From contig JAVVGF010000003.1 in the NCBI GenBank assembly GCA_032249235.1, forward strand, positions 64,001 through 128,000: a DNA stretch of 64,000 nucleotides, read 5' to 3'. The DNA comes from Thermoproteota archaeon. GTDB taxonomy: Archaea > Thermoproteota > Thermoprotei > Gearchaeales > Gearchaeaceae. Of this stretch, positions 1 through 64,000 are shown piece by piece. Under the pieces are notes generated by a model, which was not told the DNA's origin, did not search any database, and saw only the letters and a list, made by a program, of their open reading frames with translations. Position numbers and translations under genes: made by a program. Each line of letters begins with the position of its first letter. Within the stretch, counting starts at the first letter, position 1.

Positions 1-262
1 GACCAGTGACAGGTTTTACCAGCTCTTCTAAAGTTAAATCATAACCAATATCCGAGAAACAGGAATCTCCTGTATGAACATGGGCATTAACAAAAGGAGG
101 CGTTATTATTATAGAAGGAAAGTTACCTTCTTTTCCTCTTTCTATCTTTTTAATTATTCCGTCTTCAATAACCATTGATATGTTTTCGTGAAATTCAAAG
201 TCATCAAGTAACGCAAACCTCGCTTTAATTTCTTTTTCATCTTTAGAATGCAAATTTTCCAT
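1..262 (-). CDS. Metal-dependent amidohydrolase/deaminase (5' part; runs off the window edge)
   Basis: Manual translation from ATG at 262 gives MENLHSK...IEDGIIKKIE...PPFVNAHVHTGDS, with the amidohydrolase HxH metal motif. Lies 21 bp downstream of cofH on the same strand. Confidence 0.8.
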   Translation of the reverse strand, partial: MENLHSKDEKEIKARFALLDDFEFHENISMVIEDGIIKKIERGKEGNFPSIIITPPFVNAHVHTGDSCFSDIGYDLTLEELVKPVTG

Positions 263-283
263 AAGTTTCTCAATAAATTTACT

Positions 284-1540
284 CTATCTCATTTCTCTTC
301 TATATTTGAATCTTTCATCCTTTATGAGCTTAAAATATGAACCGAATCTTTCCTCGCTCCATACAATATTTTCTATTTGTTCTGAGCCTTTTTCTTCAGG
401 ACTATTAAATATTTTGATGATCTTATAAGTAGTTGTTCTTTGTGCAGGAATCCTTTTCGCATCGAAAATTAACCTTCTTATCTCCATGGGTGACATGAAT
501 TGACCATATTTAGCTCCAGCTGCAGAAGATATGCTTTCATTTATGAGAGTTCCTCCGAAATCGTTAGCTCCACAATTCAACAAAAATTGGGCAAATTTTT
601 GTCCTTCTTTAACCCATGAAACCTGAATATTTCTTATGTAGTCATTTAAAACAAGTCTAGAAGTTGCATACAAAGCAACTATTTCTTCTCCCGACGGCCC
701 CGGTTTAATTCCATTGATAAGCTTATATTTATACATCGGAGCTTCTTCATATATAAAGCTCAAAGGTACGAATTCAGTAAAACCTTTTGTCTCTCTCTGA
801 ATTTCTCTGAGTATCAATAAATGCTTAGCTCGATGGATTTCTTTTTCGACATGCCCATACATTATTGTTGAAGTTGAAGGGATGCCTAATTTATGTGCAG
901 TTTTAATTATTTTTATCCATTCTGATGCAGAAATCCTACCTGGCGATATAATTTGTCTTATTTCGTCATCTAAAATTTCAGCGGCTGTTCCTGGTATAGA
1001 ATCCAAGCCAGCTTCTTTCAGCACTTTCAAATATTCTTCATAAGAAAGTCTTGCAAGATTTGCTCCGTACCAAATTTCAATAGGAGAAAAAGCATGTATA
1101 TGTATTAGAGGAAGTTCCTTCTTTATAGCTCTGATTATTTTAGGATAGAATTCCCAATCCAGCTTTGGAGGTAATCCTCCTTGGATACATACTTCAGTAG
1201 CACCAAGTTCGTATGCTTCTTTCGCTCTTCTAACTATTTCTTCGATCGGTAAAAAGTAAGTTTCTTCACTTCTAAAATCTTTGCTAAATGCACAGAAACC
1301 GCAACTCATAATACAAACATTCGTAAAATTTATGTTTCTGTTTATTACATACGTAACGATATCTCCTACTGTTTCTCTTCTTAAAATATCAGCGGCCAAA
1401 CAAATTAAATATAATTCTATCCCCCTACATTTCAGGAGTTTTTCTACTTCTTCAAGATTGAGATCTTTATGCGATAGAGCTCTTTCTACAATACTTACAA
1501 TTTCAGGATCTGCGATTTTTTCAATTGATTCAAGCTTCAT
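284..1540 (-). CDS. cofH: FO synthase subunit 2 (radical SAM)
   Basis: NRNINFTNVCxxxCxFC, GATEVCIQGG, PGTAAEIL, NIQVSWVK and GANDFGGTL motifs; adjacent to cofG. Confidence 0.9.
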   Translation of the reverse strand: MKLESIEKIADPEIVSIVERALSHKDLNLEEVEKLLKCRGIELYLICLAADILRRETVGDIVTYVINRNINFTNVCIMSCGFCAFSKDFRSEETYFLPIEEIVRRAKEAYELGATEVCIQGGLPPKLDWEFYPKIIRAIKKELPLIHIHAFSPIEIWYGANLARLSYEEYLKVLKEAGLDSIPGTAAEILDDEIRQIISPGRISASEWIKIIKTAHKLGIPSTSTIMYGHVEKEIHRAKHLLILREIQRETKGFTEFVPLSFIYEEAPMYKYKLINGIKPGPSGEEIVALYATSRLVLNDYIRNIQVSWVKEGQKFAQFLLNCGANDFGGTLINESISSAAGAKYGQFMSPMEIRRLIFDAKRIPAQRTTTYKIIKIFNSPEEKGSEQIENIVWSEERFGSYFKLIKDERFKYRREMR

Positions 1541-2703
1541 AGCGGCTTTTCCAACACATATCCTTTTTCATCTACTAATTTCGAAGCAATCTCTTTAACT
1601 TGTTCAGATAAGAAATCTTTTTTATTCAGATATTCGGGATACACTGGTAATCTTTGTTTTAGAATAAATCCTTCTTTTGCAAGCTCTCTTCTTATAAATT
1701 CGATGTGCGGCCAAGGTTTTTCAGGATTTACATAATCAATCGTTAAAGGTGAAATGCCACCCAAATCATTTATGCCTGCTCTAACGAGCTTCCTAACGTT
1801 CAAGTACAAATTCGGAGGAGCTTGAAGATTCATTTCTCCTAATATAATTCTAGTCAAAGCTAAAAATTTCAAGAAATAATGTTCAGAAGGAGGGGAGAAG
1901 TTTTCCATCATTGTTCCTTTTTTGGGCATGAAAGGTTGAATTATGACCTCTTGTATATGACCATATCTTTCGTGAATTTCTTTTATTGCAAATACAGATC
2001 TGATTGCTTCTTCCAATGTTTCTCCTATTCCTAGAAGTATACCTGTAGTGAAGGGAATTCTTAATTTACCAGCTTCTTCGATCACCTTGATTCTTAACTT
2101 TGGATTTTTGCTAGGTGCGAATTCATGAGGCATACCTTTTTGCATCAATCTTTCACTTATATTTTCCAACATAAGACCTAGACTTGCATTGTATCGTTTT
2201 AGTTTTTCCATTTCATATCCAGTTAAAAGCCCAGCGTTTGTATGTGGAAGTATTCCCAATTCTAATAATGTTTTTGAAACATCATAAAGCCATTCAATTG
2301 TGCTTGTTAGATTTTTATTTTTTAGAAAGACGATTGCTTCTTTATACTTTGCCTCAGGCCTCTCACCTGTTACCAATAATGCTTCGGTGCATCCTAATTC
2401 TATACCCTTTCTTGCAGTTTCAATAATTTCGTTTAGCTCTAGATAGCGACCACCTTCTTCTGGTTCTTTTTTGTATATACAATATAAGCAATGATCTTTA
2501 CAAAGCGTTGTAATGGGTATAAATACTTTCCTAGAATATGTGATGATATTTCCTTTATAAGTATCACGTATGGATGAAGCGATTTTAAAAATTTCTTCTT
2601 CATTTAATTCATGAAAAATTCTTACAGCTTTTTCGTAATCTATCGATTCACTAAGCTTTATTGCTTCTTCTGAATTCATTAACCAATAATTTCTAATAAG
2701 CAT
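1537..2703 (-). CDS. cofG: FO synthase subunit 1 (radical SAM)
   Basis: ITYSRKVFIP, CKDHCLYC, PHTNAG, PFTTGILLGIGE, QAPPNL, GGISPLTIDYVNPE and RLPVYP motifs. Confidence 0.92.
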   Translation of the reverse strand: MLIRNYWLMNSEEAIKLSESIDYEKAVRIFHELNEEEIFKIASSIRDTYKGNIITYSRKVFIPITTLCKDHCLYCIYKKEPEEGGRYLELNEIIETARKGIELGCTEALLVTGERPEAKYKEAIVFLKNKNLTSTIEWLYDVSKTLLELGILPHTNAGLLTGYEMEKLKRYNASLGLMLENISERLMQKGMPHEFAPSKNPKLRIKVIEEAGKLRIPFTTGILLGIGETLEEAIRSVFAIKEIHERYGHIQEVIIQPFMPKKGTMMENFSPPSEHYFLKFLALTRIILGEMNLQAPPNLYLNVRKLVRAGINDLGGISPLTIDYVNPEKPWPHIEFIRRELAKEGFILKQRLPVYPEYLNKKDFLSEQVKEIASKLVDEKGYVLEKPL

Positions 2704-2864
2704 ATAAGTTGTTTCTTGTCTTCATGACAGTGATATATCTGGTCGAACTAGCTTGAGTTGCTGAATAATCTATAAGCGATCTCATCATAATTAATTAGCT
2801 GTTTTCTTATTTTCTAAAGTCTGATGTTAATCTAGTTTTTATTAAAGTCTAAAGTTTAGGAGAT

Positions 2865-3203
2865 ATGGAAGATAAGTTACATGAGATAGTAGCAAGCATA
2901 AAAAGAATTGCAAATTTAAATGGTAATTCCAATACTCGTGCATTAAGCTTTAACTGGAATAAGGAAGGAAAATGGGATGTATATATTTATGATTTCAAAG
3001 AAAAACAGATTCGCAAAATAACGTCTGGCAAAGATTCTTATCTAAATCCTAATTTCTCTCATAGCGGTAAAGAGATATTGTACTTAAAGGATAAAGAAGG
3101 AGATGAAAATTTTCAAGTAATTCTAAGAAATCTTAAAAGCGACGAGGAAATTCAATTGACTAATGACTTGCTTCGGTATCGCCTAAAAAGATTCGAGGTT
3201 TAA
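2865..3203 (+). pseudogene. Truncated N-terminal beta-propeller of an S9/TolB-like peptidase
   Basis: PD40-like repeats (PNFSHSGKEILY, DKEGDENFQ); only 112 aa and no catalytic domain follows. Confidence 0.6.
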
Positions 3204-3386
3204 TTAAAAACGAAATAGAGGGAAAAGGAAGAGGAAACTTAGTACATTGCCAACACATCAACAAATATCACTATATTGAAATAGAGCCAAATTATCTCTA
3301 TGCTTCACTTAAGAAAGCGAAAGAATATTCTTGATAAATTACCTACTAATGAATATCAAAAACTGCTACTTAAAAGAAGATGATTA

Positions 3387-4301
3387 TTATTTTTCAGCTA
3401 ACTTCTTCTCAATCTCTGATCTTAACTTAGATCTTAACCTTTTTGCATCTTCTCTAACTACAATTTCAATTTTTTCCTGTAGTCCTAGATACTCTGTCAA
3501 TTGAAGATTTTTTATTCCTATCCTCTCTTCTATTACATCTTTTAGTTCAAGATCTATTTCATATCCAATAAAATTTCTTCCAAGTCTTTTAGCAACTATG
3601 CATGTAGTACCTGTACCTAAGAAAGGCTCCAATACTGTTTCTCCATAATAACTATACAAAGTTATGATCCTCTCAACAAGCTCCTCTGGAAATGCTGCAG
3701 TATATTTACTCCATTTTTCACTTGGAAGAACGTTTTTTATATCCCAAACAGACAGATACCATTTTTCTTCTTGGAATTTTTTTAGATCGATCTTGCTTTT
3801 TTGTTTTATTTCATCAGGTAAGATGTTTTTCTCGAACTTTCCAGGTTTTTTAAATATGATTATATCTTCGTATATATTATCTGGAAAATAATACATAGGA
3901 TAAGGATGTTGAATAATGACACCGCTTCTTCTTGAGATCCTAATATATCCTTCAGGTTTTCTCCATATGATTCTTTCTTGATATTCGAATCCTATATCTT
4001 GCATTATTCTTGTTAAATCTGAAACAATAGGGTAAAGTTTTCCGTTTATTCTAACGTCTTGTGTTACAAAGCAAGCCATCCTACCATTTTGAAGAATCCT
4101 GAAAATTTCTTTACCTACTTTTTCAATTGTTCTAAGAAATTCCTCATAAGAATTATAAAGATTGGGAAAATCAAAAGGAGCATTGTAATAAGGCGGCGAC
4201 GTTACAACCAAATGAACAGTTCCACTATTTATTTCTTTCATGTTTTCTGAATTTCCGAAAATTATTTTAACAAACATGCACGTTTCTATAATACATTTCA
4301 A
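3387..4301 (-). CDS. Site-specific DNA methyltransferase, N4-C/N6-A, beta class
   Basis: Motif IV LVVTSPPY precedes AFPEELVER and motif I VLEPFLGTGTT, followed by FIGYEID. Confidence 0.9.
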   Translation of the reverse strand: MKCIIETCMFVKIIFGNSENMKEINSGTVHLVVTSPPYYNAPFDFPNLYNSYEEFLRTIEKVGKEIFRILQNGRMACFVTQDVRINGKLYPIVSDLTRIMQDIGFEYQERIIWRKPEGYIRISRRSGVIIQHPYPMYYFPDNIYEDIIIFKKPGKFEKNILPDEIKQKSKIDLKKFQEEKWYLSVWDIKNVLPSEKWSKYTAAFPEELVERIITLYSYYGETVLEPFLGTGTTCIVAKRLGRNFIGYEIDLELKDVIEERIGIKNLQLTEYLGLQEKIEIVVREDAKRLRSKLRSEIEKKLAEK

Positions 4302-4588
4302 TAAATTAACCTAAATTCCTAATTTATATCAGACTTTCCATTATCTGAATTATTAATCTTATTATTCAATGAGGACCTAGCCTTCCGCTTTTATTAGCCG
4401 TTATTCAAACAAAAATTTCTTAATGAAAATTAATTATAGATGCATTTTGTAAAATAAATCATATTTTCAGTTAAATCATGATCACGGAATACTTTGATTA
4501 TTCTGCAGGTTTTGTTATCTTATTTTGAGTTTTGAAATTCTACTCTTAAGTTTTTAAAAGAAGAAATGAATCTAGTAGATAAACATAG

Positions 4589-5710
4589 ATGAAGAGATAC
4601 ATAACGATTATTATCCTATTTGGTTTTGTGAGCATGCTTGCTGATACAACATATGAAGGGGCGAGATCTGTTATTCCACAATATCTCGGTTATCTTGGAG
4701 CTGATTTAGCTTTTGTTGGTTTTTTGGGAGGTATTGGAGAATTTTCGAGCTATCTTCTAAGATTTGCTTCAGGCATGATAGCATCTAGATATGGGCTTCT
4801 ATGGGGTTTAACTATTACAGGCTATGCTTTAACTGGTTTCTCAATAGCCTTGTTATCCATAGCAACGAGCTGGCTTTCTGCATCGATATTAACGATAACA
4901 GAAAGAATAGCGAAAGGTCTTAGAACACCTCCTAGAGATGCTCTTTTAAGCAAGATAGCTCAACAAGGAAGAAGTGGTAGAGCGTTTGGGATTCATGGAG
5001 CTTTAGATCAAATAGGAGCAATCATAGGACCTTCGATAGCTGCTTATATTTTGTATATGCATAATTTTTCGCCTATACTTTTTATGACACTCTCAACTTT
5101 TGCCTTCATTTCAGTAATCATTCTCTTATATACAAGAGCGATATATCCTAAAGATATTGAAACTACACCCAGAAAAATTTCGCTAGGTATTCTTCGAGGG
5201 CCTCTTACTAGGTATGTAATCTCTGTTTCAATGCCAGCTATTGGTCTTGTTTCTATATTCATAGCAATATATTGGATTGGTAGAGAAGATCCTGTGTTAG
5301 GAACAATATATTTCATTGTTATTCAATTTATACAAATACTAGGTTCTTTAGCACTTGGAGAGCTTTATGATAAAATAGGTATGAAGGCTATTTACGTTTA
5401 TTATTTAATTGCACCGCTCATAACTTTGGGTTTTCTTATAAATCAACTATTTTTCTTGTTAATAGGAATTGTTCTAGCTTTAGAGGAAAGCATACAGAGA
5501 GCTATCGTTGGAGATATTGCTAAAGATAAAGAAGCTATCGCATATGGATATTATCACTTAGTTTATGGCTTAGCATCTGCAGCTGGAGGATATATAGTTG
5601 GTTATTTGGCTCAAAATGGTTTAATAATACAGCTTGCCATACTATCAAGCATAACATCATTAGTGGGAGCTCTATTATTCTCTACGATGAGAAGATATAG
5701 AGCTAGCTAG
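4589..5710 (+). CDS. MFS transporter
   Basis: About 12 hydrophobic segments; ERIAKGLRTPPRDALL and GRAFGIHGALDQIGA motifs. Confidence 0.88.
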   Translation: MKRYITIIILFGFVSMLADTTYEGARSVIPQYLGYLGADLAFVGFLGGIGEFSSYLLRFASGMIASRYGLLWGLTITGYALTGFSIALLSIATSWLSASILTITERIAKGLRTPPRDALLSKIAQQGRSGRAFGIHGALDQIGAIIGPSIAAYILYMHNFSPILFMTLSTFAFISVIILLYTRAIYPKDIETTPRKISLGILRGPLTRYVISVSMPAIGLVSIFIAIYWIGREDPVLGTIYFIVIQFIQILGSLALGELYDKIGMKAIYVYYLIAPLITLGFLINQLFFLLIGIVLALEESIQRAIVGDIAKDKEAIAYGYYHLVYGLASAAGGYIVGYLAQNGLIIQLAILSSITSLVGALLFSTMRRYRAS

Positions 5711-6045
5711 GAATGCTTTATTTTGTTTATTTAATACTTTTTAACTTTGTATCTTTTAAATTTAATTCCAAATAATCATATTATATTAATTGTGAATTTT
5801 TATAAATTATTTATTATATAAAAGTTTTCAAAATTAAGTGTATATGATCATATTTAGCGTTTGATAATTCAAGACGTAAAGAGGAAACTCGTTTTATTAA
5901 CTGTCAATAATTGAATTTTGGAAAAATTGGTAAGAGACATGAATGAGCTGTCTGTTCACTAAGCATGAGCATCCAAGAAGAAATTATTCTAATAAAGTAA
6001 TTAAAGTTGTTATCATTTTAATAATAAAAAGATTAAATATAGTTG

Positions 6046-6306
6046 ATGGCGAAGGTTATTTCTCAAGGATATGTGAAGGATTTCATGCGAAGAAGTGTTT
6101 ATTATGTCGATTTCGATGCCACAGTCTATGAAGCTTCGAAAATTATGAAAGCACACGATGTTGGAAGTGTAATAGTTAAATTGAATGATAAACCTGTTGG
6201 TATAATAACAGAAAGAGATATACTTTTGAAAGTTGTTGGCGAAGGTAAAGATCCAAAAAAAAGTAAAAGTTGGAGAAATAATGTCATCACCGCTTATTAC
6301 TGTTAG
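6046..6306 (+). CDS. CBS domain; N-terminal part of a frameshifted CBS-malic enzyme gene
   Basis: VKDFM...ATVYEASKIM...VGIITERDIL is a CBS repeat. Removing one A from the A8 run at 6255-6262 joins it to the next ORF. Confidence 0.75.
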   Translation: MAKVISQGYVKDFMRRSVYYVDFDATVYEASKIMKAHDVGSVIVKLNDKPVGIITERDILLKVVGEGKDPKKSKSWRNNVITAYYC

Positions 6307-7768
6307 AGCTGACGATACGATTGAAGAAGCTTTAAGGAAAATGAGTATTTATGGCTTTAGAAGGATGCCTGTCGTAGGTAAAAATGGAAAAATTATAGGA
6401 ATATTCGCACAAAGGTTCTTGATAAAACCTACAGAAGAAGAATTAGAAAAAAGAGCAAACATTCCTACAGAGGTTTCACCTGCTCTTCATGAATTTTACG
6501 GTGGTAAGATTGAAATTATACCCAAAGTCCAAATTTCTTCATATAGAGACTTTTCTATTTGGTATACTCCTGGTGTTGCTTCAATCGCTAAAGAAATTTC
6601 AAAAGATTTTTCTAAGTTATTTAAATATACGAATAAAGGAAATACAGTAGCCATCGTTTCTGATGGCTCGAGGACATTAGGTCTAGGAGATATAGGACCA
6701 TATTCTTCATTACCTGTTATGGAAGGAAAAGCTTTACTCTTCAAATATTTAGGCGGTGTTGATGCATTTCCAATAACTCTTAATACAAAGGATCCTGAAA
6801 AAATAGTTGAAATCGTAAAGTCAATTGAGCCAGCATTCGGCGGAATAAACTTGGAAGATATCGCTACTCCTAAATGCTTCGCTATTTATGAAAGATTATA
6901 TGAAGAGTTAGATATTCCTGTATGGCATGATGATCAGCATGGTACAGCATTAGTAGTTCTCGCTGCATTAATAAATGCTTTAAAAATTGTAGGAAAGAAG
7001 CATAATGAAATAACAATAACTTTGATAGGTGCTGGTGCTTCAAACTATAGAATAGCCAAAATATTAATAGCTTATGGAGTGAATCCAGCTAACATAATAG
7101 TCGTTGATTCCAAGGGAATTCTTAACAGGAATAGAATTGATTTAAAAGATGAGAATCCCTACAAATGGGAATTATGTAATATAACTAATGGGGAAAACAG
7201 AGAGGGTGGTATAGAAGAAGCTATGAAAGGAAGCGATGTTGTACTAGCTTTTTCTAAACCAGGTCCAGGCGTAATAAAGCCTGAATGGATAAAGCTGATG
7301 AATGATAATGCAATAGTCTTTGCATGTGCTAATCCTATACCTGAAATATGGCCTTGGGAAGCAAAAGAGGCAGGTGCAAGGATCGTAGCTACAGGTAGGA
7401 GCGATTTCCCTAATCAGGTGAACAATTCATTAGGATTTCCTGCAGTATTTAGAGGGGCATTGGAAGTATTAGCTAAAAAGATAACAACTGAGATGTTAAT
7501 AGCAGCAGCAGAAGAAATCGCAAAAATAGCTGAGGAATATGAAATAAACGAAGATTATATAATTCCTACGATGGAACAAGAGGAGGTTTATATTAGAGAA
7601 GCATTAGCCGTTGCTATTAAAGCTCAAGAAATTGGTGTAGCTAGATTAAAGTTATCAAAAGATGAACTCTTCTCAAGAATAAATGAAAAAATTAATAGAT
7701 CGAAAATGATTCTTGAGAAATTAATTAGTGAAGGAATTATAAAACGCTACACTGGAATTACTTATTAA
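6233..7768 (+). CDS. NAD(P)-dependent malic enzyme preceded by a second CBS repeat
   Basis: YTPGVA, PVMEGKALLFK, GGINLEDI, HDDQHGT, ANPIPEI and TGRSDFPNQVNN motifs; N-terminal VGEIMSSPLITV...RRMPVV is a CBS repeat. Confidence 0.9.
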   Translation: MLAKVKIQKKVKVGEIMSSPLITVRADDTIEEALRKMSIYGFRRMPVVGKNGKIIGIFAQRFLIKPTEEELEKRANIPTEVSPALHEFYGGKIEIIPKVQISSYRDFSIWYTPGVASIAKEISKDFSKLFKYTNKGNTVAIVSDGSRTLGLGDIGPYSSLPVMEGKALLFKYLGGVDAFPITLNTKDPEKIVEIVKSIEPAFGGINLEDIATPKCFAIYERLYEELDIPVWHDDQHGTALVVLAALINALKIVGKKHNEITITLIGAGASNYRIAKILIAYGVNPANIIVVDSKGILNRNRIDLKDENPYKWELCNITNGENREGGIEEAMKGSDVVLAFSKPGPGVIKPEWIKLMNDNAIVFACANPIPEIWPWEAKEAGARIVATGRSDFPNQVNNSLGFPAVFRGALEVLAKKITTEMLIAAAEEIAKIAEEYEINEDYIIPTMEQEEVYIREALAVAIKAQEIGVARLKLSKDELFSRINEKINRSKMILEKLISEGIIKRYTGITY

Positions 7769-7824
7769 ATTTAAATACTTAATAAAGAATAAACAAACGA
7801 AATAATTTATATAATTTTTAAATT

Positions 7825-8438
7825 TTATCTTAAACTCCTTTGTTTTCCTATTTCAAGCAAATCGAAAATACCTGTTTCTGCAATTCTATTTATAAAATAA
7901 GTTGTCAAGATGCCTGCAATTATTGCACCGCTAATCGCATGAATAAGTATGTATATTAGATACCTGAATAGCCAGCATAGGCGAAAACACCACTGATTAA
8001 TTGAGGTAAGAATATCCATCCTGGTAATATTACTGCTAAGCCTGGAAGAAATCCTGCAAGCGCCATACTTAGGTAGTCATATTTCTTATATCCCCGCATT
8101 GCAAAAACAACTTCACTAGCAAGCCCTGCTATGAATCCATAAACCAATGTAGTGATAGCAAAGTATGAGCCAAATATCATTTCAATTAATCCTCCAAGAA
8201 ATTCGCCGCTAAATGCTGAACCTGGTTTTCTTATCAAATAACCTGCAGCAGTTCCTCCTAGAGCCCAAAAGCCATACATGAACGGCCAAAGCAATATCAT
8301 GATAGGATATGCAGGAATTAGACCTGTAAGAAATGGATACAAATAGTTGCTTGCAATTACGAAAATAACACCAGATAGAACAGCTATTCCTGCTAAAGCT
8401 ACAATATCTAAACTAGTGTATTTAAGCTTCATCTTCAT
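7825..8438 (-). pseudogene. ECF transporter S-component, YkoE-like (thiamine/HMP), with a 1-nt frameshift near 7958
   Basis: GFW...YLIRKPGSAF.GE and GLASEVVFA motifs. The C-terminal helix (AISGAIIAG...ETG) is in another frame after ...TCAGGTATCTAA. Could be a sequencing error. Confidence 0.75.
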
Positions 8439-8472
8439 CGATGAATTTTAACTATAAGTGAGTAATTAAATA

Positions 8473-8493
8473 TTCTATAACCAGGTTATAGAA
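8473..8493. promoter_or_regulatory. Perfect inverted repeat TTCTATAACC-A-GGTTATAGAA; candidate ThiR-type operator
   Basis: 10-bp arms with a 1-nt spacer, directly upstream of the TATA-like element of the YkoE-like gene in a divergent intergenic region. Confidence 0.65.
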
Positions 8494-8527
8494 GCAAGAA
8501 TTTATTTGGAATCAATTTTATGTAGTC

Positions 8528-9736
8528 ATGCAATATTACAAAAGATTCTTAGCAAAAAGAGCCAACTTAATTGAGCCTTCTCCCTTAGCCAAGATATTGA
8601 GCAAAATTGAAGAATATAGAAAAAAAGGTAAAAGGATAATATCATTAGCTGCTGGAGATCCTGATCCTAATGTAATACCTAGAGAAGAAATTTCAAAGAT
8701 AGCTCAAAAAATTTTAGTCAAAAATCCTGCCTCAGTGCTTTATACACCTACTGCAGGAATTGAAGAATTAAGGAAGCATCTCGCTGATTTCATTTCTAAA
8801 TATGATGGTTTCAAAGTAAAAGCTGAAGAGATTATCGTTACAAGCGGTTCAACGATGGCTATTGACTTATTTTCAAGGATAATACTAGATCCTGGAGATA
8901 TTGTAATTGTAGAAAATCCTTCTTACATCAATAGTATTTTGGCATTTAAGCAACATGGAGCAAAACTAATAGGTATCGATTTAGATGAAGACGGTCTTAG
9001 TACGCATAAACTAGAAGAAGAAATCAAAAATTTGGGTCAAGAAATTAAGAAAATCAAATTCATTTATATCATACCTACAGGACAAAATCCTGCAGGAATA
9101 ACGATGAGTCTAGAGAAAAGGAAACATTTGCTTGAAATAGCTTCAAAATATGAGATTCTAATTCTTGAAGACTTGGCTTATAATTACTTAATATTTGAAG
9201 GTAATCCTTTACCTCCTTTGAAATCAATGGATAAAGAAGGAAGAGTGATAGTTGCAGGAACTTTGAGCAAAATAATGGGCACAGGTTTTAGAATAGGTTG
9301 GTTAATAGCTGAGAAAGAAATAAGAGAACTTGTTTTAAACGAAAAGCAACCTATTGATTTCAATGCTCCTACGATATCTCAATACATTGCATTAGAATTT
9401 CTTAAAATGAACTTATTTGTTTCAGCAATAGAGAAATCAAGAACAGCTTATATGGAAAAAAGGAATGCTTTATTAAAAATTCTCAGTGAAGCATCTTTAA
9501 ACTTTAAATATACAAAGCCAATTGCTGGAATTTTCTTGATTCTCGATTTGATGAAAGTAAATGCTGAAGAATTCGCAAATAGATTATTAGAAGAAAAGCA
9601 TGTTGCGGTCATACCTGCGAAGCCATTCTTTGTTAAAGGGGGTGAAACAACGATAAGGATTAATTTCAGCAGGCCTTCAATTCAAGAAATTGAAGAAGGA
9701 GTTAAAGCAATAGTTTCTCTTTATCGCACATATTAA
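8528..9736 (+). CDS. PLP-dependent class I aminotransferase (LysN/aromatic type)
   Basis: ISLAAGDP, PTGQNPAG, ILEDLAY and GTLSKIMGTGFRIGW motifs. Confidence 0.9.
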   Translation: MQYYKRFLAKRANLIEPSPLAKILSKIEEYRKKGKRIISLAAGDPDPNVIPREEISKIAQKILVKNPASVLYTPTAGIEELRKHLADFISKYDGFKVKAEEIIVTSGSTMAIDLFSRIILDPGDIVIVENPSYINSILAFKQHGAKLIGIDLDEDGLSTHKLEEEIKNLGQEIKKIKFIYIIPTGQNPAGITMSLEKRKHLLEIASKYEILILEDLAYNYLIFEGNPLPPLKSMDKEGRVIVAGTLSKIMGTGFRIGWLIAEKEIRELVLNEKQPIDFNAPTISQYIALEFLKMNLFVSAIEKSRTAYMEKRNALLKILSEASLNFKYTKPIAGIFLILDLMKVNAEEFANRLLEEKHVAVIPAKPFFVKGGETTIRINFSRPSIQEIEEGVKAIVSLYRTY

Positions 9737-9772
9737 GCATTAAACATAAAATTCGAGAATGTAAATTAGTTT

Positions 9773-10948
9773 ATGGAAATTAAAGGATTTACTACAAAAG
9801 CTGTTCATAAAGGAGAGTTGATCGATAAAAGATTCGGTAATGTGATAACACCTATTTTCTTAAGCTCAACCTTTCTCTATCCTAATGAAGAAAGGGATGC
9901 TTACATAGATCCAACAAGAAACAAACCTTATTTGTATACACGCTTAGGTAATCCTACATTTACATCACTTGAGGAAAAATATGCTTCATTAGAGAATGCT
10001 AAATATGCGCTTTCTTTCGCTTCAGGCATGTCAGCGATAACAACGACGATTTTGAGTCTTATAAATTCAAAAAGTAGAATACTTGCGATAAATCAGTTAT
10101 ATGGTCAAACATATGAATTCTTAAAAGAAATAAGTAGAAGCTTAAACATTCAAGTTGATTTCATTTCGATGAGATCATTGAATTCTTTAGACATTCCAAG
10201 AAAAGAATATTCAATGATATATACTGAATCAATAACAAATCCTACGCTTCAAGTTTGCGATATAATTGCGGTTTCAGGATATTGTAGAGATAAAGGAATC
10301 GATTTAATCGTAGATGCAACTTTTGCAACTCCTTATAATCAAAGACCTTTAGAATTTGGTGCAAGCGTTGTATTGCATAGCGCAACTAAATATATCGCAG
10401 GTCATAGCGATGTAATCCTTGGTCTATTCGCTACGAACGATAAAGAAATTTATGATAAAGTTGTAGAAAACAGAACAAATTTAGGATGCATACCTGAACC
10501 TTTCAGTGCTTATTTGACTTTGAGAGGTATGAAGACTTTAGCTCTTAGATTAGATAGACAACAAGAAAATGCAATGAAGCTTGCGAAGTTTTTAAGTGAG
10601 CATGAAAAAGTTATGAAAGTTTTCTATCCTGGATTAGAAGATAATGAATTTCATGAAATAGCTAAAAAAGTTCTTAAAGGATATGGTGCAATGCTTTCAT
10701 TTGAAATAAAAGGAGGATATGAAGCTGCTAAGAAATTTATAAAGAATTTGAAGCTTTGTATTGTTGCTCCAAGTCTAGGAGGTGTTGAAACATTAGTTAC
10801 TTTACCTGTTGAAACAAGTCATAGGCAATTGAATATTGAAGAAAGAAAGGAAATGGGAATAAGTGAAGGGCTTGTAAGAGTTTCTTTAGGTATAGAAGAC
10901 TATGAAGATATCGAGAATGATTTTGCCCAGGCATTAGCTTCGATTTGA
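9773..10948 (+). CDS. Cys/Met metabolism PLP enzyme (cystathionine gamma-synthase/lyase family)
   Basis: YTRLGNPT, FASGMSAI, HSATKYIAGHSD, SLGGVETL and RVSLGIE motifs. Confidence 0.9.
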   Translation: MEIKGFTTKAVHKGELIDKRFGNVITPIFLSSTFLYPNEERDAYIDPTRNKPYLYTRLGNPTFTSLEEKYASLENAKYALSFASGMSAITTTILSLINSKSRILAINQLYGQTYEFLKEISRSLNIQVDFISMRSLNSLDIPRKEYSMIYTESITNPTLQVCDIIAVSGYCRDKGIDLIVDATFATPYNQRPLEFGASVVLHSATKYIAGHSDVILGLFATNDKEIYDKVVENRTNLGCIPEPFSAYLTLRGMKTLALRLDRQQENAMKLAKFLSEHEKVMKVFYPGLEDNEFHEIAKKVLKGYGAMLSFEIKGGYEAAKKFIKNLKLCIVAPSLGGVETLVTLPVETSHRQLNIEERKEMGISEGLVRVSLGIEDYEDIENDFAQALASI

Positions 10949-11686
10949 TTTTTTGAAGAATTCTGTTATTCTTTTTCTCGCGTTTCCATTTATTATCATT
11001 TTTTCGAACGTTTCTCTGGAGAATTCTATTTCATTATTAAATTTTTCTAAAAGTTTATTTCTCAAAATTTTAACATTTTTGATTGCAAACCAATCAAGTT
11101 TTCTAAATTTTTCCAACAATTCATTCAATTTTGCATAAGGATCTTCGCATACATAATCAATGATTCCTAATTCTAATGCGTTTTCTGCTGTTATGTTTTC
11201 AGCGCTTATTATGTATTTATAGAATCTTCTATCGAGGAATATTAAATATAGCGAAGCTAGCTCAGTAGGCGCTAACCCTATTCTTGGACCTCCTGTGCTG
11301 AAAAACGTATTCTTTTCTGCTATATTTATATCGATGAAAAATAACATTTCAAAACTTGCACCTATGGCGAAACCTTCTATGATTGCTATAGTTAATTTTG
11401 TTGTTTTTAATAATTTTTTGAATAAGCTATTCAGAAGTAGAGAATATTCTCTTGCTTTATCTTTTGAAAAAGAAGATTCATAAATTTCATTCAAATCTAC
11501 GCCTGCTCCAAATTTCTTATTTGAGCCTTTAAAGATAAGGAATTTTACTTCTTCATTTTTTTCTAAATTATCTAATACTTCATTCAATTCAATGAGCAAA
11601 TTTTTTGTCATTGCATTGCTTTTCTTTTCTTCTTTAAAAGTAATGTAAGCAACATCCTCTTGAGTTATTACTTCAATACTTTTCAT
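10934..11686 (-). CDS. Enoyl-CoA hydratase/isomerase (crotonase) family protein
   Basis: KSNAM, FGAGVDL, IEGFAIGASFE and AENALELGII motifs. Confidence 0.85.
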   Translation of the reverse strand: MKSIEVITQEDVAYITFKEEKKSNAMTKNLLIELNEVLDNLEKNEEVKFLIFKGSNKKFGAGVDLNEIYESSFSKDKAREYSLLLNSLFKKLLKTTKLTIAIIEGFAIGASFEMLFFIDINIAEKNTFFSTGGPRIGLAPTELASLYLIFLDRRFYKYIISAENITAENALELGIIDYVCEDPYAKLNELLEKFRKLDWFAIKNVKILRNKLLEKFNNEIEFSRETFEKMIINGNARKRITEFFKKSNRS

Positions 11687-11887
11687 ATGAATATTATTTA
11701 ATATCTTTTGTTATCAAGTCTTCACAGAATAAAAATTCTTCTACTTGAAATGATGGTAAAGCGAAGTTTATAAGTACGATTGTCCAAAATTTTAATTTAT
11801 AAGAATCAAATTTTCAATTATTTCTTGAACTTCTTGCATACTTTTTCAGAGTTTAACTTATATATTTTGACAAGAGAACATATAAAA

Positions 11888-13189
11888 ATGCAGCTAGCTA
11901 AGACTGAAATTGAAGCATGTGACTTTTATTTACTTTGGCTCATCGATGTACAAGGAATTTTGAAAGGTAGATCTATACCAAGCAAATATTTAAATTCTGC
12001 TATTGAAGAAGGCATTGGTTTCGATGGTTCTTCAATTCCAGGCTATTCAAAAATCCAAAATAGCGATTTGAGAATGAAAGCAGATATTACAACTTTTAGC
12101 TTATTGCCTACATACTTCTACAATAAAAAAGTAGGGAAATTCTTTTGCGATGTCTTAAATTCAAAAGGAGAGGAATTCAGTAAAAATCCGAGAAAAATTT
12201 GTAGAGATTATGAGAATAAACTGGATTTGAAAGTAAAGATATCAGCTGAACCTGAATTTTATTTAATCGACAAGAATTCTCTTAAACCAATCGAAGATGC
12301 ACCAGGAAATCAATATTTCGATTTATATCCTGGAAGAGATAAAACAGAAGCATTTAGAATGGAACTTAGCGATGCCTTAAGTCTTGCAGGTATAGAAGTG
12401 GAAAGGATGCATCATGAAGTAGGGCCTTCTCAGTGCGAAATAAACTTTAAATATTCTTCAATGCTTAGAACTGCTGATAATATAATAACATATAAGTTTT
12501 TTGCGAAAAAGGTAGCAGAAAAGTTTGGATGGGAAGCTACTTTCATGCCTAAGCCATGGATTGATAAATCTGGGAACGGAATGCACATACATCTAAGCCT
12601 GTTCAAGGAAGATAGGAATTTATTCTATGATCCAAACGAAGGTTTATCTCAATTCTGCTATTATTTCATAGGCGGAATTTTAGAGCATGCACATGCACTT
12701 GCTGCAGTAGCTGCACCTACTATTAATAGCTATCGCAGACTCATGCCAGGATATGAAGCACCGATCTACATTAGTTGGGGATGGTCAAATAGGTCAACTA
12801 TGATAAGAGTGCCACATTATTCAAAGTTAGAAGAGAAAAGCACTAGAATTGAAATAAGATTACCTGATCCTACTGCAAATCCCTATTTTCTATTACCTTG
12901 TATCATCGAAGCTGGATTAGATGGTGTTAAGAAGAAAATAGAACCTATGGAACCAAGTAAAGAAAACGTTTATGAATCTAAAGAAAATTACAAAACATTA
13001 CCTAGTTCATTGTTAGAAGCGATAAATGCGTGGGATAGCGATGATATTTGTATAAGAGCTTTAGGAAAAGAAGTAGCAGAGACTTATAGAGAACTATTAT
13101 TGCAGGAATGGAAAGATTTTTCGAGAGAAGTAGGTAGCAACGTTAAAGAAGTAACTGATTGGGAATTGAAGAGATATTTGCATAGATAA
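11888..13189 (+). CDS. glnA: Glutamine synthetase type I family
   Basis: FDGSS, HHEVGPSQCE, ATFMPKP..GNGMHIHLS, NSYRRLMPGYEAP, NRSTMIRVP and RIEIRLPD motifs. ATG at 11888, after a TATA-like box, is preferred to the TTG at 11780. Confidence 0.88.
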   Translation: MQLAKTEIEACDFYLLWLIDVQGILKGRSIPSKYLNSAIEEGIGFDGSSIPGYSKIQNSDLRMKADITTFSLLPTYFYNKKVGKFFCDVLNSKGEEFSKNPRKICRDYENKLDLKVKISAEPEFYLIDKNSLKPIEDAPGNQYFDLYPGRDKTEAFRMELSDALSLAGIEVERMHHEVGPSQCEINFKYSSMLRTADNIITYKFFAKKVAEKFGWEATFMPKPWIDKSGNGMHIHLSLFKEDRNLFYDPNEGLSQFCYYFIGGILEHAHALAAVAAPTINSYRRLMPGYEAPIYISWGWSNRSTMIRVPHYSKLEEKSTRIEIRLPDPTANPYFLLPCIIEAGLDGVKKKIEPMEPSKENVYESKENYKTLPSSLLEAINAWDSDDICIRALGKEVAETYRELLLQEWKDFSREVGSNVKEVTDWELKRYLHR

Positions 13190-13222
13190 TTCAATTTATA
13201 TTCACTACAGCTTTATAATCAC

Positions 13223-13645
13223 ATGCAAGTTAGCGATGCTTTTGAGAAGTTTGCAGAAGAATTTAGAGAGCATCCCGAAATACTAGATAGCGCCCTTATA
13301 GGTTTAGGAAAAATCTTGAAAATACTCGCATCTTTAAATGAAAGCGGGGTTCTCGATGCCTTAAATGAAGCATTATCGAATAAAGAAATTTTGGATAATT
13401 TGAAAAATGCATCTAAGAATTCATTGACCAATTTAATTCTGCTTTTAAATGTATTCGGTGCAATTGACAGTACAAAATTTAAGACTTATTCAAGCAAACT
13501 TCCAAAAGCAATTCAAGAAAGCTTGGAAGAATTTGAGAAGGAACATAAAGGAATAGGTATTTTGGGAATTTTAAGTCTTGCAAAAAAAGAAGAATTTGCA
13601 AGTCTTATAAGAGCTCTTGAAGTGTTTTTAAAAAACATGAAATGA
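13223..13645 (+). CDS. DUF1641-like helical protein
   Basis: LNESGVLDAL and a C-terminal IGILGILSLAK pattern. Confidence 0.55.
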   Translation: MQVSDAFEKFAEEFREHPEILDSALIGLGKILKILASLNESGVLDALNEALSNKEILDNLKNASKNSLTNLILLLNVFGAIDSTKFKTYSSKLPKAIQESLEEFEKEHKGIGILGILSLAKKEEFASLIRALEVFLKNMK

Positions 13646-14548
13646 TCATTTCTTTTGTCAAGCTACCTAAAGAAGCTAAAGAAATATTGAGCGGATATGA
13701 AGTGAAAGATGATAACATCGGTGAGGAAGATTTAAAAAAAAGCTAAAGTAATCATTGCTTTTCCTAGAAGCATTGATGAGAACATTATTTCTAAAGCTAA
13801 AAATCTTGAAGCAATACAAACAATAACAGCAGGCGTTGACGGTCTCCCTTTTCATATTTTACCTAAAAATATCAAAGTATTTTCTAATAGAGGTGCTTTC
13901 AACATTCCTGTAGCTGAACATGCATGGGCTTTAATACTCGCTTTAGCAAAGATGGTTGGAAGAAAGAAACCTTACAGAACTTATTTGTTAACGAACAAAA
14001 CTTTGCTCATATTAGGTGCTGGAGAAATAGGTAGCGAAATAGCTAGGATTGGAAAATTAGCATTTAATATGTATGTGGTAGGAGTATCTAGATCGTTTAA
14101 AAATCCTCAATACTTCGATGAAAGGTATAATATAGAAAAGCTTCCTGAAGTAATAAATAGAGCAAACGTTATTGTTGATGCGCTTCCCTTAAACAAATAC
14201 ACGTTTAAAATATTGAATTATGATTTGTTAAAGCATGTTGCTAATGAATGCATTATAGTGAACATTGGAAGAGGCGATACGGTAGATGAAGAAGGAATTT
14301 ATAAACTTCTTAAAGAAAGGCCTGACGTAAGATTTGCAACAGATGTATTTTGGATTAAAAATGAGCATGAGGATTTTGAATCGAAGCTCTGGGAACTTGA
14401 GAATTTCATGGGCACACCTCATACAGCTGGAGGAGGCGGAAGTGAAGAAGTGTTAAGAAATGCGATAATAGAAGCTGTTAAAAACGTCAAAATGTATTTA
14501 GAGAGAAGAGAAGCTAAAAATTTAGTAAAAATCGAAGACTATATTTGA
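13642..14548 (+). pseudogene. D-2-hydroxyacid dehydrogenase with a +1 frameshift in an A8 run (13734-13741)
   Basis: ATG at 13642 overlaps the previous stop (ATGA). Removing one A restores ...LKKAKVIIAFP...IQTITAGVD...PVAEHAWAL, in frame with ORF 13952-14548 (GAGEIG, NIGRG, TPHTAG). May be a sequencing error. Confidence 0.8.
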
Positions 14549-14931
14549 TCGATAATTTCTATTATTGAATTATCTGCGTCGATAACTAATGTTTTAGCTT
14601 TCATCAATTTTTCCACATCTTCAAATTGAACCAGTGGTATTTTTGCAATCGCACATCCTGAAGCAGTTATTATATCTGCTTTTTTGCAAACTATTGATAA
14701 AGGAGCTTTATTGTTAAGCTTAAGCGCATATAGCTTATAAGCCCCTACGCTGCTTCCTATTGCATTAGGTATTATAAGTATTTTATTCGCTATGCTTTTG
14801 TTGCTTAAAGGATGCGAGATATCATTTACTTTTCCATCATCGTCGACCACCAAGAAATTGATGGGTTTTTCGCTATACAATACTTCTCCTTTTGCATAAC
14901 CTTTAACAATTGCTTTGCATTTCATTCGCAT
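14539..14931 (-). CDS. Aconitase X small subunit (DUF126); probable phosphomevalonate dehydratase subunit
   Basis: GYAKGEVL, AIGSSVG, NNKAP and GCAIAKIPLV motifs; paired with DUF521. Confidence 0.85.
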   Translation of the reverse strand: MRMKCKAIVKGYAKGEVLYSEKPINFLVVDDDGKVNDISHPLSNKSIANKILIIPNAIGSSVGAYKLYALKLNNKAPLSIVCKKADIITASGCAIAKIPLVQFEDVEKLMKAKTLVIDADNSIIEIIDQI

Positions 14932-16094
14932 TCTTCTTCAACTATTTCTTTCATACTTTTCAAGCTAACATTTACTTTGTTCCAATTCCTTAAATAATAA
15001 CAAGCTTTCACGCTATTAGTTATTACTGAATCGAATTCTTTTTTATCTACTAAAGGTGTTAAGCATGAACAAGAATCGCAATATATTTCAACACCTGCCC
15101 TTTCTAGCTCATTTACATAGCCAAACTTCTTCGCTTCATTGTATATTTTTCTAGCACAAAATAGAATGCATTTTTTCTTAAATTTCCTTTCTCCTTTTCT
15201 CAGCAAAATGCTTAGCATTCTCAATTCTTCCATTCCAAGTTGAGGGCTTCCGAATACTATCAGATCACCCTTATCAGAATTTGCAAGTCTTTCGAATATT
15301 TCCTTTGATTCTTTTTCATCATATTCTACTGTTTCCTCATATCTTGAATCTTTTTTAGCAAGCTCGAACATTCCCGCTGAGCCAGAGGTTCCTAGCGAGG
15401 CGCTTAAAGATTTAGCATAAATTTCGTTAAACCCATTTTTTATATCAAAGGCTATTGAATACTCATTGAATATTCCAGCGAAATATCCGAGCAAGCCATA
15501 TTCAAGTTCATTTTTTAATTCCTTCTTGACTCTAATGCACAATCTTGGCTTTCTAAATTCTTCTAATCTCAATCCAGAATAAGGAGACTTGCCTGTTATT
15601 GCACTTGCTAAAGCGCTGAGTGCGCTTTCTTTATTTGTTTTAAGACCTAATATTGAATTCGCAAATATTGCTGCATTACTTTCAGCGAAGCTTACATGCT
15701 TACCTCTTTCGGGGATTTCATAAACTTGATAAGGTATGCAAGTATAAGAAGCGATTATGCCCATTTTTTCATAAGCTCTTCTAATCCTTTCTTGCTTTTC
15801 TTTAAATTCCTTGCTTATAATTGCGCTTTTATATGGGTCGTAACCCATTGGATTAAGCGTAGATTTTATCTTAACTTTTTCTCCTTTCATTTTTTCGCTT
15901 AAGTCTTCAAGAAATTTCAAACCTGCATCTCCTATTGTATTGTAATTAACACCTGAAATATGAGCCCATTCGACTTCTATCAATTTTTCTGCATTCGTTG
16001 CTTCTCCTATAGCAACTAATATACTATAAGCTAATTCAATTGCTTCCCCATATTCTCCTTTTAGAGCTTTTTCTTCTTCATTAGATAAGTACAC
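14922..16094 (-). CDS. Aconitase X large subunit (DUF521); probable phosphomevalonate dehydratase subunit
   Basis: MYLSNEEE, AHISGVNY, TCIPY, ESNA..FANS, GSPQ, DSCSC and TNSVKA motifs. Confidence 0.88.
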   Translation of the reverse strand: MYLSNEEEKALKGEYGEAIELAYSILVAIGEATNAEKLIEVEWAHISGVNYNTIGDAGLKFLEDLSEKMKGEKVKIKSTLNPMGYDPYKSAIISKEFKEKQERIRRAYEKMGIIASYTCIPYQVYEIPERGKHVSFAESNAAIFANSILGLKTNKESALSALASAITGKSPYSGLRLEEFRKPRLCIRVKKELKNELEYGLLGYFAGIFNEYSIAFDIKNGFNEIYAKSLSASLGTSGSAGMFELAKKDSRYEETVEYDEKESKEIFERLANSDKGDLIVFGSPQLGMEELRMLSILLRKGERKFKKKCILFCARKIYNEAKKFGYVNELERAGVEIYCDSCSCLTPLVDKKEFDSVITNSVKACYYLRNWNKVNVSLKSMKEIVEEECE

Positions 16095-16165
16095 TTGTTA
16101 AATAACGCTAGTAAAATAATAAAAACTACTTTCAAAGTTTTATTCAAGATAATTTAATTTAAGAT

Positions 16166-16819
16166 ATGCCCAATCATTATTATGTTAACGTACTAGCTTT
16201 GTCTTTCAATTCAGAATGGTGGAAAATGAGCGAAACAAGACAAAGCGACGAGTTACTTGAGGTAGAAGAAGTATTGAAGAGGTTTATTAAAGAAAAAGAA
16301 ATCGATGTTCTTAGAATTTTCAATTCTTTGAGATATGATAACGATTTAATATTTTGGATCATAGCAAACGATACAAATAAAATAATTGAATTTCAAAGAA
16401 TTATAAAGAAAAAAATTGGAAAATACTCGAATCTTAGACATGGATTTCTTTCTATACTTGAACCTTCTCCTTATTTTAAAGGACAATTGAAGCCTTTCAA
16501 CAAGGAACCTAAGCGATATTTTGTTGCATATCCTATGAAAAGAGATCCTGAATGGTTTTTACTTAGCGAAGAAGAAAGAAAGAAAATAGTTGAAGAGCAT
16601 ATAAGAATTGCTGCAACCCATCCTGAAAATGTAGGAATAGTTTCTTATACATCATATTCTTTTGGTATCGATGATAATGAATATGTTGTACTATATGAGC
16701 TTGATTCGCTTGTTTCTTGGGCACATGTAGTTGAAAAGCTAAGGGAAGCGAAGCATAGGAAATGGATTTTAAGAGAAGAACCTCTTTTAGTTGGAGAACT
16801 ATATAGATTCCTAGCTTAG
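16166..16819 (+). CDS. Chlorite dismutase-family heme protein, coproheme decarboxylase (HemQ/ChdC)-like
   Basis: YPMKR..EW.LL..EER...EH, SFGIDD.E and KLRE motifs; Ser where true chlorite dismutases have the distal Arg. Confidence 0.8.
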   Translation: MPNHYYVNVLALSFNSEWWKMSETRQSDELLEVEEVLKRFIKEKEIDVLRIFNSLRYDNDLIFWIIANDTNKIIEFQRIIKKKIGKYSNLRHGFLSILEPSPYFKGQLKPFNKEPKRYFVAYPMKRDPEWFLLSEEERKKIVEEHIRIAATHPENVGIVSYTSYSFGIDDNEYVVLYELDSLVSWAHVVEKLREAKHRKWILREEPLLVGELYRFLA

Positions 16820-18060
16820 CATTTCATAGCTAAATAAACATTATTGACATTATTTCCTGTATAGCCTCTTTTTATTAGTTTATTCACTTTTTCGAAAGCA
16901 AAAGCAGTATTATTATCTGAAAATTCTTTTTCTATATCTATTCCTGCATCGATTATTTCTTTCAATGTATTCTCATCAGCCCATGCACCTGCAGCATTTG
17001 AATTTCCATCGAATCCATCAGTAGCATATGCTAAAATTTTAAAATTCTCTTTTACAGCGTTGATTATGAAAGATAGAGCGAATTCTGTATTTCTACCTCC
17101 TTTTCCTTTACCTATAACTTTCACTTCAGGCTCGCCGCCCATGATCAAAAGCTTCTTGTTTTTATTTTCAAGGAATATTCTTGCAAAAAGCTTCGCTATT
17201 TCTTTGCTCTCTCCTGAAGCCCAAGAAGTTAGTATTAAAGGATGAAGATTTCTCATTTTTTCTTTAATACCTTCAAGAACATCTCTATTCCTTAAAACGA
17301 TGAAATGAGGAGAATTTAGATGCTTAGGAGTTTCTTCAATTTCATTATTCATTCCTTTATTTATTATATTTCTTATCGATTCTGGAATTTTATCCCATAT
17401 ACCTCTGTTTTTCAAAATAGCATAAGCATCCTTGTAAGTCGTAGGATCAGCAACTGTAGGACCGCTACCTATTGTTGAGATATCATCAAATGGAACATCG
17501 CTTATTGCCAATGTAATAATTCTAGGTTTGCAAATCTTAGCTAGCCTTCCACCTTTAATCTTAGATAAATGTTTTCTTACAGCATTAATTTCAAATATTG
17601 TTGCGCCGCTCTTCAGCAATAAATCATTTAGCTTTATCAGATCTTCAAGATCTACAAAAGGATCTTCGATAAGAGATGACGAACCTCCTGATATCAAGAA
17701 AATTACTGAAGAATAGTCTTTCTTAATCTCTTCTTCTATTATCTTGCTTGCTTCTATGCTTTTTTCAGAAGGAAGAGGATGTGTAGATCTCACTTCAATG
17801 AATCCTTCTATTTTATCGAGCGGATCGTTTGAAGGTCTAACTATTATTCCTCTTTCAGGTTTTATGATTTCCTTAGCCCATTTCGCCATTTTGAAAGCAC
17901 ACTTACCAACAGATATTACAAGAGGCGTTGAACCAATTTCGAACTTAAATTTGTTGATTACTAATTTCGAATCTTTGATGATTACTCTTTTAAGTAATGC
18001 ATGGTATGAATCAGCTAAAGAATCTATCAATTCTATTAACTCTTGAATTTGATAATCCAC
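16816..18060 (-). CDS. Glycerate 2-kinase (MOFRL family)
   Basis: HPLP, LISGGSSSL, INAVRKHLS.IKGG, SGPT, GGRNTE, TDGFDG and TGNNVN motifs. Confidence 0.9.
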   Translation of the reverse strand: MDYQIQELIELIDSLADSYHALLKRVIIKDSKLVINKFKFEIGSTPLVISVGKCAFKMAKWAKEIIKPERGIIVRPSNDPLDKIEGFIEVRSTHPLPSEKSIEASKIIEEEIKKDYSSVIFLISGGSSSLIEDPFVDLEDLIKLNDLLLKSGATIFEINAVRKHLSKIKGGRLAKICKPRIITLAISDVPFDDISTIGSGPTVADPTTYKDAYAILKNRGIWDKIPESIRNIINKGMNNEIEETPKHLNSPHFIVLRNRDVLEGIKEKMRNLHPLILTSWASGESKEIAKLFARIFLENKNKKLLIMGGEPEVKVIGKGKGGRNTEFALSFIINAVKENFKILAYATDGFDGNSNAAGAWADENTLKEIIDAGIDIEKEFSDNNTAFAFEKVNKLIKRGYTGNNVNNVYLAMKC

Positions 18061-18131
18061 AATCCATATACATGATTCTGGCTTAAATTAAGAACGATTA
18101 TCTTGGCTTATTATCAAAATATTGCATTAAA

Positions 18132-18476
18132 TTAATCTTTCAAGAGAGGAATAAATTTTCTTATTTCGTTGATCAATTTTTTTGCAATATTTATGCAATT
18201 GACAGCTAATTCCTCATTGATTTCAATTTCGCTATAATCGGCATCCTTCCTTCTCTCATATAGATAAAAAGCCTGCACAGCTAATTCCTCTTTTCCTAAA
18301 TATTTTAAAATGTTTATCAACTTATCATCTTTCTTAGGTATAGCTGATCTTAGACTTCTGGCTAATAACTCAATTTCTTTTCTAACAGCAAAGTATGAAG
18401 CAGAGACAGCTTTATTGAAACATTTATTCTTTATGTCAATTTCTGCTTCATTTATTAAAGTATCTGCCTTGTTCAT
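18132..18476 (-). CDS. HEPN domain protein
   Basis: AVSASYFAV and a C-terminal R..ADY motif; overlaps the upstream gene. Confidence 0.8.
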   Translation of the reverse strand: MNKADTLINEAEIDIKNKCFNKAVSASYFAVRKEIELLARSLRSAIPKKDDKLINILKYLGKEELAVQAFYLYERRKDADYSEIEINEELAVNCINIAKKLINEIRKFIPLLKD

Positions 18477-18984
18477 TTTCAGAAATTATGTAGAAGTTTA
18501 TAGAACAGTCATACTTAGAATTTACCTCAAGAGTAGCCTTCGCTATTTTTCTTATTATATCATCACTTTTATACTTAACAATTACTAAAACGTTGCTATC
18601 ATAACCGTTTATTTCTTTTACTTCAAGAATTTCAGGAAATTTCATCAATTTTTCTTTGAATTCCTTCAAGGAATCTTCGCAATCTTTTCTGCTCATTCTA
18701 TAACTCAAAAATGAATCAATAGTGTTCTTATCATTTTCATTAGTTATATAGAAATTTATCGAGCATTTATACTTCGAATTAATTTCTAGAGCAATTTTTG
18801 CTACTCTTTTTATTATCTCGTCTTTTTTATTCCTTACAACCACCAATACGTTACTATCATATATCAAGTCATCTTCTCCTAAACCTATTATCATTATTAA
18901 ATCATTTCCTAATTCATTTCTAAGTCTATCAGCAAACTCATATAATGCTCTCCCCCATTCTTCAGCAAAATTTAGTACGTACAC
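18448..18984 (-). CDS. Tandem-duplicated degenerate nucleotidyltransferase (MNT)-like protein
   Basis: Internal repeat YDSNVLVxV...I.K..LE.NSKY.CSINFYI occurs twice; sits in the antitoxin position upstream of a HEPN gene. Confidence 0.55.
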   Translation of the reverse strand: MYVLNFAEEWGRALYEFADRLRNELGNDLIMIIGLGEDDLIYDSNVLVVVRNKKDEIIKRVAKIALEINSKYKCSINFYITNENDKNTIDSFLSYRMSRKDCEDSLKEFKEKLMKFPEILEVKEINGYDSNVLVIVKYKSDDIIRKIAKATLEVNSKYDCSINFYIISENEQGRYFNK

Positions 18985-19217
18985 ATGTAGTTTTTAACAT
19001 GGAAATAAATAAATCTAAATGTTTGGGATTAGACTGTTTTAAATCAGGAAAATCTCAAAGAACTTAAAAAAATAAATCTATTACTTATTAAAAAATACTT
19101 AAATATCTTTTAGTATTGAGAGAATTTTTTGCATCTTATTTGATAACTCTTTTTTAGTATATTGCTAAAATTAAAATTCAAAAATTTCTTGTATAAGATG
19201 AAGCTTCAGATTTTTAA

Positions 19218-19295
19218 GTATACGATGCGTTCTTTTAGCTAAGAATTTAAACTTTGAATTAATTAAGAGTGATAAAGACAGGCTAAAGTTATAAA
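19218..19295 (+). pseudogene. Possible decayed PIN/VapC fragment
   Basis: VYDAFF followed, after a frame change, by AKNLNFELIKSDK, resembling the PIN 'YDA...L.T.D' C-terminus. Confidence 0.3.
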
Positions 19296-19358
19296 AATAA
19301 TGTTAGAGTTTTATCTTAGAATACACTTAAGATTAAATGGCTATCATTATTAGATTAA

Positions 19359-19994
19359 CTAATCCTTTTCTTCTTCTAAAACTCTAGCTATGATAGGCTC
19401 TTCAAGGACTATTTTCTCTATTAAAACTTCTTTTTCTTTCTCAAATATTTCTTCACCTAAAACTATTCCTGCAAGCAAAATCGTGCAAATTATGCTAGGT
19501 ATTAATAAGAATTGTGCAAACGTTAAGACTTTGATTGAAGTGTTTCCTAGGAAAACTTGGCCTGCTGAAGTTATGAAATTGTAATCTACTTCTAAGTATG
19601 TGAAAGCTTCTCGAATTGAATAATTTATCAAAGGTATTGGTGAGGTCATTGTTATAATTTGGGAAAAAATTGATGCGATGAAAAGACTTCTAACATTGGT
19701 GCTTTTTATTTTCTTTCTAGCATAGATTATGCTCGTAATTAAAAGAAAAATGCTTGAAGCTAACAAGGGTATTGATTTTAATATGATAGAATCATAAAAT
19801 GGAACCTTTAATTCTTTATCATAATAACTCAGATTATACCAAAGAAGTGCAATATTACCATTTACAATTCCCTTAACTGATATTATTGGAATTATTAAGA
19901 TCAGAATGCTCAATACTGCTGAAACTATTGCGAGAGGTATTTTTAATTTAAGGATAAACTTGCCTGCTTTCATATACAACACCATTTTTAGCAA
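19359..19994 (-). CDS. Multi-pass membrane protein of unknown function
   Basis: About four hydrophobic helices and an acidic C-tail; overlaps the upstream gene. Confidence 0.7.
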   Translation of the reverse strand: MLKMVLYMKAGKFILKLKIPLAIVSAVLSILILIIPIISVKGIVNGNIALLWYNLSYYDKELKVPFYDSIILKSIPLLASSIFLLITSIIYARKKIKSTNVRSLFIASIFSQIITMTSPIPLINYSIREAFTYLEVDYNFITSAGQVFLGNTSIKVLTFAQFLLIPSIICTILLAGIVLGEEIFEKEKEVLIEKIVLEEPIIARVLEEEKD

Positions 19995-20667
19995 ACTTGT
20001 AGTTGTATTGGAAACTTATGTAAATAATACCATTAAATGCATCAGCATTAATTTTAACTGTTTCTCTTGCTTTTACTTTAATTTCTCCTAATTCCTTAAT
20101 GATTGGCAATTGGTTAGTTGAAGGATAGTATAGAATCCTTACATTCGTTAAATTGAAGTCGATGAAATTAGGATTATAAACTTCAACACTTAAATTTCCT
20201 GTTTTAACCAATAAAGGCTTAAATTCTACTGCATATGAGTTATTCCATATTGCAAAGCCTTTGTCTAAAGTTATGTTTATTCTTAAATAAAAGTAGGAAA
20301 CAGAACTATTTGAATAATCATAAAGGATTGGATATATCTCTTTAGGAACAAAAACTATTATTCTATCTTTTTCTGTTTTTGAATTGCAAACAAAGCTGAA
20401 GTTAAAGGCAAATATTAAGCATTTACTTAAAGCTCGTATTTCTAGTTCTTTTATTGTATAATTCAAGTATATTATGCTACCATCTTCAGATAAATTAGTT
20501 GACTTAAGAGCAAAATCTGGCGAGTTATATCTAATAGGCATGTAAGAAGGAAAGAGCATAATGATTAAATCCAAGATGACAAAGATTGCAATTACTGAGA
20601 AAATGATTCTGAAATTTAATTTTTTATTATCATATCTAGAATAGTCCTTGAGCAATGCAGACCCCAT
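19948..20667 (-). CDS. Membrane-anchored beta-rich extracellular protein of unknown function
   Basis: One N-terminal TM segment, then beta-rich sequence with N-x-S/T sequons (VEVYNPNF). Confidence 0.7.
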   Translation of the reverse strand: MGSALLKDYSRYDNKKLNFRIIFSVIAIFVILDLIIMLFPSYMPIRYNSPDFALKSTNLSEDGSIIYLNYTIKELEIRALSKCLIFAFNFSFVCNSKTEKDRIIVFVPKEIYPILYDYSNSSVSYFYLRINITLDKGFAIWNNSYAVEFKPLLVKTGNLSVEVYNPNFIDFNLTNVRILYYPSTNQLPIIKELGEIKVKARETVKINADAFNGIIYISFQYNYKFAKNGVVYESRQVYP

Positions 20668-20847
20668 TTAATTCGATTTTCCTTAGAAGTAGTTTCCATA
20701 AAAGAATACTTTTAAAATTTTCTAAAAAAAAAAAGAAAAATTTAAAATTTTTTAAAAGAATTCTCGCTATGAAGTGTTTTCTGTAATAAAAATAACGCGT
20801 TGTATAAAGGAAAAATTTAAATACTTTTGTTATAAATAATAGCGAAA

Positions 20848-21465
20848 ATGGCTCTAGAAAAGATCAGAAAGAAAGCAAAATGGTTATTAGTAGTATTTGC
20901 TATCGTAGCAAGCATTTCAGTTGTTAATGCAGCTTTATTCGTTTACTACGATGCAAGTATAACTGCACAAGGTCAAAGGCCACCTGTAGTATTTGCACCA
21001 GGAAAAAATGCAAATGGTGCTGATCTTTGGGGTAACACAATAGGTGTAACTATTGATTCAACTAACACAACTTTAACTATAACTGTACATCCAACATATC
21101 GAACTCATTTCTATAGAAACATAACATTAATAGTAAATCAAGATACGGTAAATTCTTATTACTTAGCTTTTAACATAATAACACCTTTCACGAATACAAA
21201 AATAACACAGGCTAAGCTTTTCATAAGAAGTCTCGATGGCTCAACAACATATGCTACAATTAATCTTCTAACTACAGGTGTTCAAGGATGGCCTATTACA
21301 TTGGCTGGAAATCAAAAACTAAGAATTGATTTATTCCTAGTAATAACTCCTGGCGCAAGCGATACTTTCAATAATGCACCATTTGCAAGCGATAGCTGCA
21401 CGCTTCAGTTAGTCTATAGTCCACAAAACGCTGAAACACCACCTGCAAGTAGCTCAGGTCCTTAG
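20848..21465 (+). CDS. Secreted putative filament subunit, thread/donor-strand type
   Basis: Signal peptide ending VNA; mature N-terminus ALFVYY-x10-PPVVF; Thr/Asn-rich beta protein; C-terminal YSP..TPP tail. Confidence 0.65.
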   Translation: MALEKIRKKAKWLLVVFAIVASISVVNAALFVYYDASITAQGQRPPVVFAPGKNANGADLWGNTIGVTIDSTNTTLTITVHPTYRTHFYRNITLIVNQDTVNSYYLAFNIITPFTNTKITQAKLFIRSLDGSTTYATINLLTTGVQGWPITLAGNQKLRIDLFLVITPGASDTFNNAPFASDSCTLQLVYSPQNAETPPASSSGP

Positions 21466-21467
21466 AA

Positions 21468-22958
21468 TTGAAAAAGTATCTGATTGCAATTTTTTTCCTT
21501 TTTTTAATTTCCTATTTTCCATTATCAAATTCATCTTCTTTCATATATTATAATTCACAAGTAAATTTATCTGGGCAAAAACCTCCTCTTTTGCTTGATC
21601 CTCCTCCATATACTTATACTTGTACTGGCTTGACTAGAAATAGAACTGCAAATATAACTTATACAGACTTCGAAACTTATCCTTCAGGATGGGCTAGTAG
21701 AGGAGGTGCTTGGAACATTGTATCTGGAGGATATAAAGGTAATGCGATGCAAGGAACAGATAATAATGGCGGAATAGGAGCAGCTTCCCAGTTTTATTAT
21801 AATACTAGTTTGGATACTTATACTAGCCTTTGGGTTACTACTAAAGTTAAATTTGTATCAGGTCCAGGCAGAAACAGGCCAGGTGCACCACCCAATCTTG
21901 TTTATTTCGGACTAGCATTGATTAAATTTGAATTGGATAGACTTTATGAGATTTCAGTAAGTAGAGATGGTTATCTTAATATATGGAGTTATGGTGTAGA
22001 AGCTAGTGGCTGGTCTTTAAGGAGTCGAGTTCCAATTACGGGTTTTAATATAAATAATTGGTACGTTATAGTAGTTTTTTATAACGTAACATCTACTGCA
22101 GTTAATATTTCTGCTTACTTGTATGATACAATTGGGACACCTACTCCTGTTGCACAAACTTCGGCATCTTCAACAAGTGGGAATAAATTCACTCCTGCTT
22201 TCATAGGATTGGAAATTGATGGAGGAAATGGAGCTAGAGCGCTTTATGATGATTTCGAAATCGCTACAAGTGATTTAAGAGTTATTAATTTCAATAGTTT
22301 ACAATCAGGAATGCAAGTTCAAATAATCGATAACTTAAATAATTTAGTTGCGCAAGGAACAGCATCAACGAGTAGCTTAACTTTAAATGTTACAAGCGAC
22401 ATCGTTGTCGGAACAGGCACTGATGGTAGAATTATAATTAAATATCCCAATGGAATTAATTGTTTAATTTTCAACAATCCTACAAGTGATGCAATTCTAG
22501 GAGGAGATACATATAGCTTGGCTACTTCTACGATGACCATAACGATTGATTCAACAAAAACTAGCGCAAATGAAACATTTTATGTTGCAGGAAGCTTGAA
22601 CTATTTTACACAAACTATATTTTTAAACATCACTGTCATCGATACAAATAATTACTATGCTAGCTTAATATTAAATCAAACAGCAAGCACAATTTCGAGC
22701 AATCTCAATGCGAATATAACTTTAGTAAATAGAAATAACTTTAAATCAACGAATATTACTATAATAAATGGAGTTGTAACTAGTAGCACAACAAGTGAAA
22801 TTGTAGTATTTAATTCGAATAACTATATCTTTATAAGTGCAAGATATTCAGCTACCGGTCTTAGTTCAACACTCGTTTTAATACTTCAATATTGTACTTT
22901 ACAAAATTATTCAGGAGCATGTGTACAATATACAATACGCTTAATAATAAATAGCTAA
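21468..22958 (+). CDS. Secreted glycoprotein, putative filament cap/adhesin with a lectin-like insert
   Basis: Signal peptide, then SFIYY-x10-PP; DFE..PSGW...GAW and YDDFEI motifs suggest a ConA/LamG-like domain; many sequons; C-terminal Cys pair. Confidence 0.6.
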   Translation: MKKYLIAIFFLFLISYFPLSNSSSFIYYNSQVNLSGQKPPLLLDPPPYTYTCTGLTRNRTANITYTDFETYPSGWASRGGAWNIVSGGYKGNAMQGTDNNGGIGAASQFYYNTSLDTYTSLWVTTKVKFVSGPGRNRPGAPPNLVYFGLALIKFELDRLYEISVSRDGYLNIWSYGVEASGWSLRSRVPITGFNINNWYVIVVFYNVTSTAVNISAYLYDTIGTPTPVAQTSASSTSGNKFTPAFIGLEIDGGNGARALYDDFEIATSDLRVINFNSLQSGMQVQIIDNLNNLVAQGTASTSSLTLNVTSDIVVGTGTDGRIIIKYPNGINCLIFNNPTSDAILGGDTYSLATSTMTITIDSTKTSANETFYVAGSLNYFTQTIFLNITVIDTNNYYASLILNQTASTISSNLNANITLVNRNNFKSTNITIINGVVTSSTTSEIVVFNSNNYIFISARYSATGLSSTLVLILQYCTLQNYSGACVQYTIRLIINS

Positions 22959-22992
22959 TTATCAACAATTTTAAATATTCATATACATATTT

Positions 22993-24264
22993 TTGTATAT
23001 GAAGTGGCGCGCTATTATTGGAGGAACTATAGGTTGGATGGTCGATGTCTACGATCTAACTTTGGTTCTTTTCGTAACAGCAATAATAGCTAGCGCCTTC
23101 TTCCCTCCAACAGATCCTTTGCTATCCATGCTATATGTATTTTCTTCTTATGCACTTTCATTGCTATTCAGACCACTAGGAGGAATAATATTCGGTCATG
23201 TTGCAGATAAAATAGGAAGGAGAATTACAATGATAATAACGCTTCTAGGATTAGGTATATTTTCAGCATTGACAGGAGCTTTACCAACATATGCTCAAGT
23301 AGGCATATTAGCTTCGATACTTTTCATAATACTAAGAATACTAGTAGGTATATTTGTAGGAGGTGAAGTATCTGGCTCTCATTTAATTGCTATTGAAGGT
23401 AGCTCAACAAAGCAAAGAGGCCTGACGAGCGGCATTTTGCAATCAGGCTATTATTGGGGTTATTCACTAGCTGCTTTCACTTTTCTAAGCATGGCAGCAT
23501 ACTTTGGAAAGGATTTTGGAGCATATGGCTGGAGATATGCATTCTATATTAGCATTATTGTAAGTGTTATAGGATTGCTATTAAGACTCGTTGTAGGAGA
23601 GTCTGAGTTATTTGAAGAAGTTAAAAAAGAAAAATTAATTGCAAGAGTCCCAATTAGCACGTTATTCAGAAATTATTTGAGCGAAGTATTAATGGCTATG
23701 TTATTGATGAGCGGTATTTATTGGGTCGCATATTCTACGCTCGGATACTTACCAACTTATCTTTCACAACTCAAATATGATAGGACTTTCATCTTCTCAG
23801 CTTTGGGTTATGCAGGAATCATAGGAGGTATAATGACTATAATAGGCGGAGCATTAAGTGATTATCTCAAAAGAAAATGGAGTTTCATGACTTATAGCAT
23901 ACTTGGTGCTTTATTAAGTATTCCTTTAATTTCATTTTTATACACAAAATCCTTCGTTCTTGTTACAATATCTTCTGGTTTAATAGTAGGTTTCATAGGG
24001 CTTTGCGGAGGCGTAATGCTCGCTTATCTTTCTGAGCTATTTGCTACAAACGTTAGAGGCACAGCAATAGGCTTTATATGGAACATCGTTAACATAGGTT
24101 CAACAGTTGGATTGCTTCTTGCACCTATCTTAACAACTACTTATGCATTATTCTGGGGTTATGCATTCTTATTAGTAGGAGGCTACACAGTTACAATAAT
24201 AGGTTCTCTCATAACAGTAGATAAAACAGGAATAGATCTAAGATTGTTGAAAGCAGTGAAATAA
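22993..24264 (+). CDS. MFS transporter, metabolite:H+ symporter-like
   Basis: DVYD, RPLGGIIFGHVADKIGRR, GGE, GWR and SELFATNVRG motifs. Confidence 0.9.
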   Translation: MYMKWRAIIGGTIGWMVDVYDLTLVLFVTAIIASAFFPPTDPLLSMLYVFSSYALSLLFRPLGGIIFGHVADKIGRRITMIITLLGLGIFSALTGALPTYAQVGILASILFIILRILVGIFVGGEVSGSHLIAIEGSSTKQRGLTSGILQSGYYWGYSLAAFTFLSMAAYFGKDFGAYGWRYAFYISIIVSVIGLLLRLVVGESELFEEVKKEKLIARVPISTLFRNYLSEVLMAMLLMSGIYWVAYSTLGYLPTYLSQLKYDRTFIFSALGYAGIIGGIMTIIGGALSDYLKRKWSFMTYSILGALLSIPLISFLYTKSFVLVTISSGLIVGFIGLCGGVMLAYLSELFATNVRGTAIGFIWNIVNIGSTVGLLLAPILTTTYALFWGYAFLLVGGYTVTIIGSLITVDKTGIDLRLLKAVK

Positions 24265-24371
24265 CATAATTTAAAATAATTTTATATTTTAAAATTCTAA
24301 AAAAAAATTAAAATAAAATTTTAATTTTTTATACTATTAGATTTAAAAACCAGCCTTTTATAGAAACTGTA

Positions 24372-26390
24372 ATGGAAAAAGATTTCCTCGATTTAAATCA
24401 AGGAGCTAATTGGATTGAAGAAAAAGATGGCACGTTCTTCGCGATTTTCTCAGCTAATGCTACTAAAATCGAGATAGTTCTCTATTCAAGAGAAAATCAA
24501 AGATATCCTAAGGAATCAATAGAGATTAAGGATAAAAAAGGAAACATTTGGTTTACTTTTATTTCAGGAATAAAGCCAGGAGATTTATATTGTTATAAGG
24601 TTCATGGTCCTTACAAGCCTGAAGAAGGATTTAGATTCAATCCCAATAAAGTTCTAATAGATCCTTATGCAAAAGCTGTCGCTGGTACAATACCTTTGAA
24701 ATGGGATGATTCATTGTTTGATTTCAAAATAATTAATAATGAGTTTTTAATGAACGATCTTCCTAATGATGAGTTCATACCTAAATGCGTTGTAATAAAT
24801 CCATATTTTAAATGGGAAGATTATGACTTCATAAAGAATAGGAAAAGATGGAAGAAGGAAATAATTTATGAAACACATGTTAAAGGATTTACGCAACTTA
24901 TGAAGGATTTGCCGAATGAAATTCGTGGAAAGTATGCTGCATTATCTTCGAAGAATGTTATAAGTTATCTAAAGGATTTGGGAATAACCGCTATTGAGCT
25001 AATGCCTGTCCATGCTTTCATCGATGATAAAATCCTTGTAGAAAAAGGATTGAGAAATTATTGGGGATACAATCCCATAAATTATTTCTCTCCTGAAGCA
25101 AGATATTCAAGTTCAGGATATTATGGAGAGCAGGTTTATGAATTTAAGAAAATGGTAAATGAGTTGCATAAAGAAGGAATTGCAGTAATTCTTGATGTTG
25201 TTTACAATCATACAGGTGAAGGAAATCATCTAGGACCATTTCTTAGTTTTAAAGGAATAGATAACAAATCCTATTATTTACTTAATCCAAATGATCAAAG
25301 GTATTACATTGACTATACAGGTGTTGGTAATACGCTTAATACTTCTAGCAATGCTGTTATCCAAATGATCATAGACAGCTTAAGATATTGGGTAAAAGAA
25401 ATGCACGTCGATGGCTTTAGATTCGATTTGGCACCTGTATTAGCTAGAAACTATGAAGTTGTCAATATGGAACATCCTATAATTAAGGCAATTGAAAAAG
25501 ATCCTGCTTTAGAGAACATTAAGCTAATAGCAGAACCTTGGGATTTAGGTCCAAATGGATATCAGCTTGGAAAATTTCCTTCAAGCTGGTATGAATGGAA
25601 TGGAAAATATAGGGATTTGATGAGAAGATTCTGGAGGGGAGAAAGCTTTCCTTATTATGAAATAGCAAATTTAATTCTTGGCTCACCAGATCTTTTTGTT
25701 CATAAAAATCCTTTTGCTAGCATAAATTATATTACTTGTCATGATGGCTTCACACTTGAAGATTTAGTGAGTTATAATCAAAAGCATAATGAAGCGAATT
25801 GCTTCGATAATAAAGATGGATCTGATGAAAATTATAGCTTCAATTTCGGTATCGAAGGTCCTACAAATGATGAGGAGATTTTAAGGCAAAGAGAGAAGCA
25901 AAAAAGGAATTTCATCATAACATTAATGATTAGCCAAGGAACGCCTATGATACTTGGAGGAGATGAATTAAGCAGAACTCAAAAAGGAAATAACAATGCA
26001 TTTTGTCAAGATAATGAGATTTCTTGGTATTCTTGGGAATTGGATGAAAGGAAAAAGAAATTCTTTAATTTTATGAAATCAATAATAAACTTCAGGAAAA
26101 GTAGTAGAATTTTCGAAAATCCTAATTTTCTTAAGGATGTTATATGGCTTAAAGAAAATGGGAGCGTCGTCGATGACTTGAGCTGGAGAATGCCTACAAA
26201 TTTCATAGCATTCATTTTCAAAGATGAAAACAAGTTTTTAGTAATTCTAAATGCAGGCAGTAATAGAAAATTCAGGCTACCTGAAGGTAAATGGCGAGTA
26301 TTATTTTCTTCGACAGAAAAAATAAAAGAAGGTGAAGAAATTGAGATTGAAGAAAGAAGTTCTGTAATCTTTGAAAAAGTAAATGATTAA
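24372..26390 (+). CDS. glgX: Glycogen debranching enzyme/isoamylase (GH13, TreX-like)
   Basis: IDPYAKA, YETHVKG, NYWGY, DVVYNHT, DGFRFDLA, IAEPWD and HDGFTL motifs. Confidence 0.93.
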   Translation: MEKDFLDLNQGANWIEEKDGTFFAIFSANATKIEIVLYSRENQRYPKESIEIKDKKGNIWFTFISGIKPGDLYCYKVHGPYKPEEGFRFNPNKVLIDPYAKAVAGTIPLKWDDSLFDFKIINNEFLMNDLPNDEFIPKCVVINPYFKWEDYDFIKNRKRWKKEIIYETHVKGFTQLMKDLPNEIRGKYAALSSKNVISYLKDLGITAIELMPVHAFIDDKILVEKGLRNYWGYNPINYFSPEARYSSSGYYGEQVYEFKKMVNELHKEGIAVILDVVYNHTGEGNHLGPFLSFKGIDNKSYYLLNPNDQRYYIDYTGVGNTLNTSSNAVIQMIIDSLRYWVKEMHVDGFRFDLAPVLARNYEVVNMEHPIIKAIEKDPALENIKLIAEPWDLGPNGYQLGKFPSSWYEWNGKYRDLMRRFWRGESFPYYEIANLILGSPDLFVHKNPFASINYITCHDGFTLEDLVSYNQKHNEANCFDNKDGSDENYSFNFGIEGPTNDEEILRQREKQKRNFIITLMISQGTPMILGGDELSRTQKGNNNAFCQDNEISWYSWELDERKKKFFNFMKSIINFRKSSRIFENPNFLKDVIWLKENGSVVDDLSWRMPTNFIAFIFKDENKFLVILNAGSNRKFRLPEGKWRVLFSSTEKIKEGEEIEIEERSSVIFEKVND

Positions 26391-26584
26391 TTTTCCTTTA
26401 TTGCTATATAAGTTCAATTATTACATCCATGATTAAGCAATTTCTAATTTAATGATTGTTCACATGAAATCTATTTAGGAAAAATTGATTTAACTGTTGA
26501 CTGTGCTAATAATTTATGTTCATTTATTTTTTGATCTTTTGCTAAATACAAATAAGAAAGCTTTTTAATTATCTTTATGAGAAA

Positions 26585-26986
26585 ATGGAGGATTATAAGC
26601 ATGCTGTTGAGCATCTCGATATTGCAATGAAATACTTAGAGGAAGGAAGAAATCTAGTTGATAAGGATCCTGTTCAAGCATCTGAGAAACTTTATAAAGC
26701 GGCTGAAGAAGCTGTCAAAACCTTAGCTATATTTCTAGGATTAGATGAAGCTAGAAAAGCTATAGAGCAAGGTAGATGGTCTTCAATATTACTTTTTGAT
26801 GCAATCGATACTGTTGCAATAAAATTGAACATTAAGGAGCTACCCCTGTGGTGGAGAGCTGCTTTGGTTCTTCATGTAGAAGGATTTCATGAAGCTAGAT
26901 TAAGTAGAGATAGAATTAAGAAAGATTATAAGTACATAGAGGCAATAGTCGATCTTACTAAGAAAGTTTTACAGGAAAAAATTTGA
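26585..26986 (+). CDS. PaREP1 family protein (HEPN fold)
   Basis: DPVQASEKLYKAAEEAVK, GRW and LHVEGFHEA motifs. Confidence 0.9.
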   Translation: MEDYKHAVEHLDIAMKYLEEGRNLVDKDPVQASEKLYKAAEEAVKTLAIFLGLDEARKAIEQGRWSSILLFDAIDTVAIKLNIKELPLWWRAALVLHVEGFHEARLSRDRIKKDYKYIEAIVDLTKKVLQEKI

Positions 26987-27028
26987 GAATTTAATAATTT
27001 TTAATTATTATTTATTGATAATCCAAGT

Positions 27029-27433
27029 ATGTCTAAATATGATCCAAAAGAAGGGTTAAAGATGAGATTAGAACTCGCAAAGAAATATCTTGGCGAAGCT
27101 GAGAAATACTATAATAAGGGAGACCCTGCACAAGTTTCTGAAAAAGCTTATACGGCTGCGGAAGAAATTGTTAAAGCCTTAGCTGAGAAATTTAACTTGC
27201 CAGAACATCAGCAAGCCTTAAAAGAAGGAAGATGGTATACTTATTCTTTGAGTAAGGCTGCAGGTTCTCTTTATGAAAAGCTAGGAGACTGGATACTTGA
27301 TGGGTGGAGTAGCGCTTACTTATTACATGTTTGGGGATTTCATGAAGCTAAGTTAAACATTAAAGACATAAAACCTTATTTAGATAAAGTTAAGATAATG
27401 GTTGGAGAAGCAGTGAAAGTAATCTTGCAGTAA
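27029..27433 (+). CDS. PaREP1 family protein (HEPN fold)
   Basis: DPAQVSEKAYTAAEEIVKALA, GRW and LHVWGFHEA motifs. Confidence 0.9.
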   Translation: MSKYDPKEGLKMRLELAKKYLGEAEKYYNKGDPAQVSEKAYTAAEEIVKALAEKFNLPEHQQALKEGRWYTYSLSKAAGSLYEKLGDWILDGWSSAYLLHVWGFHEAKLNIKDIKPYLDKVKIMVGEAVKVILQ

Positions 27434-27530
27434 ATGACTTTTTATCTTTAAGTCAATTAATCAGAAATATCATTTCGATAATAGTGAGACTTATAATTTA
27501 TTGTGCATAGTTTAGCTTGATGTCCTAGAT

Positions 27531-28546
27531 ATGTCGCATATATTGCCATTCATTGATAGAGCTGATGAACTCAAAGCCTTAACTGAATGGTGTTCTAGAT
27601 CTAGACTTCTTCCTTTATATATTTATGGTCCTGAAGGTTGTGGAAAAACAAGACTCCTAAGAGAGTTCGTATCTAGATTTAGAGAAGTTTTTGGAGATAA
27701 AGCTATAGCGGTATATTAGATACTCTTGAACGCGAGTCTATAGAAAAGGCTTTATTATCAACACCAGCTCTCTCGCTTGCAATTGAAGCCCTTGCATCAA
27801 TTATTGATAAAACTGTTAACGTAGGAGCATCTCTCGCAGAGAAGATAGCAACGATTTTGGAGAGAGTTATTGGTACTCATAGACTTAAAGATAATTATGT
27901 TGCTGTAGCGGTAGACGATGTGGCTTCTGCTTTAGGTACAGAAAGTATTGAGCGATATGTCAAATGGCTTTATGAGTTAGCGAATAAACTCGAAAAGAGT
28001 TATAGACCGAATGCTATAAATTTCATTGCAACGACTTCTGAGGGGTTTAGTAGAGAGCTTGTATCTAGACATGGCTACAGTCATGTTATACTCTTGTGGA
28101 ATTTAAGTAGAGAAGCATTTGAAGAAATGTTTTATAAGCTAGCACCTTTACACAATGTTAATTTCGAGATTGTATGGAATTCTCTTGGAGGAAATCCTAG
28201 AAAATTAATAGAGCTTGCAACTGTATTTAACTGGAATTTTGATAATATGATGAAGAAGTACACAGCTATAGCGAGAGAAGTTGTAGAGAAGATAATATCA
28301 TTAGGGCTTTTAAGAGAATTAAAAATGATTTTAGAAGACATAGATGCTCCTCGAAAAGAACCTTCAGAAAACATGATGAAACTAACTCGAATACTCATAC
28401 AAAACAATATGGTAATTTATGTTGACTGGCCAACACTAACGGGAAGAGATTTGATGACCGATGAAAGTCTAGGGATTGGAAAAGCATATGCATGGCAAGT
28501 ACCAATATTTAAAAAAGCATTAGAAGCAGCACTTAAGACGATATAG
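27531..28546 (+). pseudogene. Archaeal P-loop ATPase with a 1-nt frameshift near 27716
   Basis: FIDR and Walker A YGPEGCGKT in 27531-27719; the frame of the second part is open from about 27717 (DTLERE...) and carries VAVDD, TTSEG, GGNPR and AWQVP. Confidence 0.8.
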
Positions 28547-28834
28547 TGATCTTTGCTCTTAATATCTAAAGGTCATATGAAACAGCAAGTCATCTATCTT
28601 AAAAAAGATTACACTATTTCATCGCACAATACTTACACTGAAGTTGAGAAACTAAACGAATTCCTAAATTTAATCGAAGATAAAGAAGAGGAAATTCATC
28701 TGCTTGGCTTTAGAGCGAAGAAACAAAAGGTAGTATGTGAACCTCTACACTTAATATTAAATGACTCTAAGTTTTTAGAGTAGTTCAGAAACATTAAATA
28801 AGTAATATGCCAAACTCATATTAAAGATGACTTA

Positions 28835-29576
28835 ATGTACTTAGAAGAATTCAAAGTCAGATTGGAGAAAGAATGGTCTGGAAGCTTGTTTAGTTTGAGC
28901 TATTAAGAAAAATTCATCCAAGGGCTAAGGAGTACTACATAGGTTAAATAAAAATATTGGAATAAGGCGAGTAGCTTGGGGTGGTACTGGATTCCAACGA
29001 ACTATAGTGATGCTTGGGATTTCTTAACAAGAGATAGGGGTTTTAAAGTGATAATCAAGCAGACAGTTGCAAGCTTATGGAATTATGATTTCATTCATCG
29101 AGATGTTTTCCGCTTAGCTGTTGACAATAAATCTTACAAACGAGCATTAGAATCTCGCGAAAAGTATGAATTGGAATTTTGAGATTGAATATTACAAGAA
29201 AATTCCCTATGAATATAAGGAATTTGATGGTTTATTTGTTGAAACTTTAGAATCTTGCATAGTAAGTTGCTTCACAGAATGGTCTTTCATAGACGCTTTT
29301 GCTGTTTTGTATTTTAGAAGAAAAGAGGTTGATTTCGACAAATTGAGTAATTTAGGAAGATGGAAAAGAGCATCTCAAACAAACTTGAGAGTATGGACTT
29401 TGATAAAGTATGGATGCAAGTTACTTAACGAACATTTTGGTAAAGAGATTTTCAAGTTCAAAGCCTTTGAGATAAAGCAAGCACATATGAAAGAATTAGT
29501 GGAGGAAGCTATAGAAAAAGTTATCGAATTTGCCAAAATCATAGAACTTATAAAAGAAGAGAGGAAGATAGAGTAA
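28835..29576 (+). pseudogene. Multiply frameshifted gene, possibly an AbiEi-like (type IV) antitoxin
   Basis: Fragments in alternating frames: MYLEEFKVRLEKEWSG / ELLRKIHPRAKEY / HRLNKNIGIRRVAWGWYWIP... / NWNFEIEYY...ETLESCIV. Confidence 0.45.
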
Positions 29577-29724
29577 GTTTTCTCTTGTTAATCGAGTTTT
29601 AAATAATTAAAAATGTAACCGCATTATAACGATTCAGATAATCGATGGGCCGGTTGTTAATCAAGTTAAAACCTTTAAATATTCAAATCTCTTTTATTCA
29701 AAAGTTTTCTAATGGGCTTGTTGT

Positions 29725-30564
29725 TTAATAACTACTTAATGGAAAAAGTTTATCTAAAAGTTTAATATCTTCATCGCTTAGCTTCCATCCTGATGCTTCG
29801 AGATTTTCTTGAACATGAATAGGATTTGAAGCTCTTGGTATAGGAAATACATAAGGTTTATCTGCAAGCCATCTAAGAGCTATTTGCGAAGGAGTTTTGC
29901 CATATTTCATTGAAATCTCTTCAAGCTTTTCTTTTTCTTTAGCTAGCCTTCCATGACCTAAAGGATAATATGCCATGAATGCAATCCCTTCTCTTTGACA
30001 ATATGGCAAAATATCCCTTTCTACATCTCTCTTAATCAAGCTATATTCAAGCTGAACTGCAGTTATATCATGCTTACTCAAAGCGTTTCTTGCCTCTTCT
30101 ATTTGCTTCAAGTTGAAATTACTTACGCCTACGAACAATATTTTCCCTTGCTCGATAGCTTCCTCCATTGCTTTCATAGTTTCTGATATGGGTACTCTTT
30201 TATTTGGGAAATGAATTAGATATAAATCTACATATTTAGTGTTCAGTCTTCTCAAGCTACCTTCTAAAGATTTGAAGAACTTATCTCTGCTAAGATGAGA
30301 AGGCCAAACTTTTGTTGAAATGAATATTTCTTCTCTATTGAATTCTTTTATAGCTTCAGCAACCAAGGGTTCAGAGCCATAAATTTCAGCAGTATCTATC
30401 AAATTCATTCCTCCAATTAAGCCTGTTTTTATTGCTTCAATTTTCTTTGCCTTATTCCTCATTATTCCCAATCTTGATAAAATTATCCAAGAAACATCGT
30501 AATATGTGCCCATTCCTATTTCAGATACAAGCGGCCCATTTTTGCCGAATCTTTTCTTGTCCAT
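29725..30564 (-). CDS. Aldo/keto reductase
   Basis: IDTAEIYG, TKV, DLYLIHFP, GVSNF, QIALRW and PIP motifs. Confidence 0.93.
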   Translation of the reverse strand: MDKKRFGKNGPLVSEIGMGTYYDVSWIILSRLGIMRNKAKKIEAIKTGLIGGMNLIDTAEIYGSEPLVAEAIKEFNREEIFISTKVWPSHLSRDKFFKSLEGSLRRLNTKYVDLYLIHFPNKRVPISETMKAMEEAIEQGKILFVGVSNFNLKQIEEARNALSKHDITAVQLEYSLIKRDVERDILPYCQREGIAFMAYYPLGHGRLAKEKEKLEEISMKYGKTPSQIALRWLADKPYVFPIPRASNPIHVQENLEASGWKLSDEDIKLLDKLFPLSSY

Positions 30565-30589
30565 ATTTTATATTCTAATCTATATTTAC

Positions 30590-30916
30590 ATAAATGAAAG
30601 CCTCGCCCTAAAGGGCGAGGGAAAGACTTGATATCTTAGAATTTAAGTTTCTCTTAAGAATTTCAGTGATGCTTCTCCTAAGCTCGATTGAAAGCTTGAT
30701 GGGACTTAAGAAAGAGTATTCAGCATACAGCAGATCTTTTATTTTGTTTTTCTATGAAGGTTCAATTGATAATTTCAAAATCTAGACCTAAGAAATAAAT
30801 GGGGCTCTCTGCATCACCTTACTACTCACTAAATGTGATATGTAACTTCGAATCAATAGTGGAGACAATGAATCATTCTAAAGGAAATCCTAACTTCAAA
30901 TTAGAGAGAAATTCAG
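30590..30916 (+). mobile_element. Non-autonomous IS200/IS605-family remnant
   Basis: TTAC (30586-89), then AAAG, then perfect hairpin CCTCGCCCT-AA-AGGGCGAGG (30601-20) form a left end. 30797-30916 resembles a decayed crenarchaeal tnpB 3' end/right end finishing in TCAG. No transposase ORF. Confidence 0.6.
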
Positions 30917-30993
30917 TTTTTCTAAATAACGAAAAGTATGTTAAGGAAAGTCCAAATATAATCTTAAATAGTATAATTTAAATTAGTATAATT

Positions 30994-32343
30994 GTGATTA
31001 TACAAAGTTACTTCAAAAATAGAGAAAAAGAATTGGAAGTTATAAGAGAATATCTAAGAAGCAATAAATTCGAACTTTTGATCATTTATGGAAGGAGAAG
31101 GATAGGAAAGACTGAGTTAATATTGGAAGCTACCAAAAACGTGAAAAAAATATATTATCTTGCTACTACTGAAAAGAACTTAGAAAGATTTTACTCCTTA
31201 TGCTCAAAGCACTTTCCTGAAATTTCGAAGCTAAAAATGGATTGGGAGGTTTTATTTGATTATTTGAAAGACAAAGTTGATGTAATCATTATAGATGAAT
31301 TCCAGAATTTGATCGAAGAAGATAAAAATATCATAAGCGTCTTCCAATCAATAGTTGATTTAATATTGAAGAATTCCAAAGTAAAATTGTTCTTAATTGG
31401 ATCTTCCGTATCTATGATAACTTCTCATATTCTTAGTTACAAAAGTCCTTTATATGGAAGAAGAACAGGCTCTATGGAAATAGGACCAATTTCCTTTTTT
31501 GACCTTAAAAAATTCTTTCCTAATTTTAATGTTGAACAACTCATAGAAATTTTTGGTTTCGCAGATGGAATTCCATTCTATTTAGTAAAAATAAACAAGG
31601 AATTTTGGACATGGCTTGAAGAGGAGCTAAAGAGAAAAGATACTTTTTTGAAGGATGAGGTAGATTTTATAATGAAATATGAATTTGAAGATACAAGCAC
31701 TTACAAGTTAATTTTAGAAGCTATAGCTTTTGGGAAAACTAAGATTAATGAAATAAAGGATTATATAGGAGTAAAAAGAACGGATATAACTCCTTATTTG
31801 AAAAACTTGATTGAGGTTAAAATGGTAAAGAGGCTTGTTCCTATTACTGAAAAAGAGAAATCAAGATATGGAAGATATTACATTTCTGATAATTTCCTTA
31901 AGTTCTGGTTTAGATATATCTATGAAAATTTGAGTTCGATTGAAGAAGGCATCTTTGATGTTAATACAATAAAACAAAACTATAATGTTTATCTTGGAGA
32001 GGTCTTTGAAGAAGTTTGTAGACAATTTTTGATAAGAAATAGAGAGAAAATTTTTCCATTCACAAAAATAGGTAAATGGTGGTATAAGGATAAAGAAATA
32101 GATATAGTTGCTTTTAATGAACAGTCAAAGGAAATCCTTTTTTGTGAATGCAAATGGAAAGAAGAAGTTAACGCTAAAGAAATTTTGCAAGAGTTAAAAG
32201 AAAAAGCCCAATATGTTGATTGGAATAAAAACGAACGAAAAGAATATTATGCTATCTTTGCGAAGAACTTTAAAAAGAAAGCAGAAGATAAAAATGTTTT
32301 TCATTTTGAACTGAACGATATAGAGGAATGTCTAAATAGTTAA
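30994..32343 (+). CDS. Archaeal ATPase with wHTH and C-terminal DUF234/PD-(D/E)xK domain
   Basis: F.NRE.E, YGRRRIGKT, IIDEFQ, SPLYGRRT, DNFLKFWFRY and EIDIV...ECKW motifs. Confidence 0.9.
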   Translation: MIIQSYFKNREKELEVIREYLRSNKFELLIIYGRRRIGKTELILEATKNVKKIYYLATTEKNLERFYSLCSKHFPEISKLKMDWEVLFDYLKDKVDVIIIDEFQNLIEEDKNIISVFQSIVDLILKNSKVKLFLIGSSVSMITSHILSYKSPLYGRRTGSMEIGPISFFDLKKFFPNFNVEQLIEIFGFADGIPFYLVKINKEFWTWLEEELKRKDTFLKDEVDFIMKYEFEDTSTYKLILEAIAFGKTKINEIKDYIGVKRTDITPYLKNLIEVKMVKRLVPITEKEKSRYGRYYISDNFLKFWFRYIYENLSSIEEGIFDVNTIKQNYNVYLGEVFEEVCRQFLIRNREKIFPFTKIGKWWYKDKEIDIVAFNEQSKEILFCECKWKEEVNAKEILQELKEKAQYVDWNKNERKEYYAIFAKNFKKKAEDKNVFHFELNDIEECLNS

Positions 32344-32643
32344 GTTGCATCTTAAAGTTTATTCCTATATCAAGATAAACTAAAGAAGTTAGGCATATCT
32401 CAATGTCTAACCTTCTAAAATTATCCTCATCAAGAATTGTTTTTATTCAGAATGTTTTTCGCTTAATTTTTCTAATTCTTCAAAAATTTATAAATTCAAC
32501 AATCATTATTATTTCTATTATTACAATTTTTATTATATATATTTCATAAAACTTTTAATTACTCTTATTTACATTTAAACTTATATTCAAATTAAAATAA
32601 TAATCGATCGTAAAATAATTGAATGAAGTAAAGTATAGAGGAA

Positions 32644-34326
32644 TTAGAAGCTCATTGCAAGAGTTTGTTTTAAATTCAAAGGAGGTAAATCATTAGGATC
32701 AATAACTAACTCAACGAGGTAAGATTCCTTTGCTTTCAGCAGTTTATTTATTGCTTCATCGATTTTATCATCATTATCAACTCTAATTCCTTCAATTCCA
32801 AAAGAATTAGCTAAAGCAACGAAATCAGGATTTGTTAATAAAGTTTCGTAAATTCTTCCTTGTTTTTGTATTACTTGTCTTAAGTAAAGGACGCGATAGC
32901 TATTATCATTCACTATGATGATTTTTATAGGAATTTTTTCTCTTTTTAAAGTCTCCAAATCTTGAACTGTCATCATGAATTCTCCATCGCCTAAAATTGC
33001 GATAACCTCATCATTCATGTTACATATTTTCGCTCCTATTGCTGCTGGAAAAGCATAACCCATTGCACCCAGGTTTGTAGAAGCTAGAAACGTTCTAGCT
33101 TTGTATATTTTAATGAAGTCATAAGCATAAAGAATATGAACGCCTTGGCCTCCTGTGACAATTCTATTTTTTGGAGCGAATTTATCTAGAAAATAGAAAA
33201 ATTTAGAAGGATTGACGGCATTGGAATATTTTCTGCTTAATGCTTCTTCAATCATTTTCATCCATTGTTTCTTCCATTCTAAAATCTTTGAATCCCATTC
33301 ATCATGCGAATATTTTCCTGATATTTGTTCATTCAATTCTTGTAGGAATGCTAATGGTTCATAGTTTAAAAGTTCATAATATTTAGGTCTCTTTCTTACA
33401 GAATCATCTTTACTTATTACAAAGACATCTCCTTTAGGCAATAAAGTATAAGCATAAGTCGTTGTATCATCGAACTCGTTACCCAAAACTAAAAGGAAGT
33501 CACAATTTTCTATTGCATTGTCTGCAACTATGTTTCCTCCTCCAAAGCCGCATCTACCTAAAGATCTTTCATGATCTTCAGAGCATGCACCTCTTGCATT
33601 TCCAGTTGTAACTATGTAAGAACCTGTTTTTTCTGCTAAATTAATTAAGTATTGAGATTCGAAATATTTATTATAAACCAGCTCTCCGCATGCCAAAATT
33701 AAAGGTCTTTTTGAATTAATTAGAGAATTTGTAATTTCTTTAACGATGTTTTGAGGAGGTCTTTCTGGAATGTTTTCTTTAATTTTTAATGATTCTAAAT
33801 CTTCAGCTTTTAACTCAAGCTTCTCGTTCCAGACATCTTCAGGAACTTCAATCACAATAGGCCCTCTTGGACATGTTGATAGATTTCTGAATGCTTCTTT
33901 CAATATTTCTAAAGCTTCACTTGATTTCGAGATTCTTAAATATTTCTTCACAATAGCCTTTGCTATATTTTCTTGATCGACTTCTAGCCAAGCATCTGTT
34001 CCTCTTAATCTTCTCCTAACACCTCCTGTTATAAGCAAAATCGGAACTCTGTCTTTCATTGCTATTGCAAGTGAAATTAAAGAATTCATAAAGCCAGGTC
34101 CTGCATGAACTGCTGCAACGCCGAAATGTGCTGTAATGCGAGCTTCTCCATCTGCTGCTGAAACAGCTACTTGCTCATGTCTTGTCGTTATGAAGTTTAT
34201 TCTATCTCTATAATCATACAACGCATCGATGAAATCTACAATGCTTGTTCCTATTATTCCATAAACTCTTTTTACATCGTTAATAAGTAAAGCTTCAGCA
34301 ATTAACTTAGCAACAGTTATTTGCAT
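32644..34326 (-). CDS. Thiamine-diphosphate-dependent enzyme (acetolactate synthase-like family)
   Basis: TRHEQ, GPG, GAMGYAFPAAIGA and GDGEF...ND motifs. Confidence 0.88.
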   Translation of the reverse strand: MQITVAKLIAEALLINDVKRVYGIIGTSIVDFIDALYDYRDRINFITTRHEQVAVSAADGEARITAHFGVAAVHAGPGFMNSLISLAIAMKDRVPILLITGGVRRRLRGTDAWLEVDQENIAKAIVKKYLRISKSSEALEILKEAFRNLSTCPRGPIVIEVPEDVWNEKLELKAEDLESLKIKENIPERPPQNIVKEITNSLINSKRPLILACGELVYNKYFESQYLINLAEKTGSYIVTTGNARGACSEDHERSLGRCGFGGGNIVADNAIENCDFLLVLGNEFDDTTTYAYTLLPKGDVFVISKDDSVRKRPKYYELLNYEPLAFLQELNEQISGKYSHDEWDSKILEWKKQWMKMIEEALSRKYSNAVNPSKFFYFLDKFAPKNRIVTGGQGVHILYAYDFIKIYKARTFLASTNLGAMGYAFPAAIGAKICNMNDEVIAILGDGEFMMTVQDLETLKREKIPIKIIIVNDNSYRVLYLRQVIQKQGRIYETLLTNPDFVALANSFGIEGIRVDNDDKIDEAINKLLKAKESYLVELVIDPNDLPPLNLKQTLAMSF

Positions 34327-34328
34327 TT

Positions 34329-35333
34329 TTATGTTTGCATGTTAACAACAGCTTCAGGTTTTTCACCTTTTATTACTCTTATGACGTTTCTTATACTGAA
34401 TTCGATTATTCTAAATCTTGCATCAGTATTAGCTCCAGCAATATGAGGAGTAGTTATTAAATTTACATTTTTAAGCTTAAGCAAAGGGTTATCTTTGCTC
34501 GGAGGTTCTTGAGAATAAACATCTATAGCAGCACCCCAAATCCATTTTTCAGACAAAGCTTTTGCTAACGCTTCTTCATCTACGATTTCTGCTCTTGAAG
34601 GATTAATAAGTATGGCAGAAGGCTTCATAGATCTCAATTCTTCTTCTTTTATCATTTTTCTCGTTTCATCTGTTAAAGGTAGATGAATTGAGATGATGTC
34701 GCTTTCTCTTAATAATCTACTAAAGCTTCTATATTCTATGTTGTATTTCTTTTCGAATTCTTCTTGTCTTATCTTATCGTAATAAATAACTTTTACTTCA
34801 AAATTTACAAGCCTTTTAGCAAGCTCTTTACCTATTCTTCCTAAGCCTATTATTCCCCAAGTTCTATTTGCTAAATCAAATGTTCCTTTATCCATCAGTT
34901 CCCATTGCGGCCATTCGCCTTGTTGAACTCTATTGTGTGCTTCAAAAAGCCTTTTTAGCAGTGCTAATGCAACCATAATTGTATATTCTGCAACTGAAAC
35001 AGCATTTGCTCCTCCTGCATTAGCAACAGGAATGCCTTTTTCAGCACATGCAACAACATCAATATGATCATAACCTGTGCTGGGTTGCTGTATTAATTTT
35101 ACTTTTTTCATGTGCTCAACCATATTCCTTGTTATTTTCATCTTAAACGTATGATCTCCAATTACGATATCTGCTTGTTCAAGAGTTTCGAGTATCTTTT
35201 TTTCTTCTGCATCGTATAATCCGATAACTTCTATTTTCGCATTCACTTCATTCGAAAAGGGGGCGAAGAATCCTTCAATTACGCTTTCAGGTAAAGGTGA
35301 AAAAGATGCTATCAAAATTTTTCTAGGTTCCAT
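34329..35333 (-). CDS. D-2-hydroxyacid dehydrogenase (glyoxylate reductase-like)
   Basis: GYDHID, SVAE, GLGRIG, HLPLT, IDVY..EP and TPHIAG motifs. Confidence 0.9.
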   Translation of the reverse strand: MEPRKILIASFSPLPESVIEGFFAPFSNEVNAKIEVIGLYDAEEKKILETLEQADIVIGDHTFKMKITRNMVEHMKKVKLIQQPSTGYDHIDVVACAEKGIPVANAGGANAVSVAEYTIMVALALLKRLFEAHNRVQQGEWPQWELMDKGTFDLANRTWGIIGLGRIGKELAKRLVNFEVKVIYYDKIRQEEFEKKYNIEYRSFSRLLRESDIISIHLPLTDETRKMIKEEELRSMKPSAILINPSRAEIVDEEALAKALSEKWIWGAAIDVYSQEPPSKDNPLLKLKNVNLITTPHIAGANTDARFRIIEFSIRNVIRVIKGEKPEAVVNMQT

Positions 35334-35382
35334 GCATTTATATAACGTTTATCCTTTAATTTTTAAAATACAATAATTCTGT

Positions 35383-35754
35383 ATGGCTGAAATAAGCGAA
35401 GATGAGCTTTTAAAACAATTCGAAATAGCTAAAGAATTAATCGATAAAGATCCTAACGAAGCTGGAATGTTATTATATAAGATAGCTGAATCTTCTTTAA
35501 TCATACTCGCTAATAAATACGTTCCTTATTATTATGAGAAAATTATAAAAAGCAAAAATACTAAAATTTATTTATTATTTGAAATAGCAAACGAGTTGTC
35601 TAAAAAACTTAATAAAAACTTTAAGAAATATTGGTATGAAGCTTGGGAACTAAGAATAGAGAGCCATGAATATAATTTAACTTCTGATTTTTTAAAAGAA
35701 AGAATTAAGACTATTGAAAAAATTATAAATTTTATTAAGCACAAAAAGAAATAA
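35383..35754 (+). CDS. Divergent PaREP1-like protein
   Basis: DKDPNEAGMLLYKIAE and W..AW.L pattern; the usual LHxxGFHE reads LRIESHE here. Confidence 0.6.
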   Translation: MAEISEDELLKQFEIAKELIDKDPNEAGMLLYKIAESSLIILANKYVPYYYEKIIKSKNTKIYLLFEIANELSKKLNKNFKKYWYEAWELRIESHEYNLTSDFLKERIKTIEKIINFIKHKKK

Positions 35755-35799
35755 TTTTTATAAATCTTTATTAAGATTTTATTCAATAAAAATAATTTA

Positions 35800-35813
35800 T
35801 TGGACAAGTCCAA
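35800..35813. promoter_or_regulatory. Palindrome TTGGAC-AA-GTCCAA; candidate operator of the oxidase operon
   Basis: 6-bp inverted repeat a few bases upstream of TATATTTAAA (35819-28), which lies about 25-30 nt before ATG 35851. Confidence 0.45.
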
Positions 35814-35850
35814 GTGCATATATTTAAATGATATTCATGTTCTCTAGCAT

Positions 35851-36006
35851 ATGAGCAAGAAAATGAATAGAATTACAGCATTGCTTTTAGATAATCTTTG
35901 GTTCTGGGCTATATTAGCTATGACGATAAGTCTAGTCTATGGTGCATGGGCTTTAATAGAGGCATCGAACATGCATATGCCTTCTTTAACTCCAAAGGGG
36001 TGGTAG
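35851..36006 (+). CDS. Small single-TM subunit of the heme-copper oxidase operon (51 aa, absent from the ORF track)
   Basis: MSKKMNRITALLLDNLWFWAILAMTISLVYGAWALIEASNMHMPSLTPKGW; stop is 1 nt before subunit II; TATA-like box upstream. Confidence 0.8.
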   Translation: MSKKMNRITALLLDNLWFWAILAMTISLVYGAWALIEASNMHMPSLTPKGW

Positions 36007-36007
36007 A

Positions 36008-36526
36008 ATGACGCTCTTTCCAAGAAGTTTGGAAGAGTGGTATAAACCATTTACTAAAGAGGAAAAAACATGGTTTATTCTCGCTTTAATTGTAGCTATA
36101 ATACTTGCTGCCACAACAATTAGTTGGTTTTACATAGATCCATATCATCAAGTCCCTGCTAAAAGCTATGCCATAAGTCCTAGTGAGTTTGACAAATTAG
36201 CTACGACGTTCGCAAATTCATATAAAGATAAAATAGTACCTGAGGGCGTTGATGTATATATTGTTGCTCATCAATTCTATTTCAATCCTGCAAAAATTAT
36301 TTTGAAAAAAGGTGTTACTTATAGAATTCATGTTTCTAGTGCCGATGTGCTTCATGGATTCAGCATAATAGGAAAGGATGGGACCGTTTATAATTTAATG
36401 ATAATGCCAGGAATGGCATACATTATACATATAGTTTTCGATAAAGCTGGAATTTATGAATTACGTTGTAATGAATATTGCGGTTCCGGCCATCATTTAA
36501 TGATTGCTACTATAGAGGTGGTTTAG
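36008..36526 (+). CDS. Heme-copper oxidoreductase subunit II (CuA, single TM)
   Basis: DVLHGF and CNEYCGSGHHLM CuA ligands; one TM helix. Confidence 0.93.
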   Translation: MTLFPRSLEEWYKPFTKEEKTWFILALIVAIILAATTISWFYIDPYHQVPAKSYAISPSEFDKLATTFANSYKDKIVPEGVDVYIVAHQFYFNPAKIILKKGVTYRIHVSSADVLHGFSIIGKDGTVYNLMIMPGMAYIIHIVFDKAGIYELRCNEYCGSGHHLMIATIEVV

Positions 36527-36527
36527 T

Positions 36528-38201
36528 ATGACAGAAGCCGGTTTTAGACGTTGTATGGCAACTGGATTGCTAGTTCATTTAGCTTCCCAAAGGCTAATAG
36601 TATTTAACTTCTTGATGGGAATAATTTCTCTAATAATAGGAGGTATTGCAGCGATTTTCGTAGGTTTAACTAGGTCATCTTTTGTTCTCCTTGAGCAGTT
36701 AGGATTACAAAATACGTATTATTATTGGTTGAATTTGCATGGCTTTAATATGCTAATATTCTGGATATTATGGTTTGAAGTTGCATTGATATATTTTGTT
36801 GCTACAATTTTGCTCAATGCACCATTATATAGCATAAGAGTCGGCTGGTTGTCTTTCATTCTAATGTTGATTGGTTGGTTAATAATGAATGTAATGAATA
36901 TTGCAGGAGATTCGATTGTCTTATTCACTGCTTATATTCCTTTAAGCGCTCCTCCTATATTTTACATAGGTTATCTGCTTTTTGCATTAGGCGTAGCTGT
37001 AGCTGTAATTAATTTCTTTTTAACGTTATATAAAGCAAGAATAGAAGGTAGATATTCTGGTCATCTTCCTTTGGTTACATGGGGTGCAGGTATTGCAGCA
37101 ATAATTGGCTTAGTAGTCGTAGCATATGGAGCCTTTGCAATTACTTATGCTTTATTGTTCAGTTCAAATTATGGATTAAGCGGAGATGTAATGTTTTACA
37201 GATGGTTCTTCTGGGGGCTTGGACATTCTGCACAATATGTTAACGTTACTGCAATGGTTGCAGTTTGGTATGCTTTACTTGCTTTAGGAACAGGCTTTGT
37301 TGCAGCAAAATTTGTAAATGAAAGATATGCAAGAATAGCATTTGCGATGTATACTTTATTCGTAGTTCCTGGAATAGGACATCATATATTAGTTGATCCT
37401 GGATTCTCAGCAATCTTTAAGCAAGCAAGCGGAAGTGTCGGTTCTCACTTTTTATCTGTTCCTTCGATGTTGCATGCTTTAGCTTTACTTGGAGGTGTTG
37501 AAGCAACTTTAAGAGCTTCAGGTCATACAAGCCTTTTAGGTTGGCTAAAGAAAATACCATGGAGGAATCCTGCAATATCAGGTATGCTTCTATCTATGAT
37601 TTTGTTTGGAATTGGAGGAATAATAGCCCAACCACAAACTACACTTCAACCAAATCTCTTGTTCCATAATACGCTATGGGTTCCAGGTCATTTTCATTTA
37701 ACAGTTGTCGGAGGTACTACCTTAGCATTTATGAGCTTATCATATTATGTTGTTCCTTTGTTAACAGAGAAAAAATTAATTAGTAGTAAAATGTCTATCA
37801 TACAAATCTATCTCTTCTTCATCGGAATATTTATACTAACTTTAAGTATGGCTTGGTTAGGATGGTTAGGTTCTCCTAGAAGAACGTTCATTAGTTATGA
37901 GGAATTAATAGAAAACGGTTGGTACGTTCCTGCTACATTCCTAGGTATAGGTGCTTTATTGGCTATAGTAGCAGGGATTTTATTTGTTTTAAACATGGTC
38001 TTAACTGTTTTAATAAGCAAGAAAGCAAGTTCAGCATCTGAATTATTAGAAGGATTAGTAAGTCCAATCGAGATAAAAGACGAAAAGGCAGTAAGAAAAA
38101 CAGGTTCATTAGTTATAGTTATAATATTGCTAGTCTTTATTTTGTTAGCTGTTTACTTTGCAAGTTTTATACGTTTAGAAGGTTTGCCAAAGATTTGGTA
38201 A
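36528..38201 (+). CDS. Heme-copper oxidoreductase subunit I, B-family-derived (eNOR/E-type-like)
   Basis: Six His ligands: LHG, GH233SAQY237, GHH and HNT..VPGHFH; SPRR loop; 12+ TM helices. Confidence 0.92.
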   Translation: MTEAGFRRCMATGLLVHLASQRLIVFNFLMGIISLIIGGIAAIFVGLTRSSFVLLEQLGLQNTYYYWLNLHGFNMLIFWILWFEVALIYFVATILLNAPLYSIRVGWLSFILMLIGWLIMNVMNIAGDSIVLFTAYIPLSAPPIFYIGYLLFALGVAVAVINFFLTLYKARIEGRYSGHLPLVTWGAGIAAIIGLVVVAYGAFAITYALLFSSNYGLSGDVMFYRWFFWGLGHSAQYVNVTAMVAVWYALLALGTGFVAAKFVNERYARIAFAMYTLFVVPGIGHHILVDPGFSAIFKQASGSVGSHFLSVPSMLHALALLGGVEATLRASGHTSLLGWLKKIPWRNPAISGMLLSMILFGIGGIIAQPQTTLQPNLLFHNTLWVPGHFHLTVVGGTTLAFMSLSYYVVPLLTEKKLISSKMSIIQIYLFFIGIFILTLSMAWLGWLGSPRRTFISYEELIENGWYVPATFLGIGALLAIVAGILFVLNMVLTVLISKKASSASELLEGLVSPIEIKDEKAVRKTGSLVIVIILLVFILLAVYFASFIRLEGLPKIW

Positions 38202-38266
38202 AGAATATATTTTTTTTTATAATTTTGTATAGATAAAATTTTATACTGCTTTTTTATTTAAATCAT

Positions 38267-38821
38267 GTGGCATTACAAGCTTATAGGGTATCTTTTAGAC
38301 CATGTCCATTTTTATTAGAAATTCTAAACAATGGTGAATTTATAGGATATAGATTCAATAATGAATCTTTACATTTATTAATAAAGTTAAAAGAGATAAA
38401 GCAGAATATAAATAAACCCTCTTATATAAAATTGTTTCGAAATACTAGCTCAAAATATTTAATTGTAGAATGTGGATATAATTGCCCTATAAAATATTTC
38501 ATGAAAAATAGCTATATCAATAAACTTATTATAACAAAGAAAAATATCAATCTATATATTATTAATAATGAGAATATTAAGATGAAGAATATATTATTTA
38601 ATGGTGTATGTTTGATAAAAGTAGAGAGAATGAATATTAAAGATTTGATCATATCCGATGATGAAAGAGAATTCATGAAAAAAGTCATTGCTTTAGGTTA
38701 CTTAGATTACCCGAAGAAAATAACCATAAGAGATCTTGCTAGGAGATTAAAGAAGTCCAAAACAGGGACGATGATGATGGTTAGAAGAATATTTAAAAAA
38801 CTAGCAAGAACTGCTATATGA
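38267..38821 (+). CDS. Transcription regulator with C-terminal Bat-type (HTH-10) domain
   Basis: ALGYLDYPKKITIRDLARRL motif. Confidence 0.8.
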   Translation: MALQAYRVSFRPCPFLLEILNNGEFIGYRFNNESLHLLIKLKEIKQNINKPSYIKLFRNTSSKYLIVECGYNCPIKYFMKNSYINKLIITKKNINLYIINNENIKMKNILFNGVCLIKVERMNIKDLIISDDEREFMKKVIALGYLDYPKKITIRDLARRLKKSKTGTMMMVRRIFKKLARTAI

Positions 38822-38844
38822 CGGCTTATAATTATTTAAGTCTA

Positions 38845-38884
38845 TTCTCTCTGCCCTAAAGGGCGAGGCTTTCAATTCTTGTAA
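38845..38884 (-). mobile_element. Solo IS200/IS605-family left end
   Basis: Minus strand reads TTAC-AAGAATTG-AAAG-CCTCGCCCTTTAGGGCAGAG, nearly identical to the hairpin at 30586-30620. Confidence 0.65.
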
Positions 38885-38985
38885 CTCACAGTGAAAATCA
38901 TTTTATAACAATCAAGCTTAATAAATAGGTATCATTTTTAAGTAACATATCAATGAATTTATATTGAATTTAAGAAAAGATAGGT

Positions 38986-39660
38986 GTGCATAAAGATAAG
39001 ATTGTAGTTTCTTGGAGTGGTGGAAAGGATAGCACCATGGCTCTTTATTACATACTTAAGCAATATAATTATGAAATAGCTTACTTAGTAACCACGATAA
39101 CTGAAGGATTCGAAAGAGTAACTATGCATGGTGTGAGAAAGGAACTAATCAAAAAGCAGGCAGAAAGCTTGGGTTATCAATTGTTAGAGGTTTACATCCC
39201 TCCATATGCAAGTAATGAAATATATGAAGAAAGAATGAGGAATATTGCTTTAAAGCTAATTTCTGAAGGAATCACAAAGCACGTATTTGGAGATATTTAT
39301 TTAGAAGATGTTAGAAAATATAGAGAAGAAAACTTAAAGAAGTTGAATTTGGAAGGAATTTGGCCAATATGGGGAAGAGATACGAAAGAATTAGCTTTGG
39401 AATTCATCAAATTAGGTTTTAAAGCGATTGTATGCGTAGTAGATACAAAGGTATTAGATGAGAGCTTTGTAGGAAGAGATTTCGATGAAGAGTTCATTTC
39501 TGATCTTCCTTCTAACGTAGATCCATGCGGAGAAAAAGGTGAATTCCATACTTTTGTTTATGATGGTCCGTTATTCAAGAGAGAAATTAGATTCAAGGTG
39601 GGAGAAAAAGTGTTAAGAGATAATAGATTCTATTTCATTGATTTAATCCCATTAAGTTAA
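38986..39660 (+). CDS. PP-loop ATPase, diphthine-ammonia ligase/DUF71 family
   Basis: SWSGGKDS, MHGVR, FGDIYLE and DPCGEKGEFHTFVYDGP motifs. Confidence 0.88.
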   Translation: MHKDKIVVSWSGGKDSTMALYYILKQYNYEIAYLVTTITEGFERVTMHGVRKELIKKQAESLGYQLLEVYIPPYASNEIYEERMRNIALKLISEGITKHVFGDIYLEDVRKYREENLKKLNLEGIWPIWGRDTKELALEFIKLGFKAIVCVVDTKVLDESFVGRDFDEEFISDLPSNVDPCGEKGEFHTFVYDGPLFKREIRFKVGEKVLRDNRFYFIDLIPLS

Positions 39661-41376
39661 TTGTTTCTTTAAGAACACAATAGCTGGGAAGAGTATTTTA
39701 TAAATATCCTCAACGCTAGTTATCACATGTCCCATGTCTGGGATTATATGTGCTTCAAAGGTTTTTCCATGCTCTAATAGCTTTTCAATATATTTTAGCA
39801 CAGGCTTTAATGGTGTTCTGCTATCATTTTGAGGATGTATAATACAAATTGGAGCTTTTAGTTTATCAACAAAATTTATAGCTGATCTATCCTTTTTCAA
39901 ATCATTCTTACTAGCAAACAATAAGTCTTGGAAGTGTTTGAAAGCTGCATCAGCTAGTTCATACATCATTTCCCAATCTACGACTCCTGCTCCTGCTACT
40001 GCAGCATCCCAAAGTTCTGGTGCTTTGACTGTTGCTAAATAACTCATGAAGCCTCCATAGCTATAGCCCATTATAGCGATTTTTTCTCCGAGCTTATTCT
40101 CTTTAGCAAAATTCCTTGCATAGATTATATCATTTAAATCGCCGCCTCCAGGATCGCCTATATCTAATGATCTAAATTCTTCACCGTAACCAGTAGAACC
40201 TCTGAAATTAGGCGCAACTACATTAAAGCCAGCTGTTACTAAAGAAATTATTGTAATATTCCAGAAATCTCCTATATGTGACCAAGGACCGCCATGAACA
40301 TATATTACCGCGTTCTTTTTTCCTTGAATATTCGTTTTGTATATAATGGAAGGAATTTCTAGCCCATCGAATGACTTATATTTTATTATTTCTACGTTTC
40401 CCAAAGCGCTTGCAATTTCTTCATCTATGTTTGAGCCTAATACTTTTCTCCATTCGCCATTGAGTTTTGTTTTGAATATTGAATAAGGTTCCTTTAAGCT
40501 TGAAAAGCTAACGAATATTTCATCATTTATTACATCAAGATATGTAGGTGTTCCTTCCGGATGGTTAATTTTAAAACCATTTAAAAAAGCATAGCCGCGA
40601 TAATCTTGCAATCCTATGAACCATATTCTTCCATCATCGGTAAATCCAAACGATAAATAGTCCTGAAAGTTATATTTCAAGTAATCTTTTCCTTCAAATT
40701 CTGGTTCATATAATTCGTTTGCAAAAATATCATAAACGAAAAGTCTTTTTGCTCCTTTAAGATTGGACTCGAGTATTATTTTATTGTTAAATATTGAGCT
40801 TGCTATATTATAGGTTCCTTCTTTTGGAGTATAAACTTTGTGCTCATTTTTATTCAAATCATAAATGAATATTTCCATAGATTTCGGATTTCCATGCAAT
40901 GTTCCCGAACCAATGATGAAAGATTCGTTGATATCCGTTACGAAAATCCATTTATTTGTGGAAAATATTTTCTCTTGTTCTTCATCTTTTCGAACTAAAT
41001 AAACAACATTTTCTTGCATTGTTGAGCCTGCATAAACCATAAAGTCCTTGAAATAAGATATCGAGAATATTCTCATCGGCTCCATATTAATTTCTTTTAT
41101 CTTTCCTTCTTCCCAGCTGAAAATCTTTGCAAGCTCTTTACCTTTGCTTACATCTAAAGCAAAATATATTTTATTCATATCCTTTCTTACTCTTGAACCT
41201 GTCAAAGGCCTTGAAGCAATCTTCATTTTATTGCTTCCATCATGATCAGAAACCCAAAGATCGTATGTTTCCTCTACGTTAGAAACATAATATAGCTTGT
41301 TCTTAGTTACTCCAACTAAGTTATAAGCAGGTATTTTTACAATCTTTTCTAGCTTTCTTAATAATTCCGAATACAT
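39652..41376 (-). CDS. Acylaminoacyl-peptidase (S9 family)
   Basis: VHGGP, NFRGSTGYG, GYSYGG, NDSRTP and DMGH catalytic triad motifs. Confidence 0.93.
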   Translation of the reverse strand: MYSELLRKLEKIVKIPAYNLVGVTKNKLYYVSNVEETYDLWVSDHDGSNKMKIASRPLTGSRVRKDMNKIYFALDVSKGKELAKIFSWEEGKIKEINMEPMRIFSISYFKDFMVYAGSTMQENVVYLVRKDEEQEKIFSTNKWIFVTDINESFIIGSGTLHGNPKSMEIFIYDLNKNEHKVYTPKEGTYNIASSIFNNKIILESNLKGAKRLFVYDIFANELYEPEFEGKDYLKYNFQDYLSFGFTDDGRIWFIGLQDYRGYAFLNGFKINHPEGTPTYLDVINDEIFVSFSSLKEPYSIFKTKLNGEWRKVLGSNIDEEIASALGNVEIIKYKSFDGLEIPSIIYKTNIQGKKNAVIYVHGGPWSHIGDFWNITIISLVTAGFNVVAPNFRGSTGYGEEFRSLDIGDPGGGDLNDIIYARNFAKENKLGEKIAIMGYSYGGFMSYLATVKAPELWDAAVAGAGVVDWEMMYELADAAFKHFQDLLFASKNDLKKDRSAINFVDKLKAPICIIHPQNDSRTPLKPVLKYIEKLLEHGKTFEAHIIPDMGHVITSVEDIYKILFPAIVFLKKQLT

Positions 41377-41425
41377 AATTTCGTAAGTAATGTAAATTTA
41401 AAAACTTATTGCTAAACAAGACCTC

Positions 41426-42826
41426 ATGGTAAGAATATTTTTAGTGAACGCCTTAAATATTCGGGGGTTAAGTTTTTTAACGCTGTTAATCAGAGAAAAA
41501 GCGATGCAAGCGTCTTACGAAACAAAACAAGAAAAAGGTATCGTGATCTCTAATCTTAAAAAGAACGAAAAGATTAGAATTTTAGTTTTAGGTAGTGGCT
41601 TTGCCGGTATGTCTTTCGTAAAATCCTTCATTAAAAACATAAGCGATGAGCTTTGCAACAAAATAGAGCTTATAATCGTTACAAAAAAGGCTTATCATTT
41701 GTTCACTCCTCTTCTCTATCAAGTAGCCACAGGCCTAGTGAACGAGTATCATATACTTGATCCGATTAGGAATAAAAATAAAAAAATAAATTACGAAGTC
41801 ATAGAAGCTGAAGTTTTAGATATTGATTTAATTCAAAAGATTGTAATAACCAACTCATTCGAAATTCCTTATGATTATTTGATAATCGCATTGGGTTCTG
41901 TAACGAATTATTTCGGTATAAAAGGAGCTAGTGAATATGCCATTCCTTTAAAAAATCCTGAAGATGCGATCAAGATTAGGAATAAAATAATCGAATCTTT
42001 TGAAAAAGCATCGCTTCTAGCAAAAAATGATAAAGAAAGAAGATTGTTATTAACATTCGTTATAATAGGTGGTGGGCCAAGTGGTGTTGAGCTAGCTGGA
42101 TCTATCAAAGATTATTTGCGTCAACTTTGCAAGAAATATTATCCTATTGATCCTAAAGAAACACGCGTAATAATTGTTGAGGCAATGAATAGATTGCTTC
42201 CTCAAGCTAGAGAAAAGACATCAGAAAAGTGCAAAAAATCTCTTGAAAAAGCTGGTATAGAAATTTTATTGAATACAAAAGTACTAGCGATTGAAGAAGA
42301 TGGTGTTATAACTAACGAAGGAGTAAAAATTGAGTCATATAATGCTTTTTGGACTGCAGGTATAAAGAGCAATCCAATTGTTGAAAGGCTCCCTGAAGAA
42401 TTGATCCCTAAGAAAAAAGGAAAAATCATTGTAGATGAATACTTTAGACTTCCAAGCTTTCAAAATGTTTTTGCAATAGGAGATAATGCATGGATTTCAA
42501 ATAAATCTAAAACTGATCCTGTTCCAGCAATGGCATCTGCTGCTGTTCAAGAAGGTAAATATTTAGGCGAATATTTGGCTAATCTGCTTTCTAAGAAAAG
42601 CAACTTAAAGCCATTCAAATATAAGGACTTTGGTATGATGTTTTCTTTGGGAAGATTTGATGGATTAGTAGAGTTTCCTAATGGTTTAGTTATATCAGGG
42701 TTCTTAGGATGGATAATTTGGAGAATGGTTCATTTAGTTAAAATAGCAACGATAAGAAATAAGCTTGGAGTTATGTTTGACTGGACAATGTCTTTATTTA
42801 AGAGAAGAATAATAACTAGAGTTTAA
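41426..42826 (+). CDS. ndh: Type II NADH:quinone oxidoreductase (NDH-2); true start probably 41504
   Basis: GSGFAG, FTPLLYQVATG, GGGPSGVELAG, WTAG, FAIGD, AVQEG and F.YKD.G motifs. Confidence 0.9.
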   Translation: MVRIFLVNALNIRGLSFLTLLIREKAMQASYETKQEKGIVISNLKKNEKIRILVLGSGFAGMSFVKSFIKNISDELCNKIELIIVTKKAYHLFTPLLYQVATGLVNEYHILDPIRNKNKKINYEVIEAEVLDIDLIQKIVITNSFEIPYDYLIIALGSVTNYFGIKGASEYAIPLKNPEDAIKIRNKIIESFEKASLLAKNDKERRLLLTFVIIGGGPSGVELAGSIKDYLRQLCKKYYPIDPKETRVIIVEAMNRLLPQAREKTSEKCKKSLEKAGIEILLNTKVLAIEEDGVITNEGVKIESYNAFWTAGIKSNPIVERLPEELIPKKKGKIIVDEYFRLPSFQNVFAIGDNAWISNKSKTDPVPAMASAAVQEGKYLGEYLANLLSKKSNLKPFKYKDFGMMFSLGRFDGLVEFPNGLVISGFLGWIIWRMVHLVKIATIRNKLGVMFDWTMSLFKRRIITRV

Positions 42827-42841
42827 AAATTTAGAACTAAA

Positions 42842-43417
42842 CTAAGAAGATAGATTTCTAAATATTTGATATACTCTTTCTAGTTGATTCGGCAAAACAT
42901 ACTCTTTTTCAATTATATATCCTTGTTTATTAATGATATAATAAACATCAGGATATCCTTCAGGATCGTAAAGTTGTGTAGTCTTAGGATCGCTAACACC
43001 AATATACCAATTCTGCTTCATGCCTCCTATAAATCTTGAAGCAAATTCTTCCATAGACATTCCTGGCTGATTAAGATTGTTGTAAAGTTGAATTGTAATT
43101 ATGATCACACCCAACTCATAAAATTTAGGATAATAATTCTTCGCTAACAATTCTGCACCATTCCAACAAGAACTGCACCAAGTTGCTACAAACCAAATTA
43201 AAACGGGTTTTCCTTTAAAATCGCTTAGTTTAACTATTGTCCCATTTATCAATTTTAAAGAAAAGTCTTCAGCTAAGTTCTTATTTGAACTAATGGGTGT
43301 GATTGGATTCGATGGACTTGTATTTGATTGTAGGTTTATAAATATTAAAATTATAAAGAAAGCAAGAATAACTAAACCAATCAATAATGATTTTGATTTC
43401 TTCTTAGCTTTTTTCAT
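42842..43417 (-). CDS. Membrane-anchored thioredoxin-fold protein (TlpA/redoxin-like)
   Basis: N-terminal TM segment; LSDFKGKPVLIWFVATWCSSC (CxxC). Confidence 0.85.
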   Translation of the reverse strand: MKKAKKKSKSLLIGLVILAFFIILIFINLQSNTSPSNPITPISSNKNLAEDFSLKLINGTIVKLSDFKGKPVLIWFVATWCSSCWNGAELLAKNYYPKFYELGVIIITIQLYNNLNQPGMSMEEFASRFIGGMKQNWYIGVSDPKTTQLYDPEGYPDVYYIINKQGYIIEKEYVLPNQLERVYQIFRNLSS

Positions 43418-43735
43418 TAATTTTATTTATTCTTATTTCGCATTTAAAAAATATAGTATTAAAAAATATATTAAGTATAAAAGATTATAGTATAACGCAT
43501 TTAATTGTTAGGTTAAACTATATTATCACAAATTCCCAGATATAGCTCATGATATAAATAGTTTTAATTGCTTGCTTGTAATCCAAAAATTTATCGAAGT
43601 TATATTACCCCATGGTAATTATGTGCTCATAATGCTCAATTTTCAAACGTTAAACCTAAATGTTTACTTTTTGTCTAGATGGTTTGGAGTTTTTAAAATT
43701 CAATAAGGATTTATTTTCCAAAACCATTATTCTTT

Positions 43736-45331
43736 ATGAGCTATTATAAGTATGAGCTTACAATAGATAAGATTCTAGAAGCGGGCGTTACTGCTTTTCC
43801 TACGAGAGAAATAACTTACAGAGGAATCAGGAGATATACTTTTGAGAAATTCTCAGATTCTGTTAAGCGCTTGATTACAGGTTTAAGAAAATTAGGTGTG
43901 AATAAAGGCGATAGAGTTGCAATAATCGATTGGGATACTGATGTTTATCTACATGCATATTATGCAATACCAATGTTAGGCGCTGTAATGCATACTGTTA
44001 ACATAAGATATCCACCTGAATTAATATTGAAGACAATAATCGCAGCAGAAGATAAATGGATAATAGTTAGAGATGAATTTTTGCCTCTTATAGAAAAAGC
44101 TAAGAATCTTTTACCAAAAAATGTACAGATTATTGCATATAACGAAAATAAAGAACCTATAAAAGGTTACATAGATTTTTGGCAGCTTTTGCAAGAAGAA
44201 CCTACTGAGAACTTTGATTTGAACGAAAACATGCAAGCTACAATATTCTTTACAAGCGGAACGACAGGAGATCCAAAAGGTGTTTGGTTCACTCATAGAG
44301 ATATAGTTTTGCATACCTTAGGTGTTGCATTGACTTTCTCAAGACCTCCAACTTTCATAACTCCAAAGGATGTATTCATGATTCTGGTACCTATGTTCCA
44401 TGTTCATGCATGGGGTTTGCCTTATCTTTTCATGATGAACGGTAACAAATATGTTCTTCCAGGAAAATATGATTATGGTCTCTTATTGAAAATCATGCAA
44501 GATGAAGGTGTTACTTTTTCTGCAATGGTACCAACAATATTGCACATGCTCTTAAGTCATCCAGATGCAAGTAAATATACACATGTATTCAAGAGATGGA
44601 AAGTAGTTATAGGAGGATCTGCATTGCCAGAAGGATTGGCAAAGAAAGCTAAAGAGCTTGGGATTACAATACTTGCAGGTTATGGTCTTTCTGAAACTTG
44701 TCCTGTATTGACTGTAGGCTACTACAATAGTCTATTAGATAATGCTGATGAAGAAATAAAATTCAAAGAACAAATTACTGCCGGAGCCCCGATTCCTTTA
44801 GTTAATCTCAAAATTATGGATCCTTCAACAGGCGAAATACTTCCAAAGGGTAAGATAGGAGAAATAGTTGTTCGCGCACCTTGGCTTACGAGAGAATACT
44901 ATAGAGATTCTGCAAAAACTGAAGAATTATGGAAGTATGGATGGCTGCATACGGGTGATTTAGGTTATATTGATGAATATGGTTATATAAGGATTGTTGA
45001 TAGAACAAAAGACGCTGTGAAAAGCGGAGGAGAATTCATACCTACTTTGATACTTGAAAATATTATATCGTTGCATCCTTCTGTTGCACAAGTAGCGGTA
45101 GTAGGTGCTAAAGATGAAAAGTGGGGAGAAAGACCTGTAGCATTTATTGTCACGAAAGAAAAATTTGATGAAAAAGAAATTAGGGAATTTTTAAAGGATA
45201 TGGTAAGACAAGGGAAAATACAAGATTGGTGGATTCCAGATAAATTTATAGTTATAGATTCGATGCCTTTAACATCTACGAATAAGATTGATAAAAAAGC
45301 TTTAAGAGAAAGACTAGAAAAGCTAAGCTAA
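43736..45331 (+). CDS. Medium/long-chain fatty acid-CoA ligase
   Basis: FTSGTTGDPKG, PMFHVHAWG, GYGLSET, GWLHTGD and KSGGE motifs. Confidence 0.92.
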   Translation: MSYYKYELTIDKILEAGVTAFPTREITYRGIRRYTFEKFSDSVKRLITGLRKLGVNKGDRVAIIDWDTDVYLHAYYAIPMLGAVMHTVNIRYPPELILKTIIAAEDKWIIVRDEFLPLIEKAKNLLPKNVQIIAYNENKEPIKGYIDFWQLLQEEPTENFDLNENMQATIFFTSGTTGDPKGVWFTHRDIVLHTLGVALTFSRPPTFITPKDVFMILVPMFHVHAWGLPYLFMMNGNKYVLPGKYDYGLLLKIMQDEGVTFSAMVPTILHMLLSHPDASKYTHVFKRWKVVIGGSALPEGLAKKAKELGITILAGYGLSETCPVLTVGYYNSLLDNADEEIKFKEQITAGAPIPLVNLKIMDPSTGEILPKGKIGEIVVRAPWLTREYYRDSAKTEELWKYGWLHTGDLGYIDEYGYIRIVDRTKDAVKSGGEFIPTLILENIISLHPSVAQVAVVGAKDEKWGERPVAFIVTKEKFDEKEIREFLKDMVRQGKIQDWWIPDKFIVIDSMPLTSTNKIDKKALRERLEKLS

Positions 45332-45937
45332 ACCGATTTTAGCTTTAATAACTTTTATTTCTTCTTCAATTTTTCTAAATCTTTCATCTAAATAACTTTT
45401 AAGATCCAATCTAAGTTCTCGAATTTCTTTAACCGTTTCATCTTGCTTTTTAAGTACTTCCTTTACATCTTGCTTAATTTCTTTTATGTCAGTTTTCATT
45501 TCCTTAATATCAGATTTCATTTCTTTAACGTCAGTTTTTATTTCCTTAATGTCACTCTTCATCTCTTTGATATCTCCCTTCATTTCCTTAATGTCCATCC
45601 ACATTGCAGAAGCATATTTTACTGCTGTAGCCATTCTTTCACCTATTTCATCTTCTAAAGTACCGTACTTTATTTCGAAAAACTTGAATTCGCCAGTGGC
45701 ATCGCTTATGCTTTTGATTTGAACATCTTCAACTTCTATTAGCCCTTTCTTTATGTTGATTTCTGAAATAAATTTCTTAACTATTGCTTCTTCGCCTTCG
45801 CAAACGATTTTAACATTTCCATCCTTTAGGTTTTCAATAAATCCTACAATTCCTAGACTTCTTGCAACTTCTTCTACATAATCTCTATAACCAACTTTCT
45901 GAACTTTTCCTTTAGCTATTATTTCGAATCTCTTCAC
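45323..45937 (-). CDS. Acylphosphatase domain fused to a heptad-repeat coiled coil
   Basis: GKVQKVGYR and ENLKDG.V motifs, then about seven IKEMKxD-type heptads. Confidence 0.88.
   Translation of the reverse strand: MKRFEIIAKGKVQKVGYRDYVEEVARSLGIVGFIENLKDGNVKIVCEGEEAIVKKFISEINIKKGLIEVEDVQIKSISDATGEFKFFEIKYGTLEDEIGERMATAVKYASAMWMDIKEMKGDIKEMKSDIKEIKTDVKEMKSDIKEMKTDIKEIKQDVKEVLKKQDETVKEIRELRLDLKSYLDERFRKIEEEIKVIKAKIGLA
45446..45592 (-). repeat. Coding 21-nt tandem repeat, about 7 units ([IV]KE[MIV]KxD)
   Basis: IKEMKGD IKEMKSD IKEIKTD VKEMKSD IKEMKTD IKEIKQD VKEVLKK. Confidence 0.85.
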
Positions 45938-46153
45938 TATAGCTAATTATGAAAAAGCTATTTAAATATCTGACCTTAGCTTATAAATAAATCTTATTTT
46001 AAAATTTTTATAATTTATTTATTTCAAAAATATAAAATGATTTTATTAGAAAATTAAAAAGTAGATAAAAATTTAATAATCTATTGGATTGGTAAATTAG
46101 CTATCTTTGAACATGATCAAAAATAATTATTACTTAAAAATTATTGCTTATCG

Positions 46154-46666
46154 ATGGAAATAGTTTTTTCACAAGACTATGAGAGTGCAGTAGAAATAGC
46201 TAAAGAATCTTTAGATTTCTTTTCGCTTTATTGGTTTAAGTATTGGTTAAGGAGAAGTCGACTCGTTGAAGCGAAGATAAATGATGCAAAGGTAGCTGTA
46301 GCCCTAATATTCATAACTGATACCATTTGCGGCAAGACAGGAGTTATAGAATACATAATAGCCAAGAAAGAATTTAGAAGAAAAAGGATAGCTTCAGAGA
46401 TGATAAAATGGATAGAAAATTATTTTAAAAATAAAAACTGTGATTTTGTATTTGCTTCTACTAGAGAGGATAATTTTGCTTCGATTATGCTTTTCGTAAA
46501 AAACAATTACAAAGTTCTATTTTTAGATTGTATAGCCAGGAAAATTCAAGGAGGTTTTGAAATAATTAGAAAGTTACAAGCTTATGAAGATGATTTGCTT
46601 TTTATAAAGAAAATAAAAGATAAAGATTGTATATTATTTAAATTAGAAGATTGTTTTTATGTATAA
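46154..46666 (+). CDS. GNAT-family acetyltransferase
   Basis: YIIAKKEFRRKRIAS (motif A) and DNFASIMLF. Confidence 0.8.
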   Translation: MEIVFSQDYESAVEIAKESLDFFSLYWFKYWLRRSRLVEAKINDAKVAVALIFITDTICGKTGVIEYIIAKKEFRRKRIASEMIKWIENYFKNKNCDFVFASTREDNFASIMLFVKNNYKVLFLDCIARKIQGGFEIIRKLQAYEDDLLFIKKIKDKDCILFKLEDCFYV

Positions 46667-46766
46667 TGTGATTTATTTAGATAAAAGCCTTATGTGTTTT
46701 ACAAATTGAACGATAGGAATATTTATTCTCAATGTTTTTAAGCAACTTTTTCAATGTGCTATCCTA

Positions 46767-48020
46767 ATGAATGTATTCGAAAACAAATTCAAAAATCATA
46801 TTAGCAAATACGCACTCTATCTTAAATGTAGGGATTGTGGTAAAGAGTTTGAATTTAAGCCTATGTATATATGTGATGAATGCTTTGGAGCTTTAGATGT
46901 AGTTTATGACTTGGAAAGAATAGAGTTGAATAAAGATGAATTAAGAGATAGAGAGGATGTAATGTGGAAATATGAAGAACTTCTTCCTTTTAAACCTATT
47001 GAAGAAATATATTTGCTAAAGGTCGGTTTCACACCTTTGATTAAAGCAAAGCGTTTAGCCAGAAAGCTAGGATTAAAAGAGTTGTACATAAAAAATGATT
47101 GCTTAAATCCTACTTATTCGTTTAAAGACAGACCTGCAGCTTTAGGAGCTACAGCAGCAATATCTTTTAGAATGAAAGCATTAGGTTGTGCTTCTACTGG
47201 TAATTTAGCAAGCGCCACAGCTGCATATGCTGCAAGACTTGGCTTGCCTTGTTACATATTTGTTCCGAATGGAATAGAATATGCAAAGATTTCTCAAGCC
47301 CAAACTTATGGAGCGAAGATAATTATGGTTGAAGGAACTTATGATGACGCAAATCGCTTAGCCATGCAAGTTGCTGAACTTTTCAATATAGGAATGGTAA
47401 ACATAAACTTAAGACCATATTATGTTGAAGGTTCCAAAACATTAGCTTTCGAAATTGCAGAACAACTAAATTGGGAAGTTCCTGATGTAATAATAGTTCC
47501 TACAGCTAGTGGAGCACTTTTCAATGCAATATGCAGAGGATTTGAACAATTGCTTAAAATTGGCTTAATTAAAGAATTGCCTGAAAAGCCTGTTGTAGCT
47601 CAAGCAGAAGGAAGTAATCCAATTTCTAAAGCTTTCAAAGAAGGAAAGGATCATATCGAAATAATAGAATATCCTAAAACTATTGCACATAGTTTAGCAA
47701 TAGGAAATCCTGGCGATGGAATCTATGCACTCAAAAGATTAAAGCAAAGAGGTGTCGCTGAAGATGCTAGCGATGAGGAAATATTAGAAGGAATGAAGTT
47801 ACTAGCTGAATGCGAAGGAATATATGCAGAACCTGCAGGAGGTGTTGTGATTGCTGTGCTAAAGAAACTTGTTGAAGCAGGCAAAATAAAAGAAGATGAA
47901 AAAGTTGTTTGCTTGATAACAGGAAGTGGTTTGAAAGCGCCTGAAGCATTAAAATGTAAGCTTGAAGAACCTATATTGATAAAGCCTCAAATTAAATATC
48001 TAGAAAAATGGCTAAAGTAG
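46767..48020 (+). CDS. thrC: Threonine synthase-like PLP enzyme with N-terminal Zn ribbon
   Basis: CxxC...CxxC, NPTYSFKDR, ASTGN, RPYYVEGSKT, SLAIGNP, EPAG and ITGSGLK motifs. Confidence 0.85.
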   Translation: MNVFENKFKNHISKYALYLKCRDCGKEFEFKPMYICDECFGALDVVYDLERIELNKDELRDREDVMWKYEELLPFKPIEEIYLLKVGFTPLIKAKRLARKLGLKELYIKNDCLNPTYSFKDRPAALGATAAISFRMKALGCASTGNLASATAAYAARLGLPCYIFVPNGIEYAKISQAQTYGAKIIMVEGTYDDANRLAMQVAELFNIGMVNINLRPYYVEGSKTLAFEIAEQLNWEVPDVIIVPTASGALFNAICRGFEQLLKIGLIKELPEKPVVAQAEGSNPISKAFKEGKDHIEIIEYPKTIAHSLAIGNPGDGIYALKRLKQRGVAEDASDEEILEGMKLLAECEGIYAEPAGGVVIAVLKKLVEAGKIKEDEKVVCLITGSGLKAPEALKCKLEEPILIKPQIKYLEKWLK

Positions 48021-48274
48021 AAGTTTTCATACCTTCATCTATGAGGAAAGATAAAAGTATTTCAAAAATTCAAATCGAAGCATCAAATTTAAGAGAATTA
48101 ATTGAAGAATTGAATAAAAATAAGATAATAGAAAAAGAAAGATTACTCGATGAAAAAGGAGAAATTAAAAGGTTAATTAACATATATATTAACGGCAAAA
48201 TAGAAAGAAATCTTCATGCTAAGTTGAATGATGGAGATGAAGTTAGCTTCATCCCTATTGTAACAGGTGGTTGA
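48008..48274 (+). CDS. Ubiquitin-like sulfur carrier (MoaD/ThiS/SAMP family)
   Basis: 88 aa ending L.DGDEVSFIPIVTGG with a free C-terminal Gly-Gly. Confidence 0.92.
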   Translation: MAKVEVFIPSSMRKDKSISKIQIEASNLRELIEELNKNKIIEKERLLDEKGEIKRLINIYINGKIERNLHAKLNDGDEVSFIPIVTGG

Positions 48275-49325
48275 AATGGAGCGAAACCTAGAAAGATACG
48301 CTAGGCAAATAATGCTTTCAAGCATAGGTATTGAAGGTCAAGAAAAGATTTTCAAAGCAAAGATATGTCTTATAGGATTGGGAGGTTTAGGATGTCCTAT
48401 TTCACAACAATTAGTTGCAATGGGAATAGGATTTTTAAGGATTGTAGATAGAGATGTTGTTTCAATAACTGATCTGCATAGACAGCATCTTTATAAGCCA
48501 GAAGATGCAGGTAAGATGAAAGTAGAAGTAGCATTTGAAAGACTTAAGGCATTAAATCCTGAAGTAGAAATAGATCCTAAGCCAATTGCAATAACTGAAT
48601 ACAATGTTGAAGAAACAATAAAAGACTTTGATCTTGTTATTGATAGCACAGATTCTATAAAAGCAAGGTATTTAGTTAATAGGGCTTGTTTAAAGCTAGG
48701 TATACCTTATATTTATGGTGCAGCCATAGAGAATCAAGGAAGCGCTTTCACTGTTTTGCCAGGTAAAACAGCATGTTTAGAATGCATATATCCAGGTCTT
48801 AAGGATGAAGATTTACCTAAATGTGCAGTTGTTGGCGTCCATCCATCTGTTCTTGGCATAATAGCTAGTATTCAAGTAAGTGAAGCAATTAGATTAATAA
48901 CAGGAAAAGAGCCGATATTAGCGAACAAGCTCCTTCTTGTAGATTTGAATAACCTTTCTTTCGATATTTTGAATTTAAGGAGATCAGAACAATGCCCTGC
49001 TTGTAGCAATTATCCTAATGTTGAATTAATTAGTTATACAGAAAGTTATGAAATAGGTTGCGCAAGAGAGGGTCAAGGAGTATTTTATTTATATCCTTCG
49101 AGCAAAATTAGTTTGAATTTAGTAAAGCTTTATGATAAATTAAACAATGAAGGATATAAGGTTTTGAGTAAAAATAAGCTCTCAATAAATTTTGAACCTG
49201 AAAAAGGAATTAAAATGAGCATCAGTAGCGAGGGATTCTGCGTCGCACAAGTAAGTTTTGAACTGGCTTCACAGAAAGATATTGAAGCTAAATTAATAGG
49301 AATTTATAAAAAAGTCCTTCTTTAA
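48267..49325 (+). CDS. MoeB/ThiF/UbaA E1-like adenylyltransferase with an extra C-terminal domain
   Basis: RYARQ, GLGGLG, VDRDVV..DLHRQ, CLEC, KCAVVG and CPAC motifs. Confidence 0.9.
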   Translation: MVEMERNLERYARQIMLSSIGIEGQEKIFKAKICLIGLGGLGCPISQQLVAMGIGFLRIVDRDVVSITDLHRQHLYKPEDAGKMKVEVAFERLKALNPEVEIDPKPIAITEYNVEETIKDFDLVIDSTDSIKARYLVNRACLKLGIPYIYGAAIENQGSAFTVLPGKTACLECIYPGLKDEDLPKCAVVGVHPSVLGIIASIQVSEAIRLITGKEPILANKLLLVDLNNLSFDILNLRRSEQCPACSNYPNVELISYTESYEIGCAREGQGVFYLYPSSKISLNLVKLYDKLNNEGYKVLSKNKLSINFEPEKGIKMSISSEGFCVAQVSFELASQKDIEAKLIGIYKKVLL

Positions 49326-49327
49326 GA

Positions 49328-50266
49328 ATGAAAAGGCTAAGAATAATTACTCCTGCTTCAAGTGCTAATCTAGGTCCTGGTTTCGATGTATTTGCAATCG
49401 CTTTAGAAGAGCCTTTCGATGTAGTTGAAGTTGAATACCAAGAGTCTGAAAGAGTAAAGATAGAACTTCAAGTAGAAGGTAAATATCCTGTTCCAAGAAC
49501 ATTAAGCGAAAATGTGTTGACTGCTTTATTGTTAAACATCATGGATGAACACGATTTGAAAGGAAATCTCAAAATAAGATTGCAGAAAAACATACCTGTA
49601 GGAATGGGGCTTGGAAGTAGCGGAGCTTCATCTGTTGCTTCAGTCTTGATAGCATGTAATATATTTGATTTAAAACTAAGCCAAAAGGAAATTATCCATT
49701 TAGCCGGAGAAGGAGAAAAAATGATAGCAGGCTCGCCGCATTATGATAACGTTACTGCATCGTTATTAGGAGGATTTGTAATCGTGCCGAGTAAAGATTC
49801 GGAACCTATTAAATTAGATCTTGATAATAATTTGAGACTATGTATAGCTATGCCTAAGATTAATTTACCTCTTAAGAAAACAGAATTTGCTAGGAAAATA
49901 TTACCCCAAAGTGTTTCTTTAAAACAAATGTGCGAAAATATTTCTAAAGCAAGTAGGATCGTTTACGCCTTTATTTCAAAAGATTATTCACAATTAAAGA
50001 GCGCAATAAATGATGAAGTGATAGAAATCCATAGAACTAAGTTCATTCCTGCTTATGAAGAAGTAAGAAATGCTGCATATGAAAATGGTGCCTTAGGAGT
50101 TTGTCTTAGCGGAGCAGGCCCTTCTATTCTTGCAATTACATCTGAGAAAGCCAATCCTGAGCTGGTTTTGGAAGCTATGCTTGATACTTTCAATAAAGCG
50201 GGTATAAAAGCTGAAGGTTTTATAACAAGAGTAGGAAACGGATCGAAAGTAGAGCTTTTGGCTTAG
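49328..50266 (+). CDS. thrB: Homoserine kinase
   Basis: PASSANLGPGFD, IPVGMGLGSSGAS, HYDNV and LSGAGPS motifs. Confidence 0.93.
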   Translation: MKRLRIITPASSANLGPGFDVFAIALEEPFDVVEVEYQESERVKIELQVEGKYPVPRTLSENVLTALLLNIMDEHDLKGNLKIRLQKNIPVGMGLGSSGASSVASVLIACNIFDLKLSQKEIIHLAGEGEKMIAGSPHYDNVTASLLGGFVIVPSKDSEPIKLDLDNNLRLCIAMPKINLPLKKTEFARKILPQSVSLKQMCENISKASRIVYAFISKDYSQLKSAINDEVIEIHRTKFIPAYEEVRNAAYENGALGVCLSGAGPSILAITSEKANPELVLEAMLDTFNKAGIKAEGFITRVGNGSKVELLA

Positions 50267-50286
50267 TTTTATAACTGCAGGTTCAG

Positions 50287-50691
50287 TTATTTCAATTGAT
50301 TCGGCTCAATTCTAGGAATTTCCAAATTATCAAAATGTTTATCAAAGGATATTATTCCTTTAACATTCAAACTTTTAGCGGCTGAATATTGGATTGCATC
50401 ATCTATATCTAATTTTTTCTTTTCAACAAACTCTAATGCTTTTAATAAATCTGATATTTTGCTACGATAGATCTTAATGCCTTTGTATGAAGAAAGACTT
50501 AATAAAAAAGTCTTCAAACCGTTTATTAAATTGTAATTAGAAAGTATGATCATTATCGAATATATTGAAAAATCTGTTATCGCTACTTTTATTTCTTCAT
50601 TCTTTATTTTATTCAGCAATACCTCGCATTCTTCACTTCTAGCTTGTGCAAGCATTACTTCTAAAAAAATATTTGTATCGATCAAATACAT
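50287..50691 (-). CDS. PIN-domain toxin (VapC family)
   Basis: LIDTNIF, DDAIQY and SFDKHFD motifs. Confidence 0.92.
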   Translation of the reverse strand: MYLIDTNIFLEVMLAQARSEECEVLLNKIKNEEIKVAITDFSIYSIMIILSNYNLINGLKTFLLSLSSYKGIKIYRSKISDLLKALEFVEKKKLDIDDAIQYSAAKSLNVKGIISFDKHFDNLEIPRIEPNQLK

Positions 50692-50692
50692 C

Positions 50693-50944
50693 TCATTTAG
50701 TCCAAATCTTTTTTGCTAGATGTTGCAATTCCACAGAGTTCATCTTAACTTCAGATAGTAATCCTTTTATTGCTTTAACAGGATCTTCCTCAAACTTCAA
50801 ATCTTCAATACTATTTAGCCAGTTCTCTATAGCTTCTTCTGCAGCTTTGCTCAAAGCTCCTTTCATATAACCAAATCTTTTCATAGCAGCTTCCCTAAAT
50901 CTTTCTTCTAGCTCCTTTCTTATCTGTACTCTTAATCCTGACAT
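50693..50944 (-). CDS. Putative ribbon-helix-helix antitoxin (VapB-like)
   Basis: Small gene 1 nt upstream of the PIN gene; LEERFR...KGALSKAAEEAI..W. Confidence 0.8.
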   Translation of the reverse strand: MSGLRVQIRKELEERFREAAMKRFGYMKGALSKAAEEAIENWLNSIEDLKFEEDPVKAIKGLLSEVKMNSVELQHLAKKIWTK

Positions 50945-51050
50945 AAGTTATTATGGATTAATTAAAATAAATACTTTTTACCATATTTCCTTTTTATCAA
51001 ATCTAAACTTTTTCGCTTATGTGTAGAATCAAATCTTAAAAATTTTCAAT

Positions 51051-51899
51051 TTAGAAAATCGTTTTGATATTAGTTAATTTTTCGCTAAATTCCCAAAGTT
51101 TTTTCGCTAATTCCCTATCATAACTTATTTCAGACGATCTCTCTTCTTTTTTGTCAAAGAAATATTTGCCTGTAATATTAGCTACTTCTTCTGAGCTTGC
51201 TAAATAAATAATAGTTTCGGCTCCTTTTTCTGGGCTTCTCATGAAAGGATAAGCAAAGATTATAAGTCTGCCCAAAATTCCTGCATTCTTCCATATTCCA
51301 GTTCTCACAAAGCCCGGATGCATACAATTAACCGTTATTCCTTTTCCTTCAAGTCTTCTCGCTAGTTCATAAGTGAAAATTATCAAAGCTAATTTAGATT
51401 GCGCATAAGCTTTTATTCCATTATATTTTCCTTTACAAAATACGCTTTCAAAATCTATTCCTTTTACAATGGTATGTGCATCTGAAGCTACATTTATTAT
51501 CCTTGAAGGTTTACTTGCTATTAACTTATCTAAGAGCAAGTTAGTCAGTAAGAAAGCGGCCAAATAATTTACAGCGAAAGTGCTTTCTATTCCATCTTCA
51601 GTTAAAGTACATTTTGGAAAGTACGTTCCTGCATTGTTTATTAAGACATCTAATCTACTTAGCTTTGAATTTATTTCATCAGCCAATTTCTTAATAGATT
51701 TTAGGGAAGATAAGTCTGCGATAAACGATATTATTTCAGTATTCCCAGTTTTTTTGACTATTTCATTTAGAGTTTGCTCACATTTTTCTCTATTCCTGCA
51801 AACAATAGCTATTTTTGCTCCTAATTTTGCTAAGCCCATAGCTGTAGCCTTACCTATTCCTGAACTTGCACCTGTGATTAAGCAAACTTTATCTTTCAT
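51051..51899 (-). CDS. Short-chain dehydrogenase/reductase (retinol-dehydrogenase-like)
   Basis: TGASSGIG, NNAG, YAQSK and HPGFVRT motifs. Confidence 0.93.
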   Translation of the reverse strand: MKDKVCLITGASSGIGKATAMGLAKLGAKIAIVCRNREKCEQTLNEIVKKTGNTEIISFIADLSSLKSIKKLADEINSKLSRLDVLINNAGTYFPKCTLTEDGIESTFAVNYLAAFLLTNLLLDKLIASKPSRIINVASDAHTIVKGIDFESVFCKGKYNGIKAYAQSKLALIIFTYELARRLEGKGITVNCMHPGFVRTGIWKNAGILGRLIIFAYPFMRSPEKGAETIIYLASSEEVANITGKYFFDKKEERSSEISYDRELAKKLWEFSEKLTNIKTIF

Positions 51900-51950
51900 T
51901 TATAGTTCAAAATATTTGAAGACTAAAAAATTTGAGAGATAATAGATTGA

Positions 51951-53108
51951 TTAAACTATAACTTTCAATCTTGATTTGGCAAAAAATGCGATGTATAAAG
52001 ATATAGCTGAAATAGATATCGATAGTATTGAAATACTAGCTAATTCAGCAAGAGAACCGATTAGCGATGGAAAAGCTGCGGAGCCTGAATCACCTATGAA
52101 TTGCCAAAATGCTAAAAATGAAACGCCTTTTTCTTTACCCATTTTGTTGCTTATATCTCCGCCTATAGTAATTAGCAATCCTGAGCCAAAACCATTTCCT
52201 AAACCTATTATCATAGAAGCGAAGAAAAAGCTAATTTGGTCATAAGACAAAGCCAATAACACAAAACCTACAGCAACTATTGAAAAACTTATCAAGGCAT
52301 TTACATGTCTTCCTTTCCTATCCATTATGTATCCTGAAGGATATGAGCTAATAACATCGAGAAAACCTGAAAGGCTTATTGCTAATGCTACTTCGTTATC
52401 TTTTAAGCTTAACAAATATTTTCCTACTAAAGGTAATAGGATTGTTCTGCTCGATCTAATTCCTTGAATCAATATTTGCATTGAAAGTAAAGATAACAAG
52501 GAACTAAGGTTTAATTTTATTTCTTCTTGTTTACTAGTTTTTTCTTCAAGTTCGACTCTAATTAAGCTACTAGCTACGTTTAATAGGGAAGCTATTAAAG
52601 TTATTATAAAACAAACCAAGAAAACTTCATCATAGCTTGAGAAAGAAAGTATTGTTGCAGCTAAGCTAGGACCTAAGAATGTTCCCAATCTTTCAGAAGC
52701 TCCTATAAGTGCTGAAGCTCTTCCACGAACTTCGTATTCCAAATAATATGAAATTACGTATCTTCTTGAAAATAACCAAAGACTTCTCCCTGCTCCATAT
52801 AACATAGCAAGAAATATAACTAGATAGGATTCGAGATAAATCATCAATACTGCAAAAGAACTCAATATTAATGAGATATTCATTAGCTTTCTTTCTCCAA
52901 TTTTCTTTGCAAGCTTTCCTGCAGGCAAATCTAGAATTAAATTACCTATCGCTATCGCAGCTGTTCCAATACCTACATAAGTTGAACTATATCCTAAAGA
53001 TATTAAATATAAGGGAATAGTTGTAATCATTGCACCTCTTGCTATAGCAGCAAGCGTAGAAGGAATATAAACATCAAATACGAGCCAAGACCAAAGTGAA
53101 TTTTTCAC
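51951..53108 (-). CDS. MFS transporter
   Basis: About 12 TM segments; G.IMDRKGR and RGRA motifs. Confidence 0.87.
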   Translation of the reverse strand: MKNSLWSWLVFDVYIPSTLAAIARGAMITTIPLYLISLGYSSTYVGIGTAAIAIGNLILDLPAGKLAKKIGERKLMNISLILSSFAVLMIYLESYLVIFLAMLYGAGRSLWLFSRRYVISYYLEYEVRGRASALIGASERLGTFLGPSLAATILSFSSYDEVFLVCFIITLIASLLNVASSLIRVELEEKTSKQEEIKLNLSSLLSLLSMQILIQGIRSSRTILLPLVGKYLLSLKDNEVALAISLSGFLDVISSYPSGYIMDRKGRHVNALISFSIVAVGFVLLALSYDQISFFFASMIIGLGNGFGSGLLITIGGDISNKMGKEKGVSFLAFWQFIGDSGSAAFPSLIGSLAELASISILSISISAISLYIAFFAKSRLKVIV

Positions 53109-53495
53109 CAGGGAGTCTTAAGTCAAGCCCTAATATATTCTTTGTTTCGAAATTAGCCATTAATGAGATTGAGGTATGCTGAGATTTAATCCTAGACCTG
53201 AAATAACATGAATCGCTCAAAGCTGACCTAAAGATTTGAATGATGATAAGATTTGAAAAGAATAATTGAAATCAAATACCACTCTTTGAATAGTTTAGTT
53301 GAAGACTTCATTAAAGAAGTAAGAAAATCAAAATTTATTTAACTGAATTGTAGAAATCGATTCAATCTTTATCTGTTATGCTATACGTTTGAAAAATTTC
53401 TAATTTTAAAAAATTATTCGAACATAAAATAATCAGCAAACCATAGAATCAAATAGAACATTCAGTTAAATTTATATATATGTGCTAATTCTGTT

Positions 53496-53939
53496 ATGAA
53501 TAGATTGGTGCTATATTTGATGTTAGCAATATTGCTCGTAGCAGCACAAAATTCAACGACAACAACACAAATTACTCAGCATGAGCTAAGTTCTAATAAA
53601 CATTTTATAAAAACTAATGAAGAGATATACCCTTATTGGGTTAGACTTATCTATTACGTTCCTTATGTGGCGAATGGTACTGGGAATGGAACAGGTAAGA
53701 CTGAACATTGCGGTGCGATTTTCTTTTCATATACAATCTTTAACTGGGCTTCAGAAATTGGATTCACAAGTTGGAAAGGTCCACAAAAAACTATGGCACC
53801 GGATAATTGCGCTAACCCTGCAGATTTTGCCTATTTTGATTTCCTGGTAAATGAAACAGTTTATATTCCTGGCTACGGTTACTATACTTCACAGGTTTAT
53901 AAGTATGAATGTTATTTTCAAACCTGTTATGAAGGATAA
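53496..53939 (+). CDS. Secreted Cys/aromatic-rich protein of unknown function, possibly the 5' part of a broken gene
   Basis: Signal peptide, sequons and four Cys; the frame stays open for 39 codons past the TAA. Confidence 0.55.
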   Translation: MNRLVLYLMLAILLVAAQNSTTTTQITQHELSSNKHFIKTNEEIYPYWVRLIYYVPYVANGTGNGTGKTEHCGAIFFSYTIFNWASEIGFTSWKGPQKTMAPDNCANPADFAYFDFLVNETVYIPGYGYYTSQVYKYECYFQTCYEG

Positions 53940-54001
53940 GTTTCATATCATCCTAATTTACTACATAATGGTATTCCTGTAAAATTGACCTATGATCTTG
54001 C

Positions 54002-55429
54002 TTGGGAATACCTCTATACATTAAATACATGTTCTATAGAAAACTCATCAAGAGTTTAAATTTTTTTACTTTACTTTTTTTCATAATCCTTTCTTTTTTA
54101 ATAATCACTTATATAATTGAAATATTCATTTTTGGTTATCCCTTAATGTTCTTACCACTAGCACAGATTCGGTATCATAGTGGCGAAAACATTTTTTATA
54201 CTTATTTTATAATTTTAAATACATTATTTATTATAATTAGTTTTTTTATAATTCTTGATTTTTACTATGATACGATAGGAAATAGAACTTATATTATGTC
54301 ATCAATCTTATCTCCTTTTCTTGGCATCCTTGTTGTCTTAATAAGATATATTAAAGAAAATAAAAATGTTAAAATATTTTATTTATATTTAATAGTTTCT
54401 ATTATTTCAACAGTACTACTCTTTATAACTATAAATTCACTATTTCCAATACCTATATTGATTATCACAAATCCTATATTTGGAAAGTTCCCTTATAATC
54501 AGTTCCCTTTTAATAAACCACCCATAATTAACGTTAGTATTTATGAAATAATTTTCTATAACCTTATTACTCCTTTTCAAATATTTACATATATATCAAA
54601 TTTTATTTTGTTTTATATATTATATAAATTCCAAAATAACTTACTTGAAAATAAAGTTGCTTTAAAATATATTCGATTTTTACCAATACCATTCATCATA
54701 TTTTTAGTTTTCGTAGGAATAACAAACATTTATGATACCATTCCTGATATATTTAAGGTTACTGATTTTGCTTGGAAATTTTATCCTTATAGATATAATG
54801 ATCTTGATATCTGGAAAAATATTATTACTTTTAATTTAAATAACCAATTGTTTCTTAGTGATTTCATTATATTTGTTTCAATTATACTTTTATTAGTAAG
54901 CTTGTTTATTTTGAAAAAAGAAGGAAAAGTGATACTATGTGCAGTTTCTTTGGTTTTACTAGCTATTTCCAGATATTTCGCCTATAACCCATTTACAGGA
55001 ATTTCTCTTAATTCAAAGTATTTTTATTTTTTAAGTTTTCCTTTTATTTTAGATTTGCAATATCAGAACTTTATATTTATTGTTTATTTGATTTACTTAA
55101 TTTTGTTAATAATATACACAAGATATAGAAGATTGGCAAAAATGATATTTATAGCTAATACATTATTACTGGGATTAATATTAATATTAGGTTATAAAAA
55201 ATATGCAAATTTAGCCAGTCTTAATCTATCTCACATGCTTGCCTTGTTGGATTATTCTCTCGGTGTAGGATTCAATGGAATAATTACTCAGCTCCCTGCA
55301 TATTTATTAGTCAGAATTTCTTATTTCTCTTATACCTATTATTCAATGTTTTTTACGATGGGCATTTTAATCTTCTCGACTGCAATACTCTATTTAATTG
55401 ATAGTATGAAAAATGAATTGTTCATTTAG
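54002..55429 (+). CDS. Polytopic membrane protein of unknown function
   Basis: 475-aa ORF in very AT-rich DNA with more than 10 hydrophobic segments; start uncertain. Confidence 0.6.
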   Translation: MGIPLYIKYMFYRKLIKSLNFFTLLFFIILSFLIITYIIEIFIFGYPLMFLPLAQIRYHSGENIFYTYFIILNTLFIIISFFIILDFYYDTIGNRTYIMSSILSPFLGILVVLIRYIKENKNVKIFYLYLIVSIISTVLLFITINSLFPIPILIITNPIFGKFPYNQFPFNKPPIINVSIYEIIFYNLITPFQIFTYISNFILFYILYKFQNNLLENKVALKYIRFLPIPFIIFLVFVGITNIYDTIPDIFKVTDFAWKFYPYRYNDLDIWKNIITFNLNNQLFLSDFIIFVSIILLLVSLFILKKEGKVILCAVSLVLLAISRYFAYNPFTGISLNSKYFYFLSFPFILDLQYQNFIFIVYLIYLILLIIYTRYRRLAKMIFIANTLLLGLILILGYKKYANLASLNLSHMLALLDYSLGVGFNGIITQLPAYLLVRISYFSYTYYSMFFTMGILIFSTAILYLIDSMKNELFI

Positions 55430-56126
55430 TTTCTAAGATGAGATAATTGTACATTAATGAAGCAATTATCGCTCCTAATATAGGTCCAATCCAATATACG
55501 TACCAATCTTTAAAGAACATCGCCGCTAACTCGGGTCCAAATGCTCTAGCAGGATTCATTACTGCACCAGTTAAAGGCCCTCCTATGAATACGTTAGCAG
55601 TAACTGTTAAACCTATCGCAAATCCTGCAACCTTAGGAGCTCTTTTATCTATTGCTGTAGCAAAAATGACATAAACTAAGAAGAAAGTCAAGATCGTTTC
55701 TAAGAATATTCCTTGATAAATGCTTATCGAAGAATCTAGCGAAGGTGCTCCGTAATGAACAGATTCTGCTACTTTCTTTGGAGTTAAAGCGAATAAGAAT
55801 GCTCCTGCTAGAGCAGCACCTATAAGTTGAGCTACTATATAAGAGATTGCATCTATGAGTTTTATTCTTCTTGTTACCAAAGCTCCGATCGTTACAGCAG
55901 GATTGATATGTCCTCCAGAAATATTCATTGTCACAGTGACAGCGAGAGCTAAAGCTAAGCCATTTGCAAAAGCCGCGATGAAAAGATTTGAAAATAGTTG
56001 TAAAGACATTGCAGCTCCTATTGCTGATCCAGCGCCTGCAAAAACGAAAAATAAAGTACCAATTAATTCGACTAACGACCTTTTAAAAAGACTTGCTTGG
56101 TTTGAAGAAGAATTATTGGATCCCAT
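55422..56126 (-). CDS. MIP family channel (aquaporin)
   Basis: SGGHINPAVT and GAVMNPARAFGP motifs. Confidence 0.95.
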   Translation of the reverse strand: MGSNNSSSNQASLFKRSLVELIGTLFFVFAGAGSAIGAAMSLQLFSNLFIAAFANGLALALAVTVTMNISGGHINPAVTIGALVTRRIKLIDAISYIVAQLIGAALAGAFLFALTPKKVAESVHYGAPSLDSSISIYQGIFLETILTFFLVYVIFATAIDKRAPKVAGFAIGLTVTANVFIGGPLTGAVMNPARAFGPELAAMFFKDWYVYWIGPILGAIIASLMYNYLILETK

Positions 56127-56335
56127 ATTATATCAGATAATAATTCATATAAAAATATATCTTGGCGTTCAGTCTTCTTTTAATTTGAAAAATAAAGTAT
56201 ATTGCGAAGATTTTTTTAAGGGAAATTAAAGAATTTTTTAATAAAAATAAAATACTGTTTAGAAGGAATTTGCTACATTCTAAATTATTTCATAGAAATT
56301 AAGAATAAAAATTAATTAAATTAAAAACTTATCCT

Positions 56336-58216
56336 TTACTTCATTTCCTTAAGTTCTGGAAAGTCTGTATAGAAGTATTCCTTTTCTCTTCTACCTTGCC
56401 CCTTCCTTAACCTTTCCTCTTCTTCTTTACGGAGTTGGCTTCTTCTTATCTTTTGTCCAGTACTTAAAGGAAGTGTGGATACGAACTCTATAATTCTGGG
56501 AACTTTGAATTTAGGAAGAATTTTAATGCAATGTTTGAATAATTCCTTAGCCATATCAGCTGAGGCTTCATATCCTGCTCGAAGGACAACAAAAGCTTTT
56601 ATTATTTGATAATATTCTGGATGAGGAACACCAATTACAGCGCTTTCAGCTACTGCTGGATGTTCAAGTAAAGCACTTTCTACCTCAAAAGGACCAATTC
56701 TATAATCGGAGGATTTGATCACATCATCTGCTCTACCTATGAACCACAAATAGCCATCTTCATCACGCATAGCTTTATCACCTGTGTAGTAATAGTTTCC
56801 TCTGAAGACTTCTTTATCTCTCTCAGGTTCACCCATGTAACCAATGAATAGTCCGATAGGCCTCCATTTATTTAATCTGACCACTATATGCCCTTCTTGA
56901 TTAGGAGTGGTGATTTCTCTTCCTTCATCGTCAACTAGTATTATGTCATACATGAAACTTGGGAAGCCGAAAGAGCCTGGCTTTACTCTATCTACATGCC
57001 ATGGGAAATTGCCTATCATCAACGTAGTTTCTGTTTGTCCGTAACAATCACGAACAACTATTCCAAAATGCTTCTTAATTATTTGGATTATTTCAGGATT
57101 AAGAGGTTCTCCAGCGCTTATAAGCTCTTTAAGTGCACCGAAATCATATTTGGAAGTGATCTCCTCAAGATTCAATTTTATAATCCTTCTCCAAGCAGTA
57201 GGAGGTGCACAAAAGCTATTAACCCTTATTTTAGCGATATATTCTAGATACTTTTCATAATTCAAAGATCCCTTCCAATAAAAGCCTGATGTCGTTGCTC
57301 CAACGTTAAGCGGTGAGAAGAAATTGCTCCAAGCCCATTTCGCCCACCCAGGAGCGCTCAAATTATTATGAATCCATCCAGGTCTTACACCTATTCCAGC
57401 CGCTGTGCTAAGATGACCTACAGGATATGAAAGATTTGTGTGGAGCACGCGCTTTGGCAAAGCAACAGTTCCTGAAGTGAAGAAACAAAAAGCAGGATCT
57501 ATTCTAGCATTCGTTTTCGCAGGTTCGGCATATTCTGATGCGTGACTTGCTTCATCATAACTAATCCATCCTTTCTCTCCTTTACCTATGACTATCTTAA
57601 CTTTTGGAGTTTTTCCGGCTTCTCTTAAAGCTTGGTCGATTACGCTAGCAACATCTTCATGTGCTAAGACAATATCTGGAGGATAAACTTCGAATCGATA
57701 TTTAAGATCATTCACTTTCATCGTCATAGCTGTAGGAATAGCAATAATTCCTCCTCTTAAAGCAGCTAAGGTAGTGAACCACATTTCTGGAATATTCGGT
57801 ATCATCTGGTAGATGCTATCTCCTTTTTTAACATTATGTTCGCGCATGAAATTGAGAAACTTATTCGCATTAATTTTACATTCTTTATAAGTGAAGCTTC
57901 TTACTTCGTCATTATCAAGATTAACCCAAATTAAGGCTTCTTGATTTGGTCTTTCATTACAATGCAAGCCTTCAAATATCTCATCCTCCCAGTTGAAGTA
58001 TTCAGGCAATGGCATATGATTCAGTTTGTTGAAAAATTCTTTCATTTTAGCTTCTCTTAGCTTTAAATCATCCAAGTCCTGTATTCTTATAAATTCTTCA
58101 AATATCTCTTTCATATTCCTACATGAAATTATCTCGATCCAATCTATAAAATATAATATAGGTACACAGGAGTCATTACAATAAAATGTAGAAAATCCAG
58201 TTTTATTTCCATACAA
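56336..58216 (-). CDS. Acyl-CoA synthetase (acetate/medium-chain type); true start probably 58114
   Basis: FTSGT...PK, PGWAKWAWS, YGQTET, YYTGD and GRADDVIKSSDYRIGPFEVES motifs. Confidence 0.9.
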   Translation of the reverse strand: MYGNKTGFSTFYCNDSCVPILYFIDWIEIISCRNMKEIFEEFIRIQDLDDLKLREAKMKEFFNKLNHMPLPEYFNWEDEIFEGLHCNERPNQEALIWVNLDNDEVRSFTYKECKINANKFLNFMREHNVKKGDSIYQMIPNIPEMWFTTLAALRGGIIAIPTAMTMKVNDLKYRFEVYPPDIVLAHEDVASVIDQALREAGKTPKVKIVIGKGEKGWISYDEASHASEYAEPAKTNARIDPAFCFFTSGTVALPKRVLHTNLSYPVGHLSTAAGIGVRPGWIHNNLSAPGWAKWAWSNFFSPLNVGATTSGFYWKGSLNYEKYLEYIAKIRVNSFCAPPTAWRRIIKLNLEEITSKYDFGALKELISAGEPLNPEIIQIIKKHFGIVVRDCYGQTETTLMIGNFPWHVDRVKPGSFGFPSFMYDIILVDDEGREITTPNQEGHIVVRLNKWRPIGLFIGYMGEPERDKEVFRGNYYYTGDKAMRDEDGYLWFIGRADDVIKSSDYRIGPFEVESALLEHPAVAESAVIGVPHPEYYQIIKAFVVLRAGYEASADMAKELFKHCIKILPKFKVPRIIEFVSTLPLSTGQKIRRSQLRKEEEERLRKGQGRREKEYFYTDFPELKEMK

Positions 58217-58228
58217 GATTTAATACAT

Positions 58229-58732
58229 ATGGAAATATACAGAGGTAAAAAGTTCAACGTATATTTAGATAAAGTTATTCTTCCTAATGGAAAAGAAAAA
58301 ATCATAGAGAAAATAGAACATAAAGGTTCTGTAGTAATCATTCCAATTTTAAATAGCAAAGTTATATTACTTAAACAGTATAGACCAGTTATTAATAAAT
58401 GGCTATACGAGCTTCCTGCAGGAACTTTAGAAAGCGATGACATAATTGAAGAAGCTAAAAGAGAATTATTGGAAGAAACAGGTTATGAAGCGAGCGAAAT
58501 GAAATATCTTTTTAGATTTTATGCATCACCAGGAATTTCTTCTGAAATTATGTATATTGTCTTGGCTAAAGATTTAAATTACAAGGGAAGAAAAGCTGAA
58601 GAAGGAGAAATTATAAATGTCGAAATTAAAAGTCTTGAAGATGTTAAAGACATGATTTTTAAAGGCGAAATTATAGATGGAAAAACCATATCAGCGATAC
58701 TATTTTATTTAAATTATTTCAATAAGATTTAG
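58229..58732 (+). CDS. Nudix hydrolase (ADP-ribose pyrophosphatase-like)
   Basis: QYR, ELPAG...AKRELLEETG Nudix box, SPG and DGKT motifs. Confidence 0.92.
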   Translation: MEIYRGKKFNVYLDKVILPNGKEKIIEKIEHKGSVVIIPILNSKVILLKQYRPVINKWLYELPAGTLESDDIIEEAKRELLEETGYEASEMKYLFRFYASPGISSEIMYIVLAKDLNYKGRKAEEGEIINVEIKSLEDVKDMIFKGEIIDGKTISAILFYLNYFNKI

Positions 58733-58857
58733 AACTTTTTATATTCTTTTAAATTAAGTCAGCTAAACCTAATTCGAAAGATAAAATTCTTCGTTAAAAT
58801 CGAAGAAGAAAAGAAAATATTTTGTGAACAATATTAATAAATTAAAATTTAATTCTC

Positions 58858-59601
58858 CTACAAACCTAGTTTAGCTTTAATCATTGCTATGTCTTCTTCT
58901 ATTTTTCTCAATCTTTCATTTAATAATGCTCTGATATCTCTTCTCAGTCTTCTAAACTCAATCTTAATATCTTTCCTCATATCTTTTATGTCATTTTTCA
59001 TACCTTTAATTTCGTTTAAAGTTTCTTCTTGTAAGCTTATAACTTGTTTAAAATTGTTATCTGTTTTATTAACGAAGTCTCTAAATTCGTTTCTAAAATC
59101 TGTAAATTCCTCTCTAAAATCTCTGAACTCTTGCCTGAAGTCTCTAAATTCGTTTCTAAAATCTGTAAATTCTTTTCTAAAGTCTCTAAACTCCTGTCTA
59201 AAGTCTCTAAATTCTTGTCTATAATCCCTGAATTCTTTTCTAAAATCTCTGAATTCTTGCCAATAATCCATGAATATACTTTGCATGGAGCCAAATCCCT
59301 CTTGTAATTCTTCTGCTAAATCGCCATATTTTATAGTGAAGTACTTTATACTAGCATCATAAGAAGCAGGTTCTTTCTCTATTTTCGTAACAACTATAGG
59401 AAGAGGAGCTTTAGTTATAGCTTCGATGAATTTTTCGATCTTGTTTTCTTCTCCTTGAACGAAAATACTTACGGAACCATCCAATTCATTCTTAATATAG
59501 CCTTGTAATGATAAAGCCTGAGCGTTATCTAAAGCATATCTTCTAAATCCAACTCTTTGAACCCTTCCGTAAACCTTTATGTTGTAAGCTTTTAATTCCA
59601 C
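58858..59601 (-). CDS. Acylphosphatase domain fused to a Phe-rich heptad-repeat coiled coil
   Basis: GRVQRVGFR and KNELDGSV motifs, then nine EFRDFRx-type heptads. Confidence 0.88.
   Translation of the reverse strand: MELKAYNIKVYGRVQRVGFRRYALDNAQALSLQGYIKNELDGSVSIFVQGEENKIEKFIEAITKAPLPIVVTKIEKEPASYDASIKYFTIKYGDLAEELQEGFGSMQSIFMDYWQEFRDFRKEFRDYRQEFRDFRQEFRDFRKEFTDFRNEFRDFRQEFRDFREEFTDFRNEFRDFVNKTDNNFKQVISLQEETLNEIKGMKNDIKDMRKDIKIEFRRLRRDIRALLNERLRKIEEDIAMIKAKLGL
59068..59256 (-). repeat. Coding 21-nt tandem repeat, 9 units (EF[RT]D[FY]xx)
   Basis: EFRDFRK EFRDYRQ EFRDFRQ EFRDFRK EFTDFRN EFRDFRQ EFRDFRE EFTDFRN EFRDFVN. Confidence 0.92.
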
Positions 59602-60020
59602 AAATACTCTAAATGATACAAATATTAAAGCTTATTCATGCATGTAGTCAGCTTAAGTTTTTATAATGTCTTATTTGGCTCTAAATTTTTGGGAATAATA
59701 TCTCTATATTAAAAGCAATTATTAAATAAAAATAAAGATTAAGTGTGCACAATGATCTGTTGGATATCTGTTATTTTTTTATTCTTAAATTTTCTTAATA
59801 AATAAATAAGATTTGATGTTAATAACACTATTCCATTAGAAGAAAGAAATTAAATATGTAACGATAGGATAGCGAGAAAGATTAATTCGATTTGCTGTAT
59901 TTTACTTAATTAATTTTTTTATTAAACCATTTAGCTAACTTGCTAGATATTTTGCTTTTGCTACTGTTTTCAAGAGACATAAATCGTATTAGTCTCACAT
60001 ATTTTTTATCTCAATTTAGT

Positions 60021-60329
60021 TCAAACCTTCTCTTCTCGAAAAACTCCTAAACCGTCATATAATACTTTCTTGTCTTTTAACATCGACTTTATTATTATAT
60101 TATTAAGCTTATTAGGTGTTATTACGATGATATCAGCTGAGAATCCTCTTTTCATATTATATAGTTTTGATGCTTCTTCAATTTCATCTTCAACCTTTTC
60201 TAGGATAACTAGAATATCGTAATCGCTTGACGGCCAAAAATCTCCTCTAGCTCTAGAACCAAAAAGTGCTATGCTCACTTTGCCATTATAGTAATTAATT
60301 ATCTTTTTTATGAATTCCTCAAATTGCAC
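60021..60329 (-). CDS. Minimal nucleotidyltransferase (MNT)
   Basis: LFGSRARGD...SDYDILV motif. Confidence 0.9.
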   Translation of the reverse strand: MQFEEFIKKIINYYNGKVSIALFGSRARGDFWPSSDYDILVILEKVEDEIEEASKLYNMKRGFSADIIVITPNKLNNIIIKSMLKDKKVLYDGLGVFREEKV

Positions 60330-60359
60330 ATTTAAAAATCATTTTAACATCATAAAAAT

Positions 60360-60746
60360 ATGGTTGAGAAATTTTGGTTTGAAAAGTCTAAAGAATTTTT
60401 AGAAATTGCTAGAAATAATAAGGAGAGTCATCCTTGGTTATCATGTTTTGCATCTCAACAAAGCGTAGAATTAGCGCTAAAAGGAATACTAGTTAAATAT
60501 AAAGGTTCATATCCCTTAACGCATGACTTAGGAGAATTGTTGAATTTGATAGGAAAGGAATTCTCAATAACGATATTACCAGAGATATTGAAGGAGTGTG
60601 ACTTCTTAACACCTCATTACACGCAGGCAAGATACTCAATGATTACTAACTATAATTCAAGAAAGGCTGAAAATTGCATTAATTCAGCTGAACGAATTTT
60701 GAGTTGGCTAAGTAGTTTTTTCAAAGAAATTAAAGAAATTCTTTGA
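60360..60746 (+). CDS. HEPN domain protein
   Basis: CF.SQQSVELALKG, THDL and L..HY..ARY motifs. Confidence 0.9.
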   Translation: MVEKFWFEKSKEFLEIARNNKESHPWLSCFASQQSVELALKGILVKYKGSYPLTHDLGELLNLIGKEFSITILPEILKECDFLTPHYTQARYSMITNYNSRKAENCINSAERILSWLSSFFKEIKEIL

Positions 60747-60840
60747 GGATTTCTTTATAGATAAAGAATTCATCAAACACAATCTCACTGTCGATTATTA
60801 TGATGTAAAATTTTTATTGTCTTTCTTCATCCTTTATTCT

Positions 60841-61473
60841 ATGAAGATTCTGGCTATATATAATCATTTTGCTGAAACATTGGGTACACTGAAACAATTT
60901 TTGAAAGATGTTGAAGAAGAACACGCTGAAAATATAAAGGGTGATGAAGAATTCGATGCACTAATCATAATGGGTGGACCAATGGGAGTTTATGAAGCTG
61001 ACAAGTATCCATTCCTTGCAAGAGAAATGGAATTAATCAAAAAAGCCTACAAACAAAGAAAGAGAATTTTAGGTATTTGTTTAGGTTCGCAATTGATTGC
61101 CGAGACATTAGGGGGAAAGGTGATGAAAGGACAATTTGGATGTGAGTTAGGACTACAGAAGGTTAAATTACTAGATGAAATGAAGGAGTTCTTTGGTCAA
61201 GAGGAACTCGATGTTTTTCAATATCACTGCGATACTTTTACATTACCACCTAATTCAAAATTATTAGCCTACAGCGAGAAATATTATCAAGCTTTCAGAA
61301 TAGAAAAGATCTTAGGCCTCCAGTTCCACATAGAAGTTGATTCGAATATGGTTAAGAGATGGTCAGAGGTTTACGGTTTAGATATTAAATTCGTCGAGGA
61401 AGTTAAAAGGTATGAAAATGAACTTAAAAAGAAGGCTGAGAGCATGATAAACTATTGGCTTTCTTTAAAATAA
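60841..61473 (+). CDS. Class I glutamine amidotransferase-like protein
   Basis: MGGPMGVYE, LGICLGSQL and QFHIE (Cys-His-Glu triad); ATG at 60841 preferred. Confidence 0.9.
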   Translation: MKILAIYNHFAETLGTLKQFLKDVEEEHAENIKGDEEFDALIIMGGPMGVYEADKYPFLAREMELIKKAYKQRKRILGICLGSQLIAETLGGKVMKGQFGCELGLQKVKLLDEMKEFFGQEELDVFQYHCDTFTLPPNSKLLAYSEKYYQAFRIEKILGLQFHIEVDSNMVKRWSEVYGLDIKFVEEVKRYENELKKKAESMINYWLSLK

Positions 61474-61499
61474 CTTTTCAGCGATATAATTTTATCATT

Positions 61500-61628
61500 T
61501 TAGTTTGTATGCAATTCATTTCTGAGACTAGATCCTGTTTCGCGTGACCTCCATTTAATCTTAGATGATTCCCATTCGATATAAGTTAAATCTTCCTCAT
61601 TAAACCGCTAAAGATTGAAACGTTCCAT
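61500..61628 (-). pseudogene. Remnant N-terminus of an archaeal AAA+ ATPase
   Basis: MERFNL*RFNEEDLTYIEWESSKIKW resembles the 'NPWW..EED...W....KW' start of COG1373-type ATPases, with an in-frame stop and truncation. Confidence 0.4.
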
Positions 61629-62396
61629 TATCAATTAAGTTGAAAATTGATATTTATATCCATTTTCAGTCATAATGAAAATCCCCAATTTGGATAAAAT
61701 TAAGGAATACCGCATGAATGAGCTATATTTTCTAATATAAGTATTACTATTCCTCTAGACTACAGGAGAAATAAGATGTAAAAATCAAAAAGAGACCAAG
61801 CATACTAGTAAAAGATTTGCAGGACATACCATTGGTAAGAGGATTCAGGTGATATTTAATCAAAAATACTTATGTAATCTATAATTCTGATTTACGATAT
61901 ATAAGTATAGAAAAATATCAGAGGGCATCTAATTGTAATTACATATTAAAGCAATATGATGTAACCAATTTACAAATAACCATTATTAATTGATATACTA
62001 GGTAATCATTTTCAGTCGACCCCTCATCTAGAGTCATTTATCACAGAATAAAATCTAGATCCGAACAAATAAGAACATGACTTTTAGAGGCTCTTGCTAC
62101 TTACTAATTTTTATATTTTTATTAAATAAAGATAAATACATAATAGTATAATTTTACATTTAAGATATAAGAATCTCATTAAAATCTCGCTTCAAAGTTC
62201 GTTTAATCTCCAGTTATGCGAACCGAAGAAAATAAACTAAAATTAGGTTACCAACCTGTCATAGAGAACTGGAATATGATTAGAACTTGTTTTTGAATAT
62301 GATGTCTTAGTTCAATCTTAGTTGATATAATTATGATAAAATTTGTAAATATATAATGATGAAATGTTACTTATTTGTATTAAAGATTAAAAATAT

Positions 62397-62834
62397 TTGT
62401 TGCGAACTCATGTCTTGCATCTTTTTGAAAACATATATATTAAAATGAATTATTTAATGACTATGGTTAGAAAAACAATTATTTTAGTAGCTCTAGTTGT
62501 AAGCATAATTCAAGTAGGAATAGGTTTGACCATTTATCTTACCAAAAATTACTCAATTGTATGGCTTCATGCAATATTTGGAACTTTGTTGGGTATACTT
62601 ATAATAGCAGGCTTGATTTTGGGTTGTAATTCAAGATTATTAAGAACTCATTTCCTTTCAGCTTTAATATTGATAGTAATTCAGTCTTCTATTTTCTTGA
62701 ATGTAATAGCGAACATTGATCCTTGGTACTTCTTAGGTGGTTTGAAAGGCATGATTCATTTAATCCTAGGCTTTTTAATAATGTTTATAATGATAGGTGC
62801 TACTGCTGTAGAATTTTTTGTTAAGAAAAAGTAA
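62397..62834 (+). CDS. Small four-TM membrane protein
   Basis: Four hydrophobic helices with intramembrane His (WLHA, THF, IHL); true start probably 62458-62464. Confidence 0.65.
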   Translation: MLRTHVLHLFENIYIKMNYLMTMVRKTIILVALVVSIIQVGIGLTIYLTKNYSIVWLHAIFGTLLGILIIAGLILGCNSRLLRTHFLSALILIVIQSSIFLNVIANIDPWYFLGGLKGMIHLILGFLIMFIMIGATAVEFFVKKK

Positions 62835-62864
62835 CTATTGACATGATAAATAGCGCTCACTTAT

Positions 62865-63296
62865 TTATGGGTCTATATTCTTCTCTTTAAAATAATTTAT
62901 TACATTGTTCATTATTTTGATTAAAATATTAGTTAAGTCGCTTATTTTATTATAAATTTGTTTTGGATTTAAATAAACATAATTATGAACAAGTATATTC
63001 CTAAGTTCTATTGCTTCTATGAATTTACTATTTAAAAATTCGTCTATGATTTTATTTTCTAATAGTATAAGGCTAATTTCTCTATATGAGTTAGGTGTTC
63101 TCCATTTCATATAAGAGATTAGAGCTTCGCATACATCTAATGTTGCTTTAATTGCTATTTGCAAATTTCTTTCGCATGTGTCTATCAAATTTTCATCGCT
63201 TAAGAATCTATTCAAATCAACTTCGGATATTTCCCTAAGTCTTCTTATTGCTCTCCAGAATCTATCTATTCTAGCTTTGACTCCTGGAGGCGGCAT
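62865..63296 (-). CDS. HepT-like (DUF86) HEPN ribonuclease toxin
   Basis: ERNLQIAI, P.SY.E and RNILVHNY (Rx4H) motifs. Confidence 0.9.
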   Translation of the reverse strand: MPPPGVKARIDRFWRAIRRLREISEVDLNRFLSDENLIDTCERNLQIAIKATLDVCEALISYMKWRTPNSYREISLILLENKIIDEFLNSKFIEAIELRNILVHNYVYLNPKQIYNKISDLTNILIKIMNNVINYFKEKNIDP

Positions 63297-63693
63297 CTTT
63301 TATTTCTTTAACAATTCTTTCGTAAAATTTATTAAAGATATGCTCAAAATCCAAATATTCATCTATTGCATTTATATAATCGTCCATATATTCATTGTAA
63401 TCCTTGCAGAAAAGCAAAATTCCATTTGAATAAATTTCATATTTAATTATCGTATTGGCTATATTTAAAGGAATTATATCTATATCTATATTCAATTTAA
63501 TGCTTAAATTAGACATAATCCTTAAGGTTTTATTTATATAATCGTTATTTTTTTTAAATTTTAAAGCTATATCTATATCGCTATATTCTTTAGCCGTTCC
63601 ATGCGCCACTGAACCGAAAAGTATCGCATATATGCAATCTTCTTTTTCGCAGATTTCTATGATGGCTTTCTTTATCTCCTCTAAATTCAGCAC
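63271..63693 (-). CDS. MntA-like nucleotidyltransferase antitoxin
   Basis: LFGSVAHG...SDIDIA and DIIPLN motifs; overlaps the HepT gene. Confidence 0.9.
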   Translation of the reverse strand: MLNLEEIKKAIIEICEKEDCIYAILFGSVAHGTAKEYSDIDIALKFKKNNDYINKTLRIMSNLSIKLNIDIDIIPLNIANTIIKYEIYSNGILLFCKDYNEYMDDYINAIDEYLDFEHIFNKFYERIVKEIKDAASRSQS

Positions 63694-63873
63694 ATATTAT
63701 TAATCTCAATTGGGCTAATATACTTAAGTATTTTTTTACTATCTTATTTGAAGTTCACATTTTTACATTTCTAATATCATGAATTATTCTTAAATAAATG
63801 TCTAATTTTGTTGAAATTAAAATAGTTAAATTAATTAAACAATATCATTTAGCGTTTCAAAAATGAGTTTAAA

Positions 63874-64000
63874 TCAGCGCTGGTAAGAAACTACCGTATA
63901 TATCTTTTTCTTGCTTGCTTCTTCTGCAGCATCAGGATAAATAAGAAAACCAAATAAGATGCCAATGCATTTAATCTTCAAGTAATCCTTTAATTTGTTA
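63874..64000 (-). CDS. 3' end of a gene entering from outside the window
   Basis: Open frame NKLKDYLKIKCIGILFGFLIYPDAAEEASKKKIYTVVSYQR*; loosely resembles the tail of PD-(D/E)xK-type proteins. Confidence 0.45.
   Translation of the reverse strand, partial: NKLKDYLKIKCIGILFGFLIYPDAAEEASKKKIYTVVSYQR

Follow-up and report, generated by a model that had tools for sequence, protein, structure and literature searches.

A type B branch of the archaeal thread family: a probable filament locus with a lectin-like candidate tip protein and a peptidase-less candidate helper pair in a Thermoproteota archaeon

Four adjacent genes in the window (the whole 64,000-nucleotide stretch of contig JAVVGF010000003.1 analysed here) constitute a genuine thread-family filament locus. 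Their product is probably (we put the probability at about 0.8) a surface filament that is exported by the Sec route and held together by donor-strand complementation; it would belong to the thread (Saci_0406) family of the TasA superfamily, in a sister lineage that we call type B. All four open reading frames are intact and were confirmed at the coordinates given in a preliminary description of this DNA (Table 1). That description had also read the two minus-strand genes as membrane proteins transcribed divergently from the subunit gene, and a hydropathy script found three hydrophobic segments in the 211-aa protein and one in the 239-aa protein, on the far side of the 180-bp spacer. The last 47 nt of the 239-aa gene are shared with the 211-aa gene. 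The spacer contains TTTAAA-type stretches, one of them ~25-32 bp upstream of the subunit ATG, and is a putative promoter region.

Table 1. Features of the filament locus, with positions in the window and residues in each protein
Feature	Position	Strand	Length or residues	Description and basis
Small polytopic membrane protein	19359-19994	-	211 aa	3-4 predicted TM segments; hydropathy and family clustering
Membrane-anchored tandem-Ig protein	19948-20667	-	239 aa	One TM helix (aa 15-42); Ig-like beta sandwiches at aa 51-149 and 150-239
Divergent spacer	20668-20847		180 bp	AT-rich; separates the minus-strand pair from the plus-strand pair; sequence inspection
Major filament subunit (probable)	20848-21465	+	205 aa	Type B member of the thread (Saci_0406) family; matches PDB 7pnb over its full length
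Subunit signal peptide (predicted)	20848-20931	+	aa 1-28	Predicted mature end A29
Subunit donor strand (predicted)	20932-20994	+	~aa 29-49	
Subunit remainder				Beta-rich body, then tail SPQNAETPP...
Subunit strand-accepting groove (predicted)			aa 74-90 and 172-193	Predicted complex
Large tip/initiator protein (candidate)	21468-22958	+	496 aa	Directly downstream of the subunit
Tip protein signal peptide (predicted)		+	aa 1-22	
Tip protein donor strand (predicted)	21534-21596	+	aa 23-43	
Tip protein concanavalin-like lectin domain (modelled)			~aa 45-268	Boundaries approximate; AlphaFold2 and Foldseek
Tip protein small beta domain			~aa 270-340	Boundaries approximate
Tip protein C-terminal subunit-like domain			~aa 350-496	Boundaries approximate

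The subunit is a full-length remote homologue of the Sulfolobus acidocaldarius thread subunit. The resemblance to Saci_0406 given in the preliminary description held over nearly the whole protein: a single-sequence phmmer search aligned residues 7-201 of 205 with residues 2-202 of PDB 7pnb (E = 1.2e-3), and 7pnb was the sole PDB match, again at full length, of a profile built from 10 subunit sequences (E = 1.5e-5). Aligned regions run from the signal peptide through the YY...PP strand to the SP..PP tail, at a low identity to Saci_0406 (~20% by eye). No AbpA structure in the PDB was matched by the subunit profile, and no TasA (PF12389, Peptidase_M73) or DUF1102 match to the subunit was found in Pfam at E up to 1. 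In published work, as far as its accessible text goes, HHpred linked 0406 only remotely to TasA. Seven of eight database homologues are ~200 aa long and the remaining one, of 172 aa, is N-terminally incomplete. In samples of 401 genomes from the phylum and 120 from the class, a subunit profile found matches in 57 and 8, respectively.

Among 47 loci analysed, 40 of which were picked as best subunit hits, 31 carried type B partner families, 15 carried the Sulfolobus-type set (type A), none carried both and one carried neither. The subunit tree separated the locus types on a branch with 100/99 support; thread subunits and the window subunit lie in separate clades, and the latter groups with that of its congener inside type B. 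In this sample type B occurred in 12 family codes versus 3 for type A. Three components make up the type B helper set: a large tip protein, a 4-TM protein, and an S26 signal peptidase that carries two fused Ig-like domains. The expectation that the genes are co-conserved was borne out, with the tip, Ig-domain and 4-TM proteins all adjoining the subunit in 23 of the 31 type B loci; the S26 domain was present in 27 of 31. A Pfam gathering score was reached in three of six relatives tested (Peptidase_S26 in L061 and L065, Peptidase_S24 in L077), and the Ser (SMxP) and His (HR) positions were kept in 13 of 13 full-length alignment rows.

Both secreted proteins carry the mature N-terminus YY-x10-PP, ending in GQ[RK]PP, that had been described for them: ...VVNA ALFVYY DASITAQGQR PP VVF in the subunit and ...LSNS SSFIYY NSQVNLSGQK PP LLL in the large protein. 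This common N-terminus exceeds chance. When all six reading frames of the 1.43-Mb genome were searched with the subunit, the only matches were to itself and to the N-terminal part of the large protein (E = 0.0025, residues 10-52), and profile-profile comparison of the two families with hhalign aligned signal peptide plus strand (E = 2.6e-7, probability 93%). In each protein an N-terminal hydrophobic stretch ends in a small-x-small site (VNA/A, SNS/S) that aligns with the experimentally known A23/D24 cleavage site of Saci_0406; this alignment, together with inspection, points to ordinary Sec signal peptides on both. The VNA-ALFVYY of the subunit aligns with VLVA-DVIYYY of the solved thread subunit, and the predicted mature end in 33 type B subunits follows [SA]-V/L-F-x-Y-Y(P)...PP. 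In threads, an isopeptide bond links Asn57 of subunit n+2 to the N-terminal Asp24, which is reportedly conserved throughout the homologues (PMC9715654, partial text). The window subunit, in contrast, lacks this N-terminal Asp and has Ala29 as its predicted first mature residue. An Asp occupies the mature N-terminal position in none of the 33 type B subunits versus 12 of 16 type A subunits, and N63, which aligns with the isopeptide Asn of the thread, varies among the window's relatives.

The 496-aa protein had been proposed as a cap or adhesin, and that proposal was strengthened by the shared donor strand, by a confidently modelled lectin domain and by the predicted placement of its strand in the subunit groove. 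AlphaFold2 gave a mean pLDDT of 93.8, with aa 21-40 at low confidence and modelled without a strand. Foldseek matched the model to lectins, CBM66 and adhesin lectin domains. Matches of the lectin domain included CBM66 4b1m (E = 1.7e-5, TM by target 0.64, rmsd 4.6, 195 columns), peanut lectin 2pel (0.51), alginate lyase 5gmt (0.52) and sialidase lectin domain 2w68 (0.49). These matches indicate a predicted concanavalin A-like lectin/glucanase fold, a curved two-sheet jelly roll, and the protein may bind sugars. At the sequence level, a weak Laminin_G_3 Pfam match appeared in only 2 of 45 family members. The C-terminal body matched the subunit family by hhalign (E = 9e-5, probability 59%), and domain E-values were ≤1e-3 for 12 of 28 subunits. 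The tip protein reads as a subunit whose strand and body are split by ~300 aa of lectin and small beta domains. Its relatives number 486 representatives, and each type B locus has one tip-type gene, directly after the subunit.

When tip residues 23-496 and subunit residues 29-205 were modelled together with ESMFold2, the ipSAE was 0.91, and the best of three controls scored 0.00. In calibration, 58 of 80 solved complexes and 2 of 110 mismatched pairs attained the ipSAE mark; these counts are approximate here because own alignments were used. Runs agreed in at least 97% of contacts, with a partner pLDDT of at least 87. In this predicted 1:1 pair the tip strand lies between subunit strands 74-90 and 172-193, with tip residues 32-39 pairing with subunit residues 78-83 and 182-184, and the subunit's own strand (aa 29-44) is away from the interface. 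The score may reflect solved structures of donor-strand filaments, 7pnb for example, that the model had learned, and in principle the subunit-like C-terminal domain of the tip protein could also accept a strand.

The S26 domain was missing from the window's locus, both in alignment and in a peptidase-fusion profile search. Related loci encode locus-specific S26 signal peptidases, and the 239-aa protein aligned only with the half of these that comprises the TM and Ig segments; in a profile search of its own genome it matched model positions 143-364 only. An intact stand-alone S26 peptidase of 162 aa is encoded on another contig of the same genome. Four type B loci have no S26 domain; an Ig-half gene was detectable in two of them and was peptidase-less in both, namely in the window, where alone it stands beside its subunit, and in the congener G001, where subunit and tip genes lie on one contig and the membrane genes on another. 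The Ig-half protein of the congener is 42% identical to that of the window and is still paired with a 4-TM gene. The missing peptidase domain could equally mark decay.

AlphaFold2 modelled the 239-aa protein with a mean pLDDT of 91.8 and a helix at residues 15-42. Its structural matches were of the generic Ig/FN3 fold only, and those to chaperones were equally generic (1qpx at rank 40; CupB2 with Z 7.4 over 77 residues, rmsd 3.4). The 211-aa protein, which likewise had only generic fold matches, resembles its counterpart in genome G003 (BLASTP E = 2e-4); its Atlas sequence begins at residue 4, possibly the true start. In 16 of 69 representatives with a full N-terminus, a 4-TM domain is fused N-terminally to the tip protein, and these fusions retain an internal signal-like segment and an A-x-A/SVF.YYP site. 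BLASTP of the window's partners against the proteins of one type A locus gave a best E of 1.1 or worse, and hhalign probabilities between window-type and Sulfolobus-type partner families were <8% in all pairs tried. The genome is not that of a Sulfolobus, and neither membrane protein showed sequence similarity to saci_0407/0408 that BLASTP or hhalign could detect.

A near-identical stretch was found in hot-spring runs from several studies. Hot-spring metatranscriptome contigs ~95% identical to the window span 20890-21008 and 21039-22249, the second bridging the subunit/tip junction; being assembled and from a related strain, they can neither rank expression nor prove a single transcript.

In the mechanism that we propose, the subunit and tip protein would be exported and cut after VNA28 and SNS22, respectively, which would free the N-terminal beta strand [AS]-x-F-x-YY...PP. 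Each subunit would then polymerise by inserting its strand into the open groove of the next. The tip protein is predicted to donate its strand to a subunit but not to receive one; it would therefore act as initiator or cap at the fibre's groove end, where it may display its putative carbohydrate-binding domain as an adhesin. Cutting would be done in most relatives by the locus-encoded S26 peptidase with its two Ig-like ectodomains. Because only the membrane-anchored Ig half is left in the locus of this genome, cutting here would have to be done by the stand-alone S26 peptidase. The Ig protein and its 4-TM partner may have been kept as helpers with a non-proteolytic role at the membrane, such as subunit hand-over or anchoring.

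A more specific and tentative suggestion is that the Ig protein and 4-TM partner form the assembly and anchoring platform of thread-type fibres, acting without proteolysis and joined in most lineages to a peptidase so that cleavage, strand capture and hand-over share one site. On that suggestion, the shedding of the protease half here implies an independent function for the Ig/4-TM pair; the pair could keep hold of the donor strand left free on the subunit nearest the cell, or chaperone new subunits. The 4-TM/tip fusions with an internal cleavage site would, just as tentatively, mark the start site of the fibre, and its polarity would then be set, with the tip made first and pushed outward.

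The 496-aa protein could instead be an intercalating minor subunit of an otherwise real filament, acting as both strand donor and acceptor and placing lectin domains along the shaft. Given the family-level homology of its C-terminal domain with the subunit body, a groove could exist, and the complex was modelled as a 1:1 pair only. We consider this arrangement unlikely: the tip strand rather than the subunit's own strand occupied the predicted interface, a single such gene follows the subunit in each locus, and published proposals for Saci_0405, AbpB and TapA (partial texts) are analogous to a cap role. Less probable still is that the locus is a decaying remnant in which loss of the peptidase domain and inversion of the membrane genes disabled assembly. 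The presence of the S26 domain in most type B loci gives this some force, yet every reading frame is intact, the congener maintains the peptidase-less form with its 4-TM partner, a general S26 peptidase is available in the genome, the stretch recurs almost unchanged across hot-spring studies, and subunit and tip sequences of a close relative occur in RNA-library contigs. Strand exchange might also serve a small non-filamentous assembly, such as a cell-wall-bound lectin complex on an S-layer or membrane partner; for some strand-donating pilin homologues, predictions give an assembly that is not a filament, or no assembly at all (2025 paper, partial text). This is very improbable given the full-length homology of the subunit to a protein solved as a filament, and given that the donor strand and predicted acceptor groove, the geometry that yields open-ended polymers, are both kept.

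Among the closest known systems is the S. acidocaldarius thread (Saci_0406, saci_0404-0408; PDB 7pnb), which shares the Sec-type signal peptide, the aromatic YY strand ending in PP, the Pro-rich tail and, directly downstream of the subunit, a second protein with a shared donor strand (PMC9715654, partial text). Two membrane-protein genes, reportedly with a separate promoter, lie beside the thread genes (same source). Sulfolobus-type loci encode an N-terminally membrane-anchored protein of ~255 aa and a 4-TM protein of ~265 aa, a topology that parallels the window pair. The downstream proteins differ: that of the window carries a lectin insertion and an evident signal peptide, and Saci_0405 is a small protein (179 aa in the ORF call for L072) that reportedly has no Sec signal; a dedicated S26 peptidase is present in the window's relatives, whereas the accessible thread literature reports none.

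The tapA-sipW-tasA operon of B. subtilis and archaeal AbpA/AbpB also combine a donor-strand subunit with a larger secreted protein, for which a role as donor of the first strand, and possibly as adhesin, has been proposed (PMC9245690, partial text). Bacillus and the window's relatives both have a dedicated archaeal-type signal peptidase in the operon, unlike the window copy, and that of the relatives is fused to two Ig-like domains, unlike these comparison systems; according to PMC9245690, the abp operon has no dedicated peptidase nearby. Haloarchaeal Tafi (TafA/E, TafD, TafG, TafF; PMC11821415 and PMC12337348, partial texts) resembles the type B loci as a strand-donation locus with a multi-TM S26 peptidase bearing a second extracellular domain and with further small membrane proteins of polytopic type. 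It also has an adhesin-like protein that combines TM segments with a pilin-like region, much as the 4-TM/tip fusions of the window's relatives do. Export differs, being Sec-type here and Tat in Tafi, and Pfam searches of the window proteins and the relatives' peptidases found no DUF5305 or DUF1102 match. According to the accessible Tafi text (PMC11821415, PMC12337348), thread and ABP clusters have no tafD/tafG homologues. Chaperone-usher pili of the FimH type are alike in Ig-like strand complementation and in a terminal protein with lectin and pilin-like parts. They differ in their usher and PapD-type chaperone, for neither of which a Pfam match was found among the window proteins. FimH accepts a strand, whereas the tip protein of the window is predicted to donate one.

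The papers searched, in the parts accessible, yielded no description of this helper set for 0406-family subunits, although parts of it may appear in supplementary figures, among them the synteny figures of PMC9715654. Threads are the least understood of archaeal surface fibres, and their assembly and anchoring are described as unknown in a 2026 review (partial text). Our results indicate that the thread subunit family has a second branch, more widely spread across taxa in this sample, that uses a TasA/Tafi-like helper set of peptidase-Ig fusion, 4-TM protein and lectin-bearing tip. Type B loci thereby tie threads to the TasA superfamily by gene neighbourhoods, beyond the fold. The predicted complex gives a testable polarity, with the tip donating its strand to the subunit, and the lectin domain of the tip is a named candidate adhesin domain. 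The peptidase-less copy in the window provides a natural separation-of-function case for the second half of the helper.

All four ORFs named in the preliminary description were present at exactly its coordinates in an ORF listing of the window. The two minus-strand genes overlap by 47 nt and, as had been proposed, are transcribed divergently from the subunit gene, from which they are separated by an AT-rich spacer of 180 bp. Scans of all four proteins against Pfam and NCBIfam gave no match above noise. The assembly comprises 1.43 Mb in 18 contigs (91% complete, ~31% G+C); the host genome is not a Sulfolobus, and its class is represented by 120 genomes in the set searched.

Genes of the filament locus (positions in the window) and approximate domain order of the tip protein
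Feature	Position	Strand	Size or order
Filament subunit	20848-21465	+	205 aa, ORF call
Large tip protein	21468-22958	+	496 aa, ORF call
Ig membrane protein	19948-20667	-	239 aa, ORF call
4-TM membrane protein	19359-19994	-	211 aa, ORF call
Tip protein domains (approximate)			donor strand; lectin ~aa 45-268; small beta domain ~aa 270-340; subunit-like body

The flanking genes (14922-18060 and 22993-26390) are those of ordinary metabolism and transport, namely aconitase X, a chlorite-dismutase-family protein, a MOFRL/DUF4147 (glycerate-kinase-type) protein, an MFS transporter and a GlgX-type debranching enzyme with CBM48. The window also encodes, at 18132-18476 (-), a protein with a HEPN domain (Pfam score 26.2 bits, exceeding the cut-off); its gene overlaps the 3′ end of the upstream gene at 18448-18984 (-), whose 178-aa product is of unknown family and has two internal repeats as judged by eye. 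These two genes may form a HEPN toxin-antitoxin-like pair adjoining the filament locus. On the other side, a PaREP1/PaREP8 family protein (26585-26986, +; E 1.2e-27) is followed by an ORF for a similar 134-aa protein of the same BLASTP cluster.

Both the subunit and the tip protein open with a hydrophobic signal-like segment, which is followed by ALFVYY-DASITAQGQR-PP in the subunit and by SSFIYY-NSQVNLSGQK-PP in the tip protein. The shared N-terminus that had been claimed for these two secreted proteins was recovered by profile-profile comparison, in which the two families aligned over the signal peptide and the strand (E 2.6e-7). In addition, a six-frame search of the whole 1.43-Mb assembly with the subunit matched only the subunit itself and the N-terminus of the tip protein (E 0.0025), and the strand motif was present in all 33 subunits from related loci. 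Judged from these comparisons, the N-terminal likeness is not due to chance.

The preliminary description had also suggested a likeness to Saci_0406, the thread subunit of Sulfolobus acidocaldarius, and this proved correct: in a search of every sequence with a solved structure, the subunit matched the thread (PDB 7pnb; E 1.2e-3, residues 7-201). A subunit profile built from ten relatives had 7pnb as its sole match, again end to end (E 1.5e-5). The alignment placed the VNA/A boundary on A23/D24, the start of the solved thread subunit, and also paired YY with YYY, PP with PP and the SPQNAETPP tail with SPMTASPPP; a passage of the thread paper describes a map without Met1-Ala23 (PMC9715654). By sequence, the subunit belongs to the 0406 family. 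The length of its tail is polymorphic, since 21 bases at window position 21437, in the C-terminal tail, were missing in related-strain contigs (position 21437 in the RNA run and 21435 in the DNA run) and a seven-residue ASSSGP-type tail extension of the window subunit was missing in five of eight database homologues.

Matches to a first subunit profile were found in 8 of the 120 genomes of the class, and matches to a mixed subunit profile in 57 of the 401 genomes sampled from the phylum. We retrieved the gene neighbourhoods of 46 subunits, 40 of which were the best-scoring phylum-profile matches and hence a chosen sample; ORFs were called by a simple longest-ORF script, clustered by BLASTP and then re-scored with family HMMs. 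Of 47 loci including the window, 31 carried one set of partners (type B, as in the window) and 15 the Sulfolobus-type set (type A), none carried both sets and one carried neither. The sample held 12 family codes for type B and three for type A. One type A locus, L072, was taken as that of S. acidocaldarius because its subunit is identical to the 7pnb chain over the stretch compared. The type A partners are a ~255-aa protein with one TM segment, a ~265-aa 4-TM protein and a 440-510-aa protein, which in several genomes opens with the ADV.Y.Y strand of its own subunit. The type B partners are a 385-520-aa secreted protein bearing the subunit's strand, a 340-400-aa protein with three hydrophobic segments and a ~200-aa 4-TM protein. 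All three adjoined the subunit gene in 23 of the 31 type B loci, confirming that the four genes are co-conserved. In a maximum-likelihood tree of 49 subunits, from which one 335-aa row was excluded, the 15 type A rows were set apart by a branch with support 100/99, and the window subunit grouped within type B with that of its congener. The isopeptide-forming N-terminal Asp, a reported hallmark of the thread, was absent from type B subunits (0/33) but present in 12 of 16 type A subunits.

The two partner sets showed no similarity by BLASTP or by profile-profile comparison (probability <8%). We considered the membrane proteins of the window as orthologues of saci_0407/0408 and dropped this idea at the sequence level, because BLASTP of the window partners against a Sulfolobus-type locus gave no match and the hhalign probability against the Sulfolobus-type partner families F4, F5 and F6 stayed under 8% in every case. 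The window locus is outside the saci_0405/0407/0408 cluster type.

Type A loci contain an analogue of the tip protein, a large strand-bearing protein in which an ADV.Y.Y-type strand lies behind a signal-like segment, as in the corresponding subunit (L020:4069-5553, L022:2772-4301, L023:3007-4527, L090:6951-8387, L091:6918-8393 and also L072:6125-7453). The S. acidocaldarius-like copy in L072 has 442 aa, starts with SASVYYFF and lies downstream of a 179-aa protein; its gene is named solely as a cluster member in text of the thread paper (PMC9715654). In the congener genome (G001), a third gene directly 3′ of the tip-protein gene (L006:8729-9274) encodes a 181-aa subunit-like protein, 35% identical to the window subunit, with a shortened strand region, no YY...PP and no Pro-rich tail; it may function as a minor subunit or as a terminating one. 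No counterpart was found in the window, where an MFS transporter gene follows the tip gene. A third genome (G003; L007, contig 5) has the same genus placement, yet its proteins are only 22-36% identical to those of the window and the peptidase fusion described below is kept; as this assembly is 74% complete with 4% contamination, the contig may have come from a different lineage within the bin. The tip-protein reading frame of L007 runs open over 474 aa, of which only 329 aa remain when counted from the first ATG/GTG/TTG.

A phmmer search of the tip protein against PDB sequences gave no match at E up to 1, whereas a profile of 16 tip sequences retrieved 486 of 1.84 billion cluster representatives at E<=1e-3 and 112 at E<=1e-30. 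The AlphaFold2 model (45 aligned sequences) had a mean pLDDT of 93.8; the sole low-confidence part was residues 21-40, the signal peptide end and most of the strand, where no strand was modelled. Foldseek matched the model to concanavalin-like jelly rolls such as CBM66 (TM by target 0.64), legume lectins, PL-14 alginate lyase, the sialic-acid-binding domain of sialidase and staphylococcal adhesin lectin domains. In the profile comparison, not only the N-terminus (E 2.6e-7) but also the last ~140 residues (E 9e-5, probability 59%) corresponded to the subunit. The C-terminal part of the tip family HMM matched 12 of 28 subunits at domain E<=1e-3 and did not match the window's own subunit (domain E 2.8). 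On these fold matches and profile comparisons, the tip protein reads as a subunit with a lectin insertion, in the domain order of the table.

We modelled the mature forms of the tip protein (aa 23-496) and the subunit (aa 29-205) together in ESMFold2, each with its own alignment. Three runs gave ipSAE values of 0.91, 0.91 and 0.92, with contact agreement of at least 97% and partner pLDDT of at least 87; controls gave 0.00 in 3/3. In the calibration of the tool, 58 of 80 solved complexes passed the mark, as did 2 of 110 mismatched pairs; these figures are a rough guide here because alignments of our own making were supplied. In the confident contacts, residues 23-40 of the tip protein lay between strands 74-90 and 172-193 of the subunit, while the subunit's own strand (29-44) lay outside the interface. 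The strand of the tip protein is thus predicted to fill the subunit groove by donor-strand complementation, with the tip as donor, and the tip protein is predicted to cap the groove end of the fibre. Because a comparable complex has been solved (subunit-subunit in 7pnb), the pass may partly reflect that likeness; the score supports tip-subunit binding without demonstrating it.

The first ~110 residues of the 340-400-aa type B partner match signal-peptidase models. The Pfam gathering score was reached in three of six tested partners (Peptidase_S26 in L061 and L065, Peptidase_S24 in L077); of the other three, one was sub-threshold and two had no match at E up to 0.01. The G003 copy matched at E 0.059. 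All 13 full-length rows of the family alignment keep an SMxP Ser, an HR His and a GD.N..D box; we take the Ser and His to be the catalytic pair known from signal peptidases of the archaeal/ER type, for example SipW. The 239-aa protein of the window aligns solely with the region after the peptidase domain, namely the TM helix and the C-terminal region. In a profile search of its own genome, the window gene covered model positions 143-364 only, and the only other match was an S26 peptidase of 162 aa, which is intact and encoded separately, on contig 6. The 180-bp spacer upstream of the 239-aa gene leaves no room for a lost peptidase domain. The congener has the same peptidase-less form (270 aa, 42% identity), which precedes a 4-TM gene of its own and lies on a different contig from the subunit and tip genes, and G003 has the full fusion within a co-linear four-gene locus. 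By sequence comparison, the 340-400-aa partner in type B loci joins a signal peptidase to an Ig module, and only the module is present in the window. An AlphaFold2 model of the 239-aa protein (29 aligned relatives; mean pLDDT 91.8) comprised a helix (15-42) and two beta sandwiches (51-149 and 150-239). Foldseek and exhaustive VIA-align returned generic Ig/FN3 matches only, the best being an amylase accessory domain (Z 9.1); because PapD, CupB2, RbmA and FlaF rank among many equals, we read no function from this fold.

The 4-TM protein had no family or fold match in Pfam, NCBIfam or the ESM Atlas. Atlas look-ups with both membrane proteins were uninformative, and a 256-aa Thermoproteota cluster (TM 0.47/0.40) is at most a lead. 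In five fetched loci of one subunit-tree clade, the 4-TM domain is followed by the tip protein in a single 686-754-aa protein, and in a sixth locus of this clade the two parts are split over two adjacent ORFs. The 4-TM domain was carried by 16 of 69 tip representatives that include the N-terminal region. We rejected these fusions as proof of membrane anchoring, because an internal signal-like segment and a cleavage site precede the donor strand. Since a fifth hydrophobic segment, an A-x-A-type site and an SVF.YYP strand are kept between the two parts, the fusion products are probably cleaved to give two separate proteins. What the fusion shows is a functional link and synthesis in a one-to-one ratio rather than permanent anchoring.

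Beyond the observed subunit homology, domain make-up and gene co-conservation and the predicted strand insertion from tip to subunit, an assembly pathway can be drawn by analogy with the solved thread and with the literature on TasA, the AbpA/AbpB bundling pili (ABP) and the haloarchaeal Tat-fimbriae (Tafi). The subunit and tip protein would be exported by Sec, cleavage would free the N-terminal strand, and subunits would polymerise head-to-tail, with the tip protein supplying the first strand and presenting the lectin. From the anatomy seen here, cutting in the window's genome would fall to the housekeeping S26 peptidase, and the retained Ig/4-TM pair would have a non-proteolytic role at the membrane. 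Hot-spring metatranscriptome contigs with ~95% identity to the window extend over 20890-21008 and 21039-22249, the latter crossing the subunit/tip junction; there was no or little cover over 19907-20710 and past 23525, although such contigs cannot show silence. Over the subunit and tip genes, contig depth was 625 and 122, versus 2-15 elsewhere on this stretch, which is not a ranking of expression. The contigs are consistent with both genes being transcribed in a close relative and establish neither a single transcript nor a level.

According to passages of the respective papers, the thread subunit family is restricted to Thermoproteota (PMC9715654), and signal peptidases dedicated to the locus, together with accessory and tip proteins, have been described for TasA, AbpX and Tafi loci (PMC9245690, PMC11821415, PMC12337348). 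Text of the Tafi paper (PMC11821415/PMC12337348) describes thread and ABP clusters as being without tafD/tafG homologues, and text of the ABP paper (PMC9245690) reports that no dedicated peptidase was found near abp. A literature search covering main texts returned no account of a 0406-family clade whose loci combine a peptidase-Ig fusion with a 4-TM protein and a tip protein that bears a lectin domain. The significance of the locus is that it links threads to TasA/Tafi-type loci, offers a prediction of filament polarity and provides a natural peptidase-less form of the helper.

Follow-up and report, generated by a model that had tools for sequence, protein, structure and literature searches.

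A three-gene operon of a hot-spring archaeon probably encodes an O2-reducing, CuA-fed heme-copper oxidase of a tyrosine-bearing lineage beside eNOR

The window analyzed is a 64-kb stretch of DNA from a hot-spring archaeon whose genome has 1.43 Mb and is 91% complete, and all coordinates are positions in this window. It contains an operon of three genes, which encode a small one-helix protein, a CuA subunit II and a heme-copper subunit I. All frames are intact and the spacing between genes is 1 nt, with the stop of the small ORF located 1 nt before the ATG of subunit II. The locus shows the following features:

35820..35829, forward strand: TATA-like box ATATTTAAAT, centred ~26 nt 5' of the operon's first ATG
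35851..36006, forward strand: small ORF of 51 amino acid residues, with one hydrophobic helix and a basic N-terminus
36008..36526, forward strand: subunit II, 172 residues, with one N-terminal membrane helix and a cupredoxin domain containing a complete CuA site
36528..38201, forward strand: subunit I, 557 residues, ATG start, heme-copper catalytic subunit with 13 predicted membrane helices
37224..37238, forward strand: helix VI motif His233-Ser-Ala-Gln-Tyr237, located by its codons and by alignment with ba3 oxidase
37464..37475, forward strand: K-channel analogue Ser313-Met-Leu-His316 in helix VIII, which would work with Tyr248 of helix VI
38267..38821, forward strand: HTH_10 (Bat-type) DNA-binding protein of 184 residues (PF04967, 1.8e-08)

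The TATA-like box is likely the archaeal promoter of a leaderless transcript, and its ATATATTTAAA stretch is also present at the 90% orthologous locus L001. Several AT-rich inverted repeats are found 5' of this box, and they are indistinguishable from chance in DNA of 30% GC in which L001 is the only alignable orthologue. The HTH_10 protein is, by adjacency, a candidate regulator of the operon. A gene of this type is also found beside the orthologous operon of locus L003 (6459-7013, opposite strand), and the metagenomic ORF P0033 shows PF04967 and PF00115 matches in one ORF.

Subunit I matches PF00115 (COX1) with an E-value of 1.2e-58 and 199.5 bits (cut-off 34.8), and it has the six His residues that characterize the heme-copper oxidoreductase superfamily, H71, H233, H285, H286, H388, and H390, which are invariant in a 51-row alignment. 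The six motifs reported by an earlier, sequence-only reading of this DNA, FRRCMATGLLVH, HGFNMLIFWILWFE, GHSAQYVNVTAMVAVWY, HHILVDPG, SMLH and HNTLWVPGHFH, are all present in the translation. That reading had also described a helix VI in which His233 is followed by Tyr237 and which lacks the Pro and Val of HPxVY; both residues were confirmed from their codons, CAT at 37224-37226 and TAT at 37236-37238, and the motif is HSAQY. HMMER alignment to Thermus thermophilus ba3 oxidase (E ~1e-46) sets fwglGHsaqYvnv over fwwtGHpivYfwl without gaps, so His233 and Tyr237 fall on His233 and Tyr237 of ba3 and the Tyr is aligned, column for column, with the cross-link Tyr. In oxygen reductases of the A/B type, a Tyr follows the first CuB-ligating His of helix VI at a distance of four residues, and the query shows this spacing. 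Within an 88-row alignment, every one of the 15 members of the query's clade has the motif H-x-A-Q-Y, which is therefore a property of the family rather than a product of chance. The AF2 model of subunit I has a mean pLDDT of 94.1, a pTM of 0.94 and 13 long helices; among solved structures it most resembles T. thermophilus ba3 chains (TM 0.79-0.80), and neither an eNOR nor a B9 structure is among the matches.

Position 237 is Tyr in 23/23 Tyr-type rows and Gln in 17/17 Gln-type (eNOR-like) rows. The Gln that the sequence-only reading placed at the eNOR cross-link site agrees with Dataset S1 of Murali et al. (2024; PMC11214002), where the residue is Y-237 for ba3 and Q-245 for the R. marinus eNOR, and the accessible part of PMC8756737 defines eNOR by this Gln. 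Tyr237 thus keeps subunit I outside eNOR, although its K-channel residues are of the eNOR type. Tyr-type and Gln-type rows split at four positions only: 237 (Y/Q), 302 (G/T), 309 (L/A) and 371 (T/G). Furthermore, 15 positions are common to the query group and the Gln clade and absent from HPxVY-type rows. Subunit I is 40-43% identical to Gln-type proteins, with 43% over the full length to P0056, and 33% identical to the HPLVY B-type oxidase of its own genome. A carefully built tree joins the Kariarchaeaceae Tyr-type sequences with the Gln clade and sets the query's own clade next to this pair (support values 89/77 and 92/80). The Gln clade itself forms a group at 100/99 that excludes the query, whose clade adjoins it. 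An O2 reductase within or sister to eNOR, as the sequence-only reading had proposed, fits this position next to the Gln clade, the O2 function being suggested by sequence. The AU test did not discriminate between eNOR nested among the Tyr-bearing lineages and eNOR sister to them (p = 0.196).

Alignment of subunit I with ba3 places S313 on S309, H316 on T312 and A319 on T315. His316 is common to at least 90% of the Tyr-type and Gln-type rows, and Thr is found at this site in 15/16 HPxVY-type rows. The eNOR K-channel residues in Dataset S1 are S-318, H-321, Y-256, and E-(II)21, the last corresponding to E-(II)15 in ba3 (PMC11214002). S313, H316, and Y248, together with E19 of subunit II, match this eNOR column, and an eNOR-type channel is predicted for the query. 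Glu19 stands before the membrane helix of subunit II, and, in the EEK-TW motif of this subunit, the acidic residue aligns with the Glu of Gln-type proteins, being E in 5/6 and D in 1/6 of the eNOR/B9-type rows. Subunit II matches PF00116 (COX2) at 6.6e-07 and scores below the cut-offs of TIGR02866 CoxB (2e-11) and SoxA (7e-10). It has the whole CuA signature of a His followed by C-x3-C-x3-H-x2-M, and the residues H116, C154, C158, H162, and M165 are invariant in 7/7 aligned subunit II sequences.

Directly 5' of subunit II, a like-sized ORF with the motif L-[LM]-[DE]-N-x-W ... Y-x-x-W was found in 8/8 loci examined: the window, L001, L002, L003, and L022 (Tyr-type), and L005, L006, and L007 (Gln-type, bacterial ones included), with L004 left out. 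In ba3 oxidase, too, subunit II is preceded by a gene for a small one-helix protein, in the order cbaD-cbaB-cbaA. A Pfam search of seven small ORFs at E ≤ 10 gave no family for five of them and chance-level matches for the other two. The ORF of the window is among the five and, in contrast to ba3, does not detectably resemble any Pfam family; its likeness to ba3 subunit IIa, whose family model it does not match, is one of position, size, and topology. Complex prediction with the small ORF gave a median score of 0.93, compared to 0.00 for the best of three controls, with runs agreeing in at least 90% of contacts and a partner pLDDT of at least 79; the mark used is reached by 116/157 solved complexes and 2/215 mismatched pairs. 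Since the alignments are small and the ba3/subunit IIa complex has been solved, this result may reflect likeness to that structure. The small protein, which is predicted to bind, is a candidate third subunit and may act as a positional analogue of subunit IIa. The main text of PMC11214002, which characterized eNOR, does not mention a conserved small subunit.

The sequence-only reading saw no other denitrification gene in the window, and the same holds for the full genome of 1.43 Mb, which is 91% complete. NirK, NarG, and NirS-type cytochrome d1 were not found in it, nor was NosZ, for which only the CuA domains of three subunit II genes scored, all of them below the cut-off. The genome also has an A-type oxidase and a canonical B-type oxidase (GHPLVYFW), as do genomes G001-G003, and a heme O synthase; its oxidase set is that of an aerobe. 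The heme A synthase model PF02628 gave no match in the genome and was equally silent on a Sulfolobus control. An electron-donor search of the 91%-complete genome found no SoxE-type protein and no plastocyanin/azurin-type cupredoxin.

The query lineage most probably corresponds to what Murali et al. (2024) call the B9-subfamily, a label that rests here on genome-level tables. Dataset S6 gives B9=1 for 3/3 Gearchaeaceae genomes, A=1, B1=1, and B9=1 for SCGC-AAA471-B05, whose assembly holds the 90% orthologue of the query, and B9=1 for the LC-2 Heimdallarchaeia (PMC11214002). Dataset S4 assigns to B9 a protein of Heimdallarchaeota LC_2, sequences from hot-spring metagenomes and Rokubacteria proteins (PMC11214002), and proteins named as Kariarchaeaceae group with the query in our trees. 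The subfamily and the query are both Tyr-bearing, with a CuA subunit II and matching taxa, and no difference between them was found. The term "E-family", used by the sequence-only reading, did not occur in any of the papers listed by our literature search; B9-subfamily is the current published label that fits, so this kind of enzyme is already catalogued. The main text of PMC11214002 contains neither enzymology nor discussion of the Tyr-type/B9 lineage, and we know of no characterized member; a literature search for the B3-, B4-, B5- and B9-subfamily names gave only unrelated plant papers. The part of the Asgard oxidase preprint available to us (10.1101/2025.11.07.685452) deals with A-type/Uox operons. 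Dataset S8 of PMC11214002 lists ENOR=1 and nirS=1 for SCGC-AAA471-B05; all four HCO genes of this assembly carry Tyr, and the ENOR=1 entry therefore has no matching Gln-type gene.

The eNOR of R. marinus DSM 4252 (Hemp and Gennis, 2008, as cited in the accessible part of PMC8756737) shares with the query, besides the sequence identity given above, the K-channel Ser, His, and Tyr and the subunit II Glu, as well as Gln236, Glu84, the N-terminal motif R-x-C-x-x-T-G-L-x-V, a CuA subunit II and the conserved small ORF 5' of it. They differ in that the query has Tyr237, Gly302, Leu309, and Thr371 where eNOR has Gln, Thr, Ala, and Gly; furthermore, Tyr-type loci, that of the query among them, lack the SCO1, cytochrome b/FeS fusion and CtaB genes that accompany Gln-type loci, and the query genome has no denitrification genes. 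The eNOR enzyme is an NO reductase without O2 reductase activity and has heme As in both sites (PMC11214002). T. thermophilus ba3 (B1-subfamily; PDB 1EHK, 1XME, and 3S8F) has in common with the query the fold (TM 0.80), 13 helices, His233 and Tyr237 at identical numbers, equivalents of Ser309 and Tyr248, and a CuA subunit II with one helix. However, the identity is only ~25-26%, the query has HSAQY instead of HPIVY, and His316, Ala319, and Val244 replace Thr312, Thr315, and Tyr244 of ba3. The Sulfolobales SoxB quinol oxidase (NF041075) is likewise an archaeal B-type heme-copper subunit I, whereas the query subunit II keeps a full CuA site.

Taken together, these data indicate that the operon probably encodes a CuA-fed terminal oxidase that reduces O2, belonging to the Tyr-bearing lineage beside eNOR and, most probably, to the B9-subfamily. 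We infer O2 as the substrate because heme-copper oxidoreductases depend on the cross-linked Tyr to reduce oxygen, and the families that lack it are NO reductases (PMC11214002; accessible part of PMC8756737). A donor outside the membrane would reduce the CuA of subunit II, from which electrons would flow by way of the low-spin heme (His71/His390) to the high-spin heme (His388) and CuB (His233, His285, and His286). Tyr237, presumably cross-linked to His233, would give the fourth electron and a proton, and O2 would thereby be cleaved to water. A single K-type channel would bring in substrate protons from the cytoplasm, and perhaps also protons to be pumped, along a putative path from Glu19 of subunit II through Tyr248, His316, and Ser313 to Tyr237; this path would be of the eNOR type, with His in place of ba3 Thr312.

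The scaffold that the query shares with a proven NO reductase suggests another function: in spite of the Tyr, the enzyme could serve physiologically as an NO reductase, as its eNOR relatives do, or detoxify NO as a bifunctional O2/NO reductase. The identity to Gln-type proteins, the common K-channel residues, N-terminal motif, Glu84, Gln236, and small subunit, and the presence of only four discriminating positions are all consistent with this function, as are the ENOR=1 and nirS=1 entries of Dataset S8 for the genome with the 90% orthologue (PMC11214002). In addition, oxidases of the B and C families have NO reductase activity in vitro (PMC11214002), and by analogy with the B-family enzymes some NO turnover by the query enzyme is likely. 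Nevertheless, we consider this function unlikely: the Tyr is retained throughout the Tyr-type rows and Gln is the defining residue of eNOR, each of the four HCO genes of SCGC AAA471-B05 encodes Tyr as well, the query genome has no nirK, nirS, narG, or nosZ, and the SCO1, cytochrome b/FeS and CtaB genes of Gln-type loci are missing from Tyr-type loci. Moreover, R. marinus eNOR is unable to reduce O2 (PMC11214002), and the two chemistries are thus separate in the member tested.

An ordinary ba3- or SoxB-type oxidase (B1 or Sulfolobales-type) with a drifted helix VI motif is extremely improbable, even though T. thermophilus ba3 is the best solved-structure relative by both sequence and fold. A 100/100 branch splits the query from the HPxVY-type sequences, and the AU test rejects a single clade of the query's clade and the HPxVY-type oxidases (p = 3e-6), which rule out this grouping with canonical ba3/SoxB oxidases as far as sequence data can. 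Furthermore, the SoxB model gives 17.5 bits on subunit I against a cut-off of 700, which leaves it outside SoxB, and HSAQY, His316 at the Thr312 site and the separation from the ba3-like group leave it outside the B1-subfamily. The 15 positions shared with the Gln clade and not with HPxVY-type rows point in the same direction, and the genome already has its canonical B-type oxidase. The presence of this enzyme and of an A-type oxidase could also suggest that the operon encodes a decaying or non-functional paralogue, and retention of the two paralogue types does vary among related genomes. This is very unlikely, given the intact frames with 1-nt spacings, the invariance of all ligands, the confident AF2 model (pLDDT 94), and orthologues of 53-90% identity in 6/8 other genomes of the family, none of them with internal stops.

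As an O2-reducing oxidase, the query would belong to the closest oxygen-reducing lineage to a biochemically proven NO reductase, which makes it a natural partner of eNOR for finding the residues that decide between O2 and NO chemistry. It is possible, although doubtful, that Tyr-type enzymes and Gln-type eNORs are one scaffold, alike in small subunit and proton channel, whose chemistry is switched by the four changes, with the query keeping the O2-reducing ancestral state of eNOR; if these four changes suffice, the Tyr/Gln pair would offer a minimal natural model of how O2 and NO reductases can be turned into each other. The Tyr-type enzyme may even already turn over NO at rates useful in vivo. 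The small subunit, common to archaeal Tyr-type and bacterial Gln-type operons, is worth seeking in the purified enzymes. Finally, profile searches easily score proteins near eNOR as eNOR, as the ENOR=1 entry for a genome with Tyr in all four HCO genes illustrates; anyone counting NO reductases in genomes and metagenomes should thus inspect the Tyr/Gln column.

The heme-copper oxidoreductase (HCO) is encoded by three closely packed genes of the + strand (35851-38201), in a window of low GC content (about 27-36%) belonging to a genome of 1.43 Mb in 18 contigs, 91% complete. The operon and the elements next to it are:

about 26 nt 5' of the operon's first ATG: TATA-like element ATATTTAAAT, with the same element in the orthologous locus L001
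35851-36006, + strand: small ORF of 51 codons, with its stop 1 nt before the ATG of subunit II
36008-36526, + strand: subunit II, 172 aa, COX2 match
36528-38201, + strand: subunit I, 557 aa, COX1 match (E 1.2e-58)
38267-38821: HTH_10 DNA-binding gene, next after subunit I

The operon is flanked by unrelated housekeeping or redox genes, which encode a TPP enzyme, a 2-hydroxyacid dehydrogenase, PaREP1, a diphthamide-synthase-like protein, an S9 peptidase, a type-II NADH dehydrogenase (NDH-2), a membrane-anchored redoxin and an acyl-CoA synthetase. NDH-2 (41426-42826, + strand) and the redoxin, which shows a thioredoxin fold and a CSSC motif (42842-43417, - strand), lie downstream of the oxidase operon at a distance of 3-5 kb and may be candidates for respiratory or copper-site assembly roles. 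Several AT-rich inverted repeats 5' of the TATA-like box (35746-35807) were indistinguishable from chance. DNA near-identical to 35800-38900 (at least 73% of sampled words) was found in six metagenome runs from hot springs (four studies), a count that excludes two runs regarded as possible sources.

The sequence-only reading had described subunit I as an eNOR-like scaffold carrying the Tyr of O2 reductases. Every motif that it quoted is present in the translation, with His233 encoded by CAT at 37224-26 and Tyr237 by TAT at 37236-38, the codon it had indicated. Among solved structures, the T. thermophilus ba3 chains are the closest in sequence (E about 1e-46). GHSAQY of the query aligns without gaps to GHPIVY of ba3, therefore His233 and Tyr237 match the ba3 cross-link pair. 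Furthermore, VPSMLHALA aligns to ba3 VPSLMTAFT, which places S313 on S309, H316 on T312 and A319 on T315. The eNOR signature used in that reading is correct, since Murali et al. 2024 (PMC11214002) list Q-245, S-318, H-321, Y-256 and E-(II)21 as the equivalent eNOR residues in their Dataset S1. As judged from the aligned residues, the query combines an eNOR-type channel with the oxidase Tyr. The CuA ligands are invariant in the aligned subunit II sequences, and the Glu found in subunit II of Gln-type enzymes (eNOR-like, with Gln at His+4 of helix VI) has its aligned counterpart in Glu19, an acidic residue that precedes the membrane helix.

The AF2 model of subunit I, based on a 51-row alignment, has a mean pLDDT of 94.1 and a pTM of 0.94, and shows 13 long helices, with a short hairpin at the N-terminus. 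Foldseek against the PDB gave ba3 chains as top matches (TM 0.79-0.80, 25-26% identity), followed by the Aquifex-type 7DEG and A-type oxidases; no eNOR-like structure was among these matches. Residues 6-17 (36543-36578) contain the motif R-x-C-x-x-T-G-L-x-V, with a conserved Cys, common to Tyr-type (Tyr at His+4) and Gln-type proteins; in the model it forms a short beta-hairpin facing the cytoplasm. Glu84, membrane-embedded in helix II (36777-36779), is conserved in at least 90% of Tyr-type and of Gln-type rows, and the same column shows Ile or Ala in 15 of the 16 rows of canonical B-type (HPxVY-type) oxidases; this residue may be part of a second proton pathway or of the shell around the active site.

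A search of a 5.8-billion-protein collection gave 1115 matches, and the best 120 were analyzed: His+4 is Tyr in 63 and Gln in 57, and a regular expression found the [ST]-x-x-H channel motif in 118. When 1.84 billion cluster representatives were searched exhaustively, 1094 passed E<=1e-3 and 76 passed E<=1e-30. The query shows 43% identity to a Gln-type protein over the whole length, including the N-terminal motif, and 33% to the canonical GHPLVYFW B-type oxidase of its own genome. Residues were compared across 23 Tyr-type, 17 Gln-type and 16 HPxVY-type rows, without P0126 (long branch) and P0124 (fragment). Tyr- and Gln-type proteins split at only four positions, 237 (Y/Q), 302 (G/T), 309 (L/A) and 371 (T/G), where each type is at least 85% conserved and the two differ. 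Another 15 positions, including Glu84, Gln236, Asn239, Asn264 and His316, are common to both types and rare in HPxVY-type sequences.

The phylogeny was based on an 88-row alignment of full-length cluster representatives (at least 440 aa), a 72%-identity subsample of the best 120 matches and the genome's own A- and B-type sequences. A quick tree of 83 rows, from which P0124, P0137, P0158, P0161 and P0248 were dropped as fragmentary or badly aligned, and a careful tree of 47 rows hand-picked to cover each group were concordant. A 100/100 branch sets the HPxVY-type sequences apart, and the query falls inside a 100/100 clade of H-x-A-Q-Y proteins. Its neighbors are, first, the Gln clade (supported by 100/99) together with an H-T-A-Q-Y pair named as Kariarchaeaceae and, next, an H-T-L-Q-Y clade (about 520 aa); the branches connecting these groups have moderate support (92/80, 89/77 and 89/71). 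Grouping of the query clade with the HPxVY oxidases, the outcome named beforehand as contrary to an eNOR affiliation, was rejected by an AU test run after the tree was seen (p=3e-6). Holding all Tyr-type clades together was not rejected (AU p=0.196), therefore eNOR may be either sister to the Tyr-type proteins or nested among them. In the quick tree, the next neighbors of the eNOR/B9 group are two further clades with unusual active-site columns, represented by two protein sets (P0129, P0132, P0152 etc. and P0151, P0153, P0182 etc.): one clade shows H-x-x-H-Y with Y-H replacing the two CuB His, and the other, of about 470-480 aa, shows H-x-L-Q-[YF].

Murali et al. 2024 (PMC11214002) divide the B-family into subfamilies B1-B9 and trace eNOR and other NORs back to oxygen reductases of this family. 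In their Dataset S6, B9=1 is entered for Heimdallarchaeia LC-2 and for each of the three Gearchaeaceae genomes, and Dataset S4 assigns to B9 one protein each from Heimdallarchaeota LC_2 and Rokubacteria, as well as sequences from hot-spring metagenomes. Because these taxa fit the group found here, the query lineage is most probably B9, an indirect assignment made from the published tables. Elsewhere, eNOR is defined by the Gln, and Tyr-bearing oxidase sequences form the outgroup of the eNOR tree (PMC8756737). From these tables and this outgroup, the kind of enzyme is already catalogued. The closest named relative of the query gene is in SCGC AAA471-B05 ('Crenarchaeota archaeon'), the assembly with loci L001, L020 and L022, placed in GTDB o__Gearchaeales, f__Gearchaeaceae by Murali et al. 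2024 (PMC11214002). Their tables conflict for this genome: S6 gives A=1, B1=1, B9=1 and ENOR=0, and S8 gives ENOR=1 and nirS=1. Tyr occupies His+4 in each of its four HCO genes (GHPEVY, GHPLVY, GHSAQY and GHNAQY), the last being an extra second paralogue with Thr replacing Ser313; the ENOR=1 of Dataset S8 is probably one Tyr-type paralogue scored as eNOR.

The source genome has three HCO genes: an A-type with fused subunits I and III (GHPEVY), a canonical B-type (GHPLVY) with its own CuA subunit II, and the query. The same trio is found in the assemblies holding the Tyr-type loci L001, L002 and L003. Heme O synthase and Rieske proteins are also present in the source genome. NirK, NarG, NirS and NosZ were not found in the source genome (91% complete), which extends genome-wide the claim that no other denitrification gene accompanies the oxidase. 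In a search of 120 genomes from this GTDB class, the threshold of E<=1e-80 was passed only within the window's own family (six of the eight other genomes, and none of 111 in 14 other families). The family oxidase shows two paralogue types, with Ser313 (82-90% identical to the query) or Thr313 (53-58%). In a comparison with G006, G007 and G009, the source genome has only the Ser313 type, two genomes of the same genus only the Thr313 type, and G009 both, a pattern that points to differential loss or transfer.

Tyr-type loci contain only the three operon genes, with an adjacent HTH_10 gene in two of them; Gln-type loci are richer, with SCO1, a fusion of the cytochrome b/4Fe-4S/FlpD kind and a gene of the UbiA family (CtaB-like). 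Just 5' of the small ORF, two bacterial Gln-type loci, L005 (5668-7188) and L007 (5779-7212), have another COX1-like ORF that is only very remotely related (477-506 aa, PF00115 E about 1e-13), with SCO1, the fusion and the UbiA-family gene downstream. In L006 (6033-7040, Thermodesulfovibrionia genome), the gene directly 5' of the Gln-type operon codes for a multicopper protein of 335 aa and two domains, a domain composition that is NirK-like.

An ORF of 47-64 codons is located directly 5' of subunit II in all eight loci examined: the window, L001, L002, L003, the paralogue locus L022 and the bacterial L005, L006 and L007 (L004 was left out). Each small protein has one hydrophobic helix and a common L-[LM]-[DE]-N-x-W ... 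Y-x-x-W pattern. Of seven compared with Pfam, five had no match at E<=10 and two had hits at chance level. Complex prediction of the small protein with subunits I and II, using small, purpose-made alignments, gave a median score of 0.93 over three runs, with 0.00 for the highest-scoring of three controls; in calibration, 116 of 157 solved complexes and two of 215 mismatched pairs attain the mark used. Contact agreement between runs was at least 90% and the pLDDT of the small partner at least 79. The model supports a predicted binding to subunits I/II, and the result may also reflect likeness to ba3, since the structure of ba3 in complex with subunit IIa has been solved. A small subunit is not mentioned in the main text of the eNOR characterization paper (PMC11214002).

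The feature described by the sequence-only reading is real, and its interpretation is supported. The best explanation, which we hold with considerable confidence, is a three-subunit, CuA-fed O2 reductase of a Tyr-bearing lineage adjoining eNOR. The query is a further member of a known, uncharacterised subfamily and not a new kind of enzyme; its value is as a partner to eNOR for experiments on O2/NO specificity and as a warning for automated eNOR counts.
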